31,606 nucleotides of DNA from Spirochaetaceae bacterium (lineage in GTDB: Bacteria; Spirochaetota; Spirochaetia; DSM-27196; SLAA01): positions 1-31,606 of the forward strand of contig PXEI01000170.1 of NCBI GenBank assembly GCA_003564775.1. Reading direction: 5' to 3'. Under the pieces are notes generated by a model, which did not search any database, had not been told where the DNA came from, and worked only from the letters and a program-made list of their open reading frames with translations. The translations under genes and the position numbers were made by a program. Each line of letters opens with the position of its first letter. Positions within the stretch are counted from its first letter, which is position 1. Shown here one piece after another: positions 1 through 31,606 of the stretch.

Positions 1-1
1 C

Positions 2-748
2 GCGCTGGAAGTTGAACCCCCGCCAACCGATACTTCCGAACTGGATACGCTTGCACAACTTGACATTGATTCAGAACTTGCTGATATCGACGAACTCAAA
101 GACAGCCCCGATGACACGGTCGCCGACACCAGCGAACTAGCCGATATCTCGATTGCGTTTCCCGAAGAGGACGAAGAAGAAGACGAGACTCCTCCGGTTA
201 TCACCCCTGAAGATGATACCGAGCAAGATCTTGATACAGAGCAAGAAGCTGATACCGGCGCAAATTCCCAGGCCGAGCTTACGGTAGATGAAGATGAGTT
301 TGAGTTGGATGATGAACTTGACCTTGAGGAAGACGAACTTGAACTCGAGGCAGACAGTCTTACGCTTGAAGAAGACAGCCTCGATCTCGCGGAGGACAGT
401 CTAGAGCTTGATGACGACGAACTAGATGAGGCTGAACTTCCCGAAGACGAACTTGACGACGATGAGCTCGATTCTGAAGACCTTGAATCTGAAGACCTTG
501 AAATAGAGTCACCAGATCAAGAGGCTGAAACCGCCCAGCGCCTTACAGATACCATGGCGGCTGCTCAGGAAGCCGCCGAGAACGATTCGGAACTCAGCGA
601 TGATCTTCGTGAGGAAATTCGCGCGGTACTGCGCTACATGGACCAATTGCTGGAGTCACTCCCCGAGGACAAGATCCAGGAGTTTGCCTCGTCTGAACAC
701 TTTGAGGTCTACAAGAAGCTATTCGAAGAACTAGGGCTGGAAACGTAA
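2..748 (+). CDS. Hyper-acidic low-complexity protein, C-terminal part (5' end lies outside the window)
   Basis: The frame is open from base 2 (ALEVEPPPTDTSELDTL...) to TAA 746-748, so the listed TTG at 305 is internal. The body is very D/E-rich and ends in an ordered helical-looking tail, LREEIRAVLRYMDQLLESLPEDKIQEFASSEHFEVYKKLFEELGL. Confidence 0.85.
   Translation, partial: ALEVEPPPTDTSELDTLAQLDIDSELADIDELKDSPDDTVADTSELADISIAFPEEDEEEDETPPVITPEDDTEQDLDTEQEADTGANSQAELTVDEDEFELDDELDLEEDELELEADSLTLEEDSLDLAEDSLELDDDELDEAELPEDELDDDELDSEDLESEDLEIESPDQEAETAQRLTDTMAAAQEAAENDSELSDDLREEIRAVLRYMDQLLESLPEDKIQEFASSEHFEVYKKLFEELGLET
323..427 (+). repeat. Five degenerate 21-nt (7-aa) tandem repeats in the acidic protein
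   Basis: Units translate as LEEDELE / LEADSLT / LEEDSLD / LAEDSLE / LDDDELD; e.g. cttgaggaagacgaacttgaa and cttgaagaagacagcctcgat. Confidence 0.8.
473..502 (+). repeat. Perfect 15-nt tandem duplication (SEDLE x2)
   Basis: tctgaagaccttgaa occurs at 473-487 and 488-502. Confidence 0.9.
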
Positions 749-921
749 TGGGTTTATACCACAAAATCATCACCGAGGGTGGTGAGACAAGCGACAACGA
801 TATTCTGCCTGAAACCCTCGACGAAAAAAAAAACAGATCTTGTCGGATCTTTTGTCCGACGAGGGGTTGGAGTCGGACGGCCCGCAGGCTAAAGATTTAC
901 GCAAGTTTCTTCAGGAAATAA
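748..921 (+). CDS. Short ORF (57 aa), probable N-terminus of the frameshifted gene 748-1799
   Basis: ATG 748-750 overlaps the upstream TAA (TAATG). It reads MGLYHKIITEGGETSDNDILPETLDEKK up to the A10 run, then NRSCRIFCPTRGWSRTARRLKIYASFFRK to TAA 919-921. It is not in the supplied ORF track. Confidence 0.6.
   Translation: MGLYHKIITEGGETSDNDILPETLDEKKNRSCRIFCPTRGWSRTARRLKIYASFFRK
824..864 (+). promoter_or_regulatory. Candidate recoding signal: A10 slippery run plus downstream stem-loop
   Basis: A10 at 824-833 gives A_AAA_AAA and A_AAA_AAC heptamers in the 748 frame. A stem TCTTGTCGGA (838-847) pairs with TCCGACGAGG (855-864): 10 bp including 2 G-U pairs, 7-nt loop. Confidence 0.55.
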
Positions 922-1799
922 GAAATATAGACCTGGACCTCAGGTCGCCTGTCGTAGCCTTCACAGCTGCAGCCGATCTCCTGCGTGTGAGCAAAGGTGC
1001 TTTACTGCTACGCAGCCACGATGTGGACAGCTTTGTGGTGTGGGCCCAACGCGGACTCGACGAGACAACTCGCCACCGCCTGGAGTTCCCTCGTCAAAAA
1101 ATCTCTCAACTGATACGCGACATGGGCCTCGATTCGCAGCTCACTCAGGCACAAAAGATTGCGGCTGTTTCTCCGTATGTGTCGAATCTTGAAGCTTCAA
1201 TGCTCCGATCGGCGCTCCTGCTCTCGTTCCCGGAGACCGAACCACAGGCTCTGTTTCTCATTTTGGACTCACCCTACCTCACCGATGAGGAGTCCAGTGT
1301 CGTGCTCTTACTTGCGGCAGTTGCAGAGCCAATTGTGGACGCAGTTGATAATAAGATGCTTCGACAGCTGCGCGCTGTCAGTAACGTCCGGCAGCTGAGT
1401 CGTAAGAGTTTTATTCATCATGTTGTCGAGCATGTACGGCATTCCGATCTCGCTGGTCACCTGGTGCAGGTGAAGGTCCAACCGATGATTGACTACCTGA
1501 CTGAACAACATCCTGAACTGGATCAGTTCCGTTGTTTTCAGGATCTTGCTTCGCTTATTTTGCAGGTAATTGGAACCGCGTTCCCTGCCCTCCTTGATCC
1601 TTCAAGACGCATCTGGGTTCATGTTCCTGCGGGCAACGACATTGAGTTGCTCATTGGGCACCTTGCCGAGGTTGTCCGAGCCAGGTTCACGGTACCAGCC
1701 ACGTTTGATGTGCTCACCCATGAAGATACTGAGTTGTTCCAAACTGCTGAGCACGTACACACGCAACTCGACAGTATTCTTGCCGATGTTCAAGATTGA
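840..1799 (+). CDS. Hypothetical protein, possibly GAF-like; likely the body of a 350-aa product starting at 748 via a -1 shift
   Basis: Long ORF whose frame is open from 786 (TGA at 783-785). TTG 840 has no Shine-Dalgarno. The segment KGALLLRSHDVDSFVVWAQRGLD loosely resembles a GAF-type strand pattern (weak). Confidence 0.75.
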   Translation: MSDLLSDEGLESDGPQAKDLRKFLQEIRNIDLDLRSPVVAFTAAADLLRVSKGALLLRSHDVDSFVVWAQRGLDETTRHRLEFPRQKISQLIRDMGLDSQLTQAQKIAAVSPYVSNLEASMLRSALLLSFPETEPQALFLILDSPYLTDEESSVVLLLAAVAEPIVDAVDNKMLRQLRAVSNVRQLSRKSFIHHVVEHVRHSDLAGHLVQVKVQPMIDYLTEQHPELDQFRCFQDLASLILQVIGTAFPALLDPSRRIWVHVPAGNDIELLIGHLAEVVRARFTVPATFDVLTHEDTELFQTAEHVHTQLDSILADVQD

Positions 1800-3474
1800 G
1801 CACGCAAAAAGCGGACATCCCTTTGCAATCTTCAATGGACTGCACCTCCACTCTGGGTACAACCCTGAGCGAGAAGCGCAGAAATTTGTTTTGTCTCAAC
1901 TTGGAAGTCGAGTACCTGCGACGGTACTGGTTGTAGGACCCGGGTTGGGCTACATTGGAGCCGAGCTACGTCGGCGTGGAGCGTTTACTGTTCATGTTTT
2001 TCTCTCGGCCTTCACATACTCTGCGGCTGTTGAACGTGGAGATGCAGCATGGCATCCAAGGTCAGATGACGACGCCATGGCGCTGTCTGCAGCTGAGTCT
2101 CAGGATGCAGTAAGCCTGAGGTCTTTCCTCAGAAGCGTGCTGAATGACACCGACACGGTAGGTCTGGAGGTGATATCCTGGTCCCCCTGCCTGGAGGCTT
2201 TCCCAGCTCAAGCAGAACGTGCCCTGTCTACGGTCGCGGATGTGGTGCGTGAAAGCAATGCCAATTTGACCACCATTGCGGCGTTCGGCGTACGGTGGTT
2301 TCGTAACTTGTGCGCGAACTTCCGCGATATAGGGAGCTTGCGCACCACACCAAGCACTTGTCATGAGGTGGTGCTGGTGGCCGCAGGCCCCTCACTTGAG
2401 GCGGCAATACCAACGCTCCAGGAGTTGTTTCACGCCAACCGACCCGAACTTGAGATTTGGGCGGTCGGTACAGCTTTACGCCCCCTGATAGCGGCAGGAG
2501 TTGCGCCACGTATGGTGATAACGTCCGATGCTTCCTACTTTGCCTTGGAACACCTTAATGCGGAACGCAGTTCGCCAGCTTACTGTATCGCGGCACCACT
2601 CACCGCTGCACGCGGCTTAGCCCGACGCGCCGCTCTGCAAGTAGTACTTAACCAAGGGTCTATAATTGAGCAGGACCTGTACTCGAACTGCCGCCTGCCC
2701 TCAATCTACCTTCCAGCTAACGGTACTGTTGCCGGGACCGCTCTTGAACTTGCGCTGCGGGTTTGTTCCGGACGGGTTGTACTCGTTGGTCTTGACCTTG
2801 GTTACCGTGATATTCAGCCTCATGCCCGACCCCATAGCTTTGAACACTACCTTTGGCGCCAGGAGTCCAGACTGCAGCCGCTCTACAGCATGTTTGCAAC
2901 CCGGGCTTTGGAGCACAGCACCCGTACTTCAAATGGGAGACGAAGCACGCGCCAGTTGCAAAACTATGAATCATGGTTTCGTCGAAGGCTTTCAGAACTC
3001 CGGGGCCGGGTGACAACACTTGGCCCTTCTGCCGTAGAGCTTAACGTTCCGAAAATAACCCCTGACGAGCTCAAAACCTCGGCTCTGCGCGCGACTGTCG
3101 GTACGACGCCTGATTCTGTGACGCCCGCACCACATCAGTCGAACTCAGGCCAAAACCTGGAGTTATCTGATACTGAGCGTCTGGAGGCCTTGAGGGCGTT
3201 GTTTCGCACCTTGGAGCTCCGATTAGAGCGGATCACGGCAATACCCAACAGGGATGAGTTTCTGGATCTCCTTCATCCCCAACGGCGTGCAGCACTTCAG
3301 AATCCATCATCCGCAACTCCTGAGGACCTCCAGCTACTGACCTACCTCAACTGTCGCGGAGTGATAAACTGCATCCAGACGACCGACACCTCAAGCTTCC
3401 AAGAAGAACTCACAAAGGCTGTCGAGACCGTTCATCGCTTGCTCGTCCAACAGAAACAAGAGTATCTGCAATGA
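1786..3474 (+). CDS. Maf/DUF115 family protein (motility-associated factor, MptE-like annotation), copy 1
   Basis: N-terminal LHLHSGYNPEREAQKF, central VVLVAAGPSL, later GTVAGTALELA and VVLVGLDLGY are typical Maf-family motifs. Start placed at ATG 1786, which overlaps the end of the upstream ORF, rather than at 1570. Confidence 0.8.
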   Translation: MFKIEHAKSGHPFAIFNGLHLHSGYNPEREAQKFVLSQLGSRVPATVLVVGPGLGYIGAELRRRGAFTVHVFLSAFTYSAAVERGDAAWHPRSDDDAMALSAAESQDAVSLRSFLRSVLNDTDTVGLEVISWSPCLEAFPAQAERALSTVADVVRESNANLTTIAAFGVRWFRNLCANFRDIGSLRTTPSTCHEVVLVAAGPSLEAAIPTLQELFHANRPELEIWAVGTALRPLIAAGVAPRMVITSDASYFALEHLNAERSSPAYCIAAPLTAARGLARRAALQVVLNQGSIIEQDLYSNCRLPSIYLPANGTVAGTALELALRVCSGRVVLVGLDLGYRDIQPHARPHSFEHYLWRQESRLQPLYSMFATRALEHSTRTSNGRRSTRQLQNYESWFRRRLSELRGRVTTLGPSAVELNVPKITPDELKTSALRATVGTTPDSVTPAPHQSNSGQNLELSDTERLEALRALFRTLELRLERITAIPNRDEFLDLLHPQRRAALQNPSSATPEDLQLLTYLNCRGVINCIQTTDTSSFQEELTKAVETVHRLLVQQKQEYLQ

Positions 3475-5150
3475 GTCCTGCGGGAAACCTGCTCGAACAG
3501 AATATACAGGCACTGCGCTCCGGCCCAATGCGACTCAACCATGTCACAGCTCAGAAAGTGGCGGCGAGCCATGCATCGGACCGCTTGCGAGTGGAGCCCT
3601 CGCGTAGCGGTGGATTTCAGGAGCCAACTGCAACCTTACAAGGCTCGGATGGTGAGCTATTTCTCCACTCTCGATATCGGCCACACGCCGAGGCAGTCAA
3701 ATTTGCCACCAGCATGTCAGTTCACGATAGTGACTATTTGGTTCTGTACGGATTCGGTTTGGGATATGAGGCCGAGGCATTGACCAAAGCGGCGCCCCAT
3801 TTAGAGTTGCGCATCATTGAACCGGACCCCAGCCTGTTGTACAGTGCTTTCTGCCAGAGAGATCTACGAGAGCTTTTTTCCCTGGCGCGGGTTGCAATAG
3901 TCTGCGACGATGATCCACGCTCAGCGGTAGACGCGCTCGACTACCTGCCATTCTTCTTTCCTAAACTCTCGAGCACTCATCTTCGTGCGCGGTTAGCGGC
4001 AGATGATGAGTATTTCAAGAGCTTTGCCGCCAATCTTGACCGGCTGATTGCTGCTGTCGGCCACGACTATCGCGCCTGTGCGGTATACGGACACCGTTGG
4101 TGCGTAAACTCCATCAGAAACCTGCGACTACTCGAGGGTTCTGAGCGCTTGCAATCCTTCAGCTCGTCAGCCACGTGGAACATCGTGGGTGCTGGCCCAG
4201 GTGCGGATGTTGGCGTAGCAACAGACCACACTGCCAACACAATCTACTGCGACACCGTCATTCGCCTGGCCGCTGCATACACCCACACAGACCTTACTGC
4301 CGTTACCATAGACCCTCAGCCTATCTCTAAGCTGCACTATCTTGGAGTTCCAACGGGACAGGTGCGACTGATTGCCGACATTGGAGCCCACCATAGCCTG
4401 TTACAGAGATTCCCACATGTAAGCGTGATTAGTTCCGGGCATCCGCTGCACCGCTACCTGTCTTCTCAGGGGCTTCCCCTTGGGCCTTCGCTAGTTCGTG
4501 GAGGAAGTGTTGCGGAAACCGCTCTCAGAATTGCGCACCATTTAGGAGCGTCCGAGATTGCACTGACTGGACTGGACTTTGCCTATCTGGCCGAAAAAAG
4601 CTACGCTGCCGGAACCTGGATTGAGACCTACCTGCGCACAAGAAGCACCCGACTTCATAGTATTGGCAATCAACATTACGAGTTTATTCAGAAGCGCAAG
4701 GCGACACGTCAAACCGGGGAGTCCGACCCACCTCATGATGGAAGTTACCACACCCAGTTGCTTGACGACTACAAGGCGGCGTTTCTGTCCACCGCTGCGG
4801 AGCTTGGGTTTACTTATTGTCCCGCACAGGGATGTGACTCCAACGCCATATTACGGGCGGAACGCCCGCAACACGAGCCCAACGCGGCTGTGGCCCACCG
4901 GCCTGCGACACATTCGAGGGTTCTACAGGTGCTTCATTGTCTTCATGACGAGCTGTTAGAGTATAAGGTCCCGGACGACGGCCCCTCCCTCAACGCGAGC
5001 TACCGCGAGCTGCGTGCATCCGCCGCGGCAGTTGTCCCCGCGGCAATCTACTATCACGAACGCCAGGGATTGAGCCGTAGCGAAGCCTTGACCGCGTCAT
5101 GTGAACTCATGCTACGTGAGATTTCGCGTTTTATCGGCGACGATAGGTGA
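3471..5150 (+). CDS. Maf/DUF115 family protein, copy 2 (more divergent)
   Basis: LFLHSRYRPHAEA, LVLYGFGLGY, IIEPD, IVGAGPG, GGSVAETALRIA and IALTGLDFAY. ATGA overlap with copy 1. Confidence 0.8.
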   Translation: MSPAGNLLEQNIQALRSGPMRLNHVTAQKVAASHASDRLRVEPSRSGGFQEPTATLQGSDGELFLHSRYRPHAEAVKFATSMSVHDSDYLVLYGFGLGYEAEALTKAAPHLELRIIEPDPSLLYSAFCQRDLRELFSLARVAIVCDDDPRSAVDALDYLPFFFPKLSSTHLRARLAADDEYFKSFAANLDRLIAAVGHDYRACAVYGHRWCVNSIRNLRLLEGSERLQSFSSSATWNIVGAGPGADVGVATDHTANTIYCDTVIRLAAAYTHTDLTAVTIDPQPISKLHYLGVPTGQVRLIADIGAHHSLLQRFPHVSVISSGHPLHRYLSSQGLPLGPSLVRGGSVAETALRIAHHLGASEIALTGLDFAYLAEKSYAAGTWIETYLRTRSTRLHSIGNQHYEFIQKRKATRQTGESDPPHDGSYHTQLLDDYKAAFLSTAAELGFTYCPAQGCDSNAILRAERPQHEPNAAVAHRPATHSRVLQVLHCLHDELLEYKVPDDGPSLNASYRELRASAAAVVPAAIYYHERQGLSRSEALTASCELMLREISRFIGDDR

Positions 5151-5970
5151 TTCCTGCGTATCCCACAAATGAATCCGCGGCGCGACAGTCATAACTGGTA
5201 TGGTATCCAATCAGTTCGGCGTCATCACACCCAACAGCGCGTGCGTACCCTACCGCTACGGCAGCCGCTCCAGCCGAACATGCGGAGCGGTCTCGGATAC
5301 TACACTCGACAATACCCTGTGCATCCATATGCGCGAGCTTCTCTATCATCGTCGCATCGTTTGATTCACGCACCCAGGCGTGAGCTTCTTCTCCGAGTCC
5401 GTGGTCAGTGAAACCGAAAGCTGGACCGTAGTGCGTAAGGTCGGTTGAACCAATAACTGTGATGTCACTCCCATCTTGATGTAGCGCAACTTCCGCCAAC
5501 GCCTGCGACAAACGTTGAACAAGATCCGAGTTTGGCCCAACGCGAAGCCATACGGCTCGTGCATCAGGATTAAGATATTTCAGCATGGGCATGACTACCT
5601 CAACCGAGTTCTCCGAGTCCTCATCTGGCGCTGTTTCAAAGTTCTGCAAGATGTACTCACGCAACTGGAGATCGGTCTCCACTATTCCCAGTGGTGTCTC
5701 ATACGCGTCCTCTGCGGCAACAAGCAGCGGAGAGGCCGAGGAAAGGTGCCCGCCGACAACCACAACGGTTTTACTGCGCTCCAGGGTACTGAGTGTGTCG
5801 AACGCTAATCGACCCGAAAATGTCCAGCCAGCGTGTGGAACCACAACTGCGCGTGATCGAGGCTTCTCGAAATCGCGGCAGCACCAGTCCTGCAACACCT
5901 CTTCCGTTGCCTCACCTGTTTCTGGATACCACCCGGCAGAGAGTTTTCGTCGACGAATTATTGCGGACAT
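5131..5970 (-). CDS. amrB: AmmeMemoRadiSam system protein B (MEMO1 family)
   Basis: R...AGWYP, VVPHAGWTFSG, STDLTHYG and ACSAGA motifs. Start placed at ATG 5970 (MSAIIRRRKLSAGWYP). Confidence 0.88.
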   Translation of the reverse strand: MSAIIRRRKLSAGWYPETGEATEEVLQDWCCRDFEKPRSRAVVVPHAGWTFSGRLAFDTLSTLERSKTVVVVGGHLSSASPLLVAAEDAYETPLGIVETDLQLREYILQNFETAPDEDSENSVEVVMPMLKYLNPDARAVWLRVGPNSDLVQRLSQALAEVALHQDGSDITVIGSTDLTHYGPAFGFTDHGLGEEAHAWVRESNDATMIEKLAHMDAQGIVECSIRDRSACSAGAAAVAVGYARAVGCDDAELIGYHTSYDCRAADSFVGYAGITYRRR

Positions 5971-5979
5971 CTTGCCTTT

Positions 5980-5988
5980 ATCATACCA
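5980..5988 (-). promoter_or_regulatory. Extended -10 promoter of amrB
   Basis: The minus strand reads TG-G-TATGAT, 9 nt before ATG 5970. Confidence 0.5.
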
Positions 5989-6017
5989 GCGATATGCACA
6001 ACCGTACACAATCACTC

Positions 6018-6045
6018 TTCACTTTTTTGCTTTTTCACGTATACT
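6018..6045 (+). promoter_or_regulatory. Sigma70-type promoter of the 6052 gene
   Basis: TTCACT (6018-6023), N16, TATACT (6040-6045). The predicted +1 falls on the A of ATG 6052. Confidence 0.5.
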
Positions 6046-6051
6046 GTGCGT

Positions 6052-7368
6052 ATGAAGGCCCGGTTTGCACAGGTATGTGCCGCAATTACTGTCGCTGTTT
6101 TCGCTGTAGTGACCATCTTCTTCGTTCTACGTCTCAGCGAAGCCTATGAACGCAGTGTTGAGAATGGTCGGACACATTTTGCAGCCTTGAGTGAGGTGAT
6201 TGCTGGTGCTTACGAGGCTGCCGACCACTCGTTTGAGAAGTTCGACTGGGAAAAACTAGGCAACGAACTAGACCTGACTCGCGCAACAGGGGCAGTCGTG
6301 GTCGCCTCGGGTCAGGGCCAGCTTGAGTATCTTAGCGCCCGAGACATGGGCTACCTGAATCCTACTACTCGTCTACAACTCGAAGGGAACCAAGTATCGC
6401 AGAGAGGACAGGGCGTTCACTACCTCCTGCCCCGTTCTACACATGAGCTGCGTCTCACCGAGTCCCTGTCAACCGAAAGTGGCGAGAATGTTCATGTAGA
6501 AGCAATCTACCCGACACTTACCAACAGCGATATCTACCCACTTTTGCGTGACTCCTTGCTCATACTGCTGGGATTCGCCGCCCTTACCCTGGTAAGCGCC
6601 CTTGGCCTCTATTTTCATAGGGGAACCCCTCACGAAGCGCCACAACCCTTCCCGGGCTCGGAACCCGCTGTAGCCTCGCGCGAGTCTGACGATTACGGTA
6701 CAGATTTCGTCGATGACCTGCAAAGCGAAAGCGACGATCCAGACGATACAGACGATCCAGACGAAAGCGACGATGATATCATGCGCGAACTGGACGAACG
6801 CTTTGACGACTCCCAGGACAGTTCCAACGCTTCAGACCGAGAAAAAGCCAAGCTATTGCGCCGTCTCGGTTCCGAGCTCGAACGAAGCACCTTCAACGAG
6901 GAGGATCTCGTTCTGGCCCTGCTACGACCCAGCTCCACCGATCCCGAAAACGAGACTGAAGTTGACAGCGACAGTACGACGGATCGCTTCAACGACGAGG
7001 TGCGCACGCGTGATCGACTCTACTCTTTTATTGCGCTCGAGCATGCTTTTAAGGAGTTAACGTTCACCTTGGGGGACAACATTATTGCAATCATCGAGCC
7101 AAATAACGATCTGGACGGCGGCATGCGTCGAATGGAGAACCTGCTGCGTAAGGCTGATGAGCGTGCAATCACCGAGGGGGGCAAGCTTCACGGCGGTTTG
7201 AGCGCGAGAGCTGGTCGTCTAACCGAGTCACCTCGACTGTTCAAGGAAGCCTACACCGCCCTCAGACGTGCAGAGTATCAGAAGGCTCGGCTCATGGCCT
7301 TTCGCCCGGATCCCGACCTTTATCGGCGCTTCGTTGCAGGTGAGGAAGCTTCCGTAGAGTCCACGTAA
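6052..7368 (+). CDS. Two-TM membrane protein with acidic linker and C-terminal degenerate GGDEF-like domain
   Basis: Hydrophobic segments VCAAITVAVFAVVTIFFVL and LLILLGFAALTLVSALGLYF flank a likely periplasmic domain. The C-terminus follows GGDEF-domain layout (RLGSELERS..EDLVLALL; IAIIEP..DLD; GGLSA..LFKEAYTALRRA) without the GG[D/E]EF motif. The start could instead be GTG 6046. Confidence 0.7.
   Translation: MKARFAQVCAAITVAVFAVVTIFFVLRLSEAYERSVENGRTHFAALSEVIAGAYEAADHSFEKFDWEKLGNELDLTRATGAVVVASGQGQLEYLSARDMGYLNPTTRLQLEGNQVSQRGQGVHYLLPRSTHELRLTESLSTESGENVHVEAIYPTLTNSDIYPLLRDSLLILLGFAALTLVSALGLYFHRGTPHEAPQPFPGSEPAVASRESDDYGTDFVDDLQSESDDPDDTDDPDESDDDIMRELDERFDDSQDSSNASDREKAKLLRRLGSELERSTFNEEDLVLALLRPSSTDPENETEVDSDSTTDRFNDEVRTRDRLYSFIALEHAFKELTFTLGDNIIAIIEPNNDLDGGMRRMENLLRKADERAITEGGKLHGGLSARAGRLTESPRLFKEAYTALRRAEYQKARLMAFRPDPDLYRRFVAGEEASVEST
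6733..6777 (+). repeat. Five degenerate 9-nt repeats encoding an acidic linker (DDP DDT DDP DES DDD)
   Basis: gacgatcca gacgataca gacgatcca gacgaaagc gacgatgat. Confidence 0.8.
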
Positions 7369-8981
7369 GCTGCGCTCTTGATACGGCGGCGGCGAATTAT
7401 TCGCATAGCCCCAAACAGCAGAACAAATGCCGGAATAACGACTATGTTCACCCACTGAGCAAAGCGAACCACCGCCGCTCGCAGGTTGGAACTGGAAAGC
7501 CCGTTCAGTCGCAGATCTTGTGATGTCCGTCCCAGCAGGGCAAGCAGGTCTTCATCACCAGCGAGCCAGTGTCCTGCAGCCGTCAAAAAGCGGAGATTCC
7601 GCATTGGATCCTCTCCAAGCTCCAGAAAGTCGCTAAAGGTGTACCCGCCACCCACCAACAACAACCTGCCGTCATCGGCCATCTCGTCGGATCTCTGGGT
7701 TCCAGCATGCGCTCCGGCATCAGATCCAACATCCTCTCCAGCATCTGATCCAGCATCCGCATAGAACGGGAAGCTACCGGACAGCGCCATGACAACGCCT
7801 ATGCGATCACCCCCCTCACGCCAGATGCGATCATAGACGTCCTCCCCCAGCGCCGGGTTGGTGGCAAAGGGACTGTCCATCACCCGACCTTCGTACGATG
7901 TCGTATACAGTTGAGTCAACTGCAAACCGGGTGGAGACTCACCAAGAGGTTCAATCCGACTTGGCCAGAAGAGGTCTATGCCCGCCACGGCCTCGCTCAC
8001 CGGGTGCCCGGGCGCAGCGTTGCGCGACATGAGCGTAATCCAGTGTGGATACCGGACAAAGCTCTCTGGGCCACCGCCAGCGCCAGCTAAGGGTACTATC
8101 ATGTGGAAACGGTCTAGAACCAACTCACGGGAAACCCTCACCCCGTACTGTTCTAGCAGCAGATCAAGATCCGAGGGTGGGAGTTCTCGCGCCGTAAGCT
8201 CGTCGTCAAGCTGGACATGGACGCCCTCGATACTGAGCATTACCCCGCCGCCTGCTGCCAGAAACTCGCCGATCTGAGCAACGGTTGTCCCACTGAGATC
8301 CTTGTTGCCAAAAACAAAAAGCATGTCCGCCGACGCCGGAATCTGGTCACCTTGTTCAACCAATCTGACGGCAAAGCGCTCGGAAAGCCGTAACAAGGCA
8401 TTCTGATAGGCTGATCGAAGCTCAAGCTCTTGATTGCCGCTCATCACGGCAATCTCGAAGGCTCGCTCGGTGATCATTTCATCCCAGGCTGATACCAGCT
8501 CGTACTCTAGCTCCTCGGAGTCCAGCACAAAGGGGAGAACAGTTTGTGAGTCACCATACCCGAGTACAACTCCAGAAAACACGGTAACCAGACTCTGGCT
8601 GTCGCGATCTCGGTCAGTAAGTTGCTGAGGTAGTAGTCCAAGATCCAAAGCCGTCTCACGGTGTTCCGGATCGCTCGCGTCAAGCACCTGTAACTCTACC
8701 AAAGGCGAGATTGCGGCAAACTCCTCCAGATACTCGCGGATTCGTTCCGGTTCACCACTATAGGACTCCAGGCGTGGACTCAGGAAGTAGCGGATGCGCA
8801 CTGGATTCTCAAGTTGTTCAAGCCGCTCACGAGCAGGCGGGGAAATTGTGTAGAGCTGTCCAGTCGTGAGGTCTATCCGCCCACTCACCTGTGAGCCAAG
8901 TACACCCGCAACAACAAAAGCCAGAGGGACCAGTACAAAGTACACAAGCCTGTATCGTGCTGGGCTCTGCATACTATGCAC
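7320..8981 (-). CDS. GldG-like ABC-transporter-associated membrane/periplasmic protein
   Basis: N-terminal TM, RIDLT..QLYTISP, PVRIRYFLS, FSGVVL.YG and a C-terminal NL.FL..A..WL plus TM; lies downstream of the ABC ATPase and permease. Confidence 0.82.
   Translation of the reverse strand: MHSMQSPARYRLVYFVLVPLAFVVAGVLGSQVSGRIDLTTGQLYTISPPARERLEQLENPVRIRYFLSPRLESYSGEPERIREYLEEFAAISPLVELQVLDASDPEHRETALDLGLLPQQLTDRDRDSQSLVTVFSGVVLGYGDSQTVLPFVLDSEELEYELVSAWDEMITERAFEIAVMSGNQELELRSAYQNALLRLSERFAVRLVEQGDQIPASADMLFVFGNKDLSGTTVAQIGEFLAAGGGVMLSIEGVHVQLDDELTARELPPSDLDLLLEQYGVRVSRELVLDRFHMIVPLAGAGGGPESFVRYPHWITLMSRNAAPGHPVSEAVAGIDLFWPSRIEPLGESPPGLQLTQLYTTSYEGRVMDSPFATNPALGEDVYDRIWREGGDRIGVVMALSGSFPFYADAGSDAGEDVGSDAGAHAGTQRSDEMADDGRLLLVGGGYTFSDFLELGEDPMRNLRFLTAAGHWLAGDEDLLALLGRTSQDLRLNGLSSSNLRAAVVRFAQWVNIVVIPAFVLLFGAMRIIRRRRIKSAAYVDSTEASSPATKRR
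7702..7761 (-). repeat. Five degenerate 12-nt repeats inside the GldG-like gene (DAGS/DAGE/DVGS/DAGA/HAGT-type units)
   Basis: Plus strand: ccagcatgcgct ccggcatcagat ccaacatcctct ccagcatctgat ccagcatccgca. Confidence 0.75.
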
Positions 8982-9696
8982 GCCTCCGCGCTTCCAAAAC
9001 CAGGGACGTCACATAGAGGCATAGTGCTGTGAGCCAGACGTAGTACCACAACGCACGAACATCCAATACACCACGGACAAACCCGTCAAAATGGGTGTCC
9101 AGTGACACATACCGGAACACCGCAAGAAAAGGCGCAGGTAAGCTCAGCACCGAATCAAGACGCCCAATAAGGGTGAGCACCAACAGCAGTCCGGCGGCGC
9201 CGGTGAACGCGGTACTTTGGTTAGTGCACCACACCGAGACAAACAGACCAAGGGCAACAGCCGTACCGGAGAGAAGAACCGTTCCGATGTACTCCGCAGT
9301 AATTTGACCAAGATCAAACTCCCCTAACGGCATGAGCAAAAAAGCAACTGGCACGGTGAGAAGCACCATAACCAGCACAACCGTCATAGTTCCAAGATAC
9401 TTACCAAGAACGAGCTCCCAACTTCGGAGTGGCAGCGTGAGCAAGAGCTCCGAGGTTCCAAGTCTGTACTCCTCGGCCCAACCTTTCATGGTAAGGGCGG
9501 GAATCACCAGCACCATGAGGATAGGCACGGCTGCGAAATATCCACGCAGGCTGGCCGTATCGCGCGCCAGAAAACCGTAGATGAAAAAGAACCATAACGC
9601 AGCGGCGCTCAGGAAAAAGCCGATAGCGAGGAACACCGGAGGGCTGGAGAAGTGTATTCGGAGCTCTTTCTTGGTCAAGGCAAGTAACCGTGTCAT
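8974..9696 (-). CDS. ABC-2 type permease (GldF-like)
   Basis: KKELR.HFSSP, PALTMKGWAEEYRLGTSELLLTLP and LVLGKYLG, with about 6 TM segments. Confidence 0.88.
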   Translation of the reverse strand: MTRLLALTKKELRIHFSSPPVFLAIGFFLSAAALWFFFIYGFLARDTASLRGYFAAVPILMVLVIPALTMKGWAEEYRLGTSELLLTLPLRSWELVLGKYLGTMTVVLVMVLLTVPVAFLLMPLGEFDLGQITAEYIGTVLLSGTAVALGLFVSVWCTNQSTAFTGAAGLLLVLTLIGRLDSVLSLPAPFLAVFRYVSLDTHFDGFVRGVLDVRALWYYVWLTALCLYVTSLVLEARRRA

Positions 9697-10670
9697 GGCT
9701 GCCGATCCTCTGTTGTGAGAACGCGGAACACTTCCTCAAGCCCGCCCGCAGTCGGTTCCAGTCTTTTGAGCTTGAGCCCTTGCGCCGAGGCAAAATCAAA
9801 CAGAACCTGGGGTCCTTCTGCCTCCGGCTGAAGTCGCACCAGCAACGCTCTGGCACTGTGCTCAGGAACAACACCGGCTATCCCGGGTGTGGAGTCCAGT
9901 GCCACAACAATGTCGTCATTATGCGGGGGATCAAACTCCACCCGTATCAGCTCGCCCATACCGGACGCCAGGTCATGCCGCAATGTATCGATATCTCCAC
10001 GACCCACCACCCGCCCATGATGAAGTATCACCGCATCACGACAAACGGCCTCGATCTCACTTAGCACATGGCTTGAGACTATTACCGTAGCCTCCTGTCC
10101 AAGCTCGCGAATGAGTTCCCGCATTTCATGAGTCTGATTGGGATCAAGTGCCGAAGTGGGCTCATCAAGAACAAGCACCTTTGGTGTACCTATGAGCGCA
10201 GCAGCGACCGCTACCCGCTGCTTGAAGCCCCGGGAGAGAGTACCAATAACCCGTTGTCGAACCTCTGATATGCCCACCCGCTCGATCACAAGCTCCAGCT
10301 GTTCCCGGAAGACGTGTCTTCCAGGGAGCTTGCGTCCTGATCCTTTGTCTCCGGCTGAGTGCCCACGTGCCACCGAAACAAACTCCAACAGCTCATAAGG
10401 AGTGAGTTCGGGATAAAGCGGTGCGTTTTCCGGAACGTAACCGATCTGGGCTCGAGCCTGGGTAGAATGAGTCCCAATATCCAACCCGCAGATCCGAACC
10501 GTACCGGAGTCCGGATACAGGTACCCGGTCAGCAGTCGCATAAGCGTGGTCTTCCCAGCCCCATTCGGACCAAGGAGCCCGGTAACTTGCTGCGAGCCCA
10601 ACGAGAAACTCACCTGGTCGACAGCCTTGAGTTTCCCGTAGCTTTTACTCAGCGCGTGTACATCTATCAT
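9693..10670 (-). CDS. ABC transporter ATP-binding protein (GldA-like)
   Basis: Walker A GPNGAGKTT, signature LSRGFKQR, Walker B VLVLDEP and H-loop SSH. Confidence 0.93.
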   Translation of the reverse strand: MIDVHALSKSYGKLKAVDQVSFSLGSQQVTGLLGPNGAGKTTLMRLLTGYLYPDSGTVRICGLDIGTHSTQARAQIGYVPENAPLYPELTPYELLEFVSVARGHSAGDKGSGRKLPGRHVFREQLELVIERVGISEVRQRVIGTLSRGFKQRVAVAAALIGTPKVLVLDEPTSALDPNQTHEMRELIRELGQEATVIVSSHVLSEIEAVCRDAVILHHGRVVGRGDIDTLRHDLASGMGELIRVEFDPPHNDDIVVALDSTPGIAGVVPEHSARALLVRLQPEAEGPQVLFDFASAQGLKLKRLEPTAGGLEEVFRVLTTEDRQP

Positions 10671-10673
10671 GGC

Positions 10674-11609
10674 TTACTCAATGTAGGGTATCGTAAGCAC
10701 CATGCGATCTCTGGTGAGAAAGCTCTCAGGAAAAATGTTTTGCGCTTCCTTAAGGAGAATCTTTAACTGTCGGTCGGTGTACCGCGGTGAGTAGTGAATA
10801 AGGCCGACTCGTCGCACTCCGGCTTCCTTGGCAAGGCGCCCCGCGTCCGACGCCGTCATATGACGTTTTTCTTGAGCGCTTTCCCTGAACTCGTCATGGA
10901 ACATGCCTTCGCAGATCAAGAGATCCGAATCTCTCACCTCTTCGACGATACTCGGGAGATAAAGACTGTCTGTCACGTAGGAAACCTTGCGCCCGGCGCG
11001 AGTTGCACCCACCACCTGGTTAGACTCAACTGTCCGCCCGTCATCCAGTTCAACTTTCTCTCCGCGCTGCAACTGTCCCCATTGTGGACCGCGGGGAACC
11101 CCCAATGACGCCGCTGCCTCCGGTGAAAACACTCCTGGCCGGGAGTCCTCTTCCAGTACATAGCCTACACATACCTTGGTATGCCGCAAAGGAATGGAGC
11201 GAACTCGAAAGCCCTCTCCCTCATATACCGTCTGCACGACAGATGGATCCTTGATCTCTTGCACAACAATCTCGTAATTGATGTACATCTCCAGCACTCG
11301 GCGGGCAGTATCCACATACTCCTTGATCCGTGGTGGGCCAATTATGTAGAGCGGTTCGCTCCTATCCACCTGAGATGAAAGCATGAGCATTCCCGGCAGT
11401 CCGGTTACATGGTCAGCGTGGGTATGAGAAATAAAGATCGCGTTAATCTTCTTCCACTTAAGGTTGAGCGCTCGCAGGGAAACCTGCGTTCCTTCGCCAG
11501 CATCGAACAAAAACAGGTCACCTTCGCGACGTAGTAGCATTGAGGTGAGATGACGCCCCGGGAGCGGCATCATGCCGCCGCACCCGAGAATAAAGGCTTC
11601 CATGTTCAT
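10674..11609 (-). CDS. rnz: Ribonuclease Z
   Basis: LGCGGMMP, LFDAGEGTQ, HTHADH, exosite GVPRGP, YVTDS, CEGMF, HMTA and LIHYSPRY. The start could be the second Met at 11603. Confidence 0.93.
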   Translation of the reverse strand: MNMEAFILGCGGMMPLPGRHLTSMLLRREGDLFLFDAGEGTQVSLRALNLKWKKINAIFISHTHADHVTGLPGMLMLSSQVDRSEPLYIIGPPRIKEYVDTARRVLEMYINYEIVVQEIKDPSVVQTVYEGEGFRVRSIPLRHTKVCVGYVLEEDSRPGVFSPEAAASLGVPRGPQWGQLQRGEKVELDDGRTVESNQVVGATRAGRKVSYVTDSLYLPSIVEEVRDSDLLICEGMFHDEFRESAQEKRHMTASDAGRLAKEAGVRRVGLIHYSPRYTDRQLKILLKEAQNIFPESFLTRDRMVLTIPYIE

Positions 11610-11618
11610 AGATAGTTA

Positions 11619-12788
11619 TTAGATCTCTACATCCGCATCATAGTCAACGTTGTCAAAATCAAAACCGTGGATATTCAGGAATGACTGTCTATAGCCGGTA
11701 ATATCGGCAAGCTCGTCAACGTTGTCAGACTTCACCAGGTCCCAGCGACGGGTTACTTCTTCCTGAACGTCCTCTCGCATCTCCCAGTCGTCCAGGCGTA
11801 TACGGCCTTGTTCGTCTACTGGCACCTCTTCAGCGACACACAGACGCTCGGCCAGCAAACGGTACATCTGTTCAATGCAGTCTTCATGCAGCCCCTTCTC
11901 CTTCATGACGTTGAACAGAAGGGCAAAATACAGGGGCACAACCGGTATTACGGCGCTCGCGCGGCTCACTACTGCCTTGTTCACGGAAACAAAAGCTGAG
12001 CCGCCATTTGCTTCCTTAAGCTGAGTATCCAAGGTGTGCGCAGTTGCCTCAAGATGATCCTTAGCCGCACCAATTGTCCCGTCGCGATACACCGGTTTCG
12101 TGAGCTCGGGGCCGATGTAGGAGTACGCAATGGTCCGCGCACCCGGGGCGAGTGCGTCGGCTTCCAGGAGCTTACTTATCCAGATATTCCAGTCGTCACC
12201 GCCCATAACCCGTACCGTGGACTCGACCTCGGCTTTGGATGCTGGCTCAATGCGCACGGTTGTGATTTCTGAGTTGAGAGGGTCTATGCTCTTGGAGATA
12301 AAGGGCTTGGAAAGCGGCTTGAGCGCGCTCCGGTACTGCTCCTGGGTGTCAGGGTCGGTACGGACGCCAGCCGCAAGGCTGTAGATAACAAGATCAACCT
12401 GCCCAAGTTCTGCCTTAAGACGCTTGATAGTTGCCGCCTTCATCTCGTGTGAGAAGGCGTCACCGTACAGAGAAACACTTTTTCTACCGGCCTCTTCCGC
12501 AAACTGGTCGAAGGCGTGAGTGCTGTACCAGCCTACGGTACCGGTTCGCTTTCCGACAGGCCCACGTTCGTAAGCGATCCCGATGGTATCTGCATCGGAT
12601 CCAAAAGCAAATGCTATCCGGGATGCCAGCCCATAACCACCGGACGAACCTATAATGAGCACTCGCTTTGGCCCGTCGACCTTTGGCTGAGATTTAACGT
12701 ACTCTATTTGACGTCGAACGAACTCCTTACATCCAACAGGGTGTGCGTTCATACATATGTTGTTCCGAACCATTGGTTTAACGACCAT
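11619..12788 (-). CDS. fabV: Enoyl-ACP reductase FabV / trans-2-enoyl-CoA reductase
   Basis: AHPVGC, GSSGGYGLASR, GDAFS, VIYSLA, YSYIG..Y..GTIG.AK and IRLDDWE; SD-like GGAAGG upstream. Confidence 0.95.
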   Translation of the reverse strand: MVVKPMVRNNICMNAHPVGCKEFVRRQIEYVKSQPKVDGPKRVLIIGSSGGYGLASRIAFAFGSDADTIGIAYERGPVGKRTGTVGWYSTHAFDQFAEEAGRKSVSLYGDAFSHEMKAATIKRLKAELGQVDLVIYSLAAGVRTDPDTQEQYRSALKPLSKPFISKSIDPLNSEITTVRIEPASKAEVESTVRVMGGDDWNIWISKLLEADALAPGARTIAYSYIGPELTKPVYRDGTIGAAKDHLEATAHTLDTQLKEANGGSAFVSVNKAVVSRASAVIPVVPLYFALLFNVMKEKGLHEDCIEQMYRLLAERLCVAEEVPVDEQGRIRLDDWEMREDVQEEVTRRWDLVKSDNVDELADITGYRQSFLNIHGFDFDNVDYDADVEI

Positions 12789-12827
12789 TTTTGCTTACCT
12801 TCCCAGTAGAAAATTAGTGGAGGCTAC

Positions 12828-12856
12828 AGGCTACCCTATGCAAGCGAAAAAGGCAA
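12828..12856 (-). promoter_or_regulatory. Sigma70-type promoter of the fabV-rnz-ABC run
   Basis: Minus strand TTGCCT (12856-12851), N17, TAGCCT (12833-12828). Confidence 0.5.
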
Positions 12857-12872
12857 CTGCACTACCCGTAGC

Positions 12873-12901
12873 TTGACGACGGTCTACAGTCTCTATACGA
12901 T
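12873..12901 (+). promoter_or_regulatory. Sigma70-type promoter of the HisD-like run
   Basis: TTGACG (12873-12878), N17, TACGAT (12896-12901). SD GGAGG at 12927-12931 precedes ATG 12939. Confidence 0.65.
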
Positions 12902-12938
12902 CAATTATTAACCATTGGAACAACGTGGAGGATATTCA

Positions 12939-14249
12939 ATGCAGATTGCTATGCGCCGCTGGAGCCAGACTTCGGAACAAGAACGTGCACGACTTTTGGC
13001 CAGGTCGGAACAAGATATCAACGCCGTTATGCCACAAATTCAGGAGCTGATAGACATGGTTCGCACCGAGGGTGATCAAGCATTGCTCCGGCTCACCAAG
13101 CGCTTTGACAAGGCAGATCTTTCCGAAATTGGCCTCCGTGTCAGCGAGTCCGAGTTTGATGCCGCAGAAGCACAGCTCTCGGAAGAGGTCAAGGAGGCCC
13201 TTAGATACGCGGTTGAGAATGTCCGGCGCTATCATGAGCCGCAACATAGTAACTGTATGTCGATGCAGGAGATACGGCCTGGTATAATCGGCGGCGAACG
13301 CTTTACGCCCATAGACTCGGTCGGTCTTTACGTACCGGGTGGACGAGGCAGTTTCCCGTCCATGCTCTACATGCTCGCCGTACCTGCGAAGATCGCCGGA
13401 GTCCCGCAAATCATCGTTGTAACACCGCCTTTGCCGGACGGAACCGTTGACCCGGCATCACTGTACGCAGCAAGACTCTGTGGCGTAGACGAGGTGTATC
13501 GTGTGGGTGGAGCTCAGGCAATTGCCGCACTCGCCTTTGGTACCGAGACCATTCCAAAGGTGCTGAAAATGGAAGGCCCCGGCAGTATGTACGTTACCGC
13601 CGCCAAGCGTTTGCTTTCCGGACAGATTGATATTGGAATGCCCGCAGGCCCCTCGGAGTCTATAGTATTGGCCGACGCTGAAGCCGACCCGTGGAAGGTG
13701 GCGCTGGATCTTCTCATTGAAGCCGAGCACGGCTCTGATAGTTCGGCACTCCTGGTCACCCACAGTACGGCGCTGGCAGAGGCGGTTGCAGCAATAGTCC
13801 CGGACATGGTTGCCGATGCCCCCGAGCCAAGGCGAACCTTCCTGACCGACGTGCTGACCGGTTATGGTGGTATTCTCATTGCAGAAGACCTCCAGGAGTC
13901 AGCCGATATTGTGAATCAGTTTGCACCGGAGCATTTGCAGATTCAGACCCGAGATCCTTTCCACACACTTAGCCTCATTCGCAATGCGTCGGAAATCCTT
14001 CTTGGTGAACATGCCGCTTTTTCACTTGCCAACTATGCCGCAGGCGCCAATGCCGTCCTGCCAACTGGCGGCAACGCCCGAACGTACTCGCCAATATCGG
14101 TCCATAACTTCCAGAAGATGTCGTCGGTAGTCTACATCTCCGAGGAGGCCCAGAAAGCCATGCAGAAGCACGTTGTGCAGTTGGCCGACCATGAGGGCTT
14201 TTTTACACATGCCGCGGCTTTGCGCCGCCGTAACGAGTCGCTAACCTAG
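12939..14249 (+). CDS. hisD: Histidinol dehydrogenase family protein with atypical active site
   Basis: GLYVPGG, VGGAQAIAALAFGT, GPG, MPAGPSE, AEH, APEHL and VLPT confirm the family. Several canonical residues are substituted (see findings), so histidinol activity is not assured. Start placed at ATG 12939 with SD. Confidence 0.85.
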   Translation: MQIAMRRWSQTSEQERARLLARSEQDINAVMPQIQELIDMVRTEGDQALLRLTKRFDKADLSEIGLRVSESEFDAAEAQLSEEVKEALRYAVENVRRYHEPQHSNCMSMQEIRPGIIGGERFTPIDSVGLYVPGGRGSFPSMLYMLAVPAKIAGVPQIIVVTPPLPDGTVDPASLYAARLCGVDEVYRVGGAQAIAALAFGTETIPKVLKMEGPGSMYVTAAKRLLSGQIDIGMPAGPSESIVLADAEADPWKVALDLLIEAEHGSDSSALLVTHSTALAEAVAAIVPDMVADAPEPRRTFLTDVLTGYGGILIAEDLQESADIVNQFAPEHLQIQTRDPFHTLSLIRNASEILLGEHAAFSLANYAAGANAVLPTGGNARTYSPISVHNFQKMSSVVYISEEAQKAMQKHVVQLADHEGFFTHAAALRRRNESLT

Positions 14250-15643
14250 TGAAATCTGGTGAGAACGAGGCGGAACTCGCCGAACTTGAGTCGATCTTTT
14301 GCGAGTTCGAGTCGTACACCAATCTTGAGCACGGTGGTGGTGCCCAGACGCGGCACTACCGCCTGGAAAGAATGCAAAGATGGCTGCAAGTTCTAGGCAA
14401 CCCACAGCAGAGGTTCCGCGCTGTGCATATTGCGGGCTCCAAGGGCAAAGGCTCAACCGCAACAATGATAGATGCGGTTCTAAGAGCCAGCGGCGAGAAG
14501 GTGGGGCGTTATACATCTCCCCACATTAACTCCTATAGAGAAAGAATCAGCATACACGGGGCCCCCGCGCCTACAGAGTTGCTGCTCCCCATCTTACGAT
14601 ATCTACGCCAGGAGTTCCGCCAAACACAGTTGGAGTACCAGCCCACCACCTTTGAAGCGCTTACCCTTGCCGCGTTTCTGTGTTTTGCGGAGGCAGGCCT
14701 CGACCGGGTCGTGGTTGAGACCGGGCTAGGCGGACGACTTGATGCAACCAACCTTGTACTACCTGAGTTGGTTGTGCTAACGCCTATTGAACTTGAGCAC
14801 ACTGAGTACTTAGGCGACACCATTGCCGAGATCGCTTCAGAAAAGGCAGGGATCATCAAGGCGAAGGTACCAGTGGTCGCAGCCGCCCTCAGACCGGACG
14901 CCCATACGGTTGTTCTACGCCGCTCCGAGGAGCTTGCTTCACCGCTCTACTTTCTTGCCCCGCGTCTCCAACAGCTCACTCGCAGCTCCGAAATCGATGG
15001 TGATTCAGTGGAAATTGTTCTGCAGGATCCGGATATTCATGTCTTTACCCGCCTCCAGATGCGCGGAAGAGTGCAGGCCCACAACGCGGCCCTGGCAACC
15101 CTGGCGGTGCGCCTGATCCGACCAGACCTCTCGGCCGAGACTATTGGCACCGGGTTGGCAGCGGCGAGGCTACCGGCACGTGGGGAGTTATTTCGACTGA
15201 GCCCACCCGTTATGCTGGACGGCGCGCACACACCCGACTCGGTCAACTCGGTCTATGAGACCTTTACTGAGATGTTTCCGGGTGATGCGGTTCTGATATT
15301 TGGAGCGGTGGAGGGTAAGGACATAAGAGGGATGCTGGAGCACCTACCCCCGCAGTTCAGCCGGATTGTTGTCTCTCGGCCCGGTCACTTTCGACCAAGC
15401 AATCCCAGAGCAGTCCAGGCGTTGTGTGTTGAACTGGGCCGAAGCGCGGAGCTTGCAGAGGAGCCAGAGGCGGCTTTGGCATTGGCTCGCAGACCAGGAG
15501 TCCCTATACTGATACTCGGTTCGTTCTTCCTGGCGGGCGAGTTCCGGCCTCTGCTTGCCGCAGAGGAACACACCGCTTTCGGAAAGACCATTCCCGGCAG
15601 CTCAACCTTGCCCGGTATACAAGGCACGACAGCATGTCCTTAA
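14249..15643 (+). CDS. folC: Folylpolyglutamate synthase / dihydrofolate synthase
   Basis: HIAGSKGKGST, YTSPH..ERI, TFEALT, ETGLGGRLDATN, IASEKAGIIK, LDGAH and GSFFLAG. GTG start overlaps the upstream TAG. Confidence 0.92.
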   Translation: MKSGENEAELAELESIFCEFESYTNLEHGGGAQTRHYRLERMQRWLQVLGNPQQRFRAVHIAGSKGKGSTATMIDAVLRASGEKVGRYTSPHINSYRERISIHGAPAPTELLLPILRYLRQEFRQTQLEYQPTTFEALTLAAFLCFAEAGLDRVVVETGLGGRLDATNLVLPELVVLTPIELEHTEYLGDTIAEIASEKAGIIKAKVPVVAAALRPDAHTVVLRRSEELASPLYFLAPRLQQLTRSSEIDGDSVEIVLQDPDIHVFTRLQMRGRVQAHNAALATLAVRLIRPDLSAETIGTGLAAARLPARGELFRLSPPVMLDGAHTPDSVNSVYETFTEMFPGDAVLIFGAVEGKDIRGMLEHLPPQFSRIVVSRPGHFRPSNPRAVQALCVELGRSAELAEEPEAALALARRPGVPILILGSFFLAGEFRPLLAAEEHTAFGKTIPGSSTLPGIQGTTACP

Positions 15644-17070
15644 ACTGGCGCGAAATTGACCGGGTACTCCAGGAGCTGCAGCTCAGCGGAACTCATATTC
15701 AACGCATACTCCAACCCGACTTTTCGCGACTGGTACTGGAACTCTACCGCCCGGGTGAGGCGTTCCAGGTAGCGGTGGTCTTGAAACCAGGTGTTGTCAG
15801 GATGCATCGGATTGGGAAAGCTTACAAGAAACCAAAGACTCAGCAGCGCTTTGCCGCGCTACTGAGTTCCCGCCTGAAGGGTGCCCGCATTGAATCAGCA
15901 TACCAGTACGACCGCGAACGCATAATCAGAATACTCTATCAACGCGCCGATGAACGGGGTCTACTCTGGATACGCCTCTGGAGCGGTGCAGCAAATATCA
16001 TTCTTACCAGCGAAGACCACACAATTATCGACGCCTACTTCCGCCGCCCCAAACGCAACGAGGTTAGCGGTGGACGGTTTGAGTTACCGGCTCCAGGTCT
16101 CCAGGACCTATCTACCCGCTTTGCTAAATCCGAAGCGTTCACCTTGCGCTCGGGTGACGCTGGAGAACACAACGAAAACCGTTTTCTTGAGCAATGGTAC
16201 ACCGAGTTGGACGCCGCTCCGCTTAAGGACGGTACTGAGGCAACTCGTGGAGCCGCTGAGCACAAACTGGAAGAACTCCAGGCCGACCTTTTGCGCCGCA
16301 GAAGCAAGGCGGAAGAGCGACTCAACTCGACCGCGGACTATCGGCAGCTAAAAAACCAGGCCGACATTGTCATGGGGAATCAACACCTTGTTCAGGCTGG
16401 CGCAACAGAGTTGGTGACCGAGGATGAACACGGAAATACGCTGCGCATTCCGCTGGATCCGCAACTTCCTCCCTATGCGACTGCGGAGAAGCTGTACGAG
16501 CGCGCCAAACGACTACGAGCAACCGCAGCACATGCAAACGAAGAGCTCACAGCAATTCTCCGCGAAGAAGAACAGCTGACCCGCTTCGCCTGGGAACTCA
16601 CCCAAGGTAACATACCCTTAGAACTTCAGCCCGCTAAGGGAGCTGAACAACGCAAGGGCTCGGCCGCCGAGGAACAACGCCCCGGATTGCGCTTTTCCTC
16701 CGGGGGTTTCGTTATCCTGGTTGGACGAAATGCGCGGGAAAACGACGGGCTCCTGCGGCGGTATGTACGTGGAAATGATACGTGGCTGCATACCCGAGAC
16801 TATCCAGGCGGATACGTTTTTGTAAAACAGCAACCCGGAAAAACTGTTCCACTTGAGGTGCTGATAGATGCCGGTCAACTCGCAGTCCACTACAGTAAAG
16901 CACGCGGAGAACAGACTGTTGAGTTATACTATACACAGGTCAAACACCTGCGACGCGCTAAGCACGGCGCCCTTGGGCTGGTTATTCCAACTCAGGAGAA
17001 GAATCTTCGAGTTCAAGCCGACTCCGGTCGACTACAGCGCGTACTTTCCAGCAATGATTCAATGAGGTGA
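15634..17070 (+). CDS. NFACT-family protein (RqcH/Rqc2/FbpA-like)
   Basis: N-terminal NFACT-N-like region (RIIRI, GAANIILT...IIDAY), coiled-coil middle, and NFACT-R motifs VGRNARENDGL, WLHTRDYPGGYV, AGQLAVHYSKAR and YTQVKHLRR. Confidence 0.85.
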   Translation: MSLNWREIDRVLQELQLSGTHIQRILQPDFSRLVLELYRPGEAFQVAVVLKPGVVRMHRIGKAYKKPKTQQRFAALLSSRLKGARIESAYQYDRERIIRILYQRADERGLLWIRLWSGAANIILTSEDHTIIDAYFRRPKRNEVSGGRFELPAPGLQDLSTRFAKSEAFTLRSGDAGEHNENRFLEQWYTELDAAPLKDGTEATRGAAEHKLEELQADLLRRRSKAEERLNSTADYRQLKNQADIVMGNQHLVQAGATELVTEDEHGNTLRIPLDPQLPPYATAEKLYERAKRLRATAAHANEELTAILREEEQLTRFAWELTQGNIPLELQPAKGAEQRKGSAAEEQRPGLRFSSGGFVILVGRNARENDGLLRRYVRGNDTWLHTRDYPGGYVFVKQQPGKTVPLEVLIDAGQLAVHYSKARGEQTVELYYTQVKHLRRAKHGALGLVIPTQEKNLRVQADSGRLQRVLSSNDSMR

Positions 17071-17666
17071 CTACAGTAGTGCATGAGCTAGATTCCCTTC
17101 AGGACAACAAACTACGAAAAACACTCCTGGCAGCAGCTCGCCACGAGATCTCCCGCGCCTGCAATCTGCCTGCGACACCCGAGTCGCTATCAGCACCCCT
17201 TAGCGTGTCAGGAGACTTTGAGCCTATCAACGCCTCTGGCGTGTTTGTGTCTCTCCACCTTGGTAAACGGCTGCGCGGGTGCATCGGCAAACTGCGTTTA
17301 GACCAGGTTGGCCCGACCGAGCTCGGCACGGCAGCAGTAGATGCTGCCTGTTCTGACCCACGCTTTGAACCAGTTGCCCCAGGTGAACTCGATGGGCTTA
17401 AGATTGAGATTTCATTACTCGGCCCCCTTTATCCCTGCGAACCGGAGCAGGTCGTTGTGGGAAACCACGGACTCTATCTGCGCAGTGATCATGGTTCCGG
17501 ACTCCTTTTGCCCCAAGTCGCGGTAGAACGAGGCTGGACCGGCGAGCAGTTCCTGCAACAACTCCGCAAGAAAGCGGGTCTGGGCGAAACACCTACCAGT
17601 ACGGAGCAGCTTTGGTGCTTCCGTGCAGTAGTGTTTGACGAAGACGCGAATCTACGGCAATACTAG
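17067..17666 (+). CDS. amrA: AmmeMemoRadiSam system protein A (AMMECR1 family)
   Basis: GVFVSL...RLRGCIG, AACSDPRF.P, IEISLL, GNHGL, GLLLPQVAVERGW and L.KKAGL. Confidence 0.92.
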   Translation: MTTVVHELDSLQDNKLRKTLLAAARHEISRACNLPATPESLSAPLSVSGDFEPINASGVFVSLHLGKRLRGCIGKLRLDQVGPTELGTAAVDAACSDPRFEPVAPGELDGLKIEISLLGPLYPCEPEQVVVGNHGLYLRSDHGSGLLLPQVAVERGWTGEQFLQQLRKKAGLGETPTSTEQLWCFRAVVFDEDANLRQY

Positions 17667-17669
17667 ACC

Positions 17670-19187
17670 GTGTTGGTTTATACGTTAATTGACTTACAGC
17701 GCAGCGCAGATCCTCATCTGGCCAGACGCCTGCACGGTTCGTCTGGACTGACTACCGTAACCGTTAACCCGAACCTGACCGGCAACTTGGCATTTGAAGC
17801 CGCCAAAAACGATCGTGCAGCGTTTGAGTTGAGTTCCGGAACGGTCTTCCTGCGTATACCGTACCCAAACCTATGTTCGCTGGCGCTGCTTCTTGCTCGC
17901 GAGCCGGAAGCGCACGCCTACTCTCTCATGCTGCACGTCTCGCAGGCAGCCGCATTATTGCCGGAGGAGACCGGATTCTCCCTTGACCCCGAGTTCATCT
18001 TCCTGAAGGCGGACGCACCCCTTAACTCCGGTGTGGTGTTCCTCACTGCCCCGGACGTCACGGAACTCCGCCAGTTGCAGGGGAGTCATAGCCTCGGAAC
18101 TGAAGACGCCAAGCGAAACCATCATCACCTGGACTTCGACCCCCCGGGTCTGTCAGGGTCGGCTGTAACCGCTTTTGGCCTTGCTGCATTATGGTATCAT
18201 CGGCTCAGCTCAGAGCCATTCTGCATCAACCCCGAGGCACCGCATGGCACTCCCCGACTCTACGAACGCTTTCGGGAGAGCTTTCCGACAATGCCAACTG
18301 CGCTGCACCAGGCGTTTGATGCATGTATAGACGGCAGGCGGCCAACCCGCACCCGCAACCACACTCGTACCACTACCCATAACGGAGTGGTACCCGGCGA
18401 TGAGAGCTCCTCGCGGACTATTACGGAGCTCCTCAAGGCTCTTCCAGATAGTTCGGCCGCACTCTCGCAGATCCTTGACTCCAGGGGAACAGACCCACAT
18501 GAACTCCACAGACGCGAGGTAGTAGCCGCCCGTTCCCGGCGCGACAGAGTTCGCCGTTTTGACCGCCGAGAGTTCCTCAGACGCCGAGGAGTTCGTCTAG
18601 CCATTATCTCCGGGCTGGTGCTCTTTTTCGGTGGTATTGCTGGAACGAGCATTAATCGAGCGCTCCAACCACCGGTTACTCATGGTTTGGGTGCCGGGGA
18701 AGTCGTCCGGCTCCATTATGCGGCAATTAACGAGCTGGATCCGGAGCTTCTGCGAGCCACTCTTGCACGGGGCGTCGCGAGCCGGCGTGTTGATGAGCTC
18801 ACGACGATGTACGTTACCTCACGTGCACGCATGTCAGTTGAGATGGAAACCGGACATTATCGAGCTGACGAATGGATAGATCAAGGCAGGCCTGAGCTTA
18901 GCCCCACGGTCTACCCTTATGGCGTGAGTACACCCACAATTCTTGAGCTCACCAAACAGGACTCCACGGCGCTCTACGAAGCACGGTTCATTCGTGTTGA
19001 CTTTGCGTTTGAGGACAACCCTCAAAACGGCCGTGACGCCAATGACATCAACGCCAGTCGGGAGCAGGTTGCCGCTATCCGCGAGTACCATGTCCGTGAG
19101 CAGCTGCAGCTCGAGCGTCGCAACGAGGTCTGGCGCATCGTCGCGATAGACGCCCACATTGAGGAGCTATCTGGTGAGTCGTATTGA
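17670..19187 (+). CDS. Hypothetical single-pass membrane protein (possible degenerate kinase-like N-terminal region)
   Basis: 505-aa ORF. One TM (LAIISGLVLFFGGIAG) follows a basic stretch (RRREFLRRRGVR), suggesting an N-in topology. Start codon uncertain. Confidence 0.7.
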   Translation: MLVYTLIDLQRSADPHLARRLHGSSGLTTVTVNPNLTGNLAFEAAKNDRAAFELSSGTVFLRIPYPNLCSLALLLAREPEAHAYSLMLHVSQAAALLPEETGFSLDPEFIFLKADAPLNSGVVFLTAPDVTELRQLQGSHSLGTEDAKRNHHHLDFDPPGLSGSAVTAFGLAALWYHRLSSEPFCINPEAPHGTPRLYERFRESFPTMPTALHQAFDACIDGRRPTRTRNHTRTTTHNGVVPGDESSSRTITELLKALPDSSAALSQILDSRGTDPHELHRREVVAARSRRDRVRRFDRREFLRRRGVRLAIISGLVLFFGGIAGTSINRALQPPVTHGLGAGEVVRLHYAAINELDPELLRATLARGVASRRVDELTTMYVTSRARMSVEMETGHYRADEWIDQGRPELSPTVYPYGVSTPTILELTKQDSTALYEARFIRVDFAFEDNPQNGRDANDINASREQVAAIREYHVREQLQLERRNEVWRIVAIDAHIEELSGESY

Positions 19188-20106
19188 GATAATCAAGCCT
19201 GACCCCTCGGTAGACGCCTTGCTCCGCACGGTCAAACCTTCAGAGAGCACCTATACCCCGTATTTCACCGCTAACGAAGAGTTGTATTTGGAGCTGGACC
19301 ATGAGTTCCAGGTACCGAGTTTCCAGATTCATCACGATGTACGTGAGGAAGCCCCTTCACCCCGTTACCGTGAAGACCTCCACCGTCTCATCCTCCAGTT
19401 GGGAGAACGCCTTCCGACTGTGTTTCAGGGGCTTAGATACTTCTTTGATCCGGCGGAAATACTCCGTCCCTCATTTTTCCGAATCTACCGTGCTGACGAC
19501 TGTCTCTATCTCTACCTTCTCCGGCTTGACCTCGTGCCTCGTCCGGGAATTCACCGACACACGACACGCGACTCAAACGAAGAAACTCCCGCCTACAGCA
19601 GCACCAAGCTTTTTGTCGAGGCCGATATGATCCCTATCCAGGAGATTCAAGGAAGCGACGACAACCCCGAGGCCTGTCTGGTTCGGCGTTCGATATCCGA
19701 GACCTGGATTGGTGAGACCGGCCGTGGATACTACGTGCAGGGCATCTGGCTGGACCGGGAACTCACCAAGTTCTTTACCAAGCTCTTCTTGCCAGATAAC
19801 GCCCGCACCTATCCCTACTACCCACTCAGTTGCAAGTATCAGGCGGTGTGTCACTCGCTGTATCGCCTGGAGCCTGGTGACCTGGATAGAGCTTGCCAGG
19901 TTGCTCATAAGGCACGCCTTTTTCTGGATCCACACATGGAAGCAGTTCAGAATGCGCTCCGCGTGAATGAGTTCTCGACAGAGCTCCCACTGTTTTCTGA
20001 ACTACGAGCTCAGCTGCCGGAGGAGTTGGCTCACTACTGGGAACGACTCCGTTTGGTACCGTTTCTCAACGAACGCGACATGAAGGAGTTTCGCATTGAA
20101 GACTGA
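19174..20106 (+). CDS. Hypothetical soluble protein
   Basis: Long ORF. GTG 19174 is preceded by SD GAGGAG (19161-19166); the gene overlaps both neighbours. Confidence 0.75.
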   Translation: MSRIEIIKPDPSVDALLRTVKPSESTYTPYFTANEELYLELDHEFQVPSFQIHHDVREEAPSPRYREDLHRLILQLGERLPTVFQGLRYFFDPAEILRPSFFRIYRADDCLYLYLLRLDLVPRPGIHRHTTRDSNEETPAYSSTKLFVEADMIPIQEIQGSDDNPEACLVRRSISETWIGETGRGYYVQGIWLDRELTKFFTKLFLPDNARTYPYYPLSCKYQAVCHSLYRLEPGDLDRACQVAHKARLFLDPHMEAVQNALRVNEFSTELPLFSELRAQLPEELAHYWERLRLVPFLNERDMKEFRIED

Positions 20107-21514
20107 ACAACGATATCGTGGAGCTCGCGTAACCATCATGGGGCTGGGACTCCACGGTGGAGGTGCCGCAACGGCACGCTATCTTCATTCCGAGGGTGCC
20201 AAACTCACGGTTACCGACCTGCGCTCTCCTGAAGAACTCCGCCCCAGTATTGAAGCTCTTTCGGACCTGCCGCTGCGTTATGTTCTGGGACGTCACGATA
20301 CACAGGACTTCCGCGATGCAGATTTCGTCGTAAAAAACCCGGGAGTCCCACGTAGTTCGCCATATCTTCAACACGCTCGCCGGGTGGAGACCGACATTTC
20401 CCTGTTCCTGCGCGCGCGTTCCAACCCCTTGCTCTGCGTTACCGGTACCAAAGGCAAGTCGACGACCGCAACAGCACTTCACCATGTACTGTTGCAGGCT
20501 TACTCCGACGCCGCCCTTGGTGGCAATATCACTGTGTCGCCACTTGCCTTCATTGACACCCTGCGTGTCGATGCTCCGGTCGTACTTGAGCTCTCGTCTT
20601 TCCAGTTGGGCGACCTTGAGTTTGCCGGAGCGCTTGAGTGGTTACAACCGCAGGTTGGCGTGTTGACCACCATCATGCCTGATCATCTGGACTACTATCC
20701 AGACATGCAAGCATACCTCCACGACAAGGAGCTTCTGCTGTCATCAGTTCCACCAGGAGGCTGGACGATTGCCGCCTGTGGGAGTGAGTACCTTAAGCAG
20801 TTTCTCTCCAGAACCAACTCTCGCGTGTGTGTGGCACAGGCGCCCTCAGGTGCACTCGTGCGCTCGCCTGATGCAGTCTGTTACCTCGACGGTGAGCACG
20901 GCTATCTTCAACAGGGTGAGCACGCCCCGGAGGAAATTCTCCGCTCTTCACCGCTGCCTGGTGACCATGCCCGCAGCAACCTGCTCGCCGCTGGTGCCGC
21001 CGCCCGCCTCTACGGTGTGCCAGCCGCATTGACTGCAGACGCTCTGAGCTCCTTTCCGGGCGTAGCACACCGCATGGAGTTCATCACCGAGATTGAGGGC
21101 GTTCGCTACTACAACGACTCTGCGGCCACAATTGCAGAAGCGGCCGTAGCTGCTGTGAAGGCCTTCTCGGAGCCGGTGCACCTCATAGCCGGTGGCAGCG
21201 ACAAACAACTTTCTCCAGCCGCTTTCTCCAGCATCGGAGACGGCGCGGCAGGGGTCTATCTGCTTGCAGGCACAGCCTCGGACGCTATTCAACAACAGCT
21301 CATGGCCGGACGAACACCGGTATATGGGCCATACAATACACTTCGCTCAGCCTTGGATGCCGCCGTACAGGCGGCGAGTCCCGGAGACGTCGTAATCCTA
21401 TCGCCCGGATGCGCCTCTTTTGGAATGTTTTTGAATGAGTTCCACCGCGGAAACACCTTTCGCGCAATGGTTCTTGAGTCAGCAACCACCCCCACTTTGA
21501 AACAGGAGTTTTAG
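20096..21514 (+). CDS. murD: UDP-N-acetylmuramoyl-L-alanine--D-glutamate ligase
   Basis: IMGLGLHG, VKNPGV, VTGTKGKSTT, LGGNI, VLELSSFQL, DHLDYY, HRME, YYNDSAAT, LIAGG.DK and LSPGCASF. TTG start with AAGGAG SD. Confidence 0.95.
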   Translation: MKTEQRYRGARVTIMGLGLHGGGAATARYLHSEGAKLTVTDLRSPEELRPSIEALSDLPLRYVLGRHDTQDFRDADFVVKNPGVPRSSPYLQHARRVETDISLFLRARSNPLLCVTGTKGKSTTATALHHVLLQAYSDAALGGNITVSPLAFIDTLRVDAPVVLELSSFQLGDLEFAGALEWLQPQVGVLTTIMPDHLDYYPDMQAYLHDKELLLSSVPPGGWTIAACGSEYLKQFLSRTNSRVCVAQAPSGALVRSPDAVCYLDGEHGYLQQGEHAPEEILRSSPLPGDHARSNLLAAGAAARLYGVPAALTADALSSFPGVAHRMEFITEIEGVRYYNDSAATIAEAAVAAVKAFSEPVHLIAGGSDKQLSPAAFSSIGDGAAGVYLLAGTASDAIQQQLMAGRTPVYGPYNTLRSALDAAVQAASPGDVVILSPGCASFGMFLNEFHRGNTFRAMVLESATTPTLKQEF

Positions 21515-21516
21515 AC

Positions 21517-22782
21517 ATGAGTACGTTCCCTATAGAATTTCTTCAGGCCATGCCAAAGACGGATCTGCATCTCCATCTGGACGGGAGCCTTCGTCTCCCG
21601 ACTCTTATTGAACTTGCTCGCGAGGCCAATGTTGAGTTGCCTGCCTGGGATGAAGCTGGGTTAAAGGAAAAGGTATTTAAGCCAAACTACCGCAACCTCA
21701 ACGAGTACTTGGCCGGGTTTGCCTGGACCACCGCGGTTATGCAGACCGCATCAGCGCTCGAGCGAGTAGCGTATGAACTCGCCATGGACAACGCGGCCGA
21801 AAACGTACGCTATATTGAGGTTCGCTTTGCTCCTCAGCTGCATATGAACTCCCAACTGAGCTTTACGCAAGTGCTTGAGGCCGTCGACTCTGGCCTGAAG
21901 CGTGCGCGCGATGAGATTAACGCCCAAGGTGTATATAGCGTGTCCTCATCCGGGAGCAGTGACGACGACAACCCCAATCTTTTACCGCCGCCATTTGACT
22001 ATGGAATCATTGTCACCGCCATGCGCTACTTCACGTCTCAGTTCTCCGAGTACTTTGCAACGCTGACCAAGTCGCATGAGCACGCGACCGAGGTTGAGAT
22101 CCTGCACTATGCATCACTGGAACTGGCCCGTGCTACTGTGCACCTCAGGAATACCTCCGATGTCCGCGTCGTTGGCTTTGATTTGGCAGGCAGCGAGGCC
22201 GGGTACCCGGCTGCGGACCACTTAGCCGCGTTTCAGTACGTCCATGAACACTTCCTCAACAAAACGGTGCATGCGGGTGAAGCATACGGACCGGAGTCGA
22301 TCTTTCAGGCGATCACAAAACTGCACGCGGATCGTATTGGTCATGGTTTTCACCTTTTTGACGAGGACCGCATTACGGACCCTGCCATAGAGGAGCCTGC
22401 TCGCTACGTACGCAACCTCGTCGACTACATCGCAAACAATCGCATTACTATCGAGGTATGCCTCACCAGCAACCTGCAGACATCGCCCCATATCGACCAG
22501 CTTAGCGACCACTCTATTCGCAAGATGATAGACAACAGGCTCTCTGTTACGCTCTGCACCGACAACCGCCTTGTGTCTCATACCACCGTCACCGATGAGT
22601 TCCGGCTCCTGACCGAGAACTTTGAGGTCTCACCCAAAGAGTTGAAGAATATCGTTATCTATGGGTTCAAACGCAGCTTTTTTGAAGGTGACTACAACGA
22701 GAAGCGCGACTATGTTCGGACCGTGATCAACTATTACGACAAGGTAGCAAACAAGTTTGGTATCAACAGCAGTAAAGACTAA
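21517..22782 (+). CDS. add: Adenosine deaminase
   Basis: DLHLHLDGSLR, YIEVRFAP, GFDLAGSE, TVHAGE, RIGHG, EVCLTSN and TDNRL; SD AGGAG. Confidence 0.88.
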   Translation: MSTFPIEFLQAMPKTDLHLHLDGSLRLPTLIELAREANVELPAWDEAGLKEKVFKPNYRNLNEYLAGFAWTTAVMQTASALERVAYELAMDNAAENVRYIEVRFAPQLHMNSQLSFTQVLEAVDSGLKRARDEINAQGVYSVSSSGSSDDDNPNLLPPPFDYGIIVTAMRYFTSQFSEYFATLTKSHEHATEVEILHYASLELARATVHLRNTSDVRVVGFDLAGSEAGYPAADHLAAFQYVHEHFLNKTVHAGEAYGPESIFQAITKLHADRIGHGFHLFDEDRITDPAIEEPARYVRNLVDYIANNRITIEVCLTSNLQTSPHIDQLSDHSIRKMIDNRLSVTLCTDNRLVSHTTVTDEFRLLTENFEVSPKELKNIVIYGFKRSFFEGDYNEKRDYVRTVINYYDKVANKFGINSSKD

Positions 22783-23849
22783 CGGCGCTTGAGAAAGGTT
22801 TTGAAGTACCAGTTTCGGACGGCCTCTGCAGAGCAGAAGGCTGTGTAGAGGCCCGGAGCTTGGGTGTAGTCCCAGCATCCCAGGCGTTGCACTATGGCTC
22901 CGCCAAACCCCACTTTGAAACGGTACAGACCGTGCATTGGGTGTTGTGGGTCGTCGCTTGGTGGAATGCCAAAGAGGTCATAGCTGACACAACCCCGCGC
23001 CTGCGCCCGCTCTATCGCGCTCCACTGTAACAGGTATGCCGCCATGAGATTTCGCTTATGATCTGCCCCTGCCCCATAGAGGTACACCGCTTGCTGGCGG
23101 TAGTAGACCACTACAATGCCAGCTATAAGCTCACCCTCATGACGTGCGCACAGAAGCTCAATCTCTACTGGCTCGTTGGGTGTGCCTTGTGCAGCACCCA
23201 CCAGCTCGAACAGCCTTTGGTAGTACTCCTGGGAATGAATGCTGATTGAGTCCCGACGTGAGGTCTGGCGGTAGAGCTCATACCATTCATCTAACGCCTG
23301 TACACCCTCACTCCCTAAAACAACACCCTTGCGCGCCGCAAGCCGAATATTGTAGCGAGTTTTGCTCTTCATCTCTGTTAGAAGCTCATCCGCCGATTTG
23401 CTGAGATCAAGGATGACCGTGTTGGGTGGTTGTATATCTACCCTGGCAGCCTTAAAGCCCGCAGTCTTCAGCTCATGGTGACGAGCAGGATTCGTTTCCC
23501 ACGGAAGATCCCACCGAATAAACCCACAGTCTCGTAATGGCCCGGACAGCGCGTTACGGCTAAACTCAACCAAGGTCGAGATTGAGCTTGAGGCTGGGGC
23601 TGAGCTTGAATCTGAAGCTGAGTTTGGGGCTGGATCCGATGGCGCCCCATGCGGCACGTATGCCAGCCGCACCCCTGGTGCGGCTTTGCGCGAAAGCACC
23701 GAGACCGATCCTGACTTGGATCCGTCCGCGACCTCGTGACCAAGGTGGTCAAGCCGATGTCGGCGCCAGCCAAACTCCGACTTGAACTGCGCCCAGACGC
23801 TGCTTTGGAGAAAGCTGTGTTCGTCCGGTGGCTCTACCTTACCCAACAT
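22779..23849 (-). CDS. FemABX-family lipid II:aminoacyl (glycyl) transferase
   Basis: FLQS..WAQFK..FGW, LAYVPHG, IQPPNTVILDL, MKSKTRYNIRLAARKGV, YLYGA, YLLQW.AI..A and GLYRFK.GFGG. Confidence 0.9.
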   Translation of the reverse strand: MLGKVEPPDEHSFLQSSVWAQFKSEFGWRRHRLDHLGHEVADGSKSGSVSVLSRKAAPGVRLAYVPHGAPSDPAPNSASDSSSAPASSSISTLVEFSRNALSGPLRDCGFIRWDLPWETNPARHHELKTAGFKAARVDIQPPNTVILDLSKSADELLTEMKSKTRYNIRLAARKGVVLGSEGVQALDEWYELYRQTSRRDSISIHSQEYYQRLFELVGAAQGTPNEPVEIELLCARHEGELIAGIVVVYYRQQAVYLYGAGADHKRNLMAAYLLQWSAIERAQARGCVSYDLFGIPPSDDPQHPMHGLYRFKVGFGGAIVQRLGCWDYTQAPGLYTAFCSAEAVRNWYFKTFLKRR

Positions 23850-26145
23850 CGCCTGAGGAAACTCGTCTGGTTCTTACTGGCTTTCCGTTACAGTGCAATG
23901 GCCGACCGCCTACCAGTACCTGGTGATCCTCAACCCGTATAGGCATGCTAAAGAACTCATCAACCTTGAGCTTGGAAGGAAAGGACTCCGGTTCCGGTAG
24001 CCCATCTAAGCGAACAGGGCTACCCGGGGCTACATCGCCTGAGTCGTCCAAAAACAGAACCTCAACTGTTTCCTGGCCCTCAGCATCCGTGGCCGAGGCC
24101 GCAAGCAACATGCCCTGGCTTTTTTCACCTCGCAGTTTAGCGGGCTTTAGATTGGAGACCAGAACAATGGTCTTGCCAAGCAGTTCATCCTCGCTGTAGT
24201 GAGGCACCAAGCCACTGACAATCTGGCGCGGCTCTTCCTCACCTACATCTATAATCTCAATGTAGAGCTTCTCGGCCTCTGGGTGTCGGTCTACCTGGGT
24301 AATGCGCGCTGCCCGGAGATCTACCCGTGCGTGGAAGCGCTCGTCGAGCGGCAGCTCAGCCTGCTCCTCTTTAGCCTTGGCGGAAGCATGACTGTCCACC
24401 GTTGCCGATGCTGCGGCAGCTTCACCGGCAGCTCCCACAGAGGCTGCCGCGGCGTCGGAGCTGGCAGCAGCCTCGGCCGAGTCGCGCGCGGCTCGCTCTG
24501 CCTGTGTACCACTAAATCGGGCCTGTAGTTCACCAATACGAGTATCCTCCAATTTTTCAAACAGAATAGCAGCTTGTCCCACCTGGGTTATTCCTTCCGC
24601 ACTCCCCAATGCTTTCCAGTCCGGTAGTTGTATTCCCAGGAAGCCGCAGATGCGTTCCGAGGTAGAAGGAATATACGGTGAGCACAGAATAGCAAGATCC
24701 CGAATGAGGTACACCAGGTCAGACAGCAGCTGATGGGTACCAACCGGATCTGTCTCACGAGTCTTCCAGGGCTCGGCCGCCTGAAAGGTACGGTTGCCGT
24801 AACTGGATAACTCAAAGACTTTGCGGAACGCGTCACGCAGATGGGCCTTCTCAAGTTGCGCAGTGATCTCGGCCTGGGCCGCGCCAACCGGACGCCAGAA
24901 CTCTCCAGTTATTGCCGCCGGGAGCACCTTGCCGTCATAGAACCTGGTGAGAAAGGTCAGCGTGCGGTTAACCAGGTTCCCAAGGTTCCCTATGAGTTCA
25001 CCGTTGGTCTTCTCCTGGAAGTCTTGCCAGGTGAAGGTGAAGTCCGAGGACTCCGGCCTGTTATAGAAGAGATAAAAGCGCCAGACATCGGCCGGAATAC
25101 CGGTGTCCCGCGCGTCGTTCCCAAAAACACCCACACCCCGACTCTTGGAGAACTGACCGCTTTCATAGTTCAGATACTCGGTAGCCGACATATGATGCAG
25201 CATGGTCCAGTTGTCGCCACTCCCAAGCAGTGAGCAAGGAAAAATCACGGTATGAAAAGGAATGTTGTCCTTGCCAATGAACTGGAACAGCTCTACGTTG
25301 TCCGGGTTCTTCCACCAGCTCTCCCAGTCGTCGCGCAAGGTTGCGGTAATGGAGATGTAGCCAATTGGAGCATCAAACCAGACGTAAAAAACCTTGTTCT
25401 CATACCCCTCAAGCGGTACCGGGATTCCCCACTTGAGGTCGCGTGTTATGCCCCGCTCCTTGAGACCGTCCCGAATCCAGGCATTGGTCATCTGCATAGC
25501 GTTCCGCGACCACCCAGCACGCGCGGCGGCATCCTTCATCCATTCCTGCAGGAGCGGCAGAATTTTGGGAAGGTCGATGTACAAATGCTCGGTCTCACGC
25601 ATCACGGGGGTCGAGTTATCTACCAGGCTGCGTGGGTTAATAAGGTCCGCCGGGTCCAGCAGCTTGCCGCAGTGCTCACACTGATCGCCGCGCGCATCCT
25701 CATAGCCACAATGTGGACAGGTGCCGCGAACGTATCGATCCGCCAGGAACATGTCTGAGGCCTCTGAGTACAGCTGCTCTATGGTATGTGAGGTGATGTA
25801 GCCGTTCTTGTGGAGCTTGAGGAAAATATCCTGGGTGATCTCTGTATGCTCAGGGGTAGATGTACGCCCGAACTTATCAAACGAGATCTGAAACCAGCGG
25901 TATATCTCGTCATGCACCTCAAAGTACCGGGTACATAACTCCTGCGGCGTTATTCCTTCCTCGCGGGCGCGAGTCTCGGTTGCCGTCCCGTACTCGTCAG
26001 TACCGCAGACATAGAGGGTTTCGTAGCCCCTGAGCCGGCAAAAGCGCGCAAACACGTCGGCCGAGAGTACCTGAATGAGATTCCCCAGGTGGGGAATATT
26101 GTTGACATACGGAAGTGCTGAGGTGATTAAGCGGCGTTTATTCAT
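23839..26145 (-). CDS. metG: Methionine--tRNA ligase with C-terminal tRNA-binding domain
   Basis: TSALPYVNNIPHLGN (HIGH-like), CGTDEYG, Zn knuckle CPHC..CEHC, RDLKWG, YVWFDA, GKDN..FH, FSKS (KMSKS-like), an Ala-rich linker and a RQIVSG...NLKPAKLRG..SQGMLL domain. Confidence 0.97.
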   Translation of the reverse strand: MNKRRLITSALPYVNNIPHLGNLIQVLSADVFARFCRLRGYETLYVCGTDEYGTATETRAREEGITPQELCTRYFEVHDEIYRWFQISFDKFGRTSTPEHTEITQDIFLKLHKNGYITSHTIEQLYSEASDMFLADRYVRGTCPHCGYEDARGDQCEHCGKLLDPADLINPRSLVDNSTPVMRETEHLYIDLPKILPLLQEWMKDAAARAGWSRNAMQMTNAWIRDGLKERGITRDLKWGIPVPLEGYENKVFYVWFDAPIGYISITATLRDDWESWWKNPDNVELFQFIGKDNIPFHTVIFPCSLLGSGDNWTMLHHMSATEYLNYESGQFSKSRGVGVFGNDARDTGIPADVWRFYLFYNRPESSDFTFTWQDFQEKTNGELIGNLGNLVNRTLTFLTRFYDGKVLPAAITGEFWRPVGAAQAEITAQLEKAHLRDAFRKVFELSSYGNRTFQAAEPWKTRETDPVGTHQLLSDLVYLIRDLAILCSPYIPSTSERICGFLGIQLPDWKALGSAEGITQVGQAAILFEKLEDTRIGELQARFSGTQAERAARDSAEAAASSDAAAASVGAAGEAAAASATVDSHASAKAKEEQAELPLDERFHARVDLRAARITQVDRHPEAEKLYIEIIDVGEEEPRQIVSGLVPHYSEDELLGKTIVLVSNLKPAKLRGEKSQGMLLAASATDAEGQETVEVLFLDDSGDVAPGSPVRLDGLPEPESFPSKLKVDEFFSMPIRVEDHQVLVGGRPLHCNGKPVRTRRVSSGDVG

Positions 26146-26153
26146 AACGCCTC

Positions 26154-26182
26154 ACTATAGGATTGGGCAATTCGGCTGTCAA
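26154..26182 (-). promoter_or_regulatory. Near-consensus sigma70 promoter of metG
   Basis: Minus strand TTGACA (26182-26177), N17, TATAGT (26159-26154), only 8 nt before ATG 26145. Confidence 0.7.
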
Positions 26183-26223
26183 GATGAGGTGGGCCCGGGA
26201 GAGAATTCCGTGGGTCACAACGC

Positions 26224-26258
26224 TTGACCTACAGCGGGCAAGGAAGTAGGCTGTAGGT
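26224..26258 (+). promoter_or_regulatory. hflK promoter overlapped by a 9-bp inverted repeat
   Basis: TTGACC (26224-26229), N17, TAGGCT (26247-26252). Inverted repeat ACCTACAGC (26227-26235) / GCTGTAGGT (26250-26258). SD GGGAGG precedes ATG 26281. Confidence 0.55.
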
Positions 26259-26280
26259 TGAATTTCACAAGGGAGGCGGA

Positions 26281-27255
26281 ATGTCTGAACGAAATGTGAC
26301 GCCGCCGAAGCTGCCGTTTACAATCAAACCTAAACTCATCGTGTTCGCTCTGATTGTAATTGCTGTTATCGGTGTCGCTACGACCAGTGTTTTTATTGTT
26401 GACCAGACCGAGCAGAGCGTTGTGCTACTGCTGGGTGAGTATAACCGTACCGTTGGCCCAGGACTGCAGTTTAAACTGCCCTTCGGTATTGAGTCCGCGT
26501 ATAACGTACCTACCCAGGTGCTCCAGAACGCCAGTTTTGGGTTCCGTACTACCTCTCCGGGGGTAACCACGCGGTATGACGACCGGGACTACCCCGAAGA
26601 GTCAATCATGCTGACCGGTGATCTGAACATTGTTGATGTTGAGTGGATCATTCAGTTTCGCATTGACGACCCGGTGAAGTGGCTCTTTGAGGTGCAGGAT
26701 CAAACCAAGACGATCCGCGACATCTCACAGTCGGTTGTCAACCAGCTTGTGGGTGACCGCGCCATTCTGGACGTTATAGGCAGTGAACGCAGCAACATTG
26801 AGCTGCAGGCACTTGAGATGAAGAACAATATTCTTAATAGTTACGATATTGGCGTCCGAGTCATGCAGGTACGTCTGCAGAACATTGTTCCACCGGTCGG
26901 CCGTGTGCAGGACGCCTTTGAGGACGTCAACCGTGCGGTACAGGACATGAACCGCCTCATTAACGAGGGCCGCGAGCAATACAATCGTGAGATTCCCCGC
27001 ACACGTGGGCAGGCTCAGCGTCTGGTGCAGGAAGCTGGCGGTTACGCTACAGAGCGTGTTAACCGCTCTCGTGGTGATGCCGCGCGTTTTGAAGCGGTGC
27101 TCGGCGAGTACGCTGCCGCCCCGGCAACTACCCGCACACGTCTCTACATTGAAATGATGGAAGACCTCTTCATGGAGGATGATGGCACACTGTTGATTGA
27201 CCGTGAACTTGACAACTTCCTGCCGCTCCTGAATATGCAAGGAGGTTCACAGTGA
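26281..27255 (+). CDS. hflK: FtsH protease modulator HflK
   Basis: N-terminal TM, GPGLQFKLPFGIE, MLTGDLNIVDVEWIIQF, V..AFEDVNRA.QD and IPRTRGQA..A.GY SPFH motifs. Confidence 0.93.
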   Translation: MSERNVTPPKLPFTIKPKLIVFALIVIAVIGVATTSVFIVDQTEQSVVLLLGEYNRTVGPGLQFKLPFGIESAYNVPTQVLQNASFGFRTTSPGVTTRYDDRDYPEESIMLTGDLNIVDVEWIIQFRIDDPVKWLFEVQDQTKTIRDISQSVVNQLVGDRAILDVIGSERSNIELQALEMKNNILNSYDIGVRVMQVRLQNIVPPVGRVQDAFEDVNRAVQDMNRLINEGREQYNREIPRTRGQAQRLVQEAGGYATERVNRSRGDAARFEAVLGEYAAAPATTRTRLYIEMMEDLFMEDDGTLLIDRELDNFLPLLNMQGGSQ

Positions 27256-28247
27256 TGCGAAAACTCATGAGTGTAGGCACGGTTGTTGTTGTGCTTGCTG
27301 TTGTATTTTTTATGTTAGGGCCGCTCTACGTCATTGACGAAGGTGAACAGGCAGTCATTACCCGTTTTGGTGAGATCATCTCCAGTGAGACTACCGCCGG
27401 GCTGAAGTTCAAGATGCCGGTAATCGACACCGTCGTCCGATATCCCCGTCGACTACTCAGCTGGGACGGCGACCCTCGTCGAATTCCTACCTCGGAAGGC
27501 CAGTTTATCTGGATTGATACTACCGCGCGTTGGAAGGTTTCGGATCCTGCTCGCTTCTATGAGTCGGTCACCACGTTGCAGTCAGGTTATGCCCGACTTG
27601 ACGACGTAATTGAGAGTGCGGTACGTACCATTATTGCCGACAATCCACTTGTTGAGGCCGTGCGAGACTCCAACATCATAAACGAGCTCGAGCGGGACGT
27701 TGTTGCCGTCGGCGGTGAAGCCGAGGCCGAAGAACTCGCTGAGTTTGAAGACATGGAAGAGCTTGAGATGGGCACCGACTTTCCCGATATTCGCAAAGGC
27801 AGACGTGCGCTTTCAAACGAGATGTTTAACAGCGCGGCAGCGACTACCCAGGACTTTGGTGTTGAACTCATTGATATTATTGTCCGGCAAATTCGCTACT
27901 CTGACGACCTCACCGAGAGTGTCTACGACCGAATGGTGTCCGAACGTAACCGTGAGGCCCAGTTTTTCCGTTCGACCGGTGAGGGCCGTAAGGAAGAGAT
28001 CCTTGGACAACTAGACCAGGAACGCCGGACTATTCTTTCAGGAGCCTATGAAGAGGCAGAGCGTATTCGCGGTGCCGCAGATGCAGAGGCCGCAGCTATC
28101 TACTCCGCAGCCTACCAAAGCGACCCTGAGTTCTTCCAGTTCTGGCGGTCAATTGAGTCATACCGGGGAACCTTGCCGAATCTGCGCAAGACCCTCACTA
28201 CCGACTCAGACTATTTCCGTTTTCTGCACCGCGAACTTGGGCAGTAA
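27252..28247 (+). CDS. hflC: FtsH protease modulator HflC
   Basis: VITRFGEI, GLKFKMP, IWIDTTARWK, VYDRMVSER and AY..DPEFFQFWRSIESY. Start is GTG 27252 or ATG 27255. Confidence 0.93.
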   Translation: MMRKLMSVGTVVVVLAVVFFMLGPLYVIDEGEQAVITRFGEIISSETTAGLKFKMPVIDTVVRYPRRLLSWDGDPRRIPTSEGQFIWIDTTARWKVSDPARFYESVTTLQSGYARLDDVIESAVRTIIADNPLVEAVRDSNIINELERDVVAVGGEAEAEELAEFEDMEELEMGTDFPDIRKGRRALSNEMFNSAAATTQDFGVELIDIIVRQIRYSDDLTESVYDRMVSERNREAQFFRSTGEGRKEEILGQLDQERRTILSGAYEEAERIRGAADAEAAAIYSAAYQSDPEFFQFWRSIESYRGTLPNLRKTLTTDSDYFRFLHRELGQ

Positions 28248-28274
28248 GGCTTGAGCGAGGTAGAGTGAACTATT

Positions 28275-29807
28275 ATGGCGTATAAGCCGTTATCACAGCT
28301 CATTGACGGGATAGACCTTCTATCCCGTCAGGGCAATGCAGACCCGGTCATTAAACAAGTTGCCTACGACTCCCGCAAGGTAGAACGTGGAACACTTTTT
28401 GTGGCTATTCCTGGTGACCATGTTGACGGTCACACCTTTATCGGTGAAGCCATTAAGCGCGGCGCGGCAGCGGTGTTGTACTCAGACTCCTCGGCCGATG
28501 TTTCCAAGGCTCCGGTGGCTCTTCAGGTGGCGGAGTCCCGCCCCGCCCTTTCCCGAATTGCTTCCGCCTATTACGGCCACCCTTCTCATAAACTTCAGGT
28601 AGTTGGTGTTACCGGTACCGACGGCAAAAGCAGCACGGTGTACTTCATACATCAGCTGCTGGAGGCAGTTGGCGCTTCATCTGGTTTTGTATCTACCGTC
28701 GCAATGAACACCAGCGGAAAGACCGGGAAGAACGACCTGCGGCAGTCTACGCCCGAGGCGCCGGAAATTCAGGCTGCCCTGGCCGATATGCTGTCCGCTG
28801 GCAAGAGCTATGCGGTACTTGAGGCGACATCCCACGGCCTCTCCGAGCGCACCTCACGCCTTGCGAACGTGCGCTTTCAAATGGGTGTGTTTACTAACTT
28901 GAGCCACGAACACCTTGAGTTCCACGGCAGCATGGAGCAGTACCGCAGCGCCAAAGGCAATCTCTTCCGTGCCTTGAGCGAAACACCAGGGGGCGCGGCA
29001 ATTCTCAACGCCGACGACGAAGCCTCGCGGTACTTCTCTCAACTCTCGCCGGTACCCTGCGCCTACTACTCTACAGCAGGCGCAGCCGATGCTGAGCTAC
29101 GGGTAGAAGACCACGATAGCGATATGCAAGGTAGTCGCTTTAGCTTATTTGACCGCAAGTCCAAGAGCACCCATGCAGTTAACCTGCCGCTTGTTGGGGC
29201 CTTTAACATTGACAATGCTTTGGCCGCGGTTTTGTGCGTCTCACGGCTGCTTGATATGCCGATACCGGAACTCATTCCCCACCTGGAAAAACTAGAGCCG
29301 GTTACCGGACGGATGACATCCATCCCTACCGACGGTTCTTTTCACCTGATAGTCGATTACGCGCACACGCCCGGCTCCTTTGCGACGGTGCTACCCATGA
29401 TTAAGCAGTACACCAAGGGACGCCTGATAGTGGTTTTTGGCTCGGCTGGCGAGCGTGACCGTGCTAAGCGCCCGATACAGGGCGAACTTGCCGCCCGTTT
29501 TGCCGATATCGTCATCCTGACCGACGAAGACCCACGAGGTGAAGACTCGGATCTTGTCATCTCGGAAATAGCCGCCGGATGTCGCAAAGAGCGCCCCAAC
29601 TGGAAAGAAGGGCACGAACTCTTGCGAGTGGTCAACCGCCGAGCAGCAATTGAGACGGCGGTAGAGCTTGCCGAAAAAAACGATACCGTTTTACTATTGG
29701 GCAAAGGTCACGAAGGGAGCATTATCTATGCCGACGGCCCGCAGCCTTGGAACGAGATAGAGATCGCCAGGGAGTTGGCACAGTCCAGAGCGGCGGTACT
29801 CAAGTAG
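28275..29807 (+). CDS. murE: UDP-N-acetylmuramoyl-L-alanyl-D-glutamate--diamino acid ligase
   Basis: YDSRKV, VGVTGTDGKSST, STPEA, LEATSHGL, FTNLSHEHLEFH, VDYAHTP, VFGSAGERD..KR, TDEDPR and LLGKGHE. Confidence 0.95.
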   Translation: MAYKPLSQLIDGIDLLSRQGNADPVIKQVAYDSRKVERGTLFVAIPGDHVDGHTFIGEAIKRGAAAVLYSDSSADVSKAPVALQVAESRPALSRIASAYYGHPSHKLQVVGVTGTDGKSSTVYFIHQLLEAVGASSGFVSTVAMNTSGKTGKNDLRQSTPEAPEIQAALADMLSAGKSYAVLEATSHGLSERTSRLANVRFQMGVFTNLSHEHLEFHGSMEQYRSAKGNLFRALSETPGGAAILNADDEASRYFSQLSPVPCAYYSTAGAADAELRVEDHDSDMQGSRFSLFDRKSKSTHAVNLPLVGAFNIDNALAAVLCVSRLLDMPIPELIPHLEKLEPVTGRMTSIPTDGSFHLIVDYAHTPGSFATVLPMIKQYTKGRLIVVFGSAGERDRAKRPIQGELAARFADIVILTDEDPRGEDSDLVISEIAAGCRKERPNWKEGHELLRVVNRRAAIETAVELAEKNDTVLLLGKGHEGSIIYADGPQPWNEIEIARELAQSRAAVLK

Positions 29808-29838
29808 ATTACTACTGCCGGGGTGAAGGAGAAGTTGC

Positions 29839-30933
29839 ATGAGTTTACGCTGCGCCTTGCTGTACGGAGGCAAATCGGGCGAGCACGAGGTCTCTTTACA
29901 GTCGGCAGCCTCGGTCTTCCGTAATATTGACCGGAGCCGTTTTGAACCAACTCTCATTGGAATTGCAAAGAGCGGTCGCTGGTATCTGCAACCGCACTCG
30001 GTTCACGAGTCCGGCATGGAACCGGACACAGCGCTCCCACTCGTTGAAGACCCCGCGCTCACTGTCGACTGTCGCCCGGGCATTGGTTTGTTCTGCAAAC
30101 AGGAAGCGTTACAACTGGATGTTGTGTTCCCGGTGCTCCATGGCTCACTGGGCGAAGACGGGACGGTTCAGGGCCTACTCGAGGTCGTTGAGCTGCCTTA
30201 CGTTGGGGCCGGGGTGCTTGGCAGCTCGGTCGGAATGGATAAGGACCTGGTCAAGCACCTATGGCGCGCCCATGGCATCCCAACTCTTGACAGCCTGACG
30301 GCCTCTGCCGTTGAGTTGGATTCTGAAGACAAGCTTCAAGACTTCACAGCACTGTGCACTGAGTCATTCGGACCGGTGCTCTTTGTAAAACCTGCCCGCA
30401 CAGGTAGCTCGGTTGGGATCACCAAGACGCATGTTCCAAGCGAAGTTGGGCCCGCTATTCGAAACGCACTCAAATACGACACGAAAGTACTCATTGAGCC
30501 TTCCCGACCTGTTCGCGAGATCGAAATCTCGGTGATTGGAAACGGTGACCCCCATGCCTTCCCTCCGGGTGAGGTAGTCCCTAGCCATGAGTTCTACGAC
30601 TATGATGCAAAGTATCTGGATCCCGACGGTGCAAAGCTCGTGGTTCCTGCGAACTTAGAGTCCTCGGTCATGGAGAAGGCCCGCGCAGTCGCTGAGGCCG
30701 CGTATAGCGCGGCCGCCTGTGAGGGAATGGCCAGAGTCGACTTGTTTTTGCTTCAGGATTCTCAGGAACTGGTTGTTAACGAGATCAACACTATTCCGGG
30801 CTTCACGCGCATAAGCATGTTCCCTCGAATGTGCTCAGCAGCCGGACTGGCATACCCGGAACTGATTTCTAGCCTTATTGATCTTGCGCTGGAACGGGAA
30901 AAAGTGCGCGCATCTTTGCGATACGAACGGTAG
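29839..30933 (+). CDS. ddl: D-alanine--D-alanine ligase
   Basis: LYGGKSGEHEVSLQSA, FPVLHGSLGEDG.VQG, VKPA..GSSVGI, FYDYDAKY, ARVDLF and NEINTIPGFT..SMFP; SD AAGGAG. Confidence 0.95.
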   Translation: MSLRCALLYGGKSGEHEVSLQSAASVFRNIDRSRFEPTLIGIAKSGRWYLQPHSVHESGMEPDTALPLVEDPALTVDCRPGIGLFCKQEALQLDVVFPVLHGSLGEDGTVQGLLEVVELPYVGAGVLGSSVGMDKDLVKHLWRAHGIPTLDSLTASAVELDSEDKLQDFTALCTESFGPVLFVKPARTGSSVGITKTHVPSEVGPAIRNALKYDTKVLIEPSRPVREIEISVIGNGDPHAFPPGEVVPSHEFYDYDAKYLDPDGAKLVVPANLESSVMEKARAVAEAAYSAAACEGMARVDLFLLQDSQELVVNEINTIPGFTRISMFPRMCSAAGLAYPELISSLIDLALEREKVRASLRYER

Positions 30934-31005
30934 TTGTGCGGCGAGCCTTGGGTCGGAATGCTCCGGGCCAGTCAGCAACACAACGCCCCTTCCCTCTGAC
31001 GCTCC

Positions 31006-31515
31006 CTACCAGTGCTCGTACGATACAATACGGTTCATGCTGAGACGCTGCTCGCCCTCGGTGTGGCCCGCCGGGTGCCCAATAAGCAACAGCATAACCA
31101 CCCTCATTGAGTAAGGAACCGAAAGCAACGACTTAATCTCTTGTTCACGAAACGTGGTAACACAACAGGAGCCGAGATCCTCTTCCGCAGCCTGGAGCAT
31201 CATGAAGGCCGAGGCAATGCCCAGATCAACCGGATAGGAAAGTTGTCCATTTGGCATTTTGTACTCAATGTTGGTGGTACACAACGCAATGACTACCGGA
31301 GCACGCCCAACGTACTCCTGACCGAAACTGGCGTTCTCGAGTTCCTTGCGGGTTGCAGCGTTACGAACCACAACATAACGCCATGCCTGACGATTCTTCG
31401 CCGACGGCGCCTGACGTCCGGCTTCGAGGATTCGTTCAAGCTTTTCCGGGTCTACCTCTTGATCGGTAAAATCCCGTACGCTGACACGTTTTTGAATTGC
31501 CTGGAGTAACTCCAT
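31006..31515 (-). CDS. Nitroreductase family protein
   Basis: IQKRVSVRDF, ILEAGRQAPSAKNRQAW, DLGIASAFMMLQA...LGSC and LLLIGHP. Confidence 0.9.
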   Translation of the reverse strand: MELLQAIQKRVSVRDFTDQEVDPEKLERILEAGRQAPSAKNRQAWRYVVVRNAATRKELENASFGQEYVGRAPVVIALCTTNIEYKMPNGQLSYPVDLGIASAFMMLQAAEEDLGSCCVTTFREQEIKSLLSVPYSMRVVMLLLIGHPAGHTEGEQRLSMNRIVSYEHW

Positions 31516-31539
31516 ATTTTCCCTCGCTTCCGACGGCGC

Positions 31540-31569
31540 TTGACCAAACTATGCCCAAATCCCTATTCT
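31540..31569 (+). promoter_or_regulatory. Possible sigma70 promoter for a gene beyond the window end
   Basis: TTGACC (31540-31545), N18, TATTCT (31564-31569), divergent from the nitroreductase gene. Confidence 0.4.
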
Positions 31570-31606
31570 AGCATAGGAATGCACAATCGTTATCTACGTA
31601 TCGTAC

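Follow-up and report, generated by a model that had tools for sequence, protein, structure and literature searches.

In the window, the whole analysed stretch of 31,606 nucleotides from a Spirochaetaceae bacterium, positions 748 to 1799 probably form one gene whose reading frame is broken at a run of ten adenines (A10) and restored during transcription, through programmed slippage at that run. Both the assignment of this restoration to transcription rather than translation and its efficiency are points that we infer. As the split is kept in 74 genomes from 19 GTDB families, restoration of the frame by the cell is most likely purposeful, and the interruption is most likely neither a sequencing error nor a dead gene. 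It would most likely represent a new instance of a known recoding trick in an ordinary chromosomal gene. An initial annotation of this DNA had proposed that a chromosomal, non-mobile spirochaete gene is recoded at the A10, which the comparative evidence supports, and of the three mechanisms that it offered, slippage of RNA polymerase is the one placed first here.

Layout of the split gene

Read directly from the sequence, the start of the gene is an ATG (748-750) that overlaps the TAA (746-748) of the upstream gene in a TAATG arrangement, an overlap that is also kept in relatives (Table 1). The 0-frame open reading frame from this ATG (748-921) encodes a 57-aa peptide that begins MGLYHKIITEGGETSDNDILPETLDEKKN, and joining the two frames at the run gives 350 aa, with the -1 frame ending at a stop at 1797-1799. 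The ATG at 748 in TAATG, the A10 at 824-833, the 0-frame stop at 919-921 and the -1 frame reaching 1799 all read as first annotated. The -1 frame had also been described as open from position 786, which is wrong, as it contains a TGA at 810-812 besides the TGA at 783-785 and opens only at 813, 11 nt before the run. As the TGA at 810-812 shuts the -1 frame upstream, any change of frame must occur at or after 813, and the A10 sits between this stop and the 0-frame stop. In addition to the heptamer given in Table 1, the run provides a second 0-frame heptamer, A_AAA_AAC at 828-834.

The order of genes in the operon is a TP_0179-like gene, the recoded gene and two Maf-type genes. The TP_0179 family (PF27359) matches the orthologous upstream genes of three related loci (L002, L004, L005), and the gene order with the Maf-like gene downstream is identical in L002-L005. 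An Rfam search of positions 650-1050 returned no element, and a promoter and terminator scan found nothing at the run.

Table 1. Features of the locus, in window coordinates
Feature	Position	Strand	Basis
Upstream gene, 3' part; acidic protein, TP_0179 family	2..748	+	ORF open from the window edge
N-terminal segment of the proposed recoded gene, 0 frame (MGLYHKIITEGG...LD), ending at the run	748..823	+	Codon-position-3 substitutions; MGLxxR(V/I)L start
TGA stop of the -1 frame	810..812	+	Sequence, frame analysis
A10 homopolymer, proposed slippage site; A_AAA_AAA (825-831) in the 0 frame	824..833	+	A10 at the homologous position in 71/74 split loci
0-frame tail past the run (NRSCRIF...), TAA 919-921	834..921	+	Tail peptide not conserved in relatives
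Gene body, -1 frame (KQILSDLL...ADVQD, stop 1797-1799): linker helices, GAF, degenerate GGDEF-like domain	831..1799	+	-1-frame periodicity, AlphaFold model
Stem-loop, 11 bp, loop 849-853, 4 nt 3' of the run; lineage-specific	838..864	+	Folding
First downstream Maf-like (MptE-like) gene; from its probable ATG 1786 it overlaps the recoded gene's 3' end	1786..3474	+	PF01973 7e-18
Second Maf-like gene; start overlaps the stop of the first	3471..5150	+	PF01973 5e-11, Maf_flag10_N

Under the proposed mechanism, the frame of the gene would be broken on purpose at the A10, within a disordered linker, and standard decoding would yield only a short N-terminal peptide, of 57 aa here and of 31 aa in most congeners. 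RNA polymerase would slip on the A10 (template T10) and generate some A11 messages (A8 or A14 messages would also be expected), and in such messages the N-terminal segment and the body would lie in one frame with the junction ...LDEKKKQILSD.... The slippage site would thereby set the yield of full-length protein at a fixed fraction of transcription, and the short peptide is perhaps a second product. The mechanism assumes, by extension from other bacteria, a slippage-prone spirochaete RNA polymerase. In many bacteria, A/T runs of 9 are the threshold for efficient slippage (PMC1088944), and Baranov et al. noted that some AT-rich bacteria, for example Borrelia, may suppress it (PMC1088944).

Conservation of the split across Spirochaetia

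A survey of the gene family in the class Spirochaetia covered 162 loci, six of which were not classifiable. At 74 loci, from 19 GTDB families, an A-run splits the gene at one and the same linker position, while 15 loci carry an in-frame run of A9 to A11 at that position and 67 are single open reading frames without a run, so that in-frame and out-of-frame states are both seen in this family. The runs of the split loci comprise 71 A10, two A9 and one tandem A9+A11, none being shorter than 9, and the body lies in the -1 frame in all 74 and in the +1 frame in none. These loci have a median GC content of 0.60 and their proteins have diverged to ~20% identity. The run falls in codon phases 2, 3 and 1 in 46, 19 and 9 loci, respectively, its flanks vary (G, T or C on the 5' side; G or C on the 3' side, with G after the run in 54 of 74), and the 0-frame stop in relatives follows 1 to 50 codons past the run (median 11). 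An A10 alone is not improbable in 2.87 Mb, and this genome holds four A/T runs of at least 10. That 74 genomes share both the position in the gene and the -1 offset is, judged from this comparison, not chance. Whether the run and the frame break are conserved in other spirochaetes had been posed as a check in the initial annotation, and they are, far beyond the species; the uninterrupted, run-free orthologues that it had named as pointing to an assembly error are not what this lineage contains.

That the interruption stems from faulty assembly or sequencing, or from a mutation that recently turned the gene into a pseudogene, is hardly credible. The contig belongs to a MAG of 75% completeness in 496 contigs, homopolymers invite errors, and the one run that contains this locus does so at low coverage (word depth ~4). 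Contigs from three soda-lake DNA runs cover positions 600-718. All split genomes whose assembly type could be classified are short-read MAGs, with the split form found in none of the single-contig genomes examined. Against an artefact, however, the same run length and the same offset recur in 74 genomes from many studies, and assemblers do yield A11 where it is real, as in G066, L109 and L110 and in the T11 runs of this genome. A decayed gene is likewise at odds with two halves that are both still selected and with a structural model of high confidence (pLDDT 89.7).

Coding selection could be followed on either side of the run. In genus g1, substitutions in the N-terminal segment peak at the third 0-frame codon position (65/26/106), and the substitution periodicity of the -1 frame starts at the first codon after the run (114/85/232), a pattern by which both parts are under coding selection, each in its own frame. 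Uninterrupted orthologues begin with MGL(M/L/I)xR(V/I)L, and the GLLxRA motif occurs both in them and in the N-terminal peptides of split loci. As the uninterrupted orthologues have the same N-terminal motifs, the comparison argues for the 350-aa fusion as the functional form.

These data also bear on an account without recoding, in which a small peptide and a body translated from an internal start (TTG 840), or after re-initiation, are two separate products. The TTG is present in the window, and gene callers mark a 31-aa open reading frame and a separate body in all relatives. Such an arrangement is nevertheless very improbable, as the congeners have TTA in place of TTG 840, the -1-frame codons directly after the run are under purifying selection, and both parts are contained in single-ORF orthologues. 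A conserved start codon for an independent body was looked for among the relatives and not found: the first ATG, GTG or TTG of the body lies anywhere from 2 to 134 codons past the run, in some genomes already inside the GAF domain, and is hardly ever preceded by a Shine-Dalgarno (SD) sequence.

The distribution of the split among lineages was informative about a third account, phase variation, in which replication slippage would create heritable ON (A11) and OFF (A10) subpopulations and assemblies would record the majority state. A10 tracts are hypermutable in DNA, and in-frame runs (A9 to A11, 15 loci) and out-of-frame runs both occur in the family, with one split and five in-frame species in genus g184. 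A comparable difference is found in a second gene of the same genome, a chlD-like AAA+-VWA gene with its own A10 and -1 split (A10 or A9 being kept in families f1 and f7), which has an in-frame A11 in G062 and an A10 with identical flanks in G060 and G063. The state of the present gene, however, tracks phylogeny: in four families of the order (f1, f7, f8 and f10, with GC up to 0.69) all 43 of the 43 loci found are split, f91 has 9 split loci among 10 and f83 none among 4. The independent assemblies L003, L004, L005 and L007, which come from different sources and represent one near-identical congener, all have A10. Replication slippage inserts and deletes, yet the opposite-sign OFF state (+1) was seen in 0 of 74 split loci, and the predicted product is of a cytoplasmic regulator type rather than a surface antigen. 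We therefore consider phase variation improbable, including the phase-variable switch suggested in the initial annotation, since the split state is a fixed property of each clade. Reversion to A11 should be easy, yet 43 of 43 loci remain split, which argues that the out-of-frame state is under selection. The in-frame A11 of L109 and L110, read as GAA AAA AAA AAA GCN, looks just as a +1 insertion is predicted to look.

Deep nodes of the gene tree were not resolved, and a single origin of the split is neither shown nor excluded. The 13 related loci obtained from a search with a 9-row alignment come from uncultured soda-lake and hypersaline Spirochaetales MAGs. A metagenome pattern scan (N-terminal peptide plus A9) gave 12 matches, all of them unrelated AT-rich sequences with no homologue among them. 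All public annotations examined truncate the gene or call a spurious 31-aa open reading frame, so that the database N-terminus and size of the family are wrong.

Slippage by RNA polymerase or by the ribosome

In order to produce the fused protein, the frame could be changed during transcription or during translation. Programmed -1 ribosomal frameshifting on an unaltered A10 mRNA, alone or alongside transcriptional slippage, would involve two tRNA-Lys re-pairing one base back on A_AAA_AAA (825-831) or A_AAA_AAC. This is the main rival to transcriptional slippage, to which it may also contribute; as the sole or joint mechanism we regard it as rather unlikely. Several features suit it. An X_XXY_YYZ heptamer is present in the 0 frame here and, since A10 contains A_AAA_AAA in every phase, at any other A10 locus as well; with phase 2 in 46 of 74 loci and a G after the run in 54 of 74, many have A_AAA_AAG, the dnaX motif, in the 0 frame. 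The shift needed is exactly -1 in 74 of 74 and +1 in 0. This exclusive direction is predicted equally by ribosomal -1 frameshifting and by transcriptional slippage, and the protein products would be identical. A stable hairpin lies 4 nt downstream of the run in the window, and the chlD-like gene with its own A10 in this genome belongs to a type, fs-chlD, that the literature describes as a case of ribosomal frameshifting (PMC9227772).

The expected stimulators, however, are not conserved. The 10-bp stem-loop reported in the initial annotation is present, and 834-868 folded alone gives 11 bp (838-848 with 854-864, -14.8 kcal/mol, z -2.8), but it is lineage-specific. Across 44 split loci, downstream folding gave a mean z of -0.4 compared with -0.1 and -0.3 in control windows and no conserved hairpin, and in an RNAalifold analysis of five congeners the covariation term was positive, with no covariation support for the hairpin. 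An SD-like motif (GGAG, GAGG, AGGA or GGGG, 5-20 nt upstream of the run) was found at 2 of 44 loci, and a conserved upstream hairpin was looked for and rejected. A hairpin-stimulated frameshift of the dnaX/IS3 type is thus unsupported as first stated, because the hairpin is not conserved within the genus and the SD-like stimulator is absent. On these alignments and folds, the homopolymer is the sole constant element of the site. A heptamer would be enough for the ribosome, yet 71 of the 74 split loci have a run of 10, none has one below 9 and all three phases occur, which points to a length-dependent rather than a phase-dependent mechanism. As the homopolymer is the only conserved element, the family could offer a natural test bed for polymerase versus ribosomal slippage.

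Transcriptional slippage, the preferred mechanism, has precedents with which the site can be compared. Programmed slippage is known from dnaX of T. thermophilus (A9) and from mxiE of Shigella (PMC1088944), and two-ORF dnaX genes with A10 have been assigned to programmed transcriptional realignment by comparative argument (Antonov et al. 2013, PMC3711429). In mxiE of Shigella flexneri, transcriptional slippage at a T/U run is reported to link two overlapping open reading frames; as here, a short upstream frame precedes a long downstream one, the full-length regulator is made only with one extra non-templated base at a homopolymer of ~9-10, and the gene is cellular (chromosomal or on a virulence plasmid) rather than part of a mobile element (PMC1088944). 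The two differ in gene family, in the run in the mRNA (U in mxiE, A here) and in breadth (one genus compared with 19 GTDB families), and slippage has been demonstrated experimentally for mxiE whereas we infer it here.

The dnaX genes encoding tau and gamma share with the present gene a conserved A9 or A10 at the frame junction of a cellular gene and two product lengths, and both families include in-frame and out-of-frame lineages. In T. thermophilus dnaX, however, the long product comes from the templated frame and the short one from slippage, which is the reverse of the arrangement proposed here, and the present site is N-terminal (codon 26 of 350), so that the short product is a 31-57-aa peptide. 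The ribosomal -1 frameshift of E. coli dnaX and IS3 shares the A_AAA_AAA/G heptamer, the -1 direction and, in the window, a hairpin at a suitable distance, but an SD-like element and downstream structure are not conserved here and the run is 10 rather than 7 and falls in every phase. A-runs of ~10 that break genes whose function is kept by slippage recall the poly(A) frameshifts of endosymbionts: Tamas and colleagues are said to have described in 2008 Buchnera and Blochmannia genes that are broken at poly(A) of ~10 and stay functional via polymerase slippage. Those cases concern AT-rich genomes that are degenerating while selection is weak, and they vary among strains, whereas the present split is found in free-living bacteria of ~60% GC and is conserved across families.

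Published fs-chlD genes, including that of Spirochaeta thermophila, undergo ribosomal frameshifting at AT-rich slippery sites with downstream structures (PMC9227772). They constitute a spirochaete recoding family, and the chlD-like gene of this genome resembles the present gene in its A10 and its -1 offset, a second site that counts in favour of the proposed recoding; the encoded protein is unrelated, and chlD is split mid-gene, giving two large products. Apart from the chlD-like gene, the other A/T runs of at least 9 in this genome show no split-gene layout. We raise tentatively, as a somewhat doubtful extension, that the A10/-1 site may belong to an expression layer extending across the Spirochaetia, with conserved A9-A10 slippage sites in unrelated chromosomal genes such as this GAF-GGDEF-like regulator and the chlD-like gene. 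Toggling at the species level between in-frame A10/A11 and out-of-frame A10 would set the ratio of short to full-length product. If this is true, the slippage rate of the polymerase would regulate a set of genes globally and possibly in response to conditions.

The predicted protein and its possible regulation

Few conserved recoding sites are known in ordinary chromosomal bacterial genes, dnaX, prfB, mxiE and chlD among them, and the present site is unusually broad, spanning 19 GTDB families, and clean. Lineages with in-frame and out-of-frame runs would provide a natural experiment in the evolution of such sites. The neighbours of the gene, a TP_0179-family gene on one side and two Maf-type (flagellin glycosylation-like) genes on the other, suggest that the dosage of a motility or envelope regulator is controlled here, and the site could set, at a fixed ratio or tunably, how much of a PelD-like putative second-messenger receptor is made.

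This reading of the product comes from its predicted structure. The AlphaFold model (pLDDT 89.7) consists of helices followed by a GAF domain and a degenerate GGDEF-like domain, so that the product models as PelD-like in architecture, and it is predicted to be a cytoplasmic protein of ~350 aa and a putative second-messenger receptor. Among solved structures, the GAF-GGDEF region of PelD was the best Foldseek match (4etz/4dn0, E 2e-5 to 1e-4), with diguanylate cyclases also matched, and the Foldseek search of AFDB returned GGDEF-domain proteins at TM 0.69-0.71. PelD of Pseudomonas aeruginosa, a c-di-GMP receptor with GAF and degenerate GGDEF domains, has the same order of two domains and likewise no catalytic GG[DE]EF. 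In contrast to this agreement, whole-chain TM is 0.25-0.30, a low value that arises because the orientation of the domains differs, and the window protein is without transmembrane helices and has no family match at the sequence level.

Searches of Pfam and NCBIfam gave no family for the window protein, and Pfam GGDEF matched neither this protein nor the family members. The GG[DE]EF and [GAS]G[DE]EF signatures were found in 0 of 44 members, the corresponding hairpin reading DPSRR here. An AurF identity (E 0.004) was below threshold and was dismissed. Pfam matches to GAF occur in a few members of the family, and a conserved R...QD patch is present in the protein family.

Conservation of the frame break at the A10 run

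The gene at 748-1799 is laid out largely as the initial annotation had described, with the ATG at 748, the A10 run, the 0-frame stop at 921 and a -1 frame running to 1799 all confirmed; the sole coordinate error was the opening of the -1 frame, placed at 786, which a TGA shifts to 813. As this homopolymer lies in contig C141 of a metagenome-assembled genome (2.87 Mb, 496 contigs, 75% complete), assembly error needed to be ruled out first.

Coordinates of the recoded gene in the window and of the second gene split at an A10 run in the same genome
Feature	Position	Strand	Description
Upstream gene stop, TAA	746-748	+	Overlaps ATG (748-750) of the recoded gene
0-frame ORF	748-921	+	28 codons (MGLYHKIITEGG...LDEKK), then A10; stop 919-921; 57 aa
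-1-frame stop, TGA	810-812	+	Shuts the -1 frame upstream; frame open from 813
A10 run	824-833	+	Junction of 0 frame and -1 frame
Stem-loop	838-848 with 854-864	+	11-bp stem, 4 nt past A10
-1-frame body	stop 1797-1799	+	350 aa when fused to the 0-frame segment at A10
ChlI/ChlD-like AAA+-VWA gene	L108 2906-5019 (contig C166 of the window's genome, G000)	-	Split at A10, L108 3725-3734

The closest protein relatives, 72% and about 60% identical and from other assemblies, have all been annotated as the body alone, truncated to 282-315 aa. Their contigs share one layout, in which a 31-aa ORF (start MGLYHKII) overlapping the upstream stop is followed by GACGA10C, a 0-frame stop three codons past it, and the body in the -1 frame. 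Of the order's 99 GTDB species genomes, all searched with a protein profile, 82 carry the gene. In families f1, f7, f8 and f10, 43/43 loci found are split at the A-run (42 A10, 1 A9), with the body in the -1 frame in all; in f2, f4, f5, f6, f9 and f11 every classifiable locus is one uninterrupted ORF, and the single f3 locus was left unclassified. With a broader profile, 182 of the 401 Spirochaetia genomes sampled proved to contain the family, and 31 of 80 further fetched loci, from 15 more families, are split alike. The answer to whether the A-run and frame break are kept in other spirochaetes is therefore yes: 74/162 loci are split with the body in the -1 frame (71 A10, 2 A9, 1 tandem A9+A11) and none requires +1, while of the uninterrupted loci 15 have an A9-A11 run in frame at the corresponding point of the linker and 67 have no run; the other 6 loci are unclear or at a contig edge. 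Median GC of the loci is 0.60 (maximum 0.69), and those relatives named in sequence records are uncultured Spirochaetales or Spirochaetia of soda-lake and hypersaline sediments. The tandem case, L230 (genome G706, family f77), carries adjacent A9 and A11 runs 8 nt apart at the junction, at about 730-760 of the oriented locus, with the body still in -1.

Phase variation of A-run length is an unlikely alternative, with genus g184 (one split and five in-frame species) consistent with it. Against both phase variation and decay, however, the state tracks clades, not only in the four uniformly split families of the order but also in f91 (split in 9/10) and in f83 and f80 (always in frame); A10 is present in all independent assemblies of one congener; and there are no loci needing a +1 correction. 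Protein divergence in the family reaches about 20% identity with the out-of-frame state persisting, and since a one-base gain in A10 would readily restore the frame, these comparisons imply selection for the split. We take the A10 site to be genuine, deeply conserved and used for programmed recoding. The homopolymer itself, and not just the frame break, is retained in the N-terminal linker, as seen in the 15 in-frame orthologues (loci L109, L110, L111/L214, L085, L162, L189, L198, L188, L190, L217-L219, L225, L227), in whose lineages slippage would yield the short product instead.

The fused protein as the product

Uninterrupted orthologues start with MGL(M/L/I)xR(V/I)L, many with a second motif, GLLxRA, and both motifs are found in the short N-terminal ORFs of split genes. 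L109 and L110 read GAA AAA AAA AAA GCN, an in-frame A11 of the form expected from the split type gA10gcc plus one A. Within genus g1, substitutions by codon position number 65/26/106 upstream of the run in the 0 frame and 114/85/232 in the -1 frame from the first codon past it, position 3 dominating in both, and -1-frame periodicity downstream of the run is found in other genera too. No conserved start for the body was found: the first ATG, GTG or TTG comes 2 to 134 codons past the run, which in some genomes places it within the GAF domain, and an SD-like motif almost never precedes it. The real product is thus predicted to be the fused protein. TTG 840, a candidate independent start for the body, is TTA in congeners.

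Public gene calls (window 748-921; proteins P0001-P0006; L002 2882-2977; L003-L005 2816-2911) give a spurious 31-aa ORF and a separate body, whose annotated internal start codon differs from assembly to assembly (282-315 aa). Because the body is called from internal codons, the family's database entries lack the true N-terminus, and the recoding site matters for its annotation.

Slippage by the polymerase or by the ribosome

The first A of the run occupies codon position 2 in 46 split loci, position 3 in 19 and position 1 in 9, and a single family can contain more than one phase. Neither the flanking bases nor the distance to the 0-frame stop (1 to 50 codons past the run) is constant. Run length, by comparison, is 10 in 71/74 split loci and never below 9. 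The stem-loop reported 4 nt after the window's run is present (-14.8 kcal/mol, z -2.8, with 834-868 folded alone), but its proposed role as a frameshift driver is not supported, as the hairpin is absent from congeners, the RNAalifold covariation term is positive, and stable folding beyond controls was not found after the run in 44 split loci. The 50 nt past the run have a mean folding z of -0.4 vs -0.1 and -0.3 in same-gene control windows, with z below -2 in 7/44 loci vs 2 and 7. An upstream SD-like stimulator was seen in only 2/44 loci, and Rfam yielded no element.

Runs of about nine are the threshold for efficient slippage in many bacteria, and T. thermophilus dnaX (A9) and Shigella mxiE are documented as programmed slippage (PMC1088944). 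Two-ORF dnaX genes with A10 have been assigned to transcriptional realignment (PMC3711429) on grounds like those available here. With only the homopolymer constant, its length nearly always 10 and never below 9, and stimulators missing, polymerase slippage is favored over a classical ribosomal -1 site, and recoding at A10 would probably occur by this route: RNA polymerase would slip on A10, restoring the frame during transcription and giving the full-length protein. The main alternative, -1 ribosomal frameshifting at A10, would make the same protein; A_AAA_AAA lies inside every A10 and A_AAA_AAG in many loci, and the exclusive -1 direction is equally predicted. An in-phase heptamer would suffice for the ribosome, yet the runs are longer and occupy all three codon phases, and the known bacterial stimulators (hairpin, SD-like motif) are missing, so that we consider it less likely. 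Both transcriptional and ribosomal slippage may contribute.

A second A10 gene, and the protein and its neighbors

The genome holds four A/T runs of at least 10 in total. A second A10 site splits a ChlI/ChlD-like gene, its downstream VWA part again in the -1 frame. In 19 relatives of f1 and f7 the corresponding run is A10 or A9; that of genome G062 is an in-frame A11 whose flanks match those of its A10 congeners exactly. Frameshifted chlD is a published recoding family that includes Spirochaeta thermophila chlD (PMC9227772), and the split ChlI/ChlD-like gene belongs to this fs-chlD family. No published report of the gene at 748-1799 was found; literature searches that combined slippage with spirochaetes or GGDEF brought up no relevant paper, and spirochaetes go unmentioned in the accessible part of a 2016 recoding review. 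The kind of programmed recoding is already known, and the spirochaete gene is a new example.

No Pfam or NCBIfam family was found for the recoded protein, with GAF models matched by a few members. An AlphaFold model (44-sequence alignment; pLDDT 89.7, pTM 0.85) has low-confidence N-terminal helices, a GAF domain and a GGDEF-like domain, with the run within the N-terminal linker. Its top solved-structure match is PelD from residue 158 to the C-terminus (E 2e-5), a GAF plus degenerate-GGDEF c-di-GMP receptor, and the top AlphaFold DB clusters are GGDEF-domain proteins (TM 0.69-0.71). As the GG[DE]EF motif is absent from all members examined, we read the protein as a putative non-catalytic, PelD-like regulator.

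Relatives keep the gene order, in which a TP_0179-like gene, the recoded gene and two MptE/Maf-like genes follow one another with start and stop codons overlapping; their upstream gene is of the TP_0179 family. These overlaps suggest that the recoded gene and the two MptE/Maf-like genes form one translationally coupled operon. The latter, of the motility accessory factor type, lie in tandem directly 3' (window 1786-5150), their start and stop codons overlapping. The upstream TP_0179-family protein (window 2-748) is extremely acidic in its C-terminal third, where D/E-L-D/E motifs recur ahead of a conserved C-terminal helix region.
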